DNA from: Ostreococcus lucimarinus
Lineage: Eukaryota
Reading direction: 5' to 3' (one strand)
Length of the DNA stretch: 64,000 nucleotides
Assembly (NCBI GenBank): GCA_000092065.1
Contig: CP000587.1
The notes under the pieces are model-generated. The model was not told where the DNA came from. It searched no databases and saw nothing but the letters and a program-made list of their open reading frames with translations. A program made the position numbers and the translations under genes. This document shows, in pieces, positions 1 through 64,000 of this stretch (position 1 is its first letter; each line of letters opens with the position of its first letter).

Positions 1-179
1 AGCGTGCGCGTCTTCGCGCCGGTGTTGGTGTTGTAGAGATGGATCGCGTCGTCGTCGCCCGTGGTGACGAGGGCATCTTCGGTGTGATGGAAATCGAGCG
101 CGTTCACCGCGCTCGTGTGGTCGCGGAAGAACCTCCCGGGGGCCATGTGGGACACGGTGGTGACGTCGAGGGCGACCAT
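1..179 (-). CDS. WD40-repeat protein, WDR82/Swd2-like, N-terminal part (gene continues beyond window edge)
   Basis: Minus-strand translation from the ATG at 179 gives MVALDVTTVSHMAPGRFFRDHTSAVNALDFHHTEDALVTTGDDDAIHLYNTNTGAKTRTL. This is a typical first WD40 blade of Swd2/WDR82-type proteins. It is open to the window edge and absent from the ORF track because it is truncated. Confidence 0.55.
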   Translation of the reverse strand, partial: MVALDVTTVSHMAPGRFFRDHTSAVNALDFHHTEDALVTTGDDDAIHLYNTNTGAKTRT

Positions 180-495
180 GACGACCGCGCGGGGCGCTTC
201 GGTCGACGCGCGCGAGTGCGGCGACGCGCGCGACAGAATGGCGTCTCGAGCGAATCTCGAGAATCCTCAGCGCTCGAGCGAGGCGGCGAGGGCGAACGAC
301 GGCGAGGGCGACGAGGAACGCGCGGTGGGTAGATTTATCAGTGGGCATATACAATGAGCTACCTCAACTAATTATTCGTCGTTTCGAACCTCTCCGCCGG
401 TCGTCCAAACAAAATTTGTGGAAAAAGTCGTACACTGGAATGGAAGCGCGGCCCGAGCCGCCGCCGTCGCCGAATTCTTTTGGGACCCAAAAGAA

Positions 496-1692
496 TCACG
501 AGGACTTCTTTTTAGACACTCTATAAGCACCCACGACCATGGCATGGTCGCGTTCGTACGGCTCCAAAGTGAGCTGCTCGGCAGGCTTGAAGCCTTCAGT
601 TTGTAGCTTCTTCACCTCTCGCGCGAACACCGCCTCCGGCGCGGCGGTGGAGTCGATGCACGACGCCTTGATGGAGATCATAAAGTTACCACCTTGCTTC
701 AAAAAGTATTGCGCGTTCAAACCAACGATGCGAGCTTGATCCGGCTGCGCCACGTCGGCGAAGATAGTGTCAACCATACCGATCAACATGCGGTACTTTT
801 GCGGGTGACGCGCGTCCTCGATGATCGGAATGACGTTGGTGCGCTTCTTCGCCATGTTGACCAAGTCGCGCCCAGAGCGGTGAGAAAACTCAACGGCGTA
901 CACCGTGCCTTCGGGCCCGACCAAGTCGGAGCAATGCGACACCGTCGTACCCGAAGCACCGCCGAGATACAAGAGCTTTGAGCCGGGCTTGATGTGAATG
1001 GCGTCCAAACCGCCGAGAATACCCGCCGCAATTTTCGATCTAAACGGGTTCCACACGCGGTACTCCGTCTTCGTACCGTCCGCCTCGTCGACTGAAATAC
1101 GCTTCTCACCGTACACGCTCTCGCCGACGACCATGTTCCGCGTCACGAGCGCATCTTCCTTCCCGCGAGCGACGAAGACGCCCTCGTGACGATGCTTTTC
1201 GACGACCACCTTCGACCCGCCCTTCATACCGCCGCGTCCACCACCGCGTCCGCCACCGCGTCCACCACCGCGTCCACCGCGTCCACCACCGCGTCCGCCA
1301 CCGCGTCCGCCGCCGCGTCCGCCGTCGCGTCCGCCTCGTCCGCCTCGTCCGCCGCCTCGTCCGCCCGGCGAGAACCCTGCAATTCACCCAAAAAACGAAT
1401 TCTCCCCGTCAGTCCCTCGTTCGCGTCCCGTCGCGTCGCCGACGCGCGTGGACGATGGCGTCGATATTTATGTCTTCGATCGCGACCACCTCGCGTCGAC
1501 GCGCGACGTCGCATCGCGCGCGTTCTCGCGTTTTCTCGAATCCGCCGCAATCGATCGTCCCGGCGGCGGTCGTCGATTGGCGCGTAATTCCCGTCGACGC
1601 GACGTCGCGTTCGCGCGCGCGCGCGATCGATGACGCGCGAGTGAAAGTGACGCACCTCCTCGGCCGCCGCCTCGTCCCATGGGTGCGCGCAT
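496..1692 (-). CDS. FIB: Fibrillarin (rRNA 2'-O-methyltransferase NOP1/FIB), two exons: exon1 1656..1692, intron 1378..1655, exon2 496..1377
   Basis: ORF 496..1227 is near-identical to plant/human fibrillarin ([11 protein letters not shown]...[16 protein letters not shown]...[12 protein letters not shown]). The frame stays open upstream through an in-frame (GGN GGN CGN)n GAR domain up to an acceptor TTGCAG at 1378. Exon 1 (ATG CGC GCA CCC ATG GGA CGA GGC GGC GGC CGA GGA G|GTGCGT) joins in phase 1 and gives [22 protein letters not shown]..., a canonical fibrillarin N-terminus. A CTGAC branch lies 29 nt before the AG. Confidence 0.9.
1228..1365 (-). repeat. Trinucleotide-periodic (GGN-GGN-CGN) repeat encoding the fibrillarin glycine/arginine-rich (GAR) domain
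   Basis: Plus strand reads ccgccgcgtccaccaccgcgtccgccaccgcg... In the fibrillarin frame this is (RGG/RGGG)n. The other minus frame gives the spurious RTRR-repeat ORF 1106..1387. Confidence 0.9.
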
Positions 1693-1935
1693 GGTTACCG
1701 TACGCGCGCGTGTGTGCGGCGCGCGCGGCTCGGCGCCTTTTAGTTGTGCGCGCCGCAGTGTCGAGTCGTGAACCGTCGAGAGTCCCCGAGCGAGGAAACA
1801 AACCACCGAGCGACGCGCGAGGACGCGCCGACGCGCGATGAAGGCGATGAATTAATGCGTATGAATTAATGATGCGCGTCGACCGCGCGCGCGACGGACG
1901 CGCGCGCGCGTCGTCGCCGATCTCGATTGAACTAT

Positions 1936-2427
1936 TTATTGGATGATGGCGACGGCGTCGATCTCCACGAGCGCGCCGAGCGGAAGCGTCTTCGCCGCCA
2001 ACGTCGCGCGCGCGGGGGCGTTTTCGGGGAACCTCGAGCCGTAAATACCGTTCACCGTCTTGAAATCGTCCATGTCGGCGATCATGATGGTGGTCTTGAC
2101 GACGTCGGCGTACGTCGCGCCCGCCGCCGCGAGCACCTCGCCCAAGTTCTTCATCACTTGCTCCGTTTGCTCCTCGATCGTTTCGCCGGCGAACTCCATG
2201 GCGGGCGTCAGGCCGATTTGACCGCTGACGTACACCGTGTTGCCGACCTTGACGGCTTGGTTGTACGGGCCGAGGGCGGCCGGGGACTTATCGGTGGCGA
2301 TGATTTCTTTCGCCGTGGCGCGGACGGAAACGGCGCCGGCGCGTCGCGCGCTGCGCGCGCGGGTGATTTGCGCCACCACGGGGGTGGCGCGGAAGGTCTT
2401 GGATGCGGTGAGGGCGAATGCGGACAT
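1936..2427 (-). CDS. ridA: RidA/YjgF/UK114-family reactive enamine-imine deaminase with N-terminal organellar presequence
   Basis: KSPAALGPYNQAVKVGNTVYVSGQIGL...TYADVVKTTIMIADMDDFKTVNGIYGSRF...ATLAAKTLPLGALVEIDAVAI is a full YjgF domain. The track start at 2520 is a TTG. The first ATG gives MSAFALTASKTFRATPVV..., a transit-peptide-like start, as in plant chloroplast RidA. Confidence 0.85.
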   Translation of the reverse strand: MSAFALTASKTFRATPVVAQITRARSARRAGAVSVRATAKEIIATDKSPAALGPYNQAVKVGNTVYVSGQIGLTPAMEFAGETIEEQTEQVMKNLGEVLAAAGATYADVVKTTIMIADMDDFKTVNGIYGSRFPENAPARATLAAKTLPLGALVEIDAVAIIQ

Positions 2428-2603
2428 CGTGTGCGTGAGCGTGCGTGCGGGTGTGCGGGGGAAGCGCTCGCGCTGGGGGCCTCGGCGCCGACGCGCCTCG
2501 GCGTCGACGACGCGCTTCAAAGCCGCACTACAATCGCGAAAACAGTCACAATAGACATTACATCCGGCGCATCGCGCGCTGATGTGATATTATTTCAGCT
2601 CGA

Positions 2604-4223
2604 TCACGCGGTCGCCGCGCCGGCGCCGCGCTCCTCTTTTATGAGATCGTTGAACACCTTGCGGAGCCAAATCGTCTTCAGGCAACTCTTTATGACTTGC
2701 GTGAAGACGATGGTGAACCAGACGCCGGAAACGCCGTATATCGGCGCCAGCGCGGCGGCGATCGGAAGACGGCTAAAGTTGAGCAGGATGGCGATGACGA
2801 GCACGGGATACGTGACGCCGGTGCCCGTGAACGCACCCTCGGCGGCGCACTCGAGCGCCATGAAAGAGACAATCGGGAAGTTCCAGTACATGTACTGCAC
2901 GGCGTGCGCGGCGACGGCGGGATTCTGGGTCAAGAGCCCGACGAATTGCGGCGCAAAAGCGATGAATACGACACCGAAAGGTATCAAAGCCGCGGATGCG
3001 ATGCGAATCGCGCTCCAACCCGCGTCTCTCGCGCGCGTAGCGTTGCGGGCGCCGACCCACTGGCCGACGATGGTGGACGTGCCGATGCGGAACGCCTCCG
3101 TGACGGTGTAGGGGATGTTTTCAAACTGCTGTCCGAGTCCCATCGCGGTGAGCGACATCGGGTCCAGGGAGGTCAGAATTCGACCGAGACCGACGTACAC
3201 CAAGGCGAACACGATGCCCGCGACCGCGATGGGCGCGCCGATGGCGACTATGTCCTTGAGCATTTTCACGTCTGGCCGCGTTATGGGAATCTTCACCTTG
3301 AAGTCTTTGATGAGCATGCGATAAAACATAACCGCACCGATGCAATTTGACAGGCTCGTCCCCACCGCGGCGCCCGCGACGCCGAGCTGCGGAAAAGGAC
3401 CCATGCCGTAAATCAACAACGGATCCAAAACCATGTTGCACAGGACCATGAACGCCGTCACCCACAGCGCGGGTTTCATCGACCCAAACCCGCGCAACGT
3501 AGCTTCTAATATATTACTGAAGCACAGTCCCACCGAACCTATGAGCGACGCCCGCAAGTGCGACTGCCCGATCGCGAACGTCCCCCCGCTCTGGATCCCC
3601 AGCGTCGACGTGTACACCGCCGTAAACGGCAACAAGCACGCCAAGAACGCGTACGTCAGCACCGCCCCGTACAGCCCATCTCGAAGCACCGGTCCCACGT
3701 CATCGTATTTCTCCGCGCCAACCTTCATCGACACCCTGTTCTGCACCCCGCACGCCACCACGCTGCACAGCAGATACAGCATCCACCCCGCGAACGCGTT
3801 CGAGCACAGCGCGTTCAGCTCCACGATCCCGAGTTTCCCCACCCAAAACGTGTCCGTGAGCGGAAAAAACGACCGCATGAGCCCTATGACCGTGGTCGGC
3901 CATCCGACGTACCACACCGCGGCGGGCGTCGACATGCGCAGCAGCGACGGCGGCGCCTTCGACGCCTCCGGCTCGACGCGCGCGTCGTCCTCCGCCTCCG
4001 ACGCCGTCGACCGCGCGCGAAGCCGCGTCCCGCGCGCGTCGCGCGTCGATTGACCCTCCGCCGTCGCCGCGCGCGCGCCCGCATCGCGCGCGACGCGCGC
4101 GCGCGTCCAAGGCGCGCGTCGTCGCTTAACGGCCGTTCGCGCGTTCGCGCGTCTTCGCGTCGCGTCCGTCGCGCGCGCGCGCGTCGGCGCCGCCGTCGCG
4201 CGCGCGTCGACGCGCGCCAGCAT
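2604..4223 (-). CDS. MATE-family (multidrug and toxic compound extrusion) transporter, probably with transit peptide
   Basis: It has 12-TM MATE architecture with characteristic segments (WPTTVIGLMRSFFPLTDTFWVGKLG, GMGPFPQLGVAGAAVGTSLSNCIG, QWVGARNATRARDAGWSAIRIASA). The track start at 4322 is a TTG. The in-frame ATG at 4223 (MLARVD...) is followed by about 100 aa of Arg/Ala/Thr-rich presequence. An alternative start is MSTPAAVWYVGW around 3935. Confidence 0.8.
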   Translation of the reverse strand: MLARVDARATAAPTRARATDATRRRANARTAVKRRRAPWTRARVARDAGARAATAEGQSTRDARGTRLRARSTASEAEDDARVEPEASKAPPSLLRMSTPAAVWYVGWPTTVIGLMRSFFPLTDTFWVGKLGIVELNALCSNAFAGWMLYLLCSVVACGVQNRVSMKVGAEKYDDVGPVLRDGLYGAVLTYAFLACLLPFTAVYTSTLGIQSGGTFAIGQSHLRASLIGSVGLCFSNILEATLRGFGSMKPALWVTAFMVLCNMVLDPLLIYGMGPFPQLGVAGAAVGTSLSNCIGAVMFYRMLIKDFKVKIPITRPDVKMLKDIVAIGAPIAVAGIVFALVYVGLGRILTSLDPMSLTAMGLGQQFENIPYTVTEAFRIGTSTIVGQWVGARNATRARDAGWSAIRIASAALIPFGVVFIAFAPQFVGLLTQNPAVAAHAVQYMYWNFPIVSFMALECAAEGAFTGTGVTYPVLVIAILLNFSRLPIAAALAPIYGVSGVWFTIVFTQVIKSCLKTIWLRKVFNDLIKEERGAGAATA

Positions 4224-4330
4224 GTTGGCTCGCGCGACCGCGCGCGAGCGCGCGCGACGTCGCGCGGCGACGTCTGCGGCGCCGCGCGTCGACGCGCGGT
4301 CGCACGCGCGCGCGCGCGACAATCGCGCGC

Positions 4331-5545
4331 ATGTTCGCGTGCTGCCGCGCGAACGGCGCGATCGACGGCGCGGGCGACGGCGCGAACGCGCGTGCGGCGC
4401 GGAGCGCGATCGCGCGCGCGCGCGCGCGGTCGAACGGGACGCTCGAAGCGCCGGAAGATCGCGCGCGGCATCGACGCGAGCCGAGCGCGACGACGACGAC
4501 GACGACGACGCGCGACGACGAGGACGACGAGGACGACGACGACGACGACGACGCGAGCGTCGATGAGTACGGGTTCGCGATCGATCGCGACGTCGCGCGC
4601 GCGGCGAGCGGGTCGAGCGCGAGCGCGATGGATGAAAAGTTTTGGACGCGCGCGCGCGACGCGCCGGGGACGCTGGCGACGTGCGCGCTCGATCGCGACT
4701 CTGCGCTGAAACGAGCGGTGAGGAAGGGCGTGCCGAGCGATCTGCGATGCGAGGCGTGGTTCGCGTGCAGCGGCGCGCGCGAGCTGAAAAAGATGGGACC
4801 GATGGATTCGTATTACGAAAAATTGTTGGTGATGAAGGTGGATCAAAAAGTCGTCGACCAAATCGAGTTGGACTTGGCGAGGACGTTTCCGGCGAACGAA
4901 AAGTATGAGCGGGGCGAGGGGGGACAGCGAGGGAACGATGTGTTGCGAAGGATGCTGTACGCGTACGCGAGACATAATCGAAAGACGGGGTATTGTCAGG
5001 GAATGAATTATATCGCGGCGTTTTTATGGCTCGTCATGGGCGACGAGGAAAAGGCGTTTTGGACGTTTACCGCTTTGCTCGACGTCGTGCTTCCGAGCGA
5101 TGTGCACGCGAGGGACATCAAGGGGACGATTTCGCAGTACAAGATTTTGCATAAACTACTGCAATCAAACGTCCCAAAGGTGGCGAGGCATCTGAAAGAG
5201 CTCGACGTCGACCTCGTCATGATCGCGAGCAAGTGGTTGTTGTGTCTCTTCGTCGAATCGTTTCCGGCGACGACGGCGGCGCGCGTCCTCGACTGCCTCA
5301 CGTACGAGGGCGAAAAGGTGTGGTTCAGAGTCGCGATCGCGATGATGAAAATGTACGAGCGCGACATATTGGAGTGCGATTCGTTACCAGACGTGATGCT
5401 GTGCCTGAAGCACGCGTTTGCCAACCAAACCGACGCCGACGAATTATTAAAATTCACCTTCGAGCGCGTGTCGCTGTCCAACAAAACCATCGCCGCTCAT
5501 CGCGAGATCGTGGCGGCGGAGATGGAGGAGGAACGGAACAACTAA
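4331..5545 (+). CDS. TBC-domain Rab GTPase-activating protein with acidic/poly-Thr low-complexity N-terminus
   Basis: It carries the arginine-finger motif IELDLARTFP and the glutamine-finger motif YCQGMNYIAAFL of TBC RabGAPs. The ATG at 4331 was verified. The N-terminus contains TTTTTTTRDDEDDEDDDDDDD encoded by a (GAC/GAG)n microsatellite. Confidence 0.8.
   Translation: MFACCRANGAIDGAGDGANARAARSAIARARARSNGTLEAPEDRARHRREPSATTTTTTTRDDEDDEDDDDDDDASVDEYGFAIDRDVARAASGSSASAMDEKFWTRARDAPGTLATCALDRDSALKRAVRKGVPSDLRCEAWFACSGARELKKMGPMDSYYEKLLVMKVDQKVVDQIELDLARTFPANEKYERGEGGQRGNDVLRRMLYAYARHNRKTGYCQGMNYIAAFLWLVMGDEEKAFWTFTALLDVVLPSDVHARDIKGTISQYKILHKLLQSNVPKVARHLKELDVDLVMIASKWLLCLFVESFPATTAARVLDCLTYEGEKVWFRVAIAMMKMYERDILECDSLPDVMLCLKHAFANQTDADELLKFTFERVSLSNKTIAAHREIVAAEMEEERNN
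4489..4552 (+). repeat. (GAC/GAG)n microsatellite inside the RabGAP CDS encoding poly-Thr/poly-Asp
   Basis: cgacgacgacgacgacgacgcgcgacgacgaggacgacgaggacgacgacgacgacgacgacg. Confidence 0.8.
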
Positions 5546-5675
5546 CGTCGGTGACGACACCGGCGCGCGCGAATCGCTCTATTCACGGCGCGTCGTGACT
5601 GCGTCGATCTTATTAACGTAATATCTACCGGTACTTCAGAAAGCAACCGCCGCGTCGCCGCACACGCCGACGTCC

Positions 5676-8600
5676 ATGTCCGCCGCGCGCGATGGCGACG
5701 CCGCCGCCATCGCCGCGGCGCACGACCGTCTCGCGCGTCATCGCGCTTTGCTCGCGAATCCCGAGCGAGTGATCGCCCCGGGCGCGTTCTGGGACGTCGT
5801 CGCCCTGACGTCCTCGAGCGCGTCCCAAACTCGCGCGTTTCGCGCGCGTTTAGACCACCTCCACGCCCGCGGCGCGCTGCCGGGCGCGCGCGAGCGATAC
5901 GTCGTGATCACCGATCCTCCCGGCGCGCGCATCGGCTCCGGGGGGGCGACGATCGCGGTGGCGAGGGAGTTGAAGTCGTGGTTCGGGGACGCGTGGCGGG
6001 ACAAACGCGTCTTCGCGCTGCACACGGGTGGATACAGCGAACGCGCGCCGCAACACGGGACGCTCGGGAAAGCGTTTGCGGAGGTGCCGATGGATTGTCG
6101 AGGGTGCGGGACGCCGGGGACGATTTTGGAGGCGCAGTTGGTGCAGTTGACGCCGCTGGCGGCGACGCTGCCGCCGGGCGTCTTCGTGTCGTGCGCCGAC
6201 GTCGCGTTGGAGTACGGCGACGTCGAAAAGAGCTTAGACGAGGAAACGCGATCGGCGATGAAGCGTGGCATCACGGCACTCGCACATCCGAGCTCTGTGG
6301 CGATCGGGGAGCAGCACGGAGTGTTCGCGTGCGATGAGGCGGAGGTCAAGGAGCGCGTGCGAGCGATGCGAGCCGGGAGAAAGTTGGCGCCGTTGGATTG
6401 CAGGCGGTGCTTACAGAAGCCCACAGAACAGGAAATGCGCGGCGCCGGGTGTGTGATGCGTGGATACGAAACCGAAGTCGATGACTGGGTGCTGACGGAC
6501 AGTTGCTTTCACATCGGCGTCGAGGCTGTGGAGGCGCTCGTCGAACTCGACGAGCGACGTCGCGACGTTTTGGCGGGGTGCGAAATTTGTGCTTATGGAG
6601 ATTTCATGCAACCACTCGGGAGCGATGCGGATACGTCATACCTGGACCGCATCGATCATCTCGCGAGCGTGACTTCTTCTACACACGCGGAAAGCGAGAC
6701 GAGATTGCGCGATGCGCGCCGCGCCGTTGCAGACGCTTTGCGAGGCCGTCCGCTCATCGTCATTCCGTTGTTTCCGAGTCGATTCATTCACCTTGGCACT
6801 ATTCCAGAGTTTTTGTATCACACGACAAAAGACGTACAGTGCCTGAAGTCGCTTCCAGCGCCAGGGATACCGGTTCACATGGCGTCTTACGTCGCAGACG
6901 ATTTTCATCAACCCGCCGACTCCGTCGTCATGTCGAGTCGCATCGGAAGAGCGTCTTCGGTAGGATCTGGGTCGTGTTTGGTGAACTGTGATATCGGCCG
7001 TGACGTCGTTATCGGCGCAAACTGCGCGATGTACGACGTTCGTCTTGAGGACGGAACGAAAGTGGAAAATGGAACATTCATGTGCACACTTCCCATAACG
7101 CGCGAGCGTTTCTCGAAACGTCACCGCGAATCGGGCGACGATGAAATCGATGACTTTTCGTCATCAATGTCTGACTGTACGTCTGCCGACGACGCCGTCG
7201 AGTTCGTGACCATTGTCATGGCCACCGACGACGAGGTAAAATCACGCACTTCGAGCACACTGTGCGGTGTTCCAGTGCGTGACGCGATTGATCGACTTGA
7301 ATTGGATAGCGGTAGCGTCTGGATGGAAGGCGAGTCGTCCACGACGACGCTCGGTCGTTTTTATAGCGTCCATCAATCTGCCGAGGAATCGTCGCGCGCC
7401 GCGCTGCGAATGGCGCACGTCGTGCGAAGCTCAGAGAATGCCGCTGAGTACGGGCGCTTCGAACGCGACCATCAGCAACAAGTGAGCATTAGCGAAGTGC
7501 TTCGGAGATATGCGAACCATGGCGCTCTCGAAACACACAGACATTCCTTACTGCGTATGGTTTTAAGCTCGACGTTGCGTCGAATGCTAGAAACTGGCCT
7601 GCCAGCGAGCGAATGGAGGCATAGAGCGTTCAACTTAACGTCGCTCGAAAACGAACTCAAAATGGAACGAGGAACAGTCCCCTTCGAAGCAAAAACAATG
7701 CACCTTATTTCGGAGCTACTGGGCGAGACAGAGGCTGAGCGTTTGGATGTCCGCTCGCTTCGACATCGTTTGGACTGTAGCCGAGTGGCGCTCTCTTTAG
7801 CCCTACCGGGCGCGCTCGATGACGCGCGCGCAAATCTTGCGCGCATCCTCACCGAATCATCCACCGTATCGGCGTGCGGTATGCTTGCGAGATCGAATAT
7901 GCCCGTGTGTAGCGTGCGCGTGGCGTATCCAGCGAGATTCAATCTCGCCGGTGGATGGACGGATACCCCGCCGTACTCGCTGGAGCGCCCAGGCGCTGTG
8001 TTGCACGTACCAGGGCTCGTGAATGGCACCAAGCCCATCGTTGCGAAGTTGACCCGCATCGACGACCCCGTCGTACGTCTCGTGATGCGAGACGATGTAT
8101 CGGGCGAAGAAATACGCGAAGACGTTCTTCATTATGGTGATCTCCTGCCGAACCGATATTCCGACCCGATGACGCCGTTTGCTCTCCACAAAGCCGTCCT
8201 CGTGCAGTTTTGGTTCAGGGAAATTATTGAAATTTCGTTGGAATTCGGTTGCAATTTCATCGAACCTGCGTTGCATGGAAAACGGTTGATTGCGATCGAC
8301 AAGCCTGGCGTAGAGATACGAACGGAAGTAAATCTCCCAAAAGGCTCTGGTCTCGGCACGAGTAGTATCCTCGCCTTAGCGATGCTGCACGCGATGTACG
8401 ACTTCACATACGGTACGCGCTTGAGGCCTCGGTTTGAAGAAGAAGATCGAATCGAACTTACTGCGGATGTACAGTGGACCGATGAAAATGGGAAAGTGCT
8501 CGATGTCGAAGATGACCATCGCGCGTCGCCAAAGGAAGCTCTCAAGCTGTCTGACATCGTGAACTGTGTGCTCGTGGTTGAGCAGATGATCACGACGGGT

Positions 8601-9242
8601 GGTGGGTGGCAAGACCAAGTCGGTGGCGCGTTGAATGGTCTTCGCCTAAGTCTTTCGAAACCTAGTGATCGCAGTTTCTCCCCTGATTATGACTACTTCC
8701 CCAAGTACACCTACCGTCTGTGTGAGATGGACGCGCCCTGCGCGCGTCTCTTGAACTCGCGCTTTGCGTGCGTGTTCACCGGGACGTGTCGATTGGCGAA
8801 GACCGTCTGTGATTCTGTCGTCACAACGTGGCAAAGACGTGATATTGGCGTTGAGCGTGCTTTACAACAGTGTGCTGACTTGGCAACGCAAATGTTTGAG
8901 GTATTCCAGGCGATCTCCAAGTCTTCGCGCGAAAGCGCCGCGACGCCAAACGTATCAGATTGTCGGGAAGAATACCTGATCTCGCGTCTCGGTGCGCTCC
9001 TCGAAGAACACAAACGCGTGCAACAATCGCTGTGGTCATCAATTGAAAGTCCCACTATACGTGCCATTTACGACGCGCTCGAGCCTCTGAGTTACGGCTC
9101 TTTCATTTGCGGCGCCGGGTCAGGCGGACACGTGATCGCATTTCTGAAACCATCGGCCACGCGCGAGCGCGTCCACGATGCCGTGCGCGCATGTACCGGC
9201 GCCCCCGACGCGCGCGTTGTGGATGTAGAATTAATTCTGTAA
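5676..9242 (+). CDS. FKGP: Bifunctional L-fucokinase / GDP-L-fucose pyrophosphorylase (plant FKGP-type)
   Basis: A 1188-aa ORF with a verified ATG. Its N-terminal half resembles the fucose-1-phosphate guanylyltransferase region. Its C-terminal half is a GHMP kinase with the ATP motif PKGSGLGTSSILALAML and C-terminal FICGAGSGGHVIAF. The size and domain order match Arabidopsis FKGP. Confidence 0.85.
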   Translation: MSAARDGDAAAIAAAHDRLARHRALLANPERVIAPGAFWDVVALTSSSASQTRAFRARLDHLHARGALPGARERYVVITDPPGARIGSGGATIAVARELKSWFGDAWRDKRVFALHTGGYSERAPQHGTLGKAFAEVPMDCRGCGTPGTILEAQLVQLTPLAATLPPGVFVSCADVALEYGDVEKSLDEETRSAMKRGITALAHPSSVAIGEQHGVFACDEAEVKERVRAMRAGRKLAPLDCRRCLQKPTEQEMRGAGCVMRGYETEVDDWVLTDSCFHIGVEAVEALVELDERRRDVLAGCEICAYGDFMQPLGSDADTSYLDRIDHLASVTSSTHAESETRLRDARRAVADALRGRPLIVIPLFPSRFIHLGTIPEFLYHTTKDVQCLKSLPAPGIPVHMASYVADDFHQPADSVVMSSRIGRASSVGSGSCLVNCDIGRDVVIGANCAMYDVRLEDGTKVENGTFMCTLPITRERFSKRHRESGDDEIDDFSSSMSDCTSADDAVEFVTIVMATDDEVKSRTSSTLCGVPVRDAIDRLELDSGSVWMEGESSTTTLGRFYSVHQSAEESSRAALRMAHVVRSSENAAEYGRFERDHQQQVSISEVLRRYANHGALETHRHSLLRMVLSSTLRRMLETGLPASEWRHRAFNLTSLENELKMERGTVPFEAKTMHLISELLGETEAERLDVRSLRHRLDCSRVALSLALPGALDDARANLARILTESSTVSACGMLARSNMPVCSVRVAYPARFNLAGGWTDTPPYSLERPGAVLHVPGLVNGTKPIVAKLTRIDDPVVRLVMRDDVSGEEIREDVLHYGDLLPNRYSDPMTPFALHKAVLVQFWFREIIEISLEFGCNFIEPALHGKRLIAIDKPGVEIRTEVNLPKGSGLGTSSILALAMLHAMYDFTYGTRLRPRFEEEDRIELTADVQWTDENGKVLDVEDDHRASPKEALKLSDIVNCVLVVEQMITTGGGWQDQVGGALNGLRLSLSKPSDRSFSPDYDYFPKYTYRLCEMDAPCARLLNSRFACVFTGTCRLAKTVCDSVVTTWQRRDIGVERALQQCADLATQMFEVFQAISKSSRESAATPNVSDCREEYLISRLGALLEEHKRVQQSLWSSIESPTIRAIYDALEPLSYGSFICGAGSGGHVIAFLKPSATRERVHDAVRACTGAPDARVVDVELIL

Positions 9243-9351
9243 GTTGTGTATTGATAGATTGCACCGTTGCGAATCCTTCACACCCCCTCCGCGCCGACGC
9301 AAGTCGACACAATCTCGACCTCGGTGCGAGTCACACAGCGCGCGCACCTCA

Positions 9352-10252
9352 ATGTCCGACCCGCATAAAGCCGTAACTTTTGCCGTGTGGACCCTCGCCC
9401 TGGCAATGACTCACATCTTTTTCCAGCGCAGGCACGCACCCGACAAAGATAAGACTCGTCCGCGCACGCGAACGCAAACCGCAAAGCTTGAGGAGGAGGA
9501 GAGTCGCGCTCGGGACGCGCAGATGCAACAGGTGCTAGACAGCTGGACGTGCCAGCACTGTCAACACGAGAACCGGAGCCTGCGGAGCACGCGCGCGCGA
9601 CGAAGCACTTTGGAATGTTCGAACTGTCGGAACGATTTCATCTTTTGCGTCTCGCCGCGCAAGAGCGCGCACAAGGCTCTGTTGGATGAACGCCCGGTGC
9701 AGGTGCGCGAGACGAGAAACGGCGACGAGAAACGCGAGACTGACCGGGACGCGCGGGACGATCGATGCACAGTGCCGCGCGCCGTATCGAGTGGGGAATG
9801 ATACGCTGTCGCCACATTTTACCGTGAAATTGAACGAATTCTCTCTGCCTGGAACGTCATTGTACGAACGATTTTACAAGAATGTGAAGAACGCCGATCC
9901 GCAATCCATTCGGCTCGCCTTCCATGGAACATCGTTCGCGGCGGCGAAGCTGATACTGAAAAACGGTATGAGTCCATCACGACGAATCAACACACAAGGC
10001 GACTGGTTTACACTGGACATCAACTATGCGCTCACGAGAAGTATCTGTCGTGAGGACCACAGCGCGCAATGGGGTGGTACACCCAAGGACGAAGAGCCAG
10101 ACGCGTACTCGAAGAGCGTTGTGGTGATCTGCTTCGCCGTCTACATGCCAAAAACGATCTACATCGGGGAACACATCGTCTGCACATGCGAGAAACATAG
10201 TCTTCCGATCTCAATGCTCGAGTTTCCGCGAGAGCCTTACGATCCCGCGTAA
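9352..10252 (+). CDS. Small zinc-ribbon (RanBP2-like C2C2) plus PARP-like ADP-ribosyltransferase catalytic-domain protein; exon1 9352..9702, intron 9703..9772, exon2 9773..10252
   Basis: Two overlapping track ORFs (9244..9801 and 9686..10252, different frames) are joined in phase 0 by a 70-nt intron (CAG|GTGCGC...CTGAC...CACAG|TGC). Exon 1 has WTCQHCQHEN...LECSNCRND, a Cys4 ribbon. Exon 2 has the PARP signature IRLAFHGTSFAAAKLILKNGMSP (H), GDWFTLDINYA (Y), SVVVICFAVYMPKTIYIGEHIVCT...PISMLEF (E), matching tankyrase/PARP beta-strand order. The ATG at 9352 was verified. The start is otherwise uncertain. Confidence 0.5.
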
Positions 10253-10385
10253 ATGAATGACTTTGCAAGTAGGAACGTCTTGTAGTGAAACAGAGAAACG
10301 TTGGTTTGCATCGAGGGTTGAATCTTGATTATTACGTCATGCGCGCGTGTATGATGCGCTCCTAGAATGAATAACGCGCAACTAT

Positions 10386-12485
10386 TTACGCGGTCGTGGC
10401 AGGTGCCGCATCTTCCGGGGAACCCTCGTCTTCGAAACAGCACGTCAAGCTTCGCGTGGCGCGTTCGCGCGCGAGCACTTCGAGCAGCGCGGTCAGCTTG
10501 TGCTCACCGTGGACCTTGTTATCACGCGTGCGCACGTTCACCGTTTCGTTCGCTTTTTCGCTTTCGCCGCACACCAAGATATAGTTGAACTGATCGAGCT
10601 GCGCCTCGCGAACCTTCTTTTGCATCTTACGATCCGTGACGTCGACTTCCGCGAAATGACCGGCCTTGCGGAGTTGGCGCTTGACCTCGTAGCAGTAGTC
10701 TCTCGAGGCTTCAGAGATCGGCACAATCATGACTTGTTTTGGCGACAACCAATACGGCCACTTACCCGCAAAGTGCTCGGTCAAAATCGCGAACATACGC
10801 TCGACAGAACCGAGGATAGCTCTGTGAATGATGATCGGCCTCACCGACGAGTTGTTTTCGTCGACGTACGACAGGTCAAATCGAATCGGAAGCTGAAAGT
10901 CGAGCTGGACCGTCGCACACTGGAAGCGACGCTTGAGCGCATCGAAGACAGTGATGTCAATCTTCGGACCGTAGAAGGCGCCGTCACCTTCGTTCAGCTT
11001 CCACTCTCTGCCGCTTCGGTCCAACGCAGACTTGAGCGCCGCCTCCGCCTTGTCCCACACCTCCAACTCACCCAAGTATCCCTCTGGACGCGTCGATAGC
11101 TTCATCTCGTACGTGAGACCAAACACTTCGTACACATCATCTAAGAACTGCAAGAAACCGCTCAACTCCTGTTCCATTTGATCCTCACGGCAGAAGATGT
11201 GCGCGTCGTCTTGCTGGAAGCGGCGAACGCGCGTTAAACCGTGAAGCGCACCCGAGAACTCGTTTCGGTGCAGCACACCGAAATCAGCCACACGCATGGG
11301 GAGTTCACGGTACGTTCTGTGTCGATGCGCGAACATGACGCAGTGACCCGGGCAGTTCATCGGCTTCAGACCAAACTCTTCCTTTTCGACGTTGAAGCTG
11401 AACATGTTTTCCTTGTAGTGCGCCGCGTGACCGGACGTCTTCCAGAGGTCAAAGTTGTAAATATTCGGCGTGATGACTTCGTCATACTCGTATTCCCAAT
11501 ACTTTTCTCGAATAAATTGGACCAAGTTGTTGTAGATGCGCGCGCCGTGCTTTTGGAAAAAACACGAGCCCGGGGAGAGATGGTGGAAAAAGAACAGCTC
11601 TTGGTTCAAGCCAATGGTGCGGTGATCGCGTTTCTTCGCTTCTTCGATGCGCGTGGTGTATTCCTTCATGAGTTTGTCGCTCGGGAAAGTCACGGCGTAC
11701 ACGCGCACGAGCGGGTCCTTGGTGACGTCCGCGCGCCAGTGGGCTCGCGAGCACTGGTTCACGCTGACGCTCTTCAACCACGCGGTGTCCGGCAAGTGCG
11801 GACCGCGGCACAGATCCACCATCGGCCCGCAGCGATAGCACGAAATCGTCGCGTCTTCGGGCAAGTTGGAAATCAACTCAATTTTGAACTTGTTCTCTTC
11901 GAACATCTCCAACGCCTCGGCGCGGCTGACGACGATGCGTTGAAATTCTTGTTTTTCTTTGATGATCTTTTCCATGCGCCCCTTGATGATTTCCGTGTCT
12001 TCCGGCGTCAGCGTGCGCTCGCCCAAGTAGCAATCGTAGTAGAAACCCTCCTCGATCGCCGGTCCGATGGTCAAATCCGCCCCGTACTCCAACTCCAACG
12101 CCTCCCCCAAGACGTGCGCGCTCGAGTGCCAATAACACTCCTTCCCCTCTTCGTCGTCGAAAGTAAACAACGCCAGCGCGCAGTCCCCCTCCAACGGTCG
12201 TCGCATGTCCCAAAACTCCCCATCGACCTTCGCCACGAGCGCGCTCTGCGCCAGCTTCTTGTGTATCCCCAACGCGATGTCGAACGGCGTCGTCGCGAAT
12301 CGCGTCCCATCCTTTTGCGCGCCGTCCGGCAGGGTCACTTTAATCCCTTCCCCCCGCGCCTTCGCCTCTTCGATCCGCGTCAGCTCCCGCGCGCGATACT
12401 TATCGAACAAATCGATCCGGTGCGCGTAATACGGCGACTTCTCTCGCGCGTGATCCGCGTTCGTCGGCGTCGGCGCGTCCGCCAT
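10386..12485 (-). CDS. TARS: Threonyl-tRNA synthetase (class II, cytosolic type)
   Basis: A 699-aa ORF with an N-terminal TGS domain and second-site editing domain. The class II core has FYYDCYLGER.., HRAILGSVERMFAILTEHFAGKWPYWLSP and an anticodon-binding C-terminus. The ATG was verified and sits inside a CCATGG palindrome. Confidence 0.95.
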   Translation of the reverse strand: MADAPTPTNADHAREKSPYYAHRIDLFDKYRARELTRIEEAKARGEGIKVTLPDGAQKDGTRFATTPFDIALGIHKKLAQSALVAKVDGEFWDMRRPLEGDCALALFTFDDEEGKECYWHSSAHVLGEALELEYGADLTIGPAIEEGFYYDCYLGERTLTPEDTEIIKGRMEKIIKEKQEFQRIVVSRAEALEMFEENKFKIELISNLPEDATISCYRCGPMVDLCRGPHLPDTAWLKSVSVNQCSRAHWRADVTKDPLVRVYAVTFPSDKLMKEYTTRIEEAKKRDHRTIGLNQELFFFHHLSPGSCFFQKHGARIYNNLVQFIREKYWEYEYDEVITPNIYNFDLWKTSGHAAHYKENMFSFNVEKEEFGLKPMNCPGHCVMFAHRHRTYRELPMRVADFGVLHRNEFSGALHGLTRVRRFQQDDAHIFCREDQMEQELSGFLQFLDDVYEVFGLTYEMKLSTRPEGYLGELEVWDKAEAALKSALDRSGREWKLNEGDGAFYGPKIDITVFDALKRRFQCATVQLDFQLPIRFDLSYVDENNSSVRPIIIHRAILGSVERMFAILTEHFAGKWPYWLSPKQVMIVPISEASRDYCYEVKRQLRKAGHFAEVDVTDRKMQKKVREAQLDQFNYILVCGESEKANETVNVRTRDNKVHGEHKLTALLEVLARERATRSLTCCFEDEGSPEDAAPATTA

Positions 12486-13980
12486 GGCGTCCCGCTCGAT
12501 CGCCGTCCCGCGCTTCCGCGCGTCGCGTCCCGACGTCGCCGTATCGCGCGCCCGTTCGCTCGCGTTCGGCTCTCAGCGCCTCCGCGTGCCCTCGCGCGCG
12601 GTTCGCGACGCGCGCGACCGTCGCGCGCGTCGTCGTCGCGCTCTGCCGCGGTCGCCTTTCGCGCGCGCGACCCTACGCCCGGGTCGTCTTTTTCGCCCCC
12701 GTTTGGCGACGCGCGCGTCGACCCCCGTTTGGCGACGTCCACCGACCGACGTCGACGCGCCGGCGCGCGCGCGCGCGACGACGCGACGCGCGAGGGACGG
12801 CGCGACTCGAGACGCGCGCGCGATGCGGGCGACGCCGACGACGCACGCGATGGAACGCGCGCGACGCGCGCGCGCGCCGACGCGCGGCGCGGGACGGCGG
12901 ATGATTGCGACGCCCCGACGCCGACGCGCGACGAACGACGACGGCGACGCGACGACGACGACGACGACGACGGCGGCGGAGGCGTCGTACGAGGAGGACG
13001 AGGCGGAACCGCCGCGACGGCGAGGGACGACGACGACGTTTCCGTTGGCGTGCCCGGTGAGTCTGAAGGCGCTGCGCGGCGACGGCGTCGAGCCGACGAG
13101 CGGGCTGAGGTACGAGGAGCGCGAGGGGCGATGGGATCTGACCGTGGGCGCGGCGGAGAACGCGCGGTCGGGGGCGCGGGTCGGGTCGCTCGTGGACCTG
13201 GCGCGCGAGGCGCTGCCGAACGAGTTGAAGGGGTTGCTGCCGACGAGCGGGTACTTTGGGACGGCGACGTTCGAGACGCCGCAGGTGGCGTTCGCGTACG
13301 AGCGAGGGTGGCGCGATAGCTTTAAGCGCGCTGGGTTTCCGGGGCCGGATGAGGAGGCGCGGTTGGCCGTGGACGCGCTCGGGGAGTTCGCGAAGGGCGG
13401 CATCGTCGTCGACGCGTCGTGCGGCAGCGGGTTGTTTACGAGACGGTTTTTGAAGACGTACAAGGGTCGTTCAAAGGCGTACAAGGGCGTGGTGGCGCTC
13501 GACTACTCCGACGCCATGCTGCGACAAGCGAAGCAATACATGGAGGATGAAAACTTACTCGGCGACGCGGACGTGTGCTTCGTGCGCGCGGACATCGCGC
13601 GGTTACCGTTTCCAGAAGGCTCGCTGGACGGCGTGCACGCGGGCGCCGCCATCCACTGCTGGCCGGATGCCAAGACGGGCGTGGCCGAGATCGCGCGCGT
13701 GCTTAAACCAGGCGCGACGTTCTGTGGAACGACGTTCATGAATCCGCAAGTGCCGTTCTTCGACGAGGACCAGCAGGCCATTTTCGACAACGCCGTTCGA
13801 GAATTCTCGGGCACGGTGAACGCCGAGCGCGGGTTCAGATGGTGGTCCAAGAAGGAACTCCGAGACCTGTGCACCGAATGCGGACTCGTCGATTTTAAGT
13901 GCGAGATTCGCAATCAGTTTATCTTTTACAGCGCGAAGAAGCGAACCGTGGACGACGTCGACGCGGTCGAGAAAGCGTAG
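12484..13980 (+). CDS. Class I SAM-dependent methyltransferase with N-terminal zinc-ribbon (LACPV/C..C) motif, plastoglobule-type (At1g78140/At2g41040-like); true start probably downstream
   Basis: SAM motif I is VVDASCGSGLFTRRF and post-I is VALDYSDAML. The acidic D in ...CFVRADIARLPF and FPLACPVSLKAL precede the MT fold, as in the plant family. The first about 110-190 aa are Arg-rich and overlap the ThrRS start. Likely real starts are near 12823 (MRATPTT) or later. Confidence 0.7.
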   Translation: MASRSIAVPRFRASRPDVAVSRARSLAFGSQRLRVPSRAVRDARDRRARRRRALPRSPFARATLRPGRLFRPRLATRASTPVWRRPPTDVDAPARARATTRRARDGATRDARAMRATPTTHAMERARRARAPTRGAGRRMIATPRRRRATNDDGDATTTTTTTAAEASYEEDEAEPPRRRGTTTTFPLACPVSLKALRGDGVEPTSGLRYEEREGRWDLTVGAAENARSGARVGSLVDLAREALPNELKGLLPTSGYFGTATFETPQVAFAYERGWRDSFKRAGFPGPDEEARLAVDALGEFAKGGIVVDASCGSGLFTRRFLKTYKGRSKAYKGVVALDYSDAMLRQAKQYMEDENLLGDADVCFVRADIARLPFPEGSLDGVHAGAAIHCWPDAKTGVAEIARVLKPGATFCGTTFMNPQVPFFDEDQQAIFDNAVREFSGTVNAERGFRWWSKKELRDLCTECGLVDFKCEIRNQFIFYSAKKRTVDDVDAVEKA

Positions 13981-14048
13981 AAGCAAAGCCTTCAGTAAAT
14001 TACGGTACAAAAATGCGCGCGCGCGGTTTTAATTTCATTTCAACCATT

Positions 14049-15226
14049 TCAAACGAATTCGGCGGTTTCGACTTCCTTCTCGATCAGCGCCACGCACTCG
14101 CCCACACTCGCTCCGCGCGCCATGTAATCCGCGAGCTTCTCCGTCAACCCTAAGTGTCTACGTAACAGACTCGTCGTGTTCAACACCGCCCATCGAACTT
14201 CCGAATCAGACTTTTTCTGCGTAAACGCCAACGCGCGCAGCAATCCGTCGAGTTGTTGTACGTCGCTCAGACCGCCCTCGGCGAATCCAAAAAGGATGTA
14301 TTCCATGCAGATTCCCGCCATGGCGACGCACGCGAACCGGCCGAGCGATGTGGAGGTAATTTTACCCTTTTGTACTTCGCGCTGAAACTCGCCGTCGCAA
14401 AACGCGCAACCCGCTTGAATGTTAAACGCACCGTACGTCTTGAACGCATCCATCGAGCTCAACGTGTAACCTTTAGGAAGAATCCCGATGAGATACGCGG
14501 TGAGAAAGTGCGCCGCTTCGTGTCGACGCAATCGCGTGACGTACTCCTTCGACGTCGATTGCGCGACGGTGTCGAGCGCGAGCGCCGAGACGCCGCCGCC
14601 GAAGGCGATTTGATCGTACGTCGCGCAAAACGCGGCGAAAGCCGCCACTCCTGCGCCTTGCGCGAACGTCGGATGCAAAAAGTACAATCCCGCGACGTAC
14701 GCCACGCCGAGCAATCGCGTGAAATTATCTCGAATTCCCTTAATCGTGCTCTCCGTCGGCGCCAACAACTTCTCCGCCTCGATGTTATTCAACCGCAGTT
14801 CCGCCAACGCATAATCTCGCTTCGGCACATTATGCGCCGCCCCGAACGCTTTCACCACCCCCCTTTGACGCAAGCACATCACCAACTCCACCGCCTCGCG
14901 TTCGGCGCGATCGCTCGCCGTTTTCATCGCCGCCGCGTCGTCGTCGCCGTCGCTCGTCGACGCCCCCGCGCTCTCGCCTCGCATCGCCGTCACCAACCTC
15001 GCGTCCACCGCCTCGAGCGCGTCTCGCAGTCCTCGATCGCACATTCGCTCGATCTCCGCGTCGAACGCTCGCGTCTCGAACCGCTGCGTCGACATCTCCT
15101 CGTCGTTCACCGCGCGTCGACGCCGCGATCGTTCGACACCATCGCGCCGCGACGTCTTTTTCACCACCGCGCGCCCCCGCCCGCGCCGCGCCGCCGCGCC
15201 CGCGTCGAGCGTCACCGCGCGCATCG
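14049..15226 (-). CDS. Conserved organellar protein with HExxH motif (HEAAHFLTAYLIG), FtsH-peptidase-M41-like domain without AAA module
   Basis: The C-terminal 390 aa of track ORF 14049..16340 look like a real protein: ...FLHPTFAQGAGVAAFAAFCATYDQIAFGGG...RLRRHEAAHFLTAYLIGILPKGY...EYILFGFAEGGLSDVQQL. The part above 15230 is an Arg-rich antisense artefact of the gene at 15420..16316. In-frame ATGs lie at 15226 (MRAVTLDAG..., presequence-like) and 15095. Confidence 0.5.
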
Positions 15227-15419
15227 TCTCCCGTCGCGCGCGTCGCGTCGAGTCGTCGCGCGCGCGCGCGAGTGCGGCGATGCGTCGAGTAATCTTTGTG
15301 GATAACGACCGATGCGTCGCGTTCCCCGCACTCACGCGCGCGCGCACGCTCGCGAACCGCTCGCGAATCGCTCGACGCGCGTAAAAACCTACACCGCGCG
15401 ACTCGCGCGATCGACGACG

Positions 15420-16316
15420 ATGATGGCGCAGCAGGGCGTCGCGATGACGCAGAAGTCGCACTTTGCGCGATCGACGCGGGCGTCGATGCGATCGGGCGCG
15501 CGCGCGACGCGCGGGGCGCGCGCGGTCGCGCCGCGCGCGGCGGGCGCGGATGATTTCACGCCGGAAAAGTTCATGGCGAAGTACGACGAGATTTCGTACA
15601 AGATTCCGCCGCTGTTGACGGCGGCGGCGGTGCCCGTCGTGGGGTTGTCGCTGCTGTGCAAGACGCTCACGGGACACGGCTTGCCGGGGACGGCGCTCGG
15701 CTCGATCGAGGGGATCTCTTGGCTCGTGCTCCCGCTCGGGGCGAAGTCGTTCTGGCCGAAGGCGCAAGACATCGCGCGATTGAAGGATAAGACGCCGGAG
15801 AACGTGCTTAAGATTTTGCAGACGGAGGGACGCGCGTACGGCGGATTCGGCGAAGATAGCCGAGGAAAGAACGCGACGGAACGCCTTAATTCGATCGCGA
15901 GTGAGGTCGATCCGAACTCGCCGCTCGGTCAGCAAATGGCTGATATCGCTAGGCAAAAGGCTGAGCGCGAGAAGGAAACGCCCGAGCAACAGGCTGAACG
16001 GGAACGACTTCGCGCGGAACTCGCGGCGTCGGCGCTCGGCATGGCGAACGCCAAGACGGCTGAATTCGAAGCGGAGGCGGACACCAAGGGTAAAGACGGG
16101 TTGTTGGCGAAGCCGGTGACGGAAACGCTCAAGGACAGCATGACTGTTGAAAACTACGACGTCGACGTGACGAAGTATGACGACAAGGCGCTCGGATCGA
16201 AGCTCAACTTGTCCTCCACGGATATCGAAAAGGGCGTGCCGAAGAACAACAAGGGCGATGCCTGGCGCGAACAGTACCGCACGGAAGAAAACGCCGAAGG
16301 TGCGAAGGAAGATTAA
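15420..16316 (+). CDS. Hypothetical protein with transit-peptide-like N-terminus, one TM helix and Lys/Glu-rich C-terminal tail
   Basis: MMAQQGVAMTQKSHFARSTRASMRSGARATRGARAVAPRAAGA reads as a presequence. LLTAAAVPVVGLSLLCKTL is a TM helix, followed by a charged coiled region. Codon usage and composition are coding-like, whereas the overlapping minus frame is Arg/Leu-rich junk. I recognise no family for it. Confidence 0.5.
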   Translation: MMAQQGVAMTQKSHFARSTRASMRSGARATRGARAVAPRAAGADDFTPEKFMAKYDEISYKIPPLLTAAAVPVVGLSLLCKTLTGHGLPGTALGSIEGISWLVLPLGAKSFWPKAQDIARLKDKTPENVLKILQTEGRAYGGFGEDSRGKNATERLNSIASEVDPNSPLGQQMADIARQKAEREKETPEQQAERERLRAELAASALGMANAKTAEFEAEADTKGKDGLLAKPVTETLKDSMTVENYDVDVTKYDDKALGSKLNLSSTDIEKGVPKNNKGDAWREQYRTEENAEGAKED

Positions 16317-16388
16317 CGCGAAATTCTCGAGATTGATCATATGACTCTTGCTCCAACGCTTCGATAAACCACGACGACAAGCAATTTT

Positions 16389-17543
16389 TTAATATACGGA
16401 TGCGTTACCACTTTCTTCAAACGCGAACAAATCGGGATACGCACGCATCGGTTTCTCCAATCCATCGCTCCCGAGTACGTCAATCAGGCAAGAGAGACAG
16501 CGTTTTGCATAAAGTCTGGCGTCCGGATGCCCCCCACGAATACACACGTCCAGAGTCGCGAGGGTGAGGTCTAAAGCTGTCCGTCCAGCTCTCCCTCGAA
16601 AGACGGAGGCGCACTCGGCGTTGCGTTCGACACAATACGTCAAGGCGAACGCGATTTTCGCTTGAAGTCTTCGAGCCGAAACATGTTGCGACAGTGTCCG
16701 GATAACTGCGTGAGGGGCAGCCGCCTCTATCAAGACGTGCAAAACCTCGTCTGCTTCTGCTGAGAGGAAACTCGACTCGCTGGCGCGCTTGAGAACGCTC
16801 GGGAAAACGCATCCAAGTTCACCGTTGATCTTACCTTTTAAATGCACCGCCAGCGTCTTGATGAGACTGAGTGCGGCTTTCGAAATAGAACTTCGCAAGC
16901 TCTCGAGACACGATGTGACGCCGATGATGAAAGGACGCAAATTCGCGGACACCACGCCGACGTGATGAATGACGAGTCGATTCGCGAGCGCAATCGCCTC
17001 CAAGCGCTCTTCCCACGCGCGCTCCGCAGCGCCTCTCAAAACCACCAATACTCCAACCATCACGGTCTCAGGGTCGTTCAAAGGCGCCAAATTTGCGTAC
17101 GTCTCAAACACCGCCCGCTCGCTCTTCTTTCTCGCCGAAGGCGCGCGAACCGGCATCGCCAAACCGGCGGGCGCTCGAGACCCGCTCCGCGTTACCACTC
17201 GACCCGTTCGTTTCCGTTGCTTCAGCGCCATCAACGCATCATTCACGCTTCTCCGCAGCGTCGCTTCTCGTCCTCGACTCGCGCTCGCGCCGACATCTCG
17301 CGTCACCTCGCCGCGTCGTCGTCTCGCGTCCGCCTCCGAGTCCTCGCTCGACGCCGCCTCCTCGACGCCGATGGATGACCCTTTGGACTCCGTCGGACTC
17401 TCCATTCGCGGCGCGTCGCTCGCGTCGTACATCGCCAGCGCATCCACGCGCACGGGGCAGCACGCGATCGCGCGCATGCTCGATCGACGCGCGTCAAAGT
17501 GGCCAAATTTAGCTTCGTCCATGTCAAATGCCAAAGTCACCAA
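16389..17543 (-). CDS. Hypothetical ARM/HEAT-repeat-like protein
   Basis: A 384-aa ORF with helical repeat character (..LVIHHVGVVSANLRPFIIGVTSCLESL.., LHVLIEAAAPHAVIRTLSQHV..). I could not assign a specific family from memory. The start may be an internal Met. Confidence 0.4.
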   Translation of the reverse strand: MVTLAFDMDEAKFGHFDARRSSMRAIACCPVRVDALAMYDASDAPRMESPTESKGSSIGVEEAASSEDSEADARRRRGEVTRDVGASASRGREATLRRSVNDALMALKQRKRTGRVVTRSGSRAPAGLAMPVRAPSARKKSERAVFETYANLAPLNDPETVMVGVLVVLRGAAERAWEERLEAIALANRLVIHHVGVVSANLRPFIIGVTSCLESLRSSISKAALSLIKTLAVHLKGKINGELGCVFPSVLKRASESSFLSAEADEVLHVLIEAAAPHAVIRTLSQHVSARRLQAKIAFALTYCVERNAECASVFRGRAGRTALDLTLATLDVCIRGGHPDARLYAKRCLSCLIDVLGSDGLEKPMRAYPDLFAFEESGNASVY

Positions 17544-17592
17544 CCGGCGTCGTCGCGTCGACGTGGCGCATCGTCACGCGCCCACGCGCGGC

Positions 17593-20500
17593 ATGGCGCG
17601 CACCGCGCGCGCGCGCGCGCGCGGCGACGCGACCCGACGTTCGTGGCGCGCGCGCGTCGCGCTCGCCCTCGTCGGCGCGTGCGTCGGCGCGTGCGCGACG
17701 CGCTCTGTCGACGCGATGTGGTTCGGTAAGAAATCTTCAGGCGCGGCGGAAAGGGTGCGCGCGGACGCGCTGGACGACGGCACGACGCCGGGCGCGCGCG
17801 GCGGGACGGAGTTAATGTCGGCGGCGTTGGAAGCGCGCGTGCCGCGGGCGCTGGTGAAGCGATTTCACGTGGTGAAGTCGCGCGTGCGCGCGCTGAGCGC
17901 CGACGCGCGACGGCCGAACGTGCTGTGGTTGCAGGATTTGCCCAACGATCCCGAGAGCGAGCATCTGCGCGAAGAGAAGAATCGGGAAAAGTTTGCAAAA
18001 TTCATGTTCGTGAGTGAGTGGCAGAAAAGCGCGTATGAGTCGTATTTCGGGGATGTATTCGGAGAGAAGGCGGTGGTGATGAGAAACGCCATCGAGCCGT
18101 TCGAACGTCAACGTAAAGAACCTCCGGAGGATGGAGTGCTGCGGTTGATTTATCACACCACGCCGCATCGTGGATTGGATATATTGATGCACGTGTTCCC
18201 GAGATTGTACGACGCGCACGAGGGTATGTTGCATTTGGACGTGTATTCAAGCTTTTCTATATACGGGTGGCACGAACGAGACCATCCGTACGCGCCGTTG
18301 TTTCAGGCGTGTGAGCAACATCCAGGATGTACGTATCACGGCGCGGTGTCGAATGACGATGTACGAGACGCATTGCGTTCGGCGCATATTTTTGCCTATC
18401 CCTCGACGTGGATGGAGACGTCGTGCATCGCCGCCATCGAGGCGTTGAGCGCAGGCGTGCACGTCGTGACGAGCAGTTTAGGCGCGCTCGTCGAGACAGT
18501 CGGTACTTTCGGTACTATATACGAGTTTAAGCAAGATTGGTCAGAACATGCGGATGCGTTCGAGCAAGCGATGCATGGGGCGATCGAGTCTTACTGGGAG
18601 GTGACTTCGGTTCGTCTCCGGCGAGTACAACAAGTGTATGCGTCGCAAATCTTCGGCTGGGGATCGCCTGGATTAAGGGGACGCGCCGATGACTGGATTG
18701 TACTTCTCGGTGGCATCCACGAGGATTTTAATGGGGGGCGTGACGTAGGGAGGGATGATTTTGATTCAGACGGCGATTATTCCGACGCTCTTTTCGTTGC
18801 AGGTAGAGTGAGAGAATCTCGGGGCGACCAGAAGGGTGCGTACGAAAAGTATCTGCAATCTCTCGAGTTCAATCCTTTGAATTCGTACACTATGGTTGCG
18901 ATGAGTACCTTGGAGATCATGGTCGGCGAATCGAATGGTGATCACTCGACGGCATTACGGGGCATCGAGCGGATGGAGTCTGCCATCGATGACCCCGATG
19001 GCCTCTCGCCGCCGCTCGAGCCGAATTCCGCCGCTTATTTTGGCATCGCCATGCGAAGCGGATACTGGAGAGAGACGCGAAATTGGGCCGCACGCGCGCG
19101 CATTAATTTTGAAAAGGGTTTAAACACTTCTCAACATGGCGAAGACGATTGCTGGGAGCTGTATTACGCCACGATTGTGCCCCACTTTCCGTTGACGCCC
19201 GAGGAGGAGCGCCGCAGGATCCAAAAGTATAATGCCGGAATCGACGAAATGCTCCGCAAGGACGATCTTTTCTGCCGTAATCAAGCAGGTTTAGGCAACG
19301 TGTTTTCAATCGCGTACTACTTCGATGGCGTAGACTATAAGGACGAGTACTCGAGATGGGTGCAACTGAAGTTGAAGGCGTTCCCGGATCTTTTGTACAA
19401 GGCGAATGCGCTCGTGTACGAAAACGACGACAACTATCTGTCGAGCGCGCAGAGCACGGCTGTGCAGAAGGCGCTCATGCGTCGTAAAATCAAGATTGGT
19501 GCCGTCTCATCATTTTTCACGTCCGAGTCGAGCATTTGGGGAAACTTCGGAGAAATCGTGCTCGGGCTTCAACGCGACGCGCGATTTGAAGTCGACATGG
19601 TGCACTACCCACGCGATCCGATCAAGGAGGAGGATATAAATCTCTCGTTGCGTCCCGAACGAAGCATCGTGTTGATAAAGGGCGGTGATCTCGAAACCGT
19701 CAAAGCGAATCGCGAGGCGATCGAAGAGAGAAGGTTTGATGTTCTGATTTATCTTGACCTGTTCATGACGGGCGAGATGCACGATCTCGCCGTGGCGAAA
19801 CTGGCACCGGTACAAATGGTCACGCACGGTCACCCCGTAACATCTGGTATCCCGGCTTGGATCATGGATTATTTTATTTCTTGGGATCTTGCCGAGCTTC
19901 CCGATCAAAAGAAAGCGCAGAGCTTCTATACGGAGGAGTTACTGCTGGTTAAGAGTAAAAAGGCGGCGTGGGAGTACTACAAGCCACGAACTGAAGGAGA
20001 AGTATCGATCATTGTTGGTGAAGCGCCGTTCTATCAATTCACCAGAGAAAATCTTGATTTCATTCCGGCTGAAGAAATGGAGAAACTCTCATCCCGTGAC
20101 GGTTTGACATGGTATTTCTGCCCGCAAGCCGTGTTCAAGTATCACATTACGTTTGACCAGATTTTGGGCAAGATACAAAGAGAAGATCCGAACGCAATAA
20201 TCATTCTCATGAAGCTCGTCGATAACGCGCTTGAGGCGTTGCACGAAAAAGTCGTGGAAAGATTAATTAAGCAAGGAGACGTTGATCTCGACCGCGTCGT
20301 GTTCATTCCGCGAATGAAGCATTACCAGTTAATGGCAATGTACAAGCTGTCAGACGTCGTTTTGGATAGCGTTTATTTTGGTGGCGACACCACGACGCGA
20401 GAAGCTTTCGAAGTTGGTTCGCCCGTGATTACACTACCCGGTAAGACCATTGGTCAGCGTTGGACACAAGCTTATTACAGAGTCATGGGCATCAAGGATT

Positions 20501-20733
20501 TCATCGCCAGAACGGTTGACGAATATGTTCGAATCGCCGTCAAGGCGGCGAACGCAACAGACAAGCAAAAGTCGAATACACGCGCTCGCATCAAGAAAGC
20601 ACTGCATAAAAAATTGTTCAAAAATGCGGATGCTCCGAGGTTGTGGGGGGATGCCATCATGAGTGCGCTGCAGAAGCCCAAGCGTTGGCACTGGATCGAG
20701 GCCGAACCGCTGAAACAACACGACGAGCTTTAG
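17593..20733 (+). CDS. Type-II-membrane-anchored double glycosyltransferase: N-terminal GT4/GT1-like domain plus complete C-terminal OGT-like (GT41) catalytic domain
   Basis: From the ATG at 17593: [27 protein letters not shown] is a signal anchor. Next comes a GT-B C-lobe with [20 protein letters not shown]...[38 protein letters not shown]. A TPR-like middle follows. The C-terminal 500 aa align by motif to the OGT N-cat/C-cat lobes ([28 protein letters not shown] ~ OGT [79 protein letters not shown]...[11 protein letters not shown] ~ OGT [48 protein letters not shown]...QEYEDIAVKLG). The first 208 codons of the track ORF are antisense to the neighbouring gene. Confidence 0.75.
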   Translation: [1046 protein letters not shown]

Positions 20734-20780
20734 ACTTGAATAGTTTACGTAGATTATTACATAAAGTCGACAGCGATAAC

Positions 20781-21512
20781 TCACACCTTCTTCGCCTTGG
20801 CACCGCCGAACAACTTTTTCACCGTGCGCACAATCATCATTATGATGCGCCAACCCCACATCACGGACACGACGAAGATGCCAAGAGCGCCCGCCTTGAC
20901 GATGTACGTGTTCGAGTCGTTCACGACCGTTCGCCATACCAACGGCGGACCGACGATGAGTCGGCAAAGCAAGAACAACAGCGCAAACAACAAGTCATTC
21001 AACGTCGCCAGGAGACTATCCTTCATGTTCAATTCGCGCAACATGGAGCGCAAGTGCAAGCTCGGATTGCTCACCTCCATCAAAAACAAGCACCCGACCA
21101 GTTCGGGGCCACTGCGCCCGGTGATGACTCCGCTCGCGAGCCCGCCGACGGTGAACATGTGATGGACCACATTCTCCACCTCGTTATTCAACAGGCAATA
21201 AAAGAAGTCGTACACGAAATAACCCAGCGACAGCGTCATGCACTCCAAGTGCGCCATCGTGTTCGCTCCGCCTACGTTCTCCAACAGCGCCCCCCACGTC
21301 GGCAGGCATCGCGCGCACATGTAAATGGCCACGACGGCGTGAATGAAGCTCACAGTGCGATTGGAAAAGTCGGCTGTGCGTCGGCGCAGGACGCCGAAGC
21401 GCAGGAAGACGTAGAGTAGCGTCCACCCGACGCTCTGCGGGACAACCTTTTGCAGCGAAGGAATGGCGACGCGGAGGTACTCCAAGTCGAGCGACGGCGA
21501 CTTACTAACCAT
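20781..21512 (-). CDS. TLC-domain (TRAM/LAG1/CLN8 homology) membrane protein, TMEM56/TLCD4-like
   Basis: A 243-aa multi-TM protein. It shows the TLC pattern (..FSNRTVSFIHAVVAIYM.., ..HHMFTVGGLASGVITGRSGPELVGCLFLMEVSNPSLHLRSML..) and a C-terminal KK-rich tail. The ATG was not checked base by base. Confidence 0.55.
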   Translation of the reverse strand: MVSKSPSLDLEYLRVAIPSLQKVVPQSVGWTLLYVFLRFGVLRRRTADFSNRTVSFIHAVVAIYMCARCLPTWGALLENVGGANTMAHLECMTLSLGYFVYDFFYCLLNNEVENVVHHMFTVGGLASGVITGRSGPELVGCLFLMEVSNPSLHLRSMLRELNMKDSLLATLNDLLFALLFLLCRLIVGPPLVWRTVVNDSNTYIVKAGALGIFVVSVMWGWRIIMMIVRTVKKLFGGAKAKKV

Positions 21513-21653
21513 AATGACGTCGTTGATGATGTTCTTCGCGTATCAGGACGCGATAATGCGGCCTAGCGCGGTGAGCGATGCGCTGTGACGGCGGACATGG
21601 CGAAGGTTAAATCTATTGAGCGAGGAGACGCGCGAGCCAAGAGCGCGCACGGC

Positions 21654-21689
21654 GGCCAATGGCGAGTCTATGCGGTTTAGCGGCCAATC
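21654..21689. promoter_or_regulatory. Two CCAAT boxes (GGCCAATGG, CGGCCAATC) about 140-175 bp upstream of the TLC-domain gene ATG
   Basis: Read directly: ...cacggcggccaatggcgagtctatgcggtttagcggccaatctatgc... in the 200-bp spacer between the JmjC-gene stop and the TLC-gene start. Confidence 0.25.
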
Positions 21690-21709
21690 TATGCATTGAT
21701 ATTCTATAT

Positions 21710-23234
21710 CTAAAACCAAAAGTTGATGCTTATCGACGGCGTGAGTGCGCGGACGTAGTGCCAGCATTTTGCCGGGATGTAAACAAAGTCGCCCGGTCCG
21801 ACTATAACTTCGTACGCCGTAGCTAAGCTAAATTCAGGGAAGCGATCGAGGTCGGGGTGTTCCACGTCCACAGCGGAGAAGTTCCCTTGCGAATGTCTCG
21901 TCGTGGATTTAGACGCGGTCGTGCGGTACATGTAAGGCGTATCCGACTCGAGAAATAGTCTTATCAACTTGTATCCCGCAACCTGCAAGCACAAAAACAC
22001 GCGAAGTGAGTCGACGGCGGCGGCGGGGTTGGCGAATACGAATGTAGGGCGCTGTGTAGGCCGACGCTCATAACTTTGATACGCCGGTTCTATTGGCGCT
22101 CGCGTTTATGTAGGGAGTCGGTATCACCGGGCTGCCATGACTTTCACAGACCGGCTTCTATTAGACTCCCGCAACGAAAGTGGACAAAAATACGAGTTGC
22201 TCAAAGCGCACCTGACCAAATAAATTGTCGTACGTGTCGAAATGACACGGTGTGATCGTTCCCGCGGTACCCATCCAGACGTAGACCCGTTCGAAGCTAG
22301 GGGCGCAATTTCCAGCGCTGACATATTCTGGAACCGCGTAGTCTTCCGCCAACTCGCGAAGCTGATCAACCAGTTGATGCTGCGCCAAGTACGCAACATC
22401 ACCTGTGCTCGCGCCCCTCACCGAAGGCAACATGTCCTCATCGATAAAGTCTGCGATTGTTTTCACCTGTTCTCTCCAGTTTTCAACGTCGCTGTACTTG
22501 CCTATTTCTAACGGTACGCTGCGGTGACCGTGGACGAATCGCCACCATTCCAAGTCGGCCCATTTGCGCAGCGCCGGCCATTCCTCACCGAGCGATTCGA
22601 TGAAGACCGGTATCTCGGTCTTATAATAGCGCTGCTTAAACGTTTTCAAGTCCATTTCGCGATGATGCACTCGCGCGAGCCTCGTCTGCGCGGCATGATC
22701 GCCTCGGTCGCCTTTCGGCGCCGCGCTCGGGAACAACCACTCGCTCGTCGACGCGCTTCGCGCGTGCCCGGCGCTCACCTCACGGCGTCCGTCCATCCCC
22801 AACGCCCGCTCGCACGCGCGCACGAAATCAACCACCATATCCACGGGCGCACCCACGATCAAGGCCATGTCCACCGCCAGCATCGCCTCCCGCGCGCTCT
22901 CCGCTCGCGTCTCGCCGTCGCCGTCCCGGTCCCGCAGCGCCGCCGCGCACCGTCGAAGCTGCGCCAGGACGTACGCATCTCGCCAGCTCTCCCGCGGCCA
23001 CGCGCCGCGCGCTTGCAGCGCCGCGTACGTCGCGTCGACGACGCGCTCTCGAGCCTTCTTCGCGTCGTCGTCGTCATCCGCGCTCGACGACTTTGTCAAG
23101 ACGAGGTCGAGCCAACGCGCGAGTTTTTCTTCGCCGTGCGCCGCGATGTCCGCCACCGCGTCGCCTCCGAACGCGCGCGCGAACTCGTCGGTCACGCGCG
23201 CGTCTAACGCGTCGACGTCGGCGCTCGGAGCCAT
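21710..23234 (-). CDS. JmjC-domain protein, JMJD5/KDM8-like 2-oxoglutarate/Fe(II) hydroxylase; exon1 22202..23234, intron 21992..22201, exon2 21710..21991
   Basis: ORF 22161..23234 has the HxD iron site ..AGTITPCHFDTYDNLFGQ. ORF 21710..22000 has the C-terminal JmjC strand GDFVYIPAKCWHYVRALTPSISINFWF. They join in phase 0 across CAG|GTGCGC ... CTTGCAG|GTTGCGGGATAC, giving ...DNLFGQVAGYKLIRLF.. and matching JMJD5 (NLFCQVVGRKYIRLY). The ATG at 23234 was verified. Confidence 0.8.
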
Positions 23235-23295
23235 GCGAGCGCGCGCGAGGGTGAGGAAACGCGCAGAGTTGGTTGGTTTGGTTGTTGCACGCGCG

Positions 23296-23952
23296 CTACG
23301 ACTGCCACAGCCGCTTCAACTCGCGTCCGGCTCGGCATTTCTCCACCGCGCTCAGCGCGATGCGCAAGACTTCGTCCTGAATCACGTCCGGTTCGCGATT
23401 GGCGTCGATCACGTCCCACCAATCTTCTCGCATCGCTTCGAAACTCGCCTTGACGGCGCGTTGCATCTCCGTCGTCTCGTATCGCTCCTCGCCGAAGCCG
23501 CCGCGCTTCGCCGCGTCCTCGAGCGATAACTCTAAATACATCAACGCGTCCGGACGCGGTAATCCGACTTCAGGGGCGCGACACCACTCTAAATCCAATC
23601 CATCCACCCCCTTCGCCGCCGTAAACGCGCACCCGCTGTACGAGTACCTATCGCACACCAACGTCACGCCGCTCGCGAGCTTGCGTTCCATGAGCGCCTT
23701 CTTCTCCCATCGATTCGCCGCGAACAGCAGGTGTATCGCCCCATCCTCCATCTCGCTCTTCGACCGCAAGTACTGATCGATCATCTTCCCCATCGCCGTC
23801 GCGCGATCGGGGTACCGCCACAGCTCCGCCTCGACCCCCCGCGCCTCGAGCGTGTGCACCAACCGCATCGCTTGCGTCGACTTCCCGCATCGATCCGCGC
23901 CTTCGAACAGCACGAACGCGCCTCGCGCGGCCACTTTTCCCGCGGCGGACAT
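23296..23952 (-). CDS. TMK: Thymidylate kinase (dTMP kinase)
   Basis: It has the P-loop FVLFEGADRCGKSTQ, the DRY motif LVCDRYSYSGCAF and the lid region. The first 127 codons of the track ORF are Arg-rich antisense-like. The ATG at 23952 (MSAAGKVAARGAF..) was verified. Confidence 0.9.
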   Translation of the reverse strand: MSAAGKVAARGAFVLFEGADRCGKSTQAMRLVHTLEARGVEAELWRYPDRATAMGKMIDQYLRSKSEMEDGAIHLLFAANRWEKKALMERKLASGVTLVCDRYSYSGCAFTAAKGVDGLDLEWCRAPEVGLPRPDALMYLELSLEDAAKRGGFGEERYETTEMQRAVKASFEAMREDWWDVIDANREPDVIQDEVLRIALSAVEKCRAGRELKRLWQS

Positions 23953-24226
23953 CGTCGCGAGCGCGCCCGCACGCGCGGCGTCTCGCCGCGGCGCGTCGCG
24001 GTGCGTCGCGCGTCGTCGCGGTGCGTCGCGCGTTTCAAACGCGCGCGCGGCGACCGACCGCGTGTGACGCCGAATGTCCGAATTCTCCATCCCGGGATAT
24101 GGCGCGCAGTCTGGTTTATCCAGATCGCGCGCGCCGAAAACCCTAGTGATGTCGGCTGACTGTTTGCGCACACGACGCGCCGACCCCGCGGGGCACGCGC
24201 GCGCGCGCGCCACACCGCGCCGCGTC

Positions 24227-25253
24227 ATGTTTACGATCTCCGCGTCCTCCACCGCCGCGCGACCGACCGTGGTCGCGCACCGTCGCGCGAATAAGACGCG
24301 CGCGAAGCGTTCCGTCGTCGTGCACGGCGCCAAGGTGCGCGAACGCGCGAGCGCGCGACGCGCGCGCGCGACGCGAACGCGCGCGCGAGTAATCGCGAGG
24401 GGCGCGATCGGGCGTGTTATCCTCGACGACGACGGCGTCGGACGAGGCGCGAACGCGATGAAGAGGACCGCGAACGCGCGTGGGAGTTTTGTTGCGTCGC
24501 GCGCGCGCGTCGCGGCGCGCGCGCGGGCGTCGACGGGGGGACGGCGGACGGGACGAGGCGACGGCGATCGCGCGGGGCGTATCCTCGAGGGGTTTGGCGC
24601 GCGCGCGCGCGGCGCGGACGAATCCGACGTTTGACGCGGTGTGGGTGGACGTGCGTTTGACGAGAACGGTAGACTGACGGATGATTGATCGTTTTCGCGC
24701 GTTGCAGTCCAACCCGGTGTCCAGCGGTTACGCCGCGGCGCTCGTCGACGCGTGCAAGTCCTCCGGCGCGCTCGAACAAGTGCACGCCGATATGGAGACG
24801 CTCGACGCGTACGTCAAGGCGAACGCCAGCGTTGCGGGCTTCTTGGCCAACCCGACCATCGTCGCGGAAAAGAAGAAGGATGTTTTGGCGAAGCTCGGCA
24901 AGGAGGCTGGCTTCCACGCGTTCACGGGCAACTTCTTGAACTTGTTGGTGGACAAGAGACGTGAAAACCAAATCGAGGCCATCATCGCCGAGTTTGAAAC
25001 TTTGTTCTGCGAGGCGACGGACACGCAAGTCGCGACGGTGACTTCCGCGGTCAAGCTCGAAAACGAGCAACAATTCATGATTGCGAAGAAGTTGCAAGAG
25101 ATGACGGGCGCCAAGAACATCAAGCTCAAGCCGGAAGTCGACGAGTCTCTCCTCGGCGGCTTCGTCGTGCAATACGGCAAGGATGGCTCCGGCTTCATCG
25201 ACATGTCCGTCAGAGGACAAGTGGATAAGCTCGCCAGTGTGTTCGTGAACTAA
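24227..25253 (+). CDS. F-type ATP synthase delta/OSCP subunit precursor (organellar); exon1 ~24227..24333, intron ~24334..24706, exon2 ~24707..25253
   Basis: ORF 24681..25253 is an OSCP/delta domain (SGYAAALVDACKSSGALEQVHADMETLDAYVKANASVAGFLANPTI...). Its apparent Met lies inside an intron: ...GACTGACGG..(28 nt)..TTGCAG|TCCAACCCG. Upstream exon MFTISASSTAARPTVVAHRRANKTRAKRSVVVHGAK|GTGCGC supplies a 36-aa presequence in phase 0. Plastid versus mitochondrial targeting is not resolved. Confidence 0.75.
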
Positions 25254-25382
25254 GCGAATACGTCGTCGATTTGCCGCATAGCCGAAAGTAGAACCGCCGG
25301 ACAAGTTCCGCCGCTGATTTAATTTCAATTCAATTGAGTCACCTCACACTTTCGTCGTCGCTAACTAATGGCTAACACTAAT

Positions 25383-26348
25383 CTACCGCGCGTCGTTCGA
25401 GCTATTCGTCGCGCGACTGCTCGCGGCTTTAAAGAATTTCGCCCCGACGTACGCGAGCGTCTTCGTCGGCGACGTGGTCAGGAGCCCCGCGACTGCTTGT
25501 CGCAGCGTGCTCGCGCGTACGATTCGCCTCAGGCAAGCGCGCACCGCGTCGCCGACCCGTTCAGCGTCGTCGCCGACTTCAACTCTATTCAACATAGTCG
25601 TCACCGTCGCCGGCAACGCATCGATGCGCTCGCGCGTCGCTTCAGGGCTCTTATCTTGCCGCCACGTCGACGCCGACGTCTCGACGCCTTTGAGCTCGCG
25701 CACGACGTCCTCGTACATCTCTCGCATCGCCTCCCCGTTCGATCTCGCGATGCGCTCGATCTTCAACCCATCCTCCGCCGCGAACGCGAATCGCACGTCC
25801 CCGTCGTAGGACAACCGCACGATCGCGCGATGAAAATCGAGTTCGCTGAACGTCTCCGGCAGCGTCAACAGCGCCGCGTTCGCCGCGCTCCGCGCGTTCC
25901 GCGCCTGCGCGTTCACGATCGCATCGCACGCGCGCGCCGTCTCGTGCGGCTTGTGCATCCTTCCCGCGACGAATAAATGCTTCCATCGCTCTAAATCATC
26001 CACGACGTCGCGCACGTCGACGACGCCGTACTTGTACGCGCGTCCCCGTTCGTCCCGCAGGCGCGCGTTGTAGTGCGCGTCCGCGCCCAGCGTCGTCGCC
26101 GCGCCGTGAATCGCGCGCCCACCGCCCAGGCGCGCGTGCCACGCGTAGTGCGATGGATTTCGCGTCGCGTTCGCGTCGTGCCACGCCGCGGGATCGCGCA
26201 CGGCGACGAGCACGTCGAGCGCGCGCTCGGGTCCGGCGACCGACGCGTCGGCGAGCACGGCCGAGCCGTACGCCAGCGCGTGCTCCACGGGCGGCAGCGC
26301 GGCGAGGACGCCGGCGATGCGTTCGCGCGCGCGCGCGTTCGCGCGCAT
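25383..26348 (-). CDS. TAM41: Tam41/MMP37-family mitochondrial phosphatidate cytidylyltransferase
   Basis: ALAYGSAVLADASV..DVLVAVRDPAAWHDANATRNPSHYAW...KYGVVDVRDVVDDLERWKHLFVAGRMHKP matches the Mmp37 family signature. The ATG was verified. Confidence 0.75.
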   Translation of the reverse strand: MRANARARERIAGVLAALPPVEHALAYGSAVLADASVAGPERALDVLVAVRDPAAWHDANATRNPSHYAWHARLGGGRAIHGAATTLGADAHYNARLRDERGRAYKYGVVDVRDVVDDLERWKHLFVAGRMHKPHETARACDAIVNAQARNARSAANAALLTLPETFSELDFHRAIVRLSYDGDVRFAFAAEDGLKIERIARSNGEAMREMYEDVVRELKGVETSASTWRQDKSPEATRERIDALPATVTTMLNRVEVGDDAERVGDAVRACLRRIVRASTLRQAVAGLLTTSPTKTLAYVGAKFFKAASSRATNSSNDAR

Positions 26349-26450
26349 TCGAGCCGCGCGCGATCGATCGCGACGGCGCGCGCCGCGGTGTGCGGCGTCG
26401 GTTACGGCGCGCGTTCGTTCCTCTATCCACTCTATTCTACAGTAGAATTT

Positions 26451-27077
26451 CTACGTCTTCCTAGGTTTCTTCTTCGACGACGGCAGCGCGTCGACGACGT
26501 CGCGCTCGCCGTTCGCGTCCGCGCCCTCGCGCGCGTCTCGCGCCGCCGCGCTCGCCGCCGCCGCCGCCGCCGCCGCGCGTCGCTCCTCCGTCTTCGTCGT
26601 CAACTCTCCCGCGCCCACGTCCTCCGCGTCCTCCCGCGCGATCCTCAGATTTCCTATCTCCCCGTCCACCGCCTCCAGCGTGAACGTCCCGCTCGCTTCG
26701 TCGAACACCAGCGCGCAGTCGATCCCGACGTCTTCGCTCGCGCCGTCGTCGCTCGCGCGCGGCGCCTCCCCCTCCTCCGCGTCCTCCCTTCCGCGCGCGC
26801 GTCGCGCCCGTCGCATCCCGCGGTACCGCACCGCGCGACGATCGCCCTCGCGCGCGTCGCCGTCCCGCACCGCGTCGAACGCGACGTCGACGGCGCCGCA
26901 CGGCGAGATTTTCACGCGCGCGCGCGCCGTCGCGTCCGCGTTCGACGCGCTGAAATCGTACCGGAACACCGTCAGCGGCGGCGCGGCGCGCGCGCGCGCG
27001 TCGCCGAAGCGCTCGCGGACGCTGTCGCCGACGCGCACGGCGTAGACGTCGCGCGCGCGCGGCGCGCGCGGCGGCAT
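26451..27077 (-). CDS. Hypothetical acidic protein with C-terminal basic NLS-like tail (SSKKKPRKT)
   Basis: The 3' part of track ORF 26451..27935, counted from the in-frame ATG at 27077 (MPPRAPRARDVYAVRVGDSVRERFGD...). Its composition is not Arg-runs and looks protein-like (..GIDCALVFDEASGTFTLEAVDGEIGNLRIARED..). The rest of that track ORF is antisense to the Pol kappa gene. No family assigned. Confidence 0.35.
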   Translation of the reverse strand: MPPRAPRARDVYAVRVGDSVRERFGDARARAAPPLTVFRYDFSASNADATARARVKISPCGAVDVAFDAVRDGDAREGDRRAVRYRGMRRARRARGREDAEEGEAPRASDDGASEDVGIDCALVFDEASGTFTLEAVDGEIGNLRIAREDAEDVGAGELTTKTEERRAAAAAAAASAAARDAREGADANGERDVVDALPSSKKKPRKT

Positions 27078-27140
27078 TCGTCGCCGCGATCGATTCCGGC
27101 ACCGCGCGACGCGTCGCCGTGTGACGCGCGCGCGCGCGCG

Positions 27141-28934
27141 ATGGACGACGACGAGGCGTGGACGGAGCGAGACGCGCTGGATTGGCGCGATGACGACGAC
27201 GACGCGAGCGAGGACGAGGGCGCGAGCGCGCGAGGCGCGGATCACGAATTCGACGGTTGCGACGCGATGGCGACGAAAACGAACGACGACGACGCGCGGC
27301 GCGACGCGAGCGCGGACGCGACGCGCGCGCCCGCGGCGCTGTCGTACGGAAGCGTGTTCACGCACGCCAAGGCTGGGATGGAGAACGTCGATCGCGAGCG
27401 CGTGGCGAGGGTGGTGTACGACGCGACGGTGGGGACGCCGCACCACGAAAACGAGACGCGCAAGGAGCGAGCGACGTCGAAGAGGATCGCGGCGATGAAG
27501 GCGAAGGGCCAGGGAATGACGAAGACGGAGTGGGAGACGTTCGGACGACGGGCGGACGAGCGGGCGCGAGCGATGGAGAGGACGCGGAGCGGGGCGAGAA
27601 AGTGGTTGGTGGTGGACATGGATGGATTTTACGCGGCGTGCGAGGAGTTGTACGATCCGGCGTTGAAGAGCGTGCCCGTGGGCGTGGCCGCGGGACCGTC
27701 GAGCGTGTTGACGACGGCGAATTATGTGGCGAGAAAATACGGGGTGCGGGCGGCCATGCCGGGATTCATCGCGAAAAAGTTGTGCCCAGATTTGGTATTC
27801 GTGAAGCCCGACTTTAAAAAGTACGTCAAGGCGTCGAACGAGTCGCGAGGCGTGTTCGCGCAGTACAATCCCGACTACATCGCCGGTTCGCTCGATGAGG
27901 CGTACATCGAGGTGACGGAGTATTGCGAGAAGCACGACACGACGATGGAGGCGATCGCGGAGGAAATTCGCTCAAAGGTGAAGGAAGCGACGGGCGGATT
28001 GACGTGCTCCGTCGGCGGCGGGTGCTCGCGTCGATTGGCCAAAGTGTGCTCAGACTTCAACAAGCCAAACGGGCAGTACATCTTGGGTACGACGCGTGAC
28101 GATATTCTGAAGTTCCTTCGCGACTTGCCTGTGCGCAAAATGTACGGCATTGGGAAGACGCTGGAGAGGATACTGAACGAGTTTGATATTAAGACGTGCG
28201 GCGATTTGCTCGCAAAGCGCGCGACGATGCTCGCCTTGTTCACACCGAAAGCGTTCGACTTTTTGCTGGGCATCGCGCTCGGCATCGGTACCGAGTGTCA
28301 TCCGCGCGAAACGCCCGAGGGCTCGGGCGGACGAAAAGGTGTTTCCAAGAGCGAAACTTTCAAGGCGACGGCGGACAAGGCTTACTTGGATGCGAAAATG
28401 ACCGAGCTCGCGACCGAGGTGGCGTTAGAATGTCAGAGGCTCAATTTGAAAGGCCGCATGGTGGCCGTGAAGCTGAAACGAAGCACGTTCGACGTTATTC
28501 AACGTCAGACCACGCTCGCGGGGCCGACGAACGATGTCAAGACCATCGTGAATAGCGCGTTGCGATTAATGCGCAACGAAAACTCAATCGGGGCGAACAT
28601 GACTCTACGCCTCGTCGGCGCGCGAGTTTCGCAATTCGATCACGAAGAAGATGTGCCAGAAGATCAGAAGCGTATAGATAACTTTCTTCTTTCACCTAAG
28701 ACGGCCTTGACGCAAGCCGTCGCGTCTGTAGAAGAAACCTGGACGTGCGACGAGTGCGCGCGGACATTTCCACTGAAGCAGCAGACTGAACATCTCGACT
28801 GGCACGTCGCGAGACGATTGCAATCAATGGACGACGCCGAACAGTCGCGCGCGCGATTCGCGGCTTCGCACAAAGTGCCGTCGAAGAAACCTCGTCAAGG
28901 CGACCTACGAAGCATGTTCTTCACGAAGAAATGA
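27141..28934 (+). CDS. POLK: DNA polymerase kappa (Y-family, DinB/POLK) with C-terminal UBZ-type zinc finger
   Basis: It has the Y-family palm/fingers motifs (WLVVDMDGFYAACEEL, SLDEAYIEVT, GGLTCSVGGGCSRRLAKVCSDFNKPNGQYIL, the little-finger region) and the N-clasp typical of Pol kappa. UBZ: WTCDECARTFPLKQQTEHLDWHVARRLQ. The first 356 codons of the track ORF are Arg-rich upstream read-through. The ATG MDDDEAW.. is used. Confidence 0.85.
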   Translation: MDDDEAWTERDALDWRDDDDDASEDEGASARGADHEFDGCDAMATKTNDDDARRDASADATRAPAALSYGSVFTHAKAGMENVDRERVARVVYDATVGTPHHENETRKERATSKRIAAMKAKGQGMTKTEWETFGRRADERARAMERTRSGARKWLVVDMDGFYAACEELYDPALKSVPVGVAAGPSSVLTTANYVARKYGVRAAMPGFIAKKLCPDLVFVKPDFKKYVKASNESRGVFAQYNPDYIAGSLDEAYIEVTEYCEKHDTTMEAIAEEIRSKVKEATGGLTCSVGGGCSRRLAKVCSDFNKPNGQYILGTTRDDILKFLRDLPVRKMYGIGKTLERILNEFDIKTCGDLLAKRATMLALFTPKAFDFLLGIALGIGTECHPRETPEGSGGRKGVSKSETFKATADKAYLDAKMTELATEVALECQRLNLKGRMVAVKLKRSTFDVIQRQTTLAGPTNDVKTIVNSALRLMRNENSIGANMTLRLVGARVSQFDHEEDVPEDQKRIDNFLLSPKTALTQAVASVEETWTCDECARTFPLKQQTEHLDWHVARRLQSMDDAEQSRARFAASHKVPSKKPRQGDLRSMFFTKK

Positions 28935-28996
28935 TAGAAATAATTTAGCCGTTCATTCGTTCATTGTACATTCCTAGATTTAGCGCGCGGATGCGA

Positions 28997-30578
28997 TCAA
29001 TTATTCCCACGTCGGCGCGCCTCACGCTCCTCCCACAACGCGACCAATCTGTCTCGTTTCGCTCGACGCATCATGAGCTCCTTCGGAGTCGGCGGCGCTG
29101 GCGCGTTTTGCGCCACAGTTTCCAGCGGTTTCCTGGGCATCGGCGTTGAGCGCAGCATGGTTTGCATTCGTCGAAGCCACGATTGATACACAGTCATATC
29201 CACGAATCGCTCATGGGCCGTCAGATCGTCCGCTAAATCGAGCGTCGCGACGAGCAAACACAACTGATTGGGTTCTAAGTTCTTTGCCAAGAGTCGCGGT
29301 AAATCGAGCCACGCCTTGTGGCGTCGTCCGCCGAGCATGAGCGCGGTTTGCGCCGACGCCGGTGTACGGGACATGAGCTCACTCAAGTAGCCGCACAAGA
29401 CTGCCGCCTCGTTCGCTCCAGATCCCGTAGAAAGTCTCGTCGCGGCGAGTGTACCAGCATGTGTGGCGTGGACGAATTCCGACAGCGTAACGTCCTCAAC
29501 GTATCCGCACGCGCAAAGCATCGCCTCGAGACGATCGAGCGCGCGAGGGCTAGCGCGCTGAGGCTCGAGCTTTTCCATCACGTTCCTCAGATGCGCAAGC
29601 GTGATTCGACCGATCGAAGAGCCTTGCAAGCGGAACAAAGGCTGGAGCAAGTCGAGACGTTCTCTCGCCACCGTCCAGACGATGCAGCACAAATCATCCA
29701 CGAGCGGACGCGCATGCGTAAACTCAATCGATTCGATCAAGGGTGGTGCCGACGGCAGTGGTGATTCGACATCCACATCATTCGTATCATCCATCTGAAT
29801 GTCCCTCGCGGGCGCGTCGTACTCATAGTCTTCTTCTTCGTACTCGTCCAGTCGCTCGTACGGCGCCGTGTTGCTCTGAAGAAAGTGACGCAAATCTATT
29901 TCGTCTTCGCCCTCTGCGACCGCACCGCCGTGAACCTGCTTTTCTACCGCTCCATAGCTCATCAGGTTCGGCCCACTCGACGATTTTCCGAGCAAAGGTG
30001 TCTGCGCCGCCGAATCATTCAGTTCGCGTTTCGTCGAGGCGTTCGTCTCTTCTCCGATTTGAATCGGCGGCGGAACCTCCAACTCTTTCACTTTCCGCAC
30101 ATTTGTCCCTCGTGAACTTTGCACCGGTCGAATCGGCGACGCCGCGCCGTACGTGGACTCCTTTACCACAGGCAACAGCGGCACTCGCACGTCCCGCCAC
30201 TCCCTCGGCGAATCGCCGTCGTCCTTGGCGCCGTACTCCGCCAAGCTCGCGTTGGTCGCCAAGAGCGGCTCTGCGGCCCCACTCTCCCTCGCCGCCGCGC
30301 TCATACTCTCCCCGGGCACGGCGTCGTCCACCGCATCCAACTCCAAGACGATCTGCGGCGAATTTTCCAGTGCGTCCTCCACCGCGCCGTACGAGTCGCC
30401 GCGCCGCAACAGCGGCTCTCGCAGCGTCGCGTTATCCTCCACCCTCGGCGATTCCGCGCTCGCCCCGTACGCATCGCTGTGAAACGAGCTCGCGTGTTTC
30501 AACAGCGACACCGACGCCGCCGGCGCGTCCCGCACCGCGTCGTCCGCATCGTTCGCCGTCGTCGCGTCTTCGCCTTCG

Positions 30579-30612
<34 letters not shown>

Positions 30613-30895
30613 ACCGCACCCACTCCATCGTCGCCGCGCCCTCCCGACCGTCCATCGACAGCGTCGACGCGTCCAACTCCACCGCCGCCTCGCGCGCGTC
30701 GTCGTCCTCGCTCGACAGCGCCGAGATCGAGCCCGCGTCGTCGCGCGCGCGCGCGGTCGTCGCCAAACGGTCGTCGTCCTCGAACGGGTTCCGCGCCGCG
30801 CCCTCGCGCGCGCGCGCGCCGCCCCTCTCCGGGGTCACGATCCCGACGCCCGGAACGAAGAGCTTCGCCCGCGCGTTCAGCGCCGACGTCGTCAT
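28997..30895 (-). CDS. Hypothetical acidic Ser/Ala-rich protein with degenerate PLL...SYGA repeats, a poly-Asp run and a structured C-terminal domain
   Basis: From the in-frame ATG at 30895 (MTTSALNARAKLFVPG...). It contains repeated blocks EPLLRRGDSYGAVEDA / LAEYGAKDDGD / KESTYGAASPIR / PNLMSYGAVEKQ, a D10 run from (GTC)n, and a C-terminal globular region (...LCCIVWTVARERLDLLQPLF...). Codons above 30895 in the track ORF are antisense to the CDK7 gene. No family assigned. Confidence 0.45.
30580..30610 (-). repeat. (GAC)n microsatellite encoding poly-Asp in the hypothetical protein
   Basis: Plus strand reads gtcgtcgtcgtcgtcgtcgtcgtcgtcgtc. Confidence 0.8.
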
Positions 30896-31000
30896 CGCGC
30901 GCGCGCCGCGACGCCGCGTCGGTGAATGCCGACGGCGCGGTGCGCGGCTGGATGGATGTCGACGGTGACGCGGCACAGCGCGCCGCGCGCGCCGCGCGCG

Positions 31001-31924
31001 ATGGACCGCTACGTCAAGGGACGCACGCTCGGTGAGGGCACGTTCGGCGTCGTCCACGAGGCGCGCGTCGAGGCGACGGGCGAGCGCGTGGCGATCAAAA
31101 AGATTCGACTCGGGAAACTCAAGGAGGGCGTCAACTTCACGGCGATACGCGAGATCAAACTGCTGCAGGAGATCGAGCACGAGCACGTCATCGCGCTCGT
31201 CGACGTGTTCGCGCACAAGAAGAACCTGAACCTGGTGTTCGAGTTCTGCGGCGGGGACCTGGAGATGGTGATCAGGGACAAGACGGCGCCGCTGGAGCGA
31301 GGGGAGGTGAAGTCGTACGCGATGATGACGCTGCGAGCGGTGGCGCACTGTCACGAGAGATGGGTGCTGCACAGAGATTTGAAACCGAACAACCTGTTGA
31401 TCGCGCCGAACGGGTGCTTGAAGTTGGCGGATTTTGGGTTGGCGCGGATATTCGGGTCGCCGGATAGACGGTTCACGCATCAGGTGTTCGCGAGGTGGTA
31501 TCGCGCGCCGGAGTTGTTGTTGGGGTCGAAGACGTACGGACCGGGCGTGGATATTTGGGCCGTGGGGTGTATCATCGCGGAATTGATGCTCCGGCGGCCG
31601 TTCTTCGCGGGATCGTCGGATATCGATCAGTTGGGGAAGGTGTACGCGGCGCTAGGGACGCCGACGGAGACGAATTGGCCGGGGGTGTCGGCGCTACCGG
31701 ATTTCATCGAGTTTGTGTACGTGCCGCCGCCGAATCTTCGCGATACGTTCCCGAACGAAACGGACGAGGCGCTGGATCTGTTGCGGAAGATGCTCGAGTA
31801 CGATCCGAATAAGCGTATCACCGCCGCGCAGGCTTTAGAGCATCCGTACTTTCACACCAAGCCCGCGCCGATTCCGTACGAACAGCTTCCGAAGCGGTTC
31901 GTCGCGAAAGAAGCCGAGGCGAAC

Positions 31925-31958
<34 letters not shown>

Positions 31959-32149
31959 GGGATGAAGAGCCAGCTTCACCCGCGTCCGCACGTCAGCCGA
32001 AGACTGGCGAGAAACGTAGACTAGAGGACACCACCGACTCGACGGATCCAAACTTTCGCCCGAAGCTCGACGAAGAGGACAGGGAATCTTTGCGAAAACG
32101 AAAAGGCGCGCTCGACGCCGCGTTCGCTGACGTCGACGGAGACGACTGA
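31001..32149 (+). CDS. CDK7: Cyclin-dependent kinase 7 / CDK-activating kinase (plant CDKD-type)
   Basis: [21 protein letters not shown]..., [20 protein letters not shown] (the CDK7-type [14 protein letters not shown] box), [16 protein letters not shown] and the T-loop [14 protein letters not shown]. The track ORF starts 25 codons earlier at 30926. I chose the MDRY ATG by homology with CDK7 N-termini. The C-terminus carries a (GCG)n poly-Ala run. Confidence 0.9.
31925..31958 (+). repeat. (GCG)n microsatellite encoding poly-Ala in the CDK7 C-terminal tail
   Basis: gcggcggcggcggcggcggcggcggcggcggcgg. Confidence 0.8.
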
Positions 32150-32215
32150 TTAGGACCGTAATACTATAGCTTACCCGTAGTGAAGTGATTTACAACTCGA
32201 CGCGCGCGCGTCTTA

Positions 32216-32911
32216 CTAATCCGCCGCGTCGACGCGCGGCGCCTCGCCTCTCGCCGCCCCCGCCAACTCCGCCTGCATCCGTTTCAACTCCTCGGGATCG
32301 ATTCCCTCTAATATCTTCGGCGCCACGACCGCTAAAAACACCGACATGATCACCATGAGCGCCATCGGATTCCTCAGCAAGCTCCCCAACGACACGCTCG
32401 ACGCCGGCTCGTAGTATTCCAGCGTCGACGCCGGCGTCAATCGCAGCGGCTTCGTCGGCACCGTCACCGTTCGATCCTCGGCGAGATATGCCTCGACGTC
32501 ACCGACCTTTCCTCCGTCTCCGTCGTCCGCGCCGACGATTCGCACGGCGACGGGCGGAAAATTCAACCCGACGGCGTGCACGTCCAGCACGTGTCTTCCC
32601 GCGGGCGCGTCCCGCACCGCGAACGTCCCGTCTCCTCGCACTTTGGCCCCGATCTTCCCGTGCGCCTCCGTGTTCAGCGTCACTCGAATCGTTCGCGTGT
32701 CCACGCCGTGCGCGCGCAGCGCGCCCTCGTCCAGCGCGCCGTCGAGGACGTAACGCTCGCGCGTCACCACCGCCGTGTTCGCGCCATCGCGCGTCTTCAT
32801 CGTCCCCTCCTGCGCCGCGCGCGCGCCGCGCAGCGCCGCGAGCGTCGCGCACGCGCAGAGTGCGTACCATCCGATCGCGCGTCGCCGCGTCGCGTCGCGC
32901 CGCGCGCGCAT
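32216..32911 (-). CDS. ER membrane protein complex subunit 7-like (EMC7/DUF2012: signal peptide, beta-sandwich, single TM)
   Basis: It has a signal peptide (AIGWYALCACATLAALRGARA) and a carbohydrate-binding-like beta region (ERYVLDGALD...GDGTFAVRDAPAGRHVLDVHAVGLNFPPVAVRI). It also has a TM helix (NPMALMVIMSVFLAVVAPKIL) and a short charged tail (DPEELKRMQAEL). The ATG was verified. Confidence 0.5.
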   Translation of the reverse strand: MRARRDATRRRAIGWYALCACATLAALRGARAAQEGTMKTRDGANTAVVTRERYVLDGALDEGALRAHGVDTRTIRVTLNTEAHGKIGAKVRGDGTFAVRDAPAGRHVLDVHAVGLNFPPVAVRIVGADDGDGGKVGDVEAYLAEDRTVTVPTKPLRLTPASTLEYYEPASSVSLGSLLRNPMALMVIMSVFLAVVAPKILEGIDPEELKRMQAELAGAARGEAPRVDAAD

Positions 32912-32998
32912 CGCGTCGCGCTGTCCCGCGAACGCGCGGTGCGTCGCGCATTCAAAACCTCATTCGTCGTCGCCGCGCGTCGACGCGCGCGCGCCGTC

Positions 32999-34459
32999 AT
33001 GATCACCGACGACGCGTACGGACGATGGAAGTCGTTGGTCCCGTTCGTGTACGACTGGTTCGCGCACACGCGGACGTCGTGGCCGTCGCTGTGCGCGCGC
33101 TGGGGCGAGGTGCTCGACGCGAACGACCATCGCTCGCGACAGCGCGTCTATCTCACCGAACAGACCGAAGGGACGACGGCGAGCGGGAAGCCGACGCCGA
33201 ACACGATATTGGTGTGCCAGGCGGAGGTGGTGCGACCGCGCGTGGCGGCGGCGGAGCACATGATTTTCGATGAACACGCAAAGTCGCCAATTTTAAAGAA
33301 GGAAAAGGCGCTGTGGCACCCGGGAGAGGTGAATCGAATGCGGTGCGTGCCGGGGAAAGAAAACGTGCTGTTGACGCACACGGATGCGCCGGAGGTGTTC
33401 GTGTTCGACGCGAACGGGCCGGGAGGGAAGCAGAGCGCGTGTAAGAGAGCAGACGGGACGCAGTACACGCCGCCGACGGCGTGCTTGCGAGGACACACGG
33501 AAAACGCGGAATACGCGCTGGCGGTGTCGACGGTGGGAGAGGTGGTGGCGAGTGGAGGTAAGGATGAAAAGGTGATGATTTGGGAGCTCGGAGATGCGAG
33601 CACGGGGGGCGGGGCGAGAGGAAAGGAGGAGAAGGAGGGAAGCGGCGCGCCCGTGGTGGGCGGCGGGTTGAGCTCGACGGAACTCGCGAGACACACGTCT
33701 ATTTGGGCGCGCGTCGAGTTTTCGGGGCACACCGATACGATCGAGGATGTGTGCTTTAACCCACGGAACGAGCGGGAGCTGTGCTCGGTCGGGGATGATC
33801 GGAATATGTTTTTTTGGGACACGCGAACGAAGAAGGCGGCGGGGTTCGCGAAGGGGGCGCACGCGGACGACGTGCACTGCGTCGCGTGGAGCGCGTTCGA
33901 AGAGCACGTCATCGTTACTGGTGGAAAAGACACCACCGTTAAGGTTTGGGATCGTCGAACGCTGTCCGATAGCTCGAACGAGGCAATGCACACGTTCGAC
34001 GACCACACCGACAGTGTTTTGTGCGTGGACATGCACCCGCAGGCAAAGGGGGTTTTCATGACAGCCGACGAAGTAGGCCGCGTGAACGTGTTTGATTACT
34101 CGAAAGTCGGCGCTGAACAGAGTGCGGAACAAGCAAAAGCTGGTCCGGCGCACTTGGTCTTTCAGCACAGCGGCCATCGTGGGACGGTTTGGGATATTCA
34201 GTGGAACCCTTACGACTCCTGGACCGCGTGCTCGACCTCGGTCGGGGACTTTCAGAATACTTTGCAACTCTGGCGCGTGAACGATTTGATCTATCGCGAC
34301 GAAGAGGAGTGCATTCGTGAGCTCGAACAACATCGGGATATCATATGTGGTCGCGCGGCGCTGAAACAGTCAGAGCCGTCGGTGAAGGAGGAAAAAACGG
34401 ACGCCGACACCGACGGCGGCTCTATTATCATCGAAGACGACCGCGTGGACGAAGACTAG
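32999..34459 (+). CDS. MSI1: Histone-binding WD40 protein of the RbAp48/RBBP4/MSI1 (CAF-1 p48, NURF55) family
   Basis: The N-terminal helix signature is YGRWKSLVPFVYDWFAHTRTSWPSLCARWG (RbAp48: [26 protein letters not shown]). It is followed by seven WD repeats (..LRGHTENAEYALA.., ..FSGHTDTIEDVCF.., ..TFDDHTDSVLCVD.., ..QHSGHRGTVWDIQWNP..). The ATG at 32999 was verified. The first 141 codons of the track ORF are Arg-rich. Confidence 0.85.
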   Translation: MITDDAYGRWKSLVPFVYDWFAHTRTSWPSLCARWGEVLDANDHRSRQRVYLTEQTEGTTASGKPTPNTILVCQAEVVRPRVAAAEHMIFDEHAKSPILKKEKALWHPGEVNRMRCVPGKENVLLTHTDAPEVFVFDANGPGGKQSACKRADGTQYTPPTACLRGHTENAEYALAVSTVGEVVASGGKDEKVMIWELGDASTGGGARGKEEKEGSGAPVVGGGLSSTELARHTSIWARVEFSGHTDTIEDVCFNPRNERELCSVGDDRNMFFWDTRTKKAAGFAKGAHADDVHCVAWSAFEEHVIVTGGKDTTVKVWDRRTLSDSSNEAMHTFDDHTDSVLCVDMHPQAKGVFMTADEVGRVNVFDYSKVGAEQSAEQAKAGPAHLVFQHSGHRGTVWDIQWNPYDSWTACSTSVGDFQNTLQLWRVNDLIYRDEEECIRELEQHRDIICGRAALKQSEPSVKEEKTDADTDGGSIIIEDDRVDED

Positions 34460-34541
34460 ATCAAAATTTTGGAATCAAAAGACTAGAAATGAAGTGTATC
34501 AATCATGAACTGAAGTGTATCTATCATGTGTGCTAACTGCG

Positions 34542-35791
34542 CTAACGTTCTGCTCCGAACGCGCCGAGTCCGACGCGTTTTCCTCGAGTCGTCGCGGTGA
34601 CGGGCTCCGCGATGCCCTCGCCTTCTCTACCTACGCCTGAGCCTTGCCCTTGGAATCCCATCTTAGCGAGCATGCGGCTCCCGAACCCAGTGGTATGTTT
34701 TTCAAACGCGCCGTACTCGTGTCCCGCGCCGACAACGGTGCCGCGCTTCTTCGCGCGAGCCTTCTCGATGAATTCTCGGTCCCTTGCCTGCGCCTCGGCC
34801 GCGCGTCGCGCGCCGCGATTCGGATACACGACCGGTTCACCGTTGGCGTTGGGTTCCATCGACGGTTTCTTGCGAGAATCCTCGTCGTCGTCGTCGTCGA
34901 TGAAGACGTCGGAGTCTCGCGCGACACCGCCAGAAATGAATTGCACTGCAGGTTTCGCGCGTCGACGCGTCTTCTTCGTCGGCCCACCGCGCGTACTTTT
35001 TGTCGACGCGCGCGCCCCGCGAACGTTCGTCGAGCGCGGCTCTCGTCGAGCGGCAGAATCTATGTGAATGATCGCGTGACGCCTCTTCCCACCACCGCGA
35101 ACTTCGAGCGCGCAGTCGTGCCGTTTCGCGACCCTCGCCGCGTCTTCGAGCGAAAGCGACGTCGGGCACCCGACGTACGCCGCGCCCGCGTCGATCGCCG
35201 CCGCGATAACGCGCGACCACTTCGCGTCGTCGTCGTCGTCGTCGAAATCATCGCTCGCGTTCGCCGCGAATCGCGCCTCGATTTCTTCTTCGTCGCTCGA
35301 ATCCCACGGAGGCTCCGGCGGCCCGCCCTCGACGTCCATGTTCATGATCGATCGCAACTCTCGCGCGAGCCTCGCGTCGCTCTCATCCTCGTCCTCGTCG
35401 AACTCGCGCTCGTCCTCATCGCCCACGAACGCCCCATCGTCGCCCTCGTCGCTCGACGTCGCCCCGCCGCTCCGCAAACGCGCGTTCTCCGCGTAATCCA
35501 TCGCCGCGTCGTCGTCCACGCTCGAGCCGTCGCTCCAATCCTCGTCCGAGCTCTCCGCCGCCTCCTCCGACGCCACCGACGCCGCCATTCGCATACTATC
35601 GTTCCCGATCGACGTCCCGCCGTCTCCCGCGCCGTCGTACTCGTGCGCCACCGCCGCGTTCGCCGACGCCGACGCGCCGCCGACGCGGTCCAGCACCACC
35701 TCCACGCCGCCGACGCGCAGGATCCGCGCGCCGCGTCCGCCGCGTCCGCGCCGTCGATATCGCGCGCATCGCAATCCCGCGCGTCGCGTCG

Positions 35792-35822
<31 letters not shown>

Positions 35823-35963
35823 CGAGCTCGACCGCCCGGCGATGATTTCTTCGTCCGTCCACCGCGCGCGCGTCGCGCGGCGCGCGCCGTCGGCGTCGCG
35901 ACGCCGCGCGGGCGACCGCGCGCCCGCGCGCCGCGCGTCCGCGTCCGCGCGTCGCGCGGGCAT
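34542..35963 (-). CDS. G-patch domain protein (acidic, low-complexity N-terminal region; C-terminal G-patch)
   Basis: The C-terminus HTTGFGSRMLAKMGFQGQGSGVGREGEGIAEPVTATTRGKRVGLGA is a canonical G-patch. Upstream are acidic DE-rich stretches and (GAC)n-encoded poly-Asp. The track start at 35990 is a GTG. The first ATG at 35963 is used. Confidence 0.6.
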
Positions 35964-36164
35964 GCGCGCGGCGGACGGATGCCGCGTCACACGATGCCGC
36001 GCGCGACGTCGAGCGACGACGCGCGACGGCGCGCGCGCGACGGCGCGACGCGCGTCCGGAGACGCGCGCGACGACCGCGCGGATCGTGGCGAGGCGTCGC
36101 GTGCGCGTGCGCGGTCGTCGCGACGGCGACGCGCGAGGCGAGGGGTGCGTTCGGGACAAGATGC

Positions 36165-36212
36165 GACGACGACGACGACGACGACGCGACGACGCGACGA
36201 CGCGACGACGCG
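36165..36212 (+). repeat. (GACGAC / GCGACGAC)n microsatellite
   Basis: gacgacgacgacgacgacgcgacgacgcgacgacgcgacgacgcgacgg lies between the G-patch gene start and the Trx-like gene. Confidence 0.7.
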
Positions 36213-36278
36213 ACGGAAGAAACGGAAGAAACGGAAGACTGACGCGTCGGCGCGCGACCAGGCGGCATCGCGAGCAAA

Positions 36279-37040
36279 ATGGCGCTGAAGTACGGGAAGG
36301 AGGCGCTCAGGGAGGCGCGCGCGGCGCGCGAGGCGGGACGCGCGCCGAACGGGTGGACGGCGCGCGCGGTGGATTGGGCGACGCGAAAGCTCGAGGAAAG
36401 ACGCGACGACGACGAGGAGGGCGATGGTGGACGCGCGCGGAGCGCGTTCGAGGGAAGCACGGACGAGGGATGGCGGGAGACGGAGGATTGGGATTCGGGC
36501 GCGAGCGAAGACGCGGACGCGAGCGGAGACGCGGCGACGAAGGACGCGGACGCGGGATCGGTGACGCGCGATGAGGACGAGACGGAGAGCGACGGCGCGG
36601 GCGTGGGAATGCGAGTGATGTATCCGGAGACGTTCGATGAGGTCACGGCGGCGGCGAGGAACGAGGCGGGGGCGTGCGCGAGCGACGGTTCGAGCGACGA
36701 CGTCGAGCGATGGCTCGTCGTCGCGTGCGCGCGGAGTTCACCGACGTGTCGCGATTTAGCGCCGAGACTGGCGCTGATGAGCCATGATAGCGCGTTCACG
36801 TCGAGCGAGGGCGCGGGGTACGGCGTCGGGTGGGTCGATTGTACGCCCGAAAACGCGAGAGGATGGTGCGTCAACCGACTCGGCGCCAAGGCGGTGCCGA
36901 CGATCGTCGCCATCGCGCGCGGGCGAGAAGAGACGTACGACGGCGGATTCAAGGGAGATTTCATGCGAGAAATTCGGCGTTTCGCCACGTCTCACGCGGC
37001 GTCCGCGTCGACGAGTTGCTCGGCTTCGGGCGACGAGTAA
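36279..37040 (+). CDS. Thioredoxin-fold domain protein with atypical SPTC (Ser-x-x-Cys) active-site motif, acidic N-terminal region
   Basis: ..VERWLVVACARSSPTCRDLAPRL....GWVDCTPENARGWCVNRLGAKAVPTIVAIARGREETYDGG follows the Trx fold pattern (hydrophobic strand, WC..C position, cis-Pro PT, Y.GG). The first Cys of CxxC is replaced by Ser. The ATG was verified. Acidic regions come from GAC/GAG repeats. Confidence 0.45.
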   Translation: MALKYGKEALREARAAREAGRAPNGWTARAVDWATRKLEERRDDDEEGDGGRARSAFEGSTDEGWRETEDWDSGASEDADASGDAATKDADAGSVTRDEDETESDGAGVGMRVMYPETFDEVTAAARNEAGACASDGSSDDVERWLVVACARSSPTCRDLAPRLALMSHDSAFTSSEGAGYGVGWVDCTPENARGWCVNRLGAKAVPTIVAIARGREETYDGGFKGDFMREIRRFATSHAASASTSCSASGDE

Positions 37041-37087
37041 CCGACTCGGCGAGCGAAAGCCCGAGGCCCGCCACTCGCGGTCGCGCC

Positions 37088-38284
37088 ATGGCGGTCGCCA
37101 CCGGTGGACGTTTCGCCGAACGCTCCGCGTCGGTGAAGCCGATCGGACGCGAGCGCCCAGAACGTCGCGCGCGGCGTCGAGTGGTGCGCGTGGCGTCGAC
37201 TCGCGACGCTCGACTCGTGGAGCTTTATTCGGGCATCGGCGCCACTCGACTCGCGCTGGAGCCTCTGGTGACGCTTAAAAGCGCCATCGCGGTGGATAAC
37301 TCCGACGCCGCGAACGCGGTGTACGAGGCCAACTTCGCCGACGCCCCGCGAAGAGTCAACGTAGAGCACCTGGACTTGAATGCGCTTTTCGCATCTGGGA
37401 ACGGGGACGAGGGACGACAGGGACGAAGGAACGACTACGTGTTGACTGTTTCTCCCCCGTGTCAGCCGTACACGCGACGAGGCAAAGGCTTGGCGTCCGA
37501 AGATCCGCGCGCTCGAAGCTTTCACGCGGTGATTGATCAGCTGCGCGCGATCGAGCACGTTCCCAGACGTATATTTGTCGAAAACGTCGTCGGCTTTGAG
37601 TCGAGCGACACGAGACGCGCGCTATTGAACGCGTTAGGAAGTCGGCGATACGACGTGAGGGAGTTTATCGTTAGTCCGATGGCGTTGGGCATTCCGTATT
37701 CGCGTTCTCGTTACTACTTGATCGCGACTTTGCGCGAGGGCGGGTTTCGCGCTCCGACGCCGGCGTGGCTTGCGGGACGAGAATTAAACGACGACGGATC
37801 CGTCGTCACCTCTGACGCGCAGAGCAGTCCGTCATCGTCAGCGACGCTCAGTGAGTACATAGTCGCCGACGCGGATGGGCGAGTGGACTTATTGTTGAGC
37901 CCAGATACGATCAAGAAGTATCGTCGCATGCTCGACGTGGTGCACGCGAAGAGTCGGCGGTGCTCCACATTCACGTCAGGTTACGGCAGTACAGTGTTCG
38001 GGGGCTCAGTCGTACTTCGCGGCGGTAACGATGAGCTTGTGTCGATGTTGGAAGTAGATGTAAACGAGACGTCGGGCGTCGCTCGAATCAGCGAGCGAGA
38101 CATCGAACGTTTCGTCGGCGAATTGCGCTGGTTCGCCGTTGAAGAAATCAAGAGGCTGCACGGCGTGCGGCGAGATTTCACGTTCGACGCGTGTTCGACG
38201 AAGAAGGCGATATTCCTCCTCGGCAACTCGATATCGGTCGACGTCGTTCGCGAAGTGCTGCGCCATTTGATTCAAGACGGTTAG
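37088..38284 (+). CDS. DNMT2: DNMT2 / TRDMT1 tRNA(Asp) cytosine-5 methyltransferase
   Basis: C5-MTase motifs appear in DNMT2 order: I ELYSGIGA, IV SPPCQPYTRRG, VI IFVENVVGF, the DNMT2-specific CFT-like region ..RRCSTFTSGYG.., and X FLLGNSISVDVV. There is no N-terminal regulatory domain. The ATG at 37088 was verified. The track ORF extends 86 codons upstream into the previous gene's 3' end. Confidence 0.85.
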   Translation: MAVATGGRFAERSASVKPIGRERPERRARRRVVRVASTRDARLVELYSGIGATRLALEPLVTLKSAIAVDNSDAANAVYEANFADAPRRVNVEHLDLNALFASGNGDEGRQGRRNDYVLTVSPPCQPYTRRGKGLASEDPRARSFHAVIDQLRAIEHVPRRIFVENVVGFESSDTRRALLNALGSRRYDVREFIVSPMALGIPYSRSRYYLIATLREGGFRAPTPAWLAGRELNDDGSVVTSDAQSSPSSSATLSEYIVADADGRVDLLLSPDTIKKYRRMLDVVHAKSRRCSTFTSGYGSTVFGGSVVLRGGNDELVSMLEVDVNETSGVARISERDIERFVGELRWFAVEEIKRLHGVRRDFTFDACSTKKAIFLLGNSISVDVVREVLRHLIQDG

Positions 38285-38375
38285 GCGCGCGTATTTTTAG
38301 AAGATAGCGATTTAGAGAATAGCGCGATTTTAGGAGCAGGTTTCGTAGAAGTTGACGATTTCGCGCGCGACGCGA

Positions 38376-38945
38376 CTACTTTCGCACGATTGAACCGTAG
38401 AGAACGATCGGCCCGGCCCCGCCGTCATCTTCTTCCGTCTCGAAATCGTCGGCTGTCGCTCGGATCACGACGGAACGCCCCGCGATGGAGTTCGACGTAC
38501 CCGCCTTCAGCGTCGTGTACAAATCCTTGAAACTCGTCGTCGAATCGCCATTTTCGTCCGCGACGATGTTTCCTAGATCTCCAATGTGTCTGTTCAGCAC
38601 GCATCCATCGCCCACGAAGTGGCACGCGCTCGCGCCAAACTTTTTCAACGCCGTCGGTCCGTGGTGCGGTCGCTTATCGGGATTATAGCTCTTCCCCGTG
38701 CACGCGCCCGCGTCGTCGCACCCGCTCACGTCCCCATTCTCGTGCACGTTGATCCCGTGTTTCCCCGGCGTCAACCCTCGAACGTTCGCTCGCACCACCA
38801 CGACCTCCTGGTTCGCGCGGTTCGTCTCCAGCGAAAACTCCACCTCGCCGCTCGCCCCCGCGCCCGCGCGCGTCGGCGTCAGCCTCGCCGCGTACGTCGC
38901 CTCGCCCGCCCACGCGACGCTCGCGGACGCGTGCAGCGCCACCAT
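38376..38945 (-). CDS. Cu/Zn superoxide dismutase-fold protein with signal peptide; several metal ligands and the second disulfide Cys substituted (probably non-canonical or non-catalytic)
   Basis: GLTPGKHGINVHENGD, NRHIGDLGNIVADENGD and SIAGRSVVIRATADD align to SOD1 (HGFHVHEFGD, ERHVGDLGN, SIIGRTLVVHEKADD). SOD1 H63 (GPHFNP) reads GKSYNP here, H120 reads I/R (VVIRA), and C146 is absent. The in-frame ATG at 38945 gives MVALHASASVAWAGEA, a signal-peptide-like start. An alternative ATG near 39149 would give a Thr/Arg-rich presequence. Confidence 0.6.
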   Translation of the reverse strand: MVALHASASVAWAGEATYAARLTPTRAGAGASGEVEFSLETNRANQEVVVVRANVRGLTPGKHGINVHENGDVSGCDDAGACTGKSYNPDKRPHHGPTALKKFGASACHFVGDGCVLNRHIGDLGNIVADENGDSTTSFKDLYTTLKAGTSNSIAGRSVVIRATADDFETEEDDGGAGPIVLYGSIVRK

Positions 38946-39186
38946 CGCGCTCGCGAGCGCGCGCGCCGCGTCCGCGCGTCGTCCCGCGCGCGTCCCCGTC
39001 GCGTCATCCACGTCCGCGCGCGTCGCGTCATCGCGCGCCGCCCGCGCCGCGCGCGCGCCGCGCGTCGCGCGCGCGCGTCGCGTCGTCGCGCGCGCCGTTA
39101 CTCGGCGCGTCGCCGTCGCCGTCGCCGTCGCGCGCGTCGTCGTCGTCGCCATCGCGTCGCGCACTGCGGCGGCACTTCGCGCCGAC

Positions 39187-40128
39187 ATGCCGACCGTCGA
39201 CGCGCTCGCGCTGATGCGCGAGCGCAACGCGCGCATGCACAGCGCGGCCTCCGTCGCGCGCGGCACGACCGGATTCGCGCCGCGCGCGTCCGACGTGTTC
39301 ATCGCGACGTATCCGAAGACGGGGACGACGTGGATGATGCAGATTTGCCACCAGGTTCGCTGCGAGGCGGCGCGCGCGCGAGGCGAAGACGCGAACGGCG
39401 AAGCGTTCGACGAGATCACCGAGGTCGTGCCGTGGGACGTCGTCGCGCTGGATTGCGGGCAAGACCTGGACGCGGCGCAGACGACGACGCCGAGGCTGTT
39501 CAAGAGTCACGAGCGCGCGACGACGATGGCGCGAGGCGCGCGAAGCGTCGTCGTGACGCGCGAACCGGCGGATGTGTTTCATTCGTTTTATGAATTCTTG
39601 CCGGCGTACATGGGGATCGAACGCGGCGCGATCACGAGAGAGGAGTTCGCGGAGGCGATATTCGCGGGCGCGAGTCACAGTGGGGGGTTCGCGGAGCATT
39701 ATTTGTCGTGGTACGACGCGGCGACGGCGTCGCGCGACGACGTGTTGATGGTGGCGTTCGAGGACATGAAGGAGGATTTGGGCGCGGTCGTGGACGACGT
39801 GGCGGCGTTTTTGCGTTGTGAATTGGACGAGCGCGGGCGCGACGTGGTCTTAGAGCGCGCGAGTTTCGCGTACATGCGAAAAAACCACACGAAATTCGAC
39901 GACCATTTCGTCCGCGCGAGGTTGGCGGAGCAAATCGGCTTACCGAAGGCGTCGACGTTCAGCGTCGGCAAAGTGCGCGAGGGCGGTGGCGCCGTGGGCG
40001 CCGGCGCGCGCGAGCTTCCACAAACGGTGCGCGACGCGATTCAAGCGCACTGGGACGCTCGCATGGCGCCGAGAGGGTTCAAGACGTACGACGCGTTTCG
40101 CGCCGCGCTGCGCGATTTGCGCCGCTGA
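39187..40128 (+). CDS. Cytosolic-type (PAPS-dependent) sulfotransferase
   Basis: The 5'-PSB loop is IATYPKTGTTWMMQI. Also present are RLFKSHE and the 3'-PB motif VVVTREPADVFHSFYEF. The ATG at 39187 (MPTVDALALM..) was verified. The first 163 codons of the track ORF are low-complexity Ala/Arg and overlap the SOD-like gene. Confidence 0.8.
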   Translation: MPTVDALALMRERNARMHSAASVARGTTGFAPRASDVFIATYPKTGTTWMMQICHQVRCEAARARGEDANGEAFDEITEVVPWDVVALDCGQDLDAAQTTTPRLFKSHERATTMARGARSVVVTREPADVFHSFYEFLPAYMGIERGAITREEFAEAIFAGASHSGGFAEHYLSWYDAATASRDDVLMVAFEDMKEDLGAVVDDVAAFLRCELDERGRDVVLERASFAYMRKNHTKFDDHFVRARLAEQIGLPKASTFSVGKVREGGGAVGAGARELPQTVRDAIQAHWDARMAPRGFKTYDAFRAALRDLRR

Positions 40129-40308
40129 GTCGTTGCGGGCACCTCGCGCGCGTTGTATTTATATAGTCATCCCTTAGCGCCACGTCACGAGCGCGCGCGC
40201 GCTCGCACGAAAACGAACGCGACCTGCGCGCGCGCGTCTCCGGTCGTCGTCTGCGCGCGTCGTCGTCCTTCGAAGCGCGTCGTCCCGCCGACGCCACTCG
40301 CCGGCGCG

Positions 40309-41475
40309 ATGAACGCCCACGCGAGCAAGCGACCGCCGGCGTCGGCGGCGACAACGAAAACGAAACGAAGAAAGCACGCGATGCGCGCGTCGAGCGCGGC
40401 GCGCGCGTCGGCGTCAGACGCGTCCGGCGCGACGCGCCGAGCGTGGGAAATCTCCAAGAAGGGCAATTTGCAAAACTTGAAACTCAACGAACGCGCGGCG
40501 CGAGAAGCGCTCGGGCCGAACGAGTGCAGAATCGCCGTCCGAGCGATCGGTTTAAATTTCGCGGACGTGTTTACGGTGCTCGGGCTGTACAGCGCGGCGC
40601 CGGAAGGGACCTTCGTGCCCGGTCTCGAGTGTTGCGGCGAGGTGGTGGAGACGGCGAGCGGGTCAAACTACGTCGTCGGCGATCGGGTGATGTGCGTAGT
40701 GCGGTTCGGCGCGTTTGCGGACGAGATTAATTGTCCGGTGACGCAAATGCGAAAACTACCGAATGGATGGAGCTTCGAGGAAGGATCTGCGTTTCTCGTG
40801 CAAGGTTTGACGTCGTACTACGGCCTGAAGGCGCTCGGCGACGTTCGCAAAAACGCGTCGGTGCTCGTTCATTCCGCCGCGGGCGGTTGTGGATTACAGA
40901 GTTTAGGGATATGCGAACGGGTCGGAGCGAAGGCGATCGCGGTTATTGGAAACCCGTCAAAAGTTGACACGCTCAAGGAACGATTTCCATCGCTCAAGGC
41001 GATAATTGTCCGCGATCGTAAACGGTTCGCCAAGCAAGTTCGTGACGCGTGCGAAGCTATCGGCGCGAGTGAGGGCGTCGACATCGTTTTCGATGCGACG
41101 CTTGGTGATTTCTTCCAAGGTGGTTGGGAGAATTTGGCGCGAGGTGGTCGATACGTGGTGTATGGCGCCGCGGATCTCACACCGCGGGGAGATTCAATTG
41201 GATTGTTGGGCTGGATTAAGCTCGCGTGGAAGTTCGTGCGACGACAGAAAGTCGACCCTCTCATGCTTCCCGGTGAGAACAAGGGCATTTTGGGGTTCAA
41301 TTTGATTTGGCAGTTTGATAGGCAGGAAGAACTCGCGCGATTGTTGGCCGAGCTCCTCGCGCTCGATTTGCCCGCTCCAAAGGTAGGCGCAACGTTCGAG
41401 TTCAGCCAGTTGCCTGAGGCCTTGCGTTTGTTTCAAACCGGACAAACGACTGGCAAGGTCGTGGTGAAAATCTAG
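40309..41475 (+). CDS. Medium-chain dehydrogenase/reductase, quinone oxidoreductase (zeta-crystallin-like), with presequence
   Basis: It has an MDR fold with the NAD(P) motif VLVHSAAGGCGLQSLGI and a C-terminus typical of QOR (GKVVVKI). The N-terminal MNAHASKRPPASAATTKTKRRKHAMRASSAAR is presequence-like. The ATG at 40309 was verified. Confidence 0.75.
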   Translation: MNAHASKRPPASAATTKTKRRKHAMRASSAARASASDASGATRRAWEISKKGNLQNLKLNERAAREALGPNECRIAVRAIGLNFADVFTVLGLYSAAPEGTFVPGLECCGEVVETASGSNYVVGDRVMCVVRFGAFADEINCPVTQMRKLPNGWSFEEGSAFLVQGLTSYYGLKALGDVRKNASVLVHSAAGGCGLQSLGICERVGAKAIAVIGNPSKVDTLKERFPSLKAIIVRDRKRFAKQVRDACEAIGASEGVDIVFDATLGDFFQGGWENLARGGRYVVYGAADLTPRGDSIGLLGWIKLAWKFVRRQKVDPLMLPGENKGILGFNLIWQFDRQEELARLLAELLALDLPAPKVGATFEFSQLPEALRLFQTGQTTGKVVVKI

Positions 41476-41590
41476 GCGATCGTTCTAGAGTTAGTACGTA
41501 GTTGGATTGTCGCAAAGCTCGCAGGTAACAAATTCCGAGCCTCGTTCGAGCCTCGTTTTCTCGTAGTCGCCACTTTCTCGCCGCTCTTTC

Positions 41591-41779
41591 ATGATGCGTT
41601 TCACCACTACGATGCTTGCATTCTTCCTCGTTCTCTTCGTTTCAGCGAGGTTTCGACCGTGCGCGGCGACTCGCGTCTCGACGCGGGTCTACGAAAAAGA
41701 CGACGGAGCAACGATTGATGTGACTCGCGAACATCGTTTAAACGGCTACTTTGTGAGCGCGGTATATACGAAACCTTGA
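41591..41779 (+). CDS. Small ORF (62 aa) with predicted signal peptide in an AT-richer intergenic island; doubtful
   Basis: MMRFTTTMLAFFLVLFVSARFRPCAATRVSTRVYEKDDGATIDVTREHRLNGYFVSAVYTKP. It has a hydrophobic N-terminus, sits in a 330-bp spacer between convergent genes, and has no homology recognised. Confidence 0.2.
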   Translation: MMRFTTTMLAFFLVLFVSARFRPCAATRVSTRVYEKDDGATIDVTREHRLNGYFVSAVYTKP

Positions 41780-41808
41780 GGGGTTGTGTATAAATGATTC
41801 TTTTTTGA

Positions 41809-44255
41809 TTATACGCTGCTCGCTATTCTATCCGTGAGCTCTTCTATGCGCTCATCGATGAGCGCGATGATCTTGTCTCCGCTTCCGTACATGCCCGTTC
41901 TCATCAAGTCCCCACGTTCTGACACCAGACGGCGCACCTCCTTCTCTGCCGCACGCTTTTCGTTCAATGTCGCGTCACTTGTCGCGTATTTGGGCACAAA
42001 CGGCGCCTTATTCTCCGATTCGCTGAATTCATGCTCGAAATCGCGCACCTCTCTGTCGAGCTTTGGCGACAGAGGAGGCCGAATGACTTGTCGCGCTTGC
42101 GGCGCCGTGCGTGCGAAATTTGCTTTCGCAGACGTAAAAGGTACATCCGAAACGGCTGCAACGTCCGCCCTAAACGTGTTCATGAAAGCGTCCGCGTCTG
42201 CGTTCTCACCTGCGAGCATTTCATTCATGAACTCGTTCGCGCTCGGCGCCACGTGCGATCGACTCGAGACGTTCAAACCCGCGCGCTCGATCGCGCGACG
42301 CAAATGCGCTCGCTCGCGCTCCAACGCGACGACTTGACGAGCCATTTTCGTCAACTGATTCTTATACCGCTCCTTCGACTCGGATTCTTCCGCCGCTTGC
42401 GCCTCCGCCGCCTCGCAACGGGGTACTAAGCGAGAAATTTCAGCTTGCAACGCCGCTTCGTTCGTCTCCAATTGCGCCTTTTTGTGCGCGGCGAACGATG
42501 ACTCGAGTTCTATCAACTGCGCATCCGCGTGTTCCAGTCGCCTGTGCAAAGAATCTCTCTCACGGATCGCCTCTCGCGCCTTTTGCTTCTCCATCTCCAC
42601 GCGGTGCTCGCTCGTCTCCTGGTTGCGACGAATGGAATCCTTCGCCTCCTCGCGAGCGCGCGACGTTTCGCGCTCGAGTTTGTGCTTCCTGTGATCAAAG
42701 TTTTCTTCCAACTCCACGAGCTTTCGCTCGCGCGATTCGAGCGCCACTGCGGCTTCCTGCAACTTTTTCTCCATGATTCGCAGACGATTCGCTCCTTCCT
42801 CCGCCTCTCGAGCGCGTTGCGTCTCGTGGCGCCTCCACTCGTCTTCCAATATTTTCATGCGAACGGACTCCTTCATCCGGAGATCTTCGTAGAACTTGGT
42901 CATTTGATGTTGCTTCCACACCTCGAGATCGTAAGCCACCTTGTACTCCGCGCCCGCTCGCGGATCGGCGGGCGCGTTCGTCGGCGGCGCCGCGTGACGC
43001 GTCTGCGCTTTCGGCGCCGGTGGTGGCGGCTTTTGCGCGCTCGGCACGGGCGGCGGCGACATCAGCATCGCCGTTGACGGTTCCTTCGGTTTCGGAGGGG
43101 GCGTCTTCAACGCCGAGGGCTCGCTAACGACGCCGTCGAGCGCGCCGCGATCTTCGAGGCGCACGTACAATCGCACTCGGCCGACGACGACGCCGTCCTC
43201 GTCCGTCACCTCCGCGCGGTATCGCACCTCCGGTCGACGCAGCAGCTCGTCGATCGCGATTTCCGCGCTCGCCACTCGACTCGTCGCCGCTACCGACCAC
43301 ACATCGACGAGCAACAAAGGCTTACGCGCGAGCGTCTCGGCGAGCGTCGCCGGCGCGCACGCGAAATCGACCGAATCCTTCCCGCTCGGAAACACGACGA
43401 CGTCTCCCGGTCGCGACGCCGGTCGCGCGCTCGGCGCGGTGCGCACCAAGCACTCCGACCGAGCGCGATCGATACCGAGCGCATCGGCCAACGCATCGTC
43501 CGCGCAAGCGCTCGCCGCGACGGCGGCGTCAAAGTCAAACGCCTCGCCGCGCGCCGCGCGTTCAAACGATTCCAACCGCACGGTCAACGCGAACGCGCGC
43601 TTCGCCCCGCCGACTTCCCGACGCCCTCCCGCGCCTCGCCTCGCCGCGAACGACGGCAGCGCACCCTCACCGTCGTCCACCACCGCGTCTTCGCTCGCGT
43701 CCTCGTCCTCGTCCTCGTCCTCCGCCACCGCCTCCGCCTCGCGCGCGTTCGCCTTCGCCTTCGCCTTCGCGTCCTCGCGCGCCGCGTCCTCGCGCCCTCG
43801 TCCATCCCCCTCCCACGCCCCGATCTCGCGCTCTCGCACGCGCACCAAAATCTCCCCCCGCGCCCCGTCCTCGCGTCCTCGCAGCTCGATCCACGTCCAT
43901 CCCTCGCTCTTTCCGTCGTCGTCGTCGCCGCGTCCTCGCGCGCGTCGTCCCGCGTCGCGTCGTCCCACCGCGCAAAACCCGAACCGCTCGTTCCCCTCCC
44001 CCGACGCCGCGCGCACGTCCACGCGCGCGTCGTCCGTCCCTCGATCGAGCACCGCCGCGCGCTTCGCGCTTCGTCGCCACGTCGCGCGCGCGTCGTCGAA
44101 CGTCCACGTCGTCGAGGTCGTCGTCGCGCGTCGCGCGCTCGAGCGCACCGTTCGGCGTTCGCCGTCGCGCGTCAGCGCGACCTCGATCGCGCGCGCGCGC
44201 GCGACGAACGCGCCGCGGACTTCGCGGACGTCGATCGCGAGCTCGCGGCCGCGCA
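41809..44255 (-). CDS. Large C2-like-domain plus coiled-coil protein (possibly centriolar/ciliary, CEP120- or CC2D-like)
   Basis: The C-terminal 400 aa are Glu/Arg/Lys-rich heptad coiled coil (..RKLVELEENFDHRKHKLERETSRAREEAKDSIRRNQETSEHRVEMEKQKAREAIRERDSL..). The middle has a C2-like beta domain (..PGDVVVFPSGKDSVDFACAPATL..VGRVRLYVRLEDRG..). The track ORF start (44733) is a GTG. The first convincing ATG is MRGRELAIDV near 44255, given within 3 nt. Confidence 0.45.
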
Positions 44256-44581
44256 TCGTCGTCGGCGCGCGCCGCGCGGCGACGAGTGGCGACGATTCGG
44301 GTCGTTGACCGATGGCGCCGTGTGAAAACACCCGGGTGTGTGGGCGACGCGCGGCGTCGCGCGGTCGCGCGATCCCGGGCGCGAGCGCGCGCCGTCGACG
44401 ACGCGTTTCCGAATCGAGGTTTCGTGCGTCGCGCTCGCGGATTCGCGCGATCGCGACGGCGCGCGCGCGCGACGCACGACGATGCCGTTGATGGTTCGCA
44501 CACCCGGGTGTTTCGCATTCGAATCGCATTCGACCGCGCGACGCCGACGCCGGCGTCGCGAGTGCGACGCGCGCGACGACG

Positions 44582-45622
44582 ATGCGCGCGACGACGGCGA
44601 CGACGACGGCGACGCGCGCGCGCCGCGCGGTGCGCGCGGACGCGACGCGACGCGAGCGCGCGACGACGATTCGAGCGACGACGATGCGCGCGCGATCTTG
44701 CCGCGCGACGACGTCGAGGACGCGCGGTCGCACCGCGCGCGCGCGGGCGGCGACGACGAACGGGGACGCGCAAAACGTGGCGTTCGACGCGGCGGCGATC
44801 GGACGATGGGCGGCGCGCGCGCGGGAGGCGCCGTGGGACGCGCGGGGCGCGGGGTGGCGGGAATTCTTCGCGGCGAAGCCGATCGGCGCGGTGGTGGAGG
44901 TGGATAACGCGCGGGAGACGATATCGGCGAAGGAGGTGGAGAGTCACGGGTTGAATTGGCCGACGTGTCGCGCGGAGGCGGTGGAGCGAGCGCGGGTGAA
45001 CACGGTGCGGTTTAGGCAAAATTACGCGCAGATTGCGTGCGCGGCGACGCTGTTGGGATCGGAGTGCGCGGCGTTCGCGATGGCGTTGGTGTCGTTTTAC
45101 GCGTACTTGGCGCTGAGGAGCGATAGGATTCTCGGTGAGTTATCGTTGGCGACGAAGGATGCGCTGAAATGGAACGACGCGGTCGTGGCGGGGGTGAGTC
45201 GGTCAAAGTTGAAGTCGACGACGCTCGGCGTCGCCGTCGTGTTGTTTTTGCTCTCCGACGCCACGGCGAACACGTACGCCATCATGCGATCGGTGGCCTG
45301 GACGGCGGCGATCGCGCTCTTGCACGCAATTTTGCGACCGATCGATCTCAAAGGCACGCTGGCGGACATCGTGAAAGATTTTCGCGCGGCGAAGAGCAAG
45401 GAGGATTTACGAGGCGCCGCGCGCTCTGGCTTGAAATCGATGAAGGCGTGGATTTCCGAAAAGGCGAAACCGGTGGAGGCGACGCCGATCTTTGTCGTGG
45501 AGAAGGGCGAGAAGAAGCGGTCGGACGGTGCCGACGCGACGCCCGCGCGCAGGAGCGAGGACGCGAACGGCGCGATCGACGTCGACGCGCGCGAAGCGGA
45601 GGATACAAAGTATCTGCCGTGA
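44582..45622 (+). CDS. PRA1 (prenylated Rab acceptor / Yip3) family membrane protein
   Basis: APWDARGAGWREFF...SAKEVESHGLNWPTCRAEAVERARVNTVRFRQNYAQIACAATLLGS matches the PRA1 N-terminal signature (RPW.EF...S..EA..R...N..YF..NY). Two hydrophobic hairpins follow. The ATG at 44582 was verified. The real start may be the later Met at about 44681. Confidence 0.6.
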   Translation: MRATTATTTATRARRAVRADATRRERATTIRATTMRARSCRATTSRTRGRTARARAATTNGDAQNVAFDAAAIGRWAARAREAPWDARGAGWREFFAAKPIGAVVEVDNARETISAKEVESHGLNWPTCRAEAVERARVNTVRFRQNYAQIACAATLLGSECAAFAMALVSFYAYLALRSDRILGELSLATKDALKWNDAVVAGVSRSKLKSTTLGVAVVLFLLSDATANTYAIMRSVAWTAAIALLHAILRPIDLKGTLADIVKDFRAAKSKEDLRGAARSGLKSMKAWISEKAKPVEATPIFVVEKGEKKRSDGADATPARRSEDANGAIDVDAREAEDTKYLP

Positions 45623-45683
45623 CGCGCGCGACGCGAATGTAAGACATCGAATAAATTCACAACTGCTAATAACTCAAGCCTCT

Positions 45684-46331
45684 TCACAGCTCGTCCTTCG
45701 CCGCGATCTCCTGCGCGGTCGGAAAGAACACGCCGGTACCTTCGGTCGTCCACAACGCGTTCGGACCGGCGCTCTTCTGCGCCATCACTTCTTGATGTCC
45801 CGCGATCGGGCGTCCGTACTTCAACCCGTGCGACTGCAAGTACGCCCCGGTGTCGACGTGCTTAAACCGCACCTTTTTCCCCATCTCCCACGTCCCACTC
45901 CCACTCGGCACCTCGACGATCCAATTATCGCCCGTATCGCTCGACTCGTCCCCTCCGAAGCACGACACTTCGTTGTTCCCGCTCAACGGCGACCGGTGCT
46001 CGTGCGAGTGCAACCACGCGCGCGTCCCCGCGTGTCGAAACCGCACCGTCATCCCGTGCGTCACCGGCGCTCCTCGCGCGCAATCTTCCCCGACTGCGCC
46101 GTGGATGAGCCAATACGCCTCCTCTCCGGCGTTTTTGATCGCCGTCACGCTCTGTTGGCCGCTCCCGGAGGCGTACGCGACCGGTTGCGACGCCAAGATG
46201 TGCTTCGTGTTGGCGTGTTTGATCTTGAGCGCGGAGCCGCAGGTGACGGCGCCGTCGACGTCGGCGCGCGCGCTGGACGGCGCGGTGAACGCCAGAGCGG
46301 CGGTGAACGCGAGCGCGAGCTTGGAGGGCAT
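45684..46331 (-). CDS. SDF2: SDF2-like MIR-domain ER protein with signal peptide and C-terminal KDEL retrieval signal
   Basis: It has three MIR repeats (..VTCGSALKIKHANTKHILAS.., ..GMTVRFRHAGTRAWLHSHEH.., ..GKKVRFKHVDTGAYLQSHG..). The signal peptide is MPSKLALAFTAALAFTAPSSARA and the protein ends in ...AKDEL. The ATG at 46331 was verified. Confidence 0.8.
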   Translation of the reverse strand: MPSKLALAFTAALAFTAPSSARADVDGAVTCGSALKIKHANTKHILASQPVAYASGSGQQSVTAIKNAGEEAYWLIHGAVGEDCARGAPVTHGMTVRFRHAGTRAWLHSHEHRSPLSGNNEVSCFGGDESSDTGDNWIVEVPSGSGTWEMGKKVRFKHVDTGAYLQSHGLKYGRPIAGHQEVMAQKSAGPNALWTTEGTGVFFPTAQEIAAKDEL

Positions 46332-46522
46332 GTCGGCAGCGAACGAGGCGCGCGATGCACTGCGGCGATCCGCGCGCGGCGTCGGCGCGCGCGCGGCGGA
46401 ACGAAACAACACGAAACGACACCGACGCCGACGCGCGCGGCGACGAACGAAACGAACGACGACGGATTTAAACTAATGATCGAAGATCTACGTGATTACA
46501 CGATCGCGAGCGGCGCGCGCGA

Positions 46523-47086
46523 TCACTTGAACAATCGCTCCGGGTGCGCCATCGCGCGTTCGATGCTCGCCTCCAACGCCTCGGGCGTGTCTATCCAATC
46601 CCTCGACTGCTTCAACAGATCAACCTCGCGCGCTTGCCGTCTGAGCGACATCGCGTGCGCGCGCTGATATCTCCGTCCCGCTATCACGCGCATCTTCCTA
46701 TCCTTCTCGCGCTTCAGTTCCTCCAGCGTCCTCGCGCTCGCGCCCGCCCTCGCCGCGCGCGCTCGCGCCTTCTCCGCCAATCGCTCCGCCTTCGCTTCCG
46801 CCACCTCCGCGCGCGCGACTTCCTCCGCTTTCGCCTTCTCCGCGCTCTTCTCGTCGAACTCGCGTCTCCACGCTTTGCGCATCTCGTTCACCTCCGCCTT
46901 CCACCGTTTCCTCGCCGCGAGCCAGTCGTCGTCCCGCCCCCCGTCGTCCTCGCGCGCCGTCGTCGACGCGAGCCTCCGCGTCGCCTCGCGCGCGCCGCCG
47001 CTCCGCGACGTCGTCGCCGGCGTCGCGATCGCCGCGATCGCGCGCTCGACGCGCGCCGTCAGCGCGCGCGCGCGTCCTCGAAACAT
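46523..47086 (-). CDS. Mitochondrial presequence plus Lys/Glu/Ala-rich coiled-coil protein, possibly a mitoribosomal mS26-like protein
   Basis: MFRGRARALTARVERAIAAIATPA is presequence-like. ..DDWLAARKRWKAEVNEMRKAWRREFDEKSAEKAKAEEVARAEVAEAKAERLAEKAR... loosely resembles mS26. The ATG was verified. The family assignment is tentative. Confidence 0.3.
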   Translation of the reverse strand: MFRGRARALTARVERAIAAIATPATTSRSGGAREATRRLASTTAREDDGGRDDDWLAARKRWKAEVNEMRKAWRREFDEKSAEKAKAEEVARAEVAEAKAERLAEKARARAARAGASARTLEELKREKDRKMRVIAGRRYQRAHAMSLRRQAREVDLLKQSRDWIDTPEALEASIERAMAHPERLFK

Positions 47087-47507
47087 CGCGGTCGCGAATC
47101 GTTCGACGAGATCGTTCCCACCGCGCGTCGCGCTCGACCGCGCGCGCTTCGGGCGCGCTTCGAGCGCGGCGACGACGCGCGCGCGTTCGCTCGCGCGCGC
47201 GCTCGACCGCGCGCGTCGTGTGCGCGTGCGTGCGCGCGCGTGTGCCGACGGCGCCGCGCGTTAACCTGAGCGTCACACGCACACGCGCGACGCGCGCGAT
47301 GTCGAGCGCGAAGCGCGGTCGACGCGAGGTGCGTCGCGCGCGCGACGACGCGCGACGCGACGCGCGCGCGAGCGCGCGGATGCGAGCGAGCGAGCGCGCG
47401 AGCGCGCGGATGCGAGTCGGATTGCATCGGATCTTTACGCGAGCGATGCCGAACGCGCGCGGCGCGTCGCTCGCGAACGATGCGACGAGACGACGCGGGC
47501 GACGCGG

Positions 47508-50096
47508 ATGAGACGACTGACGACGCGAGCGAACGCTGGACGCGCGCAGGACGGCACGCACGGCGGCGATGGACCGACGGCGGAGGATTTGGACGAACTG
47601 CGCGACGTGATCATTCACTGCGACGGGTCGATGGACGTGCTCGGGGGACTGTCGAGCGACATCGCGAGGGACGTGCCGGTGTTGGGAGATCGCGCGACGG
47701 CGTTCGTGATGGAGTGCGTGACGGAACTGCCGGTGAAGACGCCGGTGTACGCGGCGCTGGCGGGACTGATCAACGCGGAGGCGAGAGAGTTCGGCGCGCA
47801 AGTGGTTGAAGCGACGCGAGAGGCGCTGATGGAGTGCTTGAATGGGGATGATCTGACGCAGCGAGTGCGAGCGCGAGTGTTGACGCGGTTTTTGGTGATG
47901 CTGAGCACGGTCGGAGTCGTGCAACGAAGGGAGGTGATGGAATATTTGGCGTCGCTGTTGTCCTCGGCGCAAGCGTCGGCGAAGAAAGGCGCGGCTGGGT
48001 GGCAGCCTCGCGCCGATTGGCTCGCCTACGTCGCGCTTTCCGCGCTTCCGTGGGGGGGTGAGTTCTTTTCAAAATCCGAGAGCTCAAACGACTTTGAGGC
48101 GCTTTTGGACATGGCGGAGGCGTATTGCAAAATCAGAACGCCGAACTCGGACGCGGCGTCGATCATCATCAAGTCCGCGGACGGCATCGAAGTCGATTGG
48201 TTCGTGGACATGTGCAATCGTCTCAGTGCGGCGCGCACGGACGGGCGCTGGCACATCGCGTCCATTCCCGCCATCGCGGAGCCGTTTGTGGAGAAGCTGG
48301 CGAGCACGGCGAACGCGCACTCCTTGAACGGGATTGAAATCCCGGAAAAGACATTCACCAACCACGCTGAGGCGGCGGCAAAGTATCCGGGTCGATCCAT
48401 GTTGAGGTATGTTCATTCGCACGCGCGACGCGCATCTCTCGTTCGATGGCGATGAAGATTACATGTATATCTCGTTAATCCCCTGACCTCGTGCTGATAT
48501 GAAAACCAAATACTTTCCGAGCCAAGCGTTTTTCGCGAGGTCGAAAGATTTGAATGGCTCGATCGATTCGCGATGACTGACTGACGCTTTTCACGACTTT
48601 TCCCGCGCAGAATTTTGGAACCGAGCTTCACAGAGGGAACCGGCAACGCCGACGCGTGGGGCCCGCTCGAACGCTTCGTTGCGGAAGAGTACATCATCGA
48701 CACGATTTGGGCGTTTGAGCCGGGTTATCGCCGTTCGGCAACAATTCCGGTGACTGAACAGCTGGCATCGCTTCCGCTTCCCGCGGACCAGCCCGAGCAG
48801 TGTCAGTTCATGGTCGCCGAGACCCTCTTCGCCGAGCTCTTGTCGTTGCCGAAGCCATCCTTCACTCCGGTGTTGTATCACATCATCATTCAAGATTTGT
48901 GTAAAATCATCCCGACGTTCCCGCCCAAGATGGCGAAGACAGTCGGGGCGATGTTCAGGGCGATCGACCGCATGGATGTCGGCGCTCGCGATCGTCTCGC
49001 GAGCTGGCTCGCTCACCAAATCTCGTGCTTTGATTTGGTGTGGCCTTGGTCGAGCTGGAAGCACGTCATGGAGCAGCCCGACGATGCCCCGCAACGCACG
49101 TTCTGCAAGGAGGTGTTGCGCAAGTTGTGCCAGCTCAGTTTCTTCGAGCGCGTGCAAAAGTCTCTCATCGAAGAGCTGCATCCGCTTCTTCCAGGGCAGG
49201 CTGGCATCAACGCCGAGTACGTCGACGCGGTGGCGCAGGAACCCGTCTTCGGCGCGTTGAAAGAAATGCTCGCTAGCAAGAAGGAAGGACACGAAGTTTT
49301 GGGTTGGATTCAGTCGCAAGCGGCCAGCGCGAGCCCGGACGTCTTGCTCCGAGCTCTCGCCGTCGCCACGCTCGAGCGCGGGCAAAAGTGCATTACCCAT
49401 CACGACGTTTTACTCAAGCGTTACGCACTTCCTATTCGTGACTTGGTGGAGAAGGCGGGTGGTGAGGTATTAGTCGATGCCGCGGCTGGGGTCTGGCGAG
49501 GCCACCCGCAGATGGGCCCGATCGCCATCGAACGATTATTAGCTCTTGATTTAGTAACGCCCGCCGCCGTGGTCAACTGGCTGCTGCAGCGAGCCGCCGC
49601 TTTCGGCGAGGACGACACGTACGAGATCGCCAACGTAGTGTGCGAGTTCGTGTGTGCGAGTAAAGAACAAGCGATCGGAAAGCGTGAAGCGCTGTTGCGC
49701 AAACTTCGCGAGGCGGAAGCTGAAGCCGCCGCCGCCGGACAAGCCGCGACGGAGCTCACCGAGCAAGGTCGCGTCTTCGAGGCGCAGCAAGCCCAAGCCG
49801 CCGAAGCGAGCGCCGTGGAGGAGATCTCCATCCACGAAGCCGCTTTGGCCTCCGCCGACGCGCCCGTCGATCGCTGCGCCGCCATCACTCGCGAGATTTG
49901 CCTCAACCTTTGCGGCGGTCTCGTCAAAGCCGCCTCCGGAGGCGCCTCCGCCGCCGTCGCCGACCGCATCCTCGCCTTCGTCCGCAAGTACCGCGCCGAG
50001 CTCGCTTTGGACGCCGATGCCGTCATCAAAGCCGCGGGCACGAAGAAAACCGCCAAGTCCGCCGTCGCCGCCGCTTTAGGTGTTCATTTGAAATAA
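47508..50096 (+). CDS. NCBP1: Nuclear cap-binding protein subunit 1 (CBP80/NCBP1); exon1 47508..48406, intron 48407..48610, exon2 48611..50096
   Basis: Track ORFs 47508..48455 and 48615..50096 have MIF4G-type helical repeats typical of CBP80. They join in phase 2 across ...TTG AG|GTATGT ... GACTGACTGAC(26 nt)CCGCGCAG|A ATT TTG GAA. The reading ...RSMLR-ILEPSFTEG... gives about 795 aa, the CBP80 length. The track ATG at 48615 is actually a TTG inside exon 2. The ATG at 47508 was verified. Confidence 0.8.
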
Positions 50097-50236
50097 ATAA
50101 TCGACATAGTGCCCGAACGAGACGCCGACGCAAGCCCTAGGGCATAAGCCCAGGGATAAGCCACAAACAAAATGAACGCCCCCACGATTGCGTCGCGCCG
50201 CACACACCGACGCCCGCGTCCACGGTCATCGTCACC

Positions 50237-50946
50237 ATGCACGCCGCGTTGTCGTCCAAGCTCTCCACCGTCGCTCTGCGCATCGCGCCCGCGCGCGTCG
50301 ACGCGCGCGCGCCGCGTCGCGCCGTCATCGAGTGCGCGCACAAGAAGGGGACGGGGTCGACGAAGAATGGCCGCGATTCCAACCCGCAGTACCTCGGCGT
50401 GAAGAAGTACGGCGAGGAGAAGGTGCAGGTCGGATCGATCATCGTTCGTCAGCGAGGGAACAAGGTGCGTGCGCGTCGAGCGCGCGCGAGAGAGAGCGCG
50501 AGCCGCGGGCGCGAGGCGACGCGCGCGACCCTCGGATTCAGGGTTTCCGCGAACGCGACGAAAGCGGGGTCCAGCGACGCGCGACGCCGACGCGAGGGTC
50601 GTCGAACGCGGTGAATGATTCGAAAATCGCGCGTTTCTCGCGTTTCGATCGCGCGCTGACCCGTGCGCGCGCTTTTCGTCGCTCGCAGTTCCACGCCGGC
50701 GCCGGCGTCGGCACCGGGAAGGATTTCACCCTCTTCGCGCTCAGAGACGGCGAAGTCATGTTCAAGGTTGGCGCGAACAAGAAGAAGTTCGTCACCGTCG
50801 TCGATACGGTCGACCGTTCCGGTCGCGCCGACGGTCAACCGACGCGTAAGGATAAGCGCAAGGCGATGTACTCGCCGCGCGCCGTCGTTCGCGCCGCGCT
50901 AGAGGAGGGCATCTCCGCGCCGGGCGTCGAGCGCGTCGCTCGTTAA
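50237..50946 (+). CDS. RPL27: Organellar ribosomal protein bL27 (paralog 1) with presequence; exon1 50237..50464, intron 50465..50688, exon2 50689..50946
   Basis: [43 protein letters not shown]|GTGCGTG...GCGCTGAC(28 nt)CGCAG|[39 protein letters not shown] is the bL27 core, continuing into a 40-aa C-terminal extension ([30 protein letters not shown]..). The two halves come from track ORFs 50237..50614 and 50188..50946. Confidence 0.85.
50278..50464 (+). repeat. 187-bp segment perfectly identical to 51215..51401 (5' coding part of the two bL27 paralogs)
   Basis: I compared the two copies base by base and found no mismatch. Identity stops exactly at the exon1|intron junction of paralog 1. The two paralogs downstream differ at most synonymous third positions. 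Confidence 0.85.
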
Positions 50947-51158
50947 CTCGCGCGCGTCCTAGTCCCGCGCGCGCGCGTCGTAGATCCATCCATCATCACC
51001 CTAGACACCGTGTATCGCTTAGTGAACGTCATTATTTCAATCTCCCGCGGCTTCGCGCTCCGCCGTGGCTTCGCGCGCGTCGTCGGCGCTAAGCCCTAGC
51101 CCTACTACCTCTTCGACGTCATCGCCATCGCGTCGTCGTCCGCACACGCGCGCGCGAC

Positions 51159-52076
51159 ATGATCGCCGCCGCCTCCGCCCTCGCGTCGAGGTTCGCCGTC
51201 GCGACCGCGCTCGATCGCATCGCGCCCGCGCGCGTCGACGCGCGCGCGCCGCGTCGCGCCGTCATCGAGTGCGCGCACAAGAAGGGGACGGGGTCGACGA
51301 AGAATGGCCGCGATTCCAACCCGCAGTACCTCGGCGTGAAGAAGTACGGCGAGGAGAAGGTGCAGGTCGGATCGATCATCGTTCGTCAGCGAGGGAACAA
51401 GTTCCACGCGGGCGACGGCGTCGGGACGGGTAAAGATTTTACGCTGTACGCGCTCAGGGACGGCGAGGTCAAGTTTAAAGTCGGCGCGAATAAGAAAAAG
51501 TTCGTGACGATCGTCGACGCGGTCGATCGATCGGGACGCGCGGACGGTGAACCGACGAGAAAGGATAAGCGCAAGGCGATGTACTCGCCGAGAGCGGTGG
51601 TGCGGGAGGCTTTGGAGAATGGGACGGCGGCGCCGACGAGGACGGTGGTGGCGACGCGACGCTCGGCGGCGGCGGACGCGCCGGCGAAGGCGGAGAAGAC
51701 GGCCAAGGCGCCGGCGAAGGCCAAGGCGGCGACGACGACGGTGAAGAAGACGCTCACCAAGTCTGGCTCCGCGGCGGCGCCCAAGGGGTTCTACCGCCAG
51801 GTGAGCAAGGTGCGCTACTGTAACCTGAGTCTGTTGCTCATGGACGAAGCGATGGAAGCCAACGGCGTCCTCACCGAGGCTGACGTCAAGAGTTTCCACG
51901 ACCACATGCTCGACGGTCAAGGCGTCACCCCGACCGAGCTCGCGACGTTGGAATTCGTTCTCAACGGCGGTGGAGGCAAGTACTCTTACGTCGTCGACGA
52001 CGCCGCCAAGGCGTTTCTCGAGGCGACCATCGCCGCGGAGCGCGCGACGCTCGAATCCGAAGGCGGCGCTCGGTGA
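51159..52076 (+). CDS. RPL27: Organellar ribosomal protein bL27 (paralog 2), intronless, with long C-terminal extension (Ala/Lys H1-like tract plus unknown domain)
   Basis: It has the same bL27 core (..[51 protein letters not shown]) with no intron. It is followed by [30 protein letters not shown], then [28 protein letters not shown] and a 100-aa region (..[64 protein letters not shown]..) of unknown family. The ATG was verified. Confidence 0.8.
51215..51401 (+). repeat. Second copy of the 187-bp identical segment (see 50278..50464)
   Basis: As above. The antisense artefact ORFs 50137..50442 and 51119..51379 share identical translations, which confirms the duplication. Confidence 0.85.
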
Positions 52077-52260
52077 GCGTCGCCAGGCACGCGCTCGAAT
52101 TGATTTTATAGCCCGTCGATCCATCTAACCACTTGAATTACGACGTCGTCGAACGTTTCGCCAACCTCCGCCGCGCGCGTCCGATTCAAACCGCGCGCCG
52201 TTTCAATCGCGCCCGCACACCGCGCCGCGCTCGGCCTCGAACGCCGCGACCACGCGACGC

Positions 52261-53337
52261 ATGATGATGAAGATCTCCCCGACGTCCTCGCGCACCGCCT
52301 GCGCGCGCGCGGCGATCCAATCCGCGTTCCGTCGCACCGACGCCGCGGCCGCGCCGTCGGCGCATCGGCTGTCGTCGAGCGCGCCCGCGCCGGCGTCGCT
52401 GCGCGCGTCCGCGTACGGACGACGACAGCGCTCGAGCGCGATGGTGGCGCGCGCGATGGCGGCGGAGATCATCGACGGGAAGGCGATCGCGCAGGCGGTG
52501 CGGGACGAAGTTCGAGACAAGGTGACGGCGATGCGAGCGAAAACCGGCAAGGCGCCGGGACTGGCGGTCGTGCTCGTCGGTGAGCGGAAAGACTCGCAAA
52601 CGTACGTGCGGTCGAAGAAAAAGGCGTGCGAAGAGGCGGGGATCGAGTCGTTCGGGACGGATTTGCCGGAAGACGCGACGGAGGAGGAGGTGCTCGCCGT
52701 CGTGGCGGCGTACAACGCGGATCCGAACGTACACGGCATTCTGGTGCAGTTGCCGATGCCGAAGCACATCAACGAGGAGCGCGTGCTCGGGGCGATCGAT
52801 TACGAAAAGGATGTCGATGGGTTTCACCCGCTGAACATCGGACGATTGTCGCAGCGTGGTCGCGAACCGTTGTTCGTGCCGTGCACGCCGCGCGGCTGCA
52901 TCGAACTCCTCGAGCGCACCGGCATCCCCATCGCGGGTAAAGAAGCCGTCGTCGTCGGGCGATCGAACGTCGTGGGCACGCCCGCTGCGCTTTTACTTCA
53001 GCGTCGAGACGCCACGGTGACGATCGTGCACTCGAGAACGCCGAACCCTGAGGAAATTTGTCGCCGAGCCGACATCGTCATCGCCGCGTGCGGGCAGATG
53101 GAAATGGTCAAAGGGTCTTGGCTCAAGCCCGGGTGCGCGGTGATCGACGTCGGAATCAACGCCAAGGACGACCCGAGCAAAAAGCGCGGCTACCGCTTGG
53201 TCGGTGACGTCGAGTACGACTCCGCGGCCGAGGTGGCGGGCCACATCACCCCCGTGCCGGGAGGCGTCGGTCCGATGACCATCGCGATTTTGTTGCAAAA
53301 CACGCTCGAAGGCGCGGAGCGCGCGTTCGGGCCGTGA
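52261..53337 (+). CDS. FOLD: Bifunctional methylenetetrahydrofolate dehydrogenase / methenyl-THF cyclohydrolase (FolD) with organellar presequence
   Basis: EIIDGKAIAQAVRDEV.., the catalytic YVRSKKKACEEAGI, ..GILVQLPMP.., GKEAVVVGRSNVVGTPAALLL and PVPGGVGPMTIAILLQNT are the FolD motifs. About 70 aa of Ser/Ala/Arg presequence follow the verified ATG (MMMKISPTSS). Confidence 0.9.
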   Translation: MMMKISPTSSRTACARAAIQSAFRRTDAAAAPSAHRLSSSAPAPASLRASAYGRRQRSSAMVARAMAAEIIDGKAIAQAVRDEVRDKVTAMRAKTGKAPGLAVVLVGERKDSQTYVRSKKKACEEAGIESFGTDLPEDATEEEVLAVVAAYNADPNVHGILVQLPMPKHINEERVLGAIDYEKDVDGFHPLNIGRLSQRGREPLFVPCTPRGCIELLERTGIPIAGKEAVVVGRSNVVGTPAALLLQRRDATVTIVHSRTPNPEEICRRADIVIAACGQMEMVKGSWLKPGCAVIDVGINAKDDPSKKRGYRLVGDVEYDSAAEVAGHITPVPGGVGPMTIAILLQNTLEGAERAFGP

Positions 53338-53438
53338 GCCGTAGCCGATGCGTGATAATAACACACTACATTATTAGAAGAGCAAAAAGTAAGTCGCGTT
53401 TGTGCACACGAACGTCCGTGACGTTGCGAAAAAAAGAA

Positions 53439-53602
53439 TGCGGTTAACCGGGATCGAACCGGTGACCTTCGGATCGCTCTCCGACGTTCGTCGGGGAAGG
53501 GGAAGTGGGATCTTTATGATCTCAGTCGTGTTGATGTCGTGTTTGAGCTTCGAGAGCTGTACGTTATGAGACCGACGCTCTAACCAACTGAGCCATAACC
53601 GC
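53439..53602 (-). tRNA. trnM-CAU: Elongator tRNA-Met (anticodon CAT) with an ~88-nt intron at the canonical 37/38 position
   Basis: The minus strand reads GCGGTTATGGCTCAGTTGGTTAGAGCGTCGGTCTCATA[intron ACGTACAGCTCTCG...GGAGAGCG]ATCCGAAGGTCACCGGTTCGATCCCGGTTAACCGCA. It has a 7-bp acceptor stem, D-arm GCTC/GAGC, anticodon stem TCGGT/TCCGA with a U31.U39 pair as in human elongator tRNA-Met, anticodon CAT, variable loop AGGTC, T-arm ACCGG-TTCGATC-CCGGT and discriminator A. G1:C72 with a TTCGATC T-loop marks it as elongator rather than initiator. Confidence 0.8.
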
Positions 53603-53664
53603 TAGGCTTACGAAACCCTATTATATAGGATCTCCATGTGTAAAAAGGCGATAAATTTAAAGTC

Positions 53665-53688
53665 CCGGGCGCGCGCGCGCGCGCGCGC
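53665..53688 (+). repeat. (GC)n dinucleotide tract
   Basis: cgggcgcgcgcgcgcgcgcgcgcg lies immediately upstream of the epimerase gene. Translated it gives the poly-Arg at the start of track ORF 53692. Confidence 0.7.
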
Positions 53689-53760
53689 GTCGTGTTACGG
53701 TTTCGCGCGCGCGCGACGCGCCGCCGCCGCCGCCGACGGCGTCACTCCCGCGCGCGCGCG

Positions 53761-55113
53761 ATGCTCGCGTCGTCGCTCAGCGCGTCTCGCGCCGTCGCGC
53801 CGCGCGCCTCGCGCGCGTTCCGCGACGCCCGATCGAGCGCGCGTCGCACCGCGCGACGCGCGCGCGCGCCCGCGCGCGTCGCCGCCAAGCTCGAGGACAC
53901 GCCGAAATTCGTCCGCGATTCGCGCGACGACGCCAAGGCGGCGCAGCCGCCGGACGCGGGACGAACGGCGGCGGACGTCGAGGCGTTTATCGCCGATCTC
54001 TCGGGCGACGCGAGGGGGGACTCGCCGGTGACGCAGACGCTGAACAAGGAGTTTGGATTGTCGGACGGCGCGACGCCGTTCGTGCGCGTGCGCGACGGAC
54101 GAGGGTCGCTGACCAAGGTGACGCTGACGCACCCGAACGGATCGTACGTGGACGTGTATTTGAAGGGAGGAAACGTCGCGAGCTGGGTGCTGGCGTCGGG
54201 GGGGGAGGTGCTGTACGTGCCGGATGATGCGAGCTTTAAAAAGCACGCGCCGACGGACGGGGGAAACCCCGTGTGCTTTCCGCAATTCGGCGCGGGAGGC
54301 GAACGACCGGGGTCCGTGGGAGCGGCGAAGATGCCGGAGGACGGATTCGCGAACCGAATGGAATGGCGAATCGGCGAGACGGGGACGTACGCGTCGAGCG
54401 ATGGAACGTCGTGCCCGTTCGTGACGCTCGAGTTGACGGACGACGACTCGAGTCGCGCCGCGTTCAATCACAACTTCAAGTTGACGCAAGAAATTTCGCT
54501 CGAGCACAACGCGTTGAAGGTGAAGATGACGTGCGCGAATACCGGTTCGACGGCGTTTGAGTACGCGATCGGACGCAAGGCACACATTGCGGTGAGCGAC
54601 GTGCGCGAGGGCGACGTGTATTACGTCGGTTTCGAAGACTGCGTCGTCCTGGACAACTGTTTGCACCCGACCAAGCCGCGCGTTCGGTTCACCAAGGACC
54701 TAGACGCCATGTCCGAACGTTGTTTCAAGCTCGACGGTCCGACGGATAAGGTGTACTTGGCCACGGAAGATCTCGCCACGGGTGTCGAAGTTGGCACCGG
54801 GTGCACCGTGTTCGCCCAAAACCTCTCGGGCGAGCGCGGATGCGTGGACCGCGCGGTGTTCAACCCGTGGGAAGCGTCGCCGAAGACGTACCGCTGGTAC
54901 GCTGGATTAGGCATAGGTAACTTTGGCAAGCTTCGCGTGGCGGAACCGGACACGAAGTCGTCCACGGAGATTCAATACAAAGTCGTGGACTCCACGCCGA
55001 GCATCGGCATTCGCGAAGATTTCGAGTTGTTCGAAAAGGTGAACGCGCGCAACATGTTCGCGCGGCCGAAGATTGATTTGAGCAACGCCGAGCTGCCGGA
55101 TGACATGCAGTAA
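53761..55113 (+). CDS. Glucose-6-phosphate 1-epimerase-like (aldose 1-epimerase superfamily, YeaD/YMR099C type) with chloroplast-like transit peptide
   Basis: It carries the hallmark GGNPVCFPQFG plus ..DGFANRMEWRIGET.. and ..FEYAIGRKAHIAV.. from the mutarotase beta-sandwich. The ATG at 53761 (MLASSLSASRAVAPRASRAF..) was verified. The first 23 codons of the track ORF are poly-Arg from a (GC)n tract. Confidence 0.8.
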   Translation: MLASSLSASRAVAPRASRAFRDARSSARRTARRARAPARVAAKLEDTPKFVRDSRDDAKAAQPPDAGRTAADVEAFIADLSGDARGDSPVTQTLNKEFGLSDGATPFVRVRDGRGSLTKVTLTHPNGSYVDVYLKGGNVASWVLASGGEVLYVPDDASFKKHAPTDGGNPVCFPQFGAGGERPGSVGAAKMPEDGFANRMEWRIGETGTYASSDGTSCPFVTLELTDDDSSRAAFNHNFKLTQEISLEHNALKVKMTCANTGSTAFEYAIGRKAHIAVSDVREGDVYYVGFEDCVVLDNCLHPTKPRVRFTKDLDAMSERCFKLDGPTDKVYLATEDLATGVEVGTGCTVFAQNLSGERGCVDRAVFNPWEASPKTYRWYAGLGIGNFGKLRVAEPDTKSSTEIQYKVVDSTPSIGIREDFELFEKVNARNMFARPKIDLSNAELPDDMQ

Positions 55114-55270
55114 TTAGTCGAGATTCCAGGAGGAGTCGTGTAAGCAATATTAGAAGTTTTCATTCGAAACGTCGACTAATGAACGGCGCGCTAGTACGTT
55201 CGAACTCCAAAAGACGACGCGGATTTGCTAATGATGGCAGATACGCGCGAGCGAGCGACATTGTGCGCGC

Positions 55271-56017
55271 TCACGTCGGCGCCGCCGCCGCATCGCCCGC
55301 GTACTCGCCCGGCGGCTTGAGATCCGGCCAGTCGCCTCGACATCCGAACCGCACGTACAAATTCTTCTTCCCGCACAACTGATCGTCCGCGTCCACCAAA
55401 GCGTCGATCCCCGCCAACACCTGATCCGCCGCGGCTTCACCGTCGACGGCGACCCCTTTCTTCACCACCACGCGCACCTCGCTCAGCTCGTACGCCTGCC
55501 GCTGCGGCGCGCTCTCGTCCGCCCCCTCCGCGTCCACCCACACCGTTATCGCCCCGAACAACCACGTCCAGCAGTCCCCTCGCGCGGTCGCGCCCCGTCC
55601 TCCCCCGCACGTCGCCACGCACAGCCTCAAAAACGTCGCCAACTGTTCGTGCGCGCTATTCTCCAGCACCAACGCCTTCGCGTCCTCGCTCATGTCGTCG
55701 TCGTCGTCCATCGTCATCCCCTCCTCCGCCCCTCTCGCCATCGTGCTCTCCAGCAGCGCCGGCACGCTCACGGGCGAGTACGCCAACCGCACCGCGAGCG
55801 CTCGCGCGACGACGTCGTTCGCGTCGGCGTCATCACCGACCACGACGACGCTCACGCCCTTGAGCTTCGCGGCGACGGTTTCGCCTTTCGTCGCGCGCGT
55901 CGCCGTCGCGCGCGCCCGCGCGCCGGTCCGCGCGCCGCGACTCGCGTCCTTCTTCCGTCCCGCGCCCGCGGCGGGCGCGCCGCGCGGGTGCACCGCGCCG
56001 AGGGACGCGGCGACCAT
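55271..56017 (-). CDS. Shikimate kinase-like protein with degenerate Walker A (SKL-type, probably not a kinase), transit peptide
   Basis: The fold order matches shikimate kinase: GVSVVVVGDDADANDVVARALAVRLAYSPVSVPALLE ~ SK IFLVGMMGSGKTTVGRLLAERLGY.FVDTDQLIE, and CVATCGGGRGATARGDCWTWLFGAITVWVDAE ~ SK VVATGGGAVL..EN.ALL...GTVVYLDA. The P-loop GxxGxGK(S/T) is replaced by GDDADAND. The ATG was verified. The N-terminus MVAASLGAVHPRGAPAAGAGRKKDASRGARTGARARA is transit-peptide-like. Confidence 0.5.
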   Translation of the reverse strand: MVAASLGAVHPRGAPAAGAGRKKDASRGARTGARARATATRATKGETVAAKLKGVSVVVVGDDADANDVVARALAVRLAYSPVSVPALLESTMARGAEEGMTMDDDDDMSEDAKALVLENSAHEQLATFLRLCVATCGGGRGATARGDCWTWLFGAITVWVDAEGADESAPQRQAYELSEVRVVVKKGVAVDGEAAADQVLAGIDALVDADDQLCGKKNLYVRFGCRGDWPDLKPPGEYAGDAAAAPT

Positions 56018-56152
56018 GAGACGCGCTCGGGTTTGCGGACCAGCCGCGGCGCGGCGAGCGAAAGGCGAACGAACGGCGAACGAACGGCGGTCATCGAACG
56101 ACGCGCGCGTCGAGGACTCGGAATCGGCGCGAGAAAAAATGAGAAATCGTCG

Positions 56153-58567
56153 TTACGCCGCGAACGCGCGCGAGAGAACGTCTCGCGAGCGGTCGAGCTG
56201 GCGCCGAAGACGCGCTCGCGAGAGGCGTAAATCGTCGAGCGCGCGACGCTCGCGAGACGTCTTGTCCGCGTGAAGACGCGCGTTGCGGTCGAGACGCGCG
56301 GCGATGGCGGCGGCTTCGCTGATGTCTTCTCGCGTTCGAGCGGAAACTGCGCTGGATGAGGCCTGAGGGCCGGTGTGGAAGAGGAAGCTTTGAAGACGCT
56401 TGCTCACGCGGAGGAGGGCGACTTCGACGGCTCGGGCGTCGACGTCTTCGCACCGTAATCGAAGGACGCGCGTTTCCCACTTCACACGCTCGATTTCATC
56501 TCTTGTTGTCGCGTTCGCGCGCTCAGCGCGCGCTTTGGCGGCGTAGGATTCACGAAGCTTTGCGTTGATGGCGTCGATGCGCGCCTTGGGCACGAGGATG
56601 ACGTCGTCTCGCTCGAGCGCGTCGGCGGTGGATTTTAATGGAATCTCCACGTATCCGCGATCGAGATGCGCGGCGCAATCGATGTCATACGCTCGAGTCC
56701 ATCGTGCCGATTGCGCCGTCTTTCGATCGTGTTCGTGCCGATTGGCGATGTCTGCCAGCTCTCGCGCGGTTGCCTCGAGCGCGCGCATCTTCTCCGTCGT
56801 GCGCGCGTGCGCGTCTTTGGCGTCTCGGAGCTCGCGCTCGAGCGTCGCGCGTTTCGCGCGCGCCAACACTAGGAATCCCCACCACCGATCGTCTAACCTT
56901 TGAGGGAAAACAGGAATCTTCTTACTCGCGGCTTCTTCAACCGTGCGTGCGATGGCGTCTTGACGTTGATACAACGCCTGCAGCGCGTCCAAATGCACGC
57001 TGCTCGCCGGATGATCTTGCACTTCGCGTCTGAACGCACGCTGAGCCGCCTTCAACGCGAATGTGGCCGAATCTAACAGTCGCTGTGTTTCCTCAACGTT
57101 CGCCGCATACTCACGCACGATTTCTGTCGCGCGATGAACATCCGAGAGCGCCTCTCGAACGCGCGCTGCCTCCTCGTCGGATTTGCCGTCGAAATCGCCC
57201 GCGAGATGGCGCTCGTGGAGCCGTCGAGCTATACGCGCGCGCCGCAAGTCAAACATAACGATCGCAAACTCGGTATTTTCGCGCTCGATCGCGAGGTCTC
57301 GAATTCTTTGATTGTACGCGCCGGTGATCTCGCTCGCCTCTTGAAATAACTTTCTCAGAGCGAGTCGCGTCGCCACTCTCCACTCGTCTCGAGCGCGACG
57401 TTTGTTTTGCAACATTTGTTGATACGTCGCCAGCGTGCCCATTTGATCCCCAGTGAGCGAACGCAGTTTTCGCAACTCTTCGGGATCACGATCATCGTCG
57501 CTCGGCGCGAGAAACTCGGGACGTTCGATGCGCGCGGTCGCCGCCGCCGTGCTCTCGAAATCCTGGCGCTTGTCGCACGCCTCCGCGTCGATGCGCCCTG
57601 TTTCGTCCACTATGATATCATCACCCATCATCGTTTTCAGAACGTTTGCAACGCCTTCGTCCGAATGCATGATTGATGTTTGATCAGTCCCCGCACCTTC
57701 GCTTGGTCCGCCATCCTCCGCCTTCCCGCTCCCAGCGAGCGATTGGATGCGCCACTCGCTCGCGTCGTCGCCGTCGGCGACGATTGCTCGCATCGCTGCC
57801 GAGTCCCACCACTCCGTCAATGTGTCCGCTTCGGTGGCAACGAGCGCATCATCGTTATTCACATCAGGAAACGATTTACGAGCGGCGCACACCCTGCGAT
57901 CGATCGAGCGTAGACGCTCGATTATCTCGCCTCGCTGTGCGAGCGCCGATGCGTGCTCGGCGTTGAATTCTTCGCGCGCAGACGCGGCTCGACATCGCAA
58001 CGTGTGACACTGCGTCATCATCCGTCTAGGATACACCAAGTCCGCGCACGCGTGCATAGTCTCTCGCACTCGCATCGTCGCCGAAGAGGCCGTGCCGGAG
58101 GAATCATCGTCGTTCGTCGTCGCCTTCGCGCGTCGCTGCGACTCGAGCTCGAGCTCGACGCGACGAAGCACCCTCGCCTTGACCCCTCTCATCTCCCTCG
58201 CCTCGCGCGTCGCGCTCAAGGGGAAATTCCACACCTTTGGTGCCGTCTTGCGATCGAATCCGCGCGCCGTCGTCGCGAACGCGCGCACGTCCATCGTGAG
58301 TCGACGCACTTTCGCCTCGTTGGCGCGGCGAAGCGTCGCGAGTGATTCTTTGGCGTCATCGATGATTCGTCGCACGTAAGCGTCATACACGAGCTCTACC
58401 GCCGCCGTAGCGTCGGCGTCGATGGTGATATCGACATCTCGCGATTTAGCGCGCGTTGAGACGTCGTTGACGTCGGTGCGCAAGCGATGGAGTCGGGATC
58501 TGAGGGACGCCGCGCGCGCGCGTTGTCCATTCGTCTTCTCGGGACGGGACGGGTCGAGCGAAGACAT
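56153..58567 (-). CDS. Large coiled-coil protein (hypothetical; flagellar/ciliary-type coiled-coil proteins are one possibility)
   Basis: About 800 aa are predominantly Arg/Glu/Ala/Leu heptad-like (..LERELRDAKDAHARTTEKMRALEATARELADIANRHEHDRKTAQS..). The first in-frame ATG giving MSSLDPSRPEKTNGQRARA is near 58567. The track ORF start 58738 includes 57 extra codons. No family assigned. Confidence 0.4.
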   Translation of the reverse strand: MSSLDPSRPEKTNGQRARAASLRSRLHRLRTDVNDVSTRAKSRDVDITIDADATAAVELVYDAYVRRIIDDAKESLATLRRANEAKVRRLTMDVRAFATTARGFDRKTAPKVWNFPLSATREAREMRGVKARVLRRVELELESQRRAKATTNDDDSSGTASSATMRVRETMHACADLVYPRRMMTQCHTLRCRAASAREEFNAEHASALAQRGEIIERLRSIDRRVCAARKSFPDVNNDDALVATEADTLTEWWDSAAMRAIVADGDDASEWRIQSLAGSGKAEDGGPSEGAGTDQTSIMHSDEGVANVLKTMMGDDIIVDETGRIDAEACDKRQDFESTAAATARIERPEFLAPSDDDRDPEELRKLRSLTGDQMGTLATYQQMLQNKRRARDEWRVATRLALRKLFQEASEITGAYNQRIRDLAIERENTEFAIVMFDLRRARIARRLHERHLAGDFDGKSDEEAARVREALSDVHRATEIVREYAANVEETQRLLDSATFALKAAQRAFRREVQDHPASSVHLDALQALYQRQDAIARTVEEAASKKIPVFPQRLDDRWWGFLVLARAKRATLERELRDAKDAHARTTEKMRALEATARELADIANRHEHDRKTAQSARWTRAYDIDCAAHLDRGYVEIPLKSTADALERDDVILVPKARIDAINAKLRESYAAKARAERANATTRDEIERVKWETRVLRLRCEDVDARAVEVALLRVSKRLQSFLFHTGPQASSSAVSARTREDISEAAAIAARLDRNARLHADKTSRERRALDDLRLSRARLRRQLDRSRDVLSRAFAA

Positions 58568-58801
58568 TCTTCGTGTTTCGCACGCGAGCGAACGCGAACG
58601 AGCGAGTGAATTGAACTCGCGAGAAGCCGTGCCGCGCACGACGACGACGATGAGTAAAGACTGTGCGCCGAGCGTTCTAAATTTGGTATCCACGCTAACA
58701 ACGAGGCGGTTGCCGTAACGATCGATGATCCAAAACAATCACGATCACGATCACTCACGGCGTTCGCCACGACATCTACCCAACTAATGACTAAGGAGAG
58801 A

Positions 58802-59074
58802 TCACTTCCCGTACACGCTCCCGCCGAGGGAACCGCCGAACGAACCGCCGACAGAACCTTTCCCGTCGCCTCCGTCTTCCTCCCGCTGAATCGCCTCGCG
58901 TCGTTCTAAAAACTTACTCACCGCCTGATCCACCGCATCGCGTCCCGTGAGCAACAGCCTGTTCACCATCTCTGGATCACGCTCGAGTCGTCCTGCCTCG
59001 AACTCTTTCCTCGCGGAATCGCGTATGACGTCGCGCCACACCCGTCCGCGCTCGTCCCGCCACACGAAGAACAC
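58802..59074 (-). CDS. LYR-motif (Complex1_LYR family) protein, 3' exon; 5' end unresolved (no in-frame ATG, probably a short upstream exon)
   Basis: The track ORF MFFVWRDERGRVW... starts at a GTG. The frame is open 45 codons further upstream and reads ...DHKRGEYLKNDENHVRQALLTTRKEALSLYRAVIRASVFFVWRDERGRVWRDVIRDSARKEFEAG.., a canonical L-Y-R...R...F motif. It has a Gly-rich C-terminal tail. An acceptor-like GCGCGCAG precedes GACCATAAACGC at about 59190. Confidence 0.5.
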   Translation of the reverse strand: MFFVWRDERGRVWRDVIRDSARKEFEAGRLERDPEMVNRLLLTGRDAVDQAVSKFLERREAIQREEDGGDGKGSVGGSFGGSLGGSVYGK

Positions 59075-59462
59075 CGACGCGCGTATAACGGCGCGATATA
59101 GACTCAGCGCCTCTTTGCGAGTCGTCAGCAGCGCTTGACGTACGTGGTTCTCGTCGTTTTTTAAGTACTCGCCGCGTTTATGGTCCTGCGCGCGACGACA
59201 GGACGTCAGAAGTTGCTTTCGAGCGGGACATCACGCGCACGCACCAGATTAGCTTCGATGATTTCTATCGTTTTCCCGCCGTCTTTGTCGTCTTCGTTGA
59301 GCGATGCGCGCGACGACGAGGCGACAGCGCGCGATGAGCGCGCGGCGGCGCGCGAGAGAGCGGCGAGGCGAATGAGGTCTCGCATCTCGCGAGCGCCGCG
59401 TCGCTGTGTGGCGCTCCGGCGGAAAAAATGGCGCGTGTACGCATTAAAGAATGGTCTAGTGA

Positions 59463-62400
59463 CTAGCAGATGTGACTATCCAAATGTGTGCGCTCGATAT
59501 CTCGTGTGTTCCGCGCTCTCGCCGCCTCGGCGGCGTCGGCGCGTTGCTTCAAATTTTTCGCCGACGCCTCGCCGGTTTCGGCGACGAGCTGGGAAAAGAT
59601 GGAGTTCGGATCGGCGAGCATCGCGGACGGTGAGTCCATGGCGACTAGGTTACCAGCCTGGAGACAGACAACTTGATGGTTTTCGATGATGGTGTTGATG
59701 CGGTGGGCGATGGTCAAGATGGTGCAATTGACGAATTCCGTCGCGATGACTTTTTGCATGTTATCGTCCGTCTCGGTGTCAACGCTCGCTGTGGCTTCGT
59801 CGAGGCATACCACCTTGGTATCTCGCAGCATCGCTCGCGCGAGACACAGCATTTGTCGTTGACCGGCGGAATAGTTGCCTCCAAATTCTTCCACTGGGGC
59901 GTCGAGACCGAGGCCTTGTTTGCCGATGAAGTCCTTGCACTTGACGTGCTCCAAAACGTACCACAGCTTTTCATCCGTGTACTCGTTGAACGGGTCGAGG
60001 TTGTAACGAATTGTGCCGCTGAACAGAACGGGATCTTGGGGAATGCAAGTGATGGACGACCGCAAACGCTTGAGCGAAATCGTAGAGATATCGATACCGT
60101 CTAGCCAGATGGAACCGGCCGTGGGCTCGCACAGGCGCCATAACGCGACGAGCAGAGAACTCTTCCCACTGCCGGTTCTACCGCAGATTCCCACCTTGTG
60201 CCCCGGTTGGACTTCGAACGAAATACCATTGAGCACAAGAGGGAGCTCGGATCGGTATCGCATCTGTAACTTTTCAAATCTCAAGCCCCCTTGCGAAGGC
60301 CACTCCGGCGGCGGCTCTTCCACGACGCCGTGCGCCGCCATCGCACCTGTTTCCTCCTCTGACGGCAGCCTCGTGTACTCGTCGATGCGCTCGACGCTCA
60401 CCATTTGCGATTCGAGCTCGGACACGATGCGAATCACCCAGGATAAAACACCGGTGATGTCGATGGCGTAAGTAACCGCCAAACCGATGAGCGCAGCGTC
60501 GAGCGAATCTCGTGAATACACCGCAACGCACGCGACGACAAGAGTGAGCGAGTTGCCAATCGTTTCGAGACGCACTGGGAGCCAGCGCTCGCAGCAACAC
60601 TTTTGAGTGTAATCAGCGATTTGATTAGCGCCAATTCGCTGCTCGTTTTCCGTGATGAAACGACGTTGATGGCCAAAGGCACGAATTGTACTCAAACCGC
60701 CTAGCGTCTCTCCGAAGTGGGCAAACACTGGCGAGCCACTGATGGCGTCCAAACGCTTGGCCTCGCGATAACCAGGTCGGTAGTACATTTGAATGTAAAA
60801 GTAAACGGCAAAGATCGGCACCATGAAAGGAAGCAGTATCGGCATGATCCATCCCATGACGACGATGGTGCCGAAGAGTAAAAGCCCAAACGACATCACG
60901 GAAGATACCGACTGTCCGATGATATTATCGAGAGCGTTGGTATCTTTGCTGAATCTTTGAATTACGCGGCCCAGCGGTGTGGTGTCAAAGAAACTCATTC
61001 GCGTGTCCATCACCGACTGCAAGAGTTTCAAGTGTAATCCCGTCGCGGCGGTGAGCGCAGCCACGACCCAGGCAAACGTTCGAATCCAAGCGATGAACGC
61101 TGAGACAATTCCGATCGCGCTATATCCACCAAGATAGACCGTTTGACCGAGATTCCACTTTTGTTGCGACCAGTACGCGAGCCAGACGTTGGTGAAGACG
61201 CTCAAAGCGCGTTCAGCGATGGTGATGAACATCAAGAATGAAAACGTCCAAAACCTCCCGCCCATCGCATTGATGTACGCCTTGTACACGTTCATCTTCA
61301 CGGACCCTTCTTCGCGCTTCTCGATATTCTGTTTTGCCTTGTCTTTCTGCAACGACATCGTTTGTTTCATGTCTTTTGATACGGAGGTATCGACTACTTC
61401 TTCTTTCGTGGTCTCAGCTTTTTGTGTGCCGCGGTACGATCGCATCATTTGTTGGAATACCGGCCCCTTGTCCATCAGTTCAGAGTACTTGCCCGATTCA
61501 ACTACCTCACCGTCTTTCATGACGAGAATATTGTCGGCAAACTCGGTGAACTGCAGCTGGTGCGTGACGAGCAAGACAGCGCTGGATCGCAAGACGCCAC
61601 GGATGCAGCGCTTGAACACATCCTTAGCCACGTGCGCGTCCAAAGCCGACAAAGGATCGTCTAAAATAGCGATCTCTGCGTCAGCATAGACCGCGCGCGC
61701 GATCGCCGTGCGTTGCTTCTGACCGCCACTAAGGGTGATGCCCTTTTCGCCGATTTCAGTGTCATCACCGTTCGGTAAAAGGTTAATGTCTGCCTCCATG
61801 CACGCCGCTTCGAGCGCCTGATGATATTTCTCTTCATCGTATCGCTTGCCGAAGAGCACGTTGTCACGGAGAGACATTGATTGTACCCACGCAGTTTGTG
61901 CGACATAAGACACCGTTGCATCGATTGTGACACTGGCTCCGTCTCTGGCGCTCATTTCGCCGAGAAGCGCGGATATAAGCGCCGTCTTCCCCGCGCCGAC
62001 GGCGCCGACGACGATGGTCAATTCACCTCTTTTGAGCTCGAAGTTGATGTCGCGCAAAAAAGGAACTGTCGGGTTGACTTTGTCGACAATCTCGTCTTTT
62101 TTCGCATCACTTACTTTCTCCGCTTCTTTCTCTTTCACTTCGACGTCCGGATCGGACCAAGAAAAAGTACCGCGCGTCATGCGCGCGAGGACGTCGCCCT
62201 TCTTGCCAACCTTTGTAGTCTCCACGACTTGGTCAAAATCGTCCTTGCGTTCAAACTCCACAGTCTTCGTCGTCGCCGACGCTTCGGGGAGCATGAAATA
62301 CTTCTGTAGACGCTGCAGCGAGGACACGGCGTCTGCGCACTGCGCCAAGCATCGAGGATAGAACAAAATCGGAAATCGAAGCAGATTGAACAGCGTCAAC

Positions 62401-63602
62401 GCCGGAAAGACGATGTCGGCGTCCATCGGTCGTTCCATGACTCCCGCGTATAGCGAGAAAACGACAACCGACACAATCACTGGGCCGGCCGACATGATTG
62501 ATGTGTTTATCGCGGCAACGTTGGCGACTTTCGTCGCTTGAATCATCTCGCGCTTGCGCACTTCGGCGACCTCTTCTCGCAACGATTCCTCCCACGCGTT
62601 GAGCTTTAAAATCTTTATCCCACTCAAACCCTCATTTTCAAGCTTCACTCGCCGATCAGTCTCCACGTTTTGTTTTTTGCGGTAGCGGTACATCATCCCG
62701 TAAAAGAATTTTTGCGCGGGAATCAAACCGAGCATGATGAACAATCCCCCGAACACGCTCCATCCGATGTACGAATACAAGAGCGCCATGTACCCCATCG
62801 TTTGTAACAATCCGCTCCACAGCACGTTTAGGAACAGCATGAGATCGCCCACGCGCTGCGCGTCGAGTTGCATGTAATTCAACACCTCGCCCGTCGTGCT
62901 CCCACTTCTCCCCGCGCTAGACAAGCGCATCGTCTTCCGATACACCGCCGTCGAGAGCGCGCCCTTGATGCAAATGCCGCTCGCCTGAGCGTAGTAAAAA
63001 TACGTCTGTTCGCACAGCGTGCGCAACACCGCCAATGAAAACATCAGCGCGCAGTACAACCAACCGATCCCGTTCCCCGTCACCGACGCCCCGAACGCGT
63101 CGGACATGAAATTCGGTTTATTCCCGACGTATCGCAAAAAGCCGCTCAAAACCACGGGTGGCAAAAACTGCACGACGTCGTTGCACAGCTTAAAAAACGT
63201 CCCCTGCAAAATCACTCCCCCGAACGTGCGCCACAGCGGCGACGCGAGCGCGGGTAAAAATCCTTCCTTCGCCTTCGCCTTCGCCTCTTTCCTCGTCGTC
63301 GCGTCCGCGTCCGCCGCCGCGTCCGCGTCCGCCGCCGCCGCCGCGCGTTCGCGCTCCACCCTCCCCAGCGTCTCCAGCATCGCCCGCTCGAACCCGTCCG
63401 CGTTCCGCCTCGCCACGTACGCCTCCGGCGGTCGCAGCAGATCTCCCATCTCCAACCGCGCCGCGCGTCCCGCGTGCGCGTCGAGTCCTCGTCGCAAAAA
63501 CGGCGTCACCCACGCGAAGCACGCGCGCGAGAGCGCGTTCGCGTCGCCGCGCGCGCGCGGCGCGTCCCGCCGCGCGTCCGGCGTCGACGTCGCCGTCGTC
63601 AT
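59463..63602 (-). CDS. ABCC: ABCC/MRP-type full-size ABC transporter (TMD1-NBD1-TMD2-NBD2, no TMD0)
   Basis: A 1379-aa ORF with a verified ATG. The N-terminus CFAWVTPFLRRGLDAHAGRAARLEMGDL is as in short MRPs. NBD1 has Walker A GAVGAGKTALISALLGE, signature LSGGQKQRTAIARAV and Walker B AEIAILDDPLSALD. NBD2 has GRTGSGKSSLLVAL, YSAGQRQMLCLARAM and KVVCLDEATASVD. Two 6-TM bundles are present. Confidence 0.92.
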   Translation of the reverse strand: MTTATSTPDARRDAPRARGDANALSRACFAWVTPFLRRGLDAHAGRAARLEMGDLLRPPEAYVARRNADGFERAMLETLGRVERERAAAAADADAAADADATTRKEAKAKAKEGFLPALASPLWRTFGGVILQGTFFKLCNDVVQFLPPVVLSGFLRYVGNKPNFMSDAFGASVTGNGIGWLYCALMFSLAVLRTLCEQTYFYYAQASGICIKGALSTAVYRKTMRLSSAGRSGSTTGEVLNYMQLDAQRVGDLMLFLNVLWSGLLQTMGYMALLYSYIGWSVFGGLFIMLGLIPAQKFFYGMMYRYRKKQNVETDRRVKLENEGLSGIKILKLNAWEESLREEVAEVRKREMIQATKVANVAAINTSIMSAGPVIVSVVVFSLYAGVMERPMDADIVFPALTLFNLLRFPILFYPRCLAQCADAVSSLQRLQKYFMLPEASATTKTVEFERKDDFDQVVETTKVGKKGDVLARMTRGTFSWSDPDVEVKEKEAEKVSDAKKDEIVDKVNPTVPFLRDINFELKRGELTIVVGAVGAGKTALISALLGEMSARDGASVTIDATVSYVAQTAWVQSMSLRDNVLFGKRYDEEKYHQALEAACMEADINLLPNGDDTEIGEKGITLSGGQKQRTAIARAVYADAEIAILDDPLSALDAHVAKDVFKRCIRGVLRSSAVLLVTHQLQFTEFADNILVMKDGEVVESGKYSELMDKGPVFQQMMRSYRGTQKAETTKEEVVDTSVSKDMKQTMSLQKDKAKQNIEKREEGSVKMNVYKAYINAMGGRFWTFSFLMFITIAERALSVFTNVWLAYWSQQKWNLGQTVYLGGYSAIGIVSAFIAWIRTFAWVVAALTAATGLHLKLLQSVMDTRMSFFDTTPLGRVIQRFSKDTNALDNIIGQSVSSVMSFGLLLFGTIVVMGWIMPILLPFMVPIFAVYFYIQMYYRPGYREAKRLDAISGSPVFAHFGETLGGLSTIRAFGHQRRFITENEQRIGANQIADYTQKCCCERWLPVRLETIGNSLTLVVACVAVYSRDSLDAALIGLAVTYAIDITGVLSWVIRIVSELESQMVSVERIDEYTRLPSEEETGAMAAHGVVEEPPPEWPSQGGLRFEKLQMRYRSELPLVLNGISFEVQPGHKVGICGRTGSGKSSLLVALWRLCEPTAGSIWLDGIDISTISLKRLRSSITCIPQDPVLFSGTIRYNLDPFNEYTDEKLWYVLEHVKCKDFIGKQGLGLDAPVEEFGGNYSAGQRQMLCLARAMLRDTKVVCLDEATASVDTETDDNMQKVIATEFVNCTILTIAHRINTIIENHQVVCLQAGNLVAMDSPSAMLADPNSIFSQLVAETGEASAKNLKQRADAAEAARARNTRDIERTHLDSHIC

Positions 63603-63664
63603 CGCCCGCGCCGCGTCGCGCGCGTTCGCCGCGTCGCGTCGCGCGCGCCGCCGCGCGTCACACG

Positions 63665-64000
63665 ATGACGTCCGCGCGCGAGGTCGCGCGCGCGCGCCTC
63701 GCGCGCCTCGCGCGCGTCGTCCGCGCGCCCGCGCGCGACGTCGTCGTCTTCGGCGGCGTCGTCGTCGACGTGCACGCGCGCGCGCGCGGCGCGACGGCGC
63801 GCGGGACGAGCGCGCGCGGTCGCGTCGACCGCGGCGTCGGCGGCGTCGGTCTGAACGTCGCGTGCGCGTGCGCGGCGACGAGCGCGGCGCGCGTCAGGCT
63901 GGTGAGCGCGTGCGGAGACGACGCGGACGGCGCGAGCGTCCGCGAGGCGTGGCGCGCGCGCGCGAGAGGGAGGGACGACGGGGCGGGGGTGCGCGCGCGC
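63665..64000 (+). CDS. pfkB-family carbohydrate kinase (ribokinase-like), N-terminal part; continues beyond window
   Basis: Hand translation from the ATG at 63665 gives MTSAREVARARLARLARVVRAPARDVVVFGGVVVDVHARAR...VDRGVGGVGLNVACACAATSAARVRLVSACGDDADG. VVVFGGVVVDV and GGVGLNVA..A....V.L.S.CGDD match the ribokinase N-terminal beta-strand and GG/anion-hole motifs. It is not in the ORF track because it runs off the edge. Confidence 0.45.
   Translation, partial: MTSAREVARARLARLARVVRAPARDVVVFGGVVVDVHARARGATARGTSARGRVDRGVGGVGLNVACACAATSAARVRLVSACGDDADGASVREAWRARARGRDDGAGVRAR

Follow-up and report, generated by a model that had tools for sequence, protein, structure and literature searches.

O-GlcNAc and O-fucose signaling by glycosyltransferases of family GT41 has so far been described as cytoplasmic and nuclear. 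Animals attach sugars of this kind within the ER lumen with enzymes from unrelated families. EOGT (GT61), POFUT1/2, and POGLUT1-3 are soluble or ER-retained proteins with a signal peptide and a KDEL-like end. Each transfers a single sugar from a nucleotide sugar to luminal proteins, recognizing folded EGF or TSR domains. To our knowledge, none of these enzymes belongs to GT41 or is fused to a second glycosyltransferase. Sequential action of GT41 and GT4 enzymes is known from Actinobacillus pleuropneumoniae, where ApNGT (GT41, HMW1C-like) attaches an Asn-linked Glc and ApAgt/alpha6GlcT (GT4) then adds alpha-1,6-Glc to the same protein (PMC12159676). Among ochrophytes, each brown-algal genome holds about 10 GT41 genes, and many orthogroups lie far from characterized OGT and SPY; signal peptides and the ER go unmentioned in that study (PMC11468063).

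The gene described here lies in the window, by which we mean the whole 64,000-nucleotide stretch of Ostreococcus lucimarinus DNA that was analyzed. It encodes a single protein in which two sugar-transferring enzymes are fused. One of the two is of the OGT/SPINDLY type, known elsewhere only as a cytoplasmic and nuclear enzyme, and the targeting signals of the window protein would place it inside the ER. The explanation we favor, with somewhat better than even confidence, is a soluble bifunctional glycosyltransferase of the ER lumen, built as signal peptide, GT4, TPR-like region, GT41, and HDEL, and acting in two steps on a protein acceptor.

The coding sequence (17593-20733, + strand) is an intact, intronless ORF of 1046 codons plus stop, in agreement with the length given in a preliminary description of this DNA. 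The reading frame is uninterrupted over 16969-20733 (+), and the ATG at 17593 yields a 1046-aa product with the C-terminus QHDEL*. If translation began at an alternative in-frame ATG (17521), the product would be longer by 24 basic residues. Metagenome copies of 100% identity have been called both ways, as 1070 aa (from 17521) and as 1046 aa (from 17593); exact look-up found the 1070-aa call on record and returned no record for the 1046-aa product. We favor 17593 because of its ATG context (GGC-ATG-G, versus TCC-ATG-T at 17521). A start at 17521, if real, would give an unusually long n-region (45 residues) and would count against the best explanation. Recent horizontal transfer, raised by a local dip in GC, was rejected, as the GC3 of this gene (0.634) matches that of FKGP (0.642) and of a CLASP_N-like gene (0.638).

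Searches with Pfam, phmmer, and Foldseek together confirm the fusion of a GT4 domain with a complete two-lobe GT41 domain that had been claimed earlier. Both profiles scored above their gathering thresholds: PF13844 (Glyco_transf_41) matched residues 860-1006 (7.6e-19; 67.8 bits against a cut-off of 25), and PF00534 (Glycos_transf_1) matched at 1.2e-15 (57.9 bits against 26.4), with PF00534 and PF13692 covering residues 176-329. PF13844 was matched by 22 of 23 family members. No NCBIfam equivalog came close to its cut-off for either module. The preliminary description had also proposed a structural comparison with OGT. AlphaFold2 gave a confident model of the whole protein (pLDDT 85.2, pTM 0.81), whose best PDB folds by Foldseek were SPY, human OGT, and XcOGT (E = 4e-24 for SPY to 1e-21). 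These alignments spanned 650-890 columns, with a target-normalized TM of 0.70 for XcOGT. The same three enzymes were the best folds for residues ~380-1040, and compact GT4 enzymes were the best for residues 56-380.

The GT4 module occupies 17764-18717 (+; residues ~58-375). Its domain model (pLDDT 81) most resembled SenB, SdgB, GlgM, PimA, MshA, and GtfA, with TM of 0.5-0.66 over ~270-370 aligned columns. Alignment to the 320-residue SenB extended over 276-359 columns (TM 0.57-0.64), as expected of a complete fold with two Rossmann lobes. This domain had been likened to the C-lobes of GT4/GT1 enzymes; the GT4 kinship stands, but the module comprises both lobes of a compact GT-B rather than a C-lobe only. 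In the models its N-lobe is reduced to four strands, and its C-terminal helices cross back onto that lobe. Further features are a GGTEL glycine loop, YHTTPHRG (187-194), and the Cys pair C240/C246. Retaining GT4 enzymes are marked by an E-x7-E motif, present here as E275-TSCIAAI-E283 (18415-18441, +). Among the 23 family members, E283 is invariant and E275 is found in at least 90%. The PF00534 match and this conserved motif together place the module in CAZy family GT4.

Between the two enzymes lies a region (18718-19392, +; residues ~376-600) that had been called a helical linker. It is indeed helical, and by profile and fold matches it is TPR-like. About three helix pairs (393-510) are followed by transitional helices with the conserved motifs DDCW (C520) and LFC (C561). 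Positions 373-450 of the family profile match consensus-TPR proteins, and the Foldseek alignments to SPY, OGT, and XcOGT run on through their TPRs. Single-sequence Pfam searches for TPRs were marginal, with matches in one of 23 family members. With this region, the protein keeps the classical TPR-GT41 arrangement.

The GT41 module follows with both lobes. Its N-cat lobe (19393-19962, +; residues ~601-790) aligns to the OGT N-cat lobe sequence LRVGYVSSDFGNH... and contains the invariant motifs SSIWGNFG (646-653) and THGHPVTSG (744-752; 19822-19848). The C-cat lobe (20095-20682, +; residues ~835-1030) was delimited by PF13844 and by profile alignment to OGT. Within it, YFCPQAVFK carries K849 (20137-20139), aligned with OGT K842 and the counterpart of SPY K665, and FGGDTTTRE (929-937; 20377-20403) aligns to the OGT block, reading GDTT..E where OGT has GHTT..D. 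H747, K849, and E937 are invariant across 80 aligned relatives, and T933 and T934 are kept in all 22 family members that cover those columns. The GT41 catalytic set of Lys, Thr pair, and ribose acid is therefore present as K849, T933/T934, and E937. Searches of the PDB with phmmer aligned the N-cat (633-770) and C-cat (853-1000) segments with human and Drosophila OGT, SPY, and XcOGT (E down to 1e-13), bearing out the collinearity with human OGT noted earlier.

The residues that set donor specificity are a different matter. OGT recognizes UDP-GlcNAc through L866/R904/C917, with H901 stacking on uracil, and SPY recognizes GDP-fucose through K689/A731/Y744, with H728 stacking on guanine (PMC10027727). 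By sequence alignment, the equivalent positions of the window protein are M873 (a residue similar to that of OGT), M916, and F929, with L913 in place of the stacking His, and these replacements of the OGT residues are conserved in the family. Relative to SPY, the family has M/I/V at K689, M at A731, F at Y744, and L at H728. Because these specificity-setting residues are replaced, the donor is probably neither UDP-GlcNAc nor GDP-fucose. That the GT41 module binds a nucleotide at all is our assumption, made solely from its phosphate- and ribose-binding residues.

A TLC-domain gene (20781-21512, -) ends convergently 47 bp from the stop codon, where about 50 bp had been reported, and FKGP (5676-9242, +) lies 8.35 kb upstream, close to the reported 8 kb. 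This proximity had been offered as a hint toward GDP-fucose. Five ORFs separate FKGP from the glycosyltransferase gene, and no FKGP was found within 10 kb in the more distant genome L008 (the L007 contig ends on the upstream side). The SPY signature K689/A731/Y744 reads M/M/F in the window protein. As the donor signatures of both OGT and SPY are missing from the GT41 part, a functional link to FKGP is unsupported and was rejected.

By analogy with characterized GT41 enzymes, we propose the following mechanism. In the ER, an extended segment of a secretory or membrane protein would be bound by the short array of TPR-like repeats and by the cleft that separates the two GT41 lobes. Acting as an inverting enzyme, the GT41 module would then transfer the first sugar from its nucleotide-sugar donor, with K849 stabilizing the pyrophosphate, T933/T934 binding the phosphates, and E937 binding the ribose. 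The fused retaining GT4 module would add an alpha-linked second sugar to that glycan, as in ApNGT/ApAgt. This scheme infers the nature of the acceptor (a protein), the sequence of the two transfers, and the donors. It is unlikely, in our judgment, that the luminal enzyme acts instead on a lipid-linked or free glycan or a polysaccharide in the ER, for example as the precursor of a surface glycoconjugate. Lipids, sugars, and small molecules are indeed the usual substrates of GT4 enzymes, and PimA, MshA, GlgM, and SenB are among the closest folds, but so are the protein-modifying SdgB and GtfA. The acceptor-side residues H558 and D554 of OGT are not conserved in the aligned GT41 module; yet the GT41 activities listed in CAZy (OGT, SPY, NGT/HMW1C) all glycosylate proteins, and a TPR-like array is retained before the GT41 lobes as in OGT, SPY, and XcOGT. 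One study considered the ochrophyte GT41 expansions as potential polysaccharide synthases, but itself did not favor GT41 for making fucans (PMC11468063).

Both ends of the protein carry targeting motifs. A cleavable signal peptide is predicted at 17593-17715 (+; residues 1-41, cleavage before M42), comprising an Arg-rich n-region, an h-region from V22 to A35, and then V39-D40-A41; the model is disordered over residues 1-57. Orthologous N-termini are otherwise hypervariable and unalignable, but [V/I/A/S]-[D/E]-A after the core is conserved and fits the -3/-1 rule. The C-terminus is an HDEL ER-retrieval tetrapeptide (20719-20730, +; residues 1043-1046). A -DEL end is found in 13 of 23 family members (12 with [H/K/R]DEL, including the window protein, plus P0002 with KDEL). 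The remaining C-termini include HDEF, RDEF, KNEL, and HVEL, and the preceding 10-15 residues are variable. HDEL, KDEL, and RDEL are canonical ligands of the KDEL receptor (PMC8248988), and the QHDEL end has the C-terminal [K/H/R]DEL form of a client. The signal sequence and HDEL depart from the nucleocytoplasmic location of eukaryotic GT41 enzymes and the cytoplasmic one of bacterial enzymes, the location here being predicted from sequence only.

These motifs bear on the earlier proposal of a Golgi-type signal anchor, in which a type-II glycosyltransferase has a short cytoplasmic tail, an uncleaved anchor, and luminal catalytic domains. The hydrophobic segment V22-A35 exists, and by the positive-inside rule the Arg-rich segment before it would orient a type-II anchor. 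A helix is predicted over residues 3-30, but at pLDDT <45, and some orthologues have cores of 17-20 residues (e.g. P0006, P0017, P0021). In the window protein the uncharged core is 14-15 residues long and flanked by Arg on both sides, short of the ~18-22 residues of a Golgi anchor. Its maximum Kyte-Doolittle value over 19 residues (1.48) is not above that of an internal buried segment. The stem of a Golgi enzyme is likewise missing, as the GT4 fold begins ~20 residues past the core. The [V/I]-[D/E]-A conserved after the core also argues against an anchor, as does the H/K/RDEL of most orthologues, which is typical of ER residents and not of Golgi enzymes. We regard the Golgi type-II reading as quite improbable. 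The assignment to the secretory pathway is upheld, but the segment fits better with a cleaved signal peptide, the alternative that the preliminary description had itself named as a refutation. The short core, the conserved motif, and H/K/RDEL together point to a soluble ER-lumen enzyme, and we infer signal-peptide cleavage and ER residence. An uncleaved N-terminus would instead anchor the product in the ER membrane as a type-II protein, its luminal orientation unchanged.

A profile search extended these observations to a broader group of protist GT41-like proteins, a clade in which signal peptides and -xxEL ends recur. An -EL ending was seen in 29 of the best 150 sequences among 1.84 billion representatives. 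Within these 150, an N-terminal hydrophobic core was present in 14 of 21 full-length -EL proteins, compared to 9 of 98 others, which speaks for the ER-lumen location. Fragilariopsis cylindrus OEU18512.1 and a Corethron pennatum transcript fall in the same GT41-like clade as the window protein, and the GT4 module is carried by a subfamily from Mamiellophyceae and diatoms. No member of the clade is characterized, consistent with the class little characterized in algae that had been suggested earlier, and nothing in the full-text literature searched described a luminal or viral GT41 or a fusion of GT4 with GT41.

The two modules also occur in reverse order (GT41 then GT4) on mimivirid-like contigs, so that they stay together even when permuted. 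Only protein searches recovered these viral relatives, whose motifs have diverged; scanning IMG/VR with the motifs GQRWTQA and SSIWG[NS]FG gave one 2.9-kb contig, probably algal. In a viral fold search (BFVD), the matches were limited to generic GT4 and multi-GT proteins of giant viruses, with low TM. In a MAFFT alignment of 80 relatives, C520 was present in 48 of 49 secretory-type forms versus 0 of 11 AT-rich virus-like forms. C240/C246 is invariant in the fused ER forms and absent from the permuted P0029, P0030, P0096, P0097, and P0098. Both Cys patterns speak for the ER-lumen location. That only one module is catalytic and the other a carbohydrate- or peptide-binding or scaffold pseudo-glycosyltransferase is very improbable, despite the non-canonical uracil/guanine-contact positions of GT41 (L913, M916, M873, for OGT/SPY H901/H728, R904, and K689), the four-stranded GT4 N-lobe, and the pseudo-glycosyltransferase VldE among the GT4 fold matches, because K849, T933/T934, E937, E275/E283, and R193/G194 are kept in relatives down to ~40% identity to the window protein and the modules remain coupled in permuted order.

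A broader scenario, which we put forward tentatively as possible rather than probable, is a sizeable, overlooked ER-lumen branch of GT41 in many protists, recognizable by a signal peptide and -xxEL, that would glycosylate secretory and surface proteins independently of the EOGT, POFUT, and mucin-type pathways. Fusion to a GT4 extender in Mamiellophyceae and diatoms would let one enzyme build a disaccharide. Giant viruses may have captured or shared a permuted, untargeted unit for their own proteins in the cytoplasm. If true, such a conserved clade, shared by green picoalgae, diatoms, and other protists, would extend the known range of action of GT41 into the ER lumen and point to an unknown type of protein glycan on the surfaces of abundant marine phytoplankton, the contact point for prasinoviruses and grazers. 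The hypothesis is testable, since Ostreococcus tauri is genetically tractable and the gene is a single intronless ORF with mutable catalytic residues. The fused GT41-GT4 unit could also serve glyco-engineering, as the bacterial NGT/alpha6GlcT pair already does.

Compared to known systems, the window protein is closest in its GT41 part to the protein O-fucosyltransferase SPY of Arabidopsis and to human and bacterial OGT (8dth, 3pe3, 2jlb), sharing TPR-like repeats followed by a two-lobe GT-B as well as the catalytic Lys, Thr pair, and ribose acid. Unlike these nuclear and cytoplasmic enzymes, it is predicted to be luminal, has only ~three TPR-like repeats, and bears an extra N-terminal GT4 enzyme. 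OGT L653 is His745 here, a GHP motif replacing GYP. With the uncharacterized ochrophyte expansions it is connected through the diatom proteins of its GT41-like clade, and it differs by the GT4 module of the Mamiellophyceae and diatom subfamily. Its GT4 part shares the fold, the Glycos_transf_1 domain, and E-x7-E with compact GT4 enzymes such as the selenosugar synthase SenB, the protein O-GlcNAc transferases SdgB and GtfA, PimA, and MshA, but at 11-20% identity, with a reduced N-lobe, and as one part of a three-part predicted luminal protein. EOGT, POFUT, and POGLUT likewise combine a signal peptide with a KDEL-like end, but on unrelated folds (GT61, GT65, GT68, GT90). ApNGT and ApAgt represent the same pair of families, but as separate cytoplasmic proteins from one operon, and NGT has an all-alpha domain in place of TPRs and only marginal similarity to the window protein (E = 0.2-0.3 in the PDB; 19.7 bits in NCBIfam, where the cut-off is 1000). 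In the window protein, this family pair is fused in a single chain.

The glycosyltransferase gene lies within a single open reading frame spanning 16969-20733 (+). Translation from the ATG at 17593 gave the 1046-residue product of the preliminary description, ending in QHDEL*. Pfam searches recovered both catalytic families that had been proposed, with Glyco_transf_41 matching at 7.6e-19 (67.8 bits; cut-off 25) and Glycos_transf_1 at 1.2e-15 (57.9 bits; cut-off 26.4). Both GT41 lobes, as had been claimed, aligned with human and Drosophila OGT, Arabidopsis SPINDLY (SPY), XcOGT and Thermobaculum OGT in a PDB sequence search. Modelling by AlphaFold2 from 23 family members was confident (pLDDT 85.2, pTM 0.81), with disorder limited to residues 1-57 and 1038-1046. 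The structural comparison suggested at the outset returned SPY (4e-24), human OGT and XcOGT as top PDB matches over 650-890 columns, with a TM score of 0.70 (normalised to target) against XcOGT. These top fold matches identify residues about 380-1040, as modelled, as the counterpart of a short-TPR OGT.

The segment between the two catalytic parts had been called a helical linker. It is helical, but it is no plain linker: family-profile positions 373-450 matched consensus-TPR proteins, making it TPR-like. Pfam TPR matches from single sequences were marginal. Nor is the GT4 part a mere C-lobe. Modelled alone (pLDDT 81), it aligned across both lobes of compact GT4-type enzymes (fold matches were SenB, SdgB, GlgM, PimA, MshA and GtfA) and is a whole, though reduced, GT-B; E275-x7-E283 is retained. 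All GT41 activities listed in CAZy modify proteins, and we consider an acceptor other than protein rather unlikely.

Two start codons are available. An upstream in-frame ATG at 17521 adds 24 basic residues in a poorer context (TCC-ATG-T vs GGC-ATG-G at 17593), and gene callers have used both starts on marine metagenome contigs with 100% identity. The 17521 ATG sits in a CATG palindrome (17519-17523) that also contains an ATG of a divergent CLASP_N-like ORF (16389-17543, -), which from there reads MDEAKF.... Of these two overlapping ATGs, it is likely that at most one is a real start. The orthologue P0003, from another species, also begins MSNVK, so the upstream stretch is conserved for one or other of these readings. 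A local GC dip was considered as a sign of recent transfer and this was rejected, since the GC3 of the gene (0.634) matches that of the CLASP_N-like neighbour (0.638) and of the nearby L-fucokinase/GDP-fucose pyrophosphorylase gene, FKGP (0.642).

Whichever ATG is used, the product includes an N-terminal hydrophobic stretch, V22-A35, of 14-15 residues flanked by Arg at either side. Its 19-residue Kyte-Doolittle maximum, 1.48, does not exceed that of an internal buried segment. V39-D40-A41 follows directly; the pattern [V/I/A/S]-[D/E]-A recurs here in orthologues even though the rest of their N-termini cannot be aligned, and fits the -3/-1 rule of signal peptidase. A stem region is absent from the AlphaFold2 model, where the GT4 fold begins about 20 residues after the hydrophobic core. 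At the other terminus, 13 of the 23 aligned family members end in HDEL, KDEL or RDEL, the three canonical KDEL-receptor ligands (PMC8248988), and others in HDEF, RDEF or KNEL. The 10-15 residues preceding these motifs are variable. The sequence features at both ends point to a signal peptide that is probably cleaved and to ER retrieval. Taken together, the short core, the cleavage-type motif, the missing stem and the [H/K/R]DEL ends predict a soluble enzyme of the ER lumen or, failing that, one retained in the ER with its domains on the luminal side. The same features speak against the Golgi type-II membrane anchor of the preliminary description, which had itself named a cleaved signal peptide as incompatible with that anchor; an uncleaved anchor of this kind now appears unlikely.

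The full GT4-TPR-GT41 layout is common to about 30 clusters, whose named members belong to Ostreococcus tauri (63-64% identity), Mantoniella antarctica (51%) and a diatom, Fragilariopsis cylindrus. When a profile covering the helical part plus GT41 was run against 1.84 billion representatives, it yielded 2570 matches at E <= 1e-30. Top matches included many proteins of 600-700 residues with end-to-end similarity and no GT4 module, such as one encoded by a transcript from the diatom Corethron pennatum. A classical signal peptide is seen in many of the unfused forms, together with a C-terminal KEEL, DDEL, SDEL, NDEL, KNEL, GEL or similar. Within the best 150 of the 2570 matches, 29 had an -EL end, and an N-terminal hydrophobic core was found in 14 of 21 full-length -EL proteins vs 9 of 98 others. 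Of 49 secretory-type forms, 48 have the cysteine C520 (motif DDCW), vs 0 of 11 AT-rich virus-like forms; in the GT4 module, the cysteine pair C240/C246 was invariant in fused forms and missing from forms with permuted domains. An oxidising compartment would be expected to give this distribution. The best 150 also contained multi-repeat bacterial TPR-GT41 proteins with a GHP[V]T[TS]G motif. Six bacterial-looking giant polyproteins of 1790-3855 aa (P0086, P0092, P0103, P0151, P0155 and P0159), with 3 to 12 tandem TPR plus GT41-like units bearing GHPxTTG, likewise rank among these best 150 matches for the eukaryotic ER clade. In ochrophytes, some ten GT41 genes fall into orthogroups distant from the characterised enzymes (PMC11468063); the terms "signal peptide" and "endoplasmic" are both absent from the main text of that study.

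To assess donor preference, we compared the protein with the published OGT/SPY specificity signature (PMC10027727), taking residue equivalences from sequence alignment rather than a ligand complex. The pyrophosphate lysine (OGT K842, SPY K665) corresponds to K849, invariant across 80 relatives. OGT GHTT..D (920-925) and SPY GTTT..E correspond to GDTT..E (931-937), with T933/T934 present in all 22 members covering these columns and E937 in 22 of 23. Other positions match neither enzyme. OGT L866 and SPY K689 are replaced by M873 (M, I or V in the family), OGT R904 and SPY A731 by M916 (M in 21 of 23), and OGT C917 and SPY Y744 by F929 (F in 22 of 23). The base-stacking histidine (OGT H901, SPY H728) is L913 (L in 22 of 23). 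In the sugar pocket, OGT L653 becomes H745, which is invariant in the family, with GHP replacing GYP. OGT H558 and D554 are without equivalent and not conserved. This comparison suggests that the GT41 module keeps phosphate and ribose binding and that its base and sugar recognition would be of a third type, neither OGT nor SPY. UDP-GlcNAc and GDP-fucose are unlikely donors.

The reverse order, helical-GT41 then GT4, occurs in five AT-rich proteins (P0029, P0030, P0096, P0097 and P0098), none of which has a signal peptide or a -DEL end. Some additionally bear GT25 and Gly_transf_sug domains; P0030 carries both, giving four glycosyltransferase modules on one polypeptide. Their contigs are gene-dense, with 21-30% GC. 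On L003 (1-16415; 30% GC) the permuted gene adjoins genes for dynamin, a SET protein, dUTPase, GT25, a class-I aminoacyl-tRNA synthetase and a PLOD-type glycosyltransferase, a set resembling that of a mimivirid. On L001 (1-24125; 21.5% GC) it adjoins GT2, AAA and Ham1-like genes. Both look like mimivirid giant-virus contigs. That the pair is kept despite its shuffled order argues that the GT41 and GT4 modules function jointly, and it is very improbable that one of them is catalytically dead.

The neighbouring genes were as described. The TLC-domain gene (20781-21512, -) is convergent, 47 bp downstream, and the order from TLC through Cupin_8 onward is kept on the related contig L007. The bifunctional FKGP (5676-9242, +; 1188 aa) combines a fucose pyrophosphorylase domain (5.6e-70) with GHMP kinase N and C domains, so O. 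lucimarinus has a route for fucose salvage. The functional link hinted at between FKGP and the glycosyltransferase was not found. A ThrRS, a methyltransferase, two Pfam-less ORFs and the CLASP_N-like ORF intervene, and proximity carries no functional weight: genes of this eukaryotic genome are not arranged in operons, and the GDP-fucose signature of SPY is missing. Neither TLC nor FKGP lies within 10 kb of the orthologue in the more distant genome L008 (1-23063). There, P0006 (10001-13063, on a 95-kb contig) is 66% identical to the O. lucimarinus protein and 91% to P0005, and ends QHVEL. Its flanks have just 36-37% GC vs 47% for the gene, and contain many short Pfam-less ORFs and a 1210-aa Nucleotid_trans protein. 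L008 may represent either an outlier chromosome of low GC in a Bathycoccus-like alga or a prasinovirus-like element that has picked up the host gene. Elsewhere in the window, two Pfam-less ORFs overlap on opposite strands, at 14049-16340 (-; 763 aa) and 15312-16316 (+; 334 aa). The former contains an extended Arg-rich tract of low complexity, and its true length is probably smaller; gene calls on metagenomes place a 391-aa minus-strand and a 334-aa plus-strand gene here. The Y-family polymerase at 26073-28934 (+), with IMS, IMS_HHH, IMS_C and a C-terminal ubiquitin-binding zinc finger (UBZ), is a polymerase-eta-like gene; with the GTG start as listed, an N-terminal extension of about 500 residues is probably non-coding.

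The proteins are already on record under database names such as "Glycosyl transferase, family 1" or "predicted OGT (SPINDLY family)". Full-text literature searches found no description of a luminal GT41, a GT4-GT41 fusion or viral GT41 copies. The architecture and targeting signals are solid; ER location, acceptor and donors are predictions, directly testable in O. tauri. Most likely, the protein is a two-step protein glycosyltransferase of the ER lumen. The TPR-like array and GT41 cleft would grip a secretory protein along an extended segment, the GT41 module would add a first sugar with inversion of configuration, and the retaining GT4 module would then extend it. Such an initiate-then-extend scheme has a bacterial parallel in ApNGT (GT41) and ApAgt/alpha6GlcT (GT4), which act in this way on adhesins (PMC12159676).
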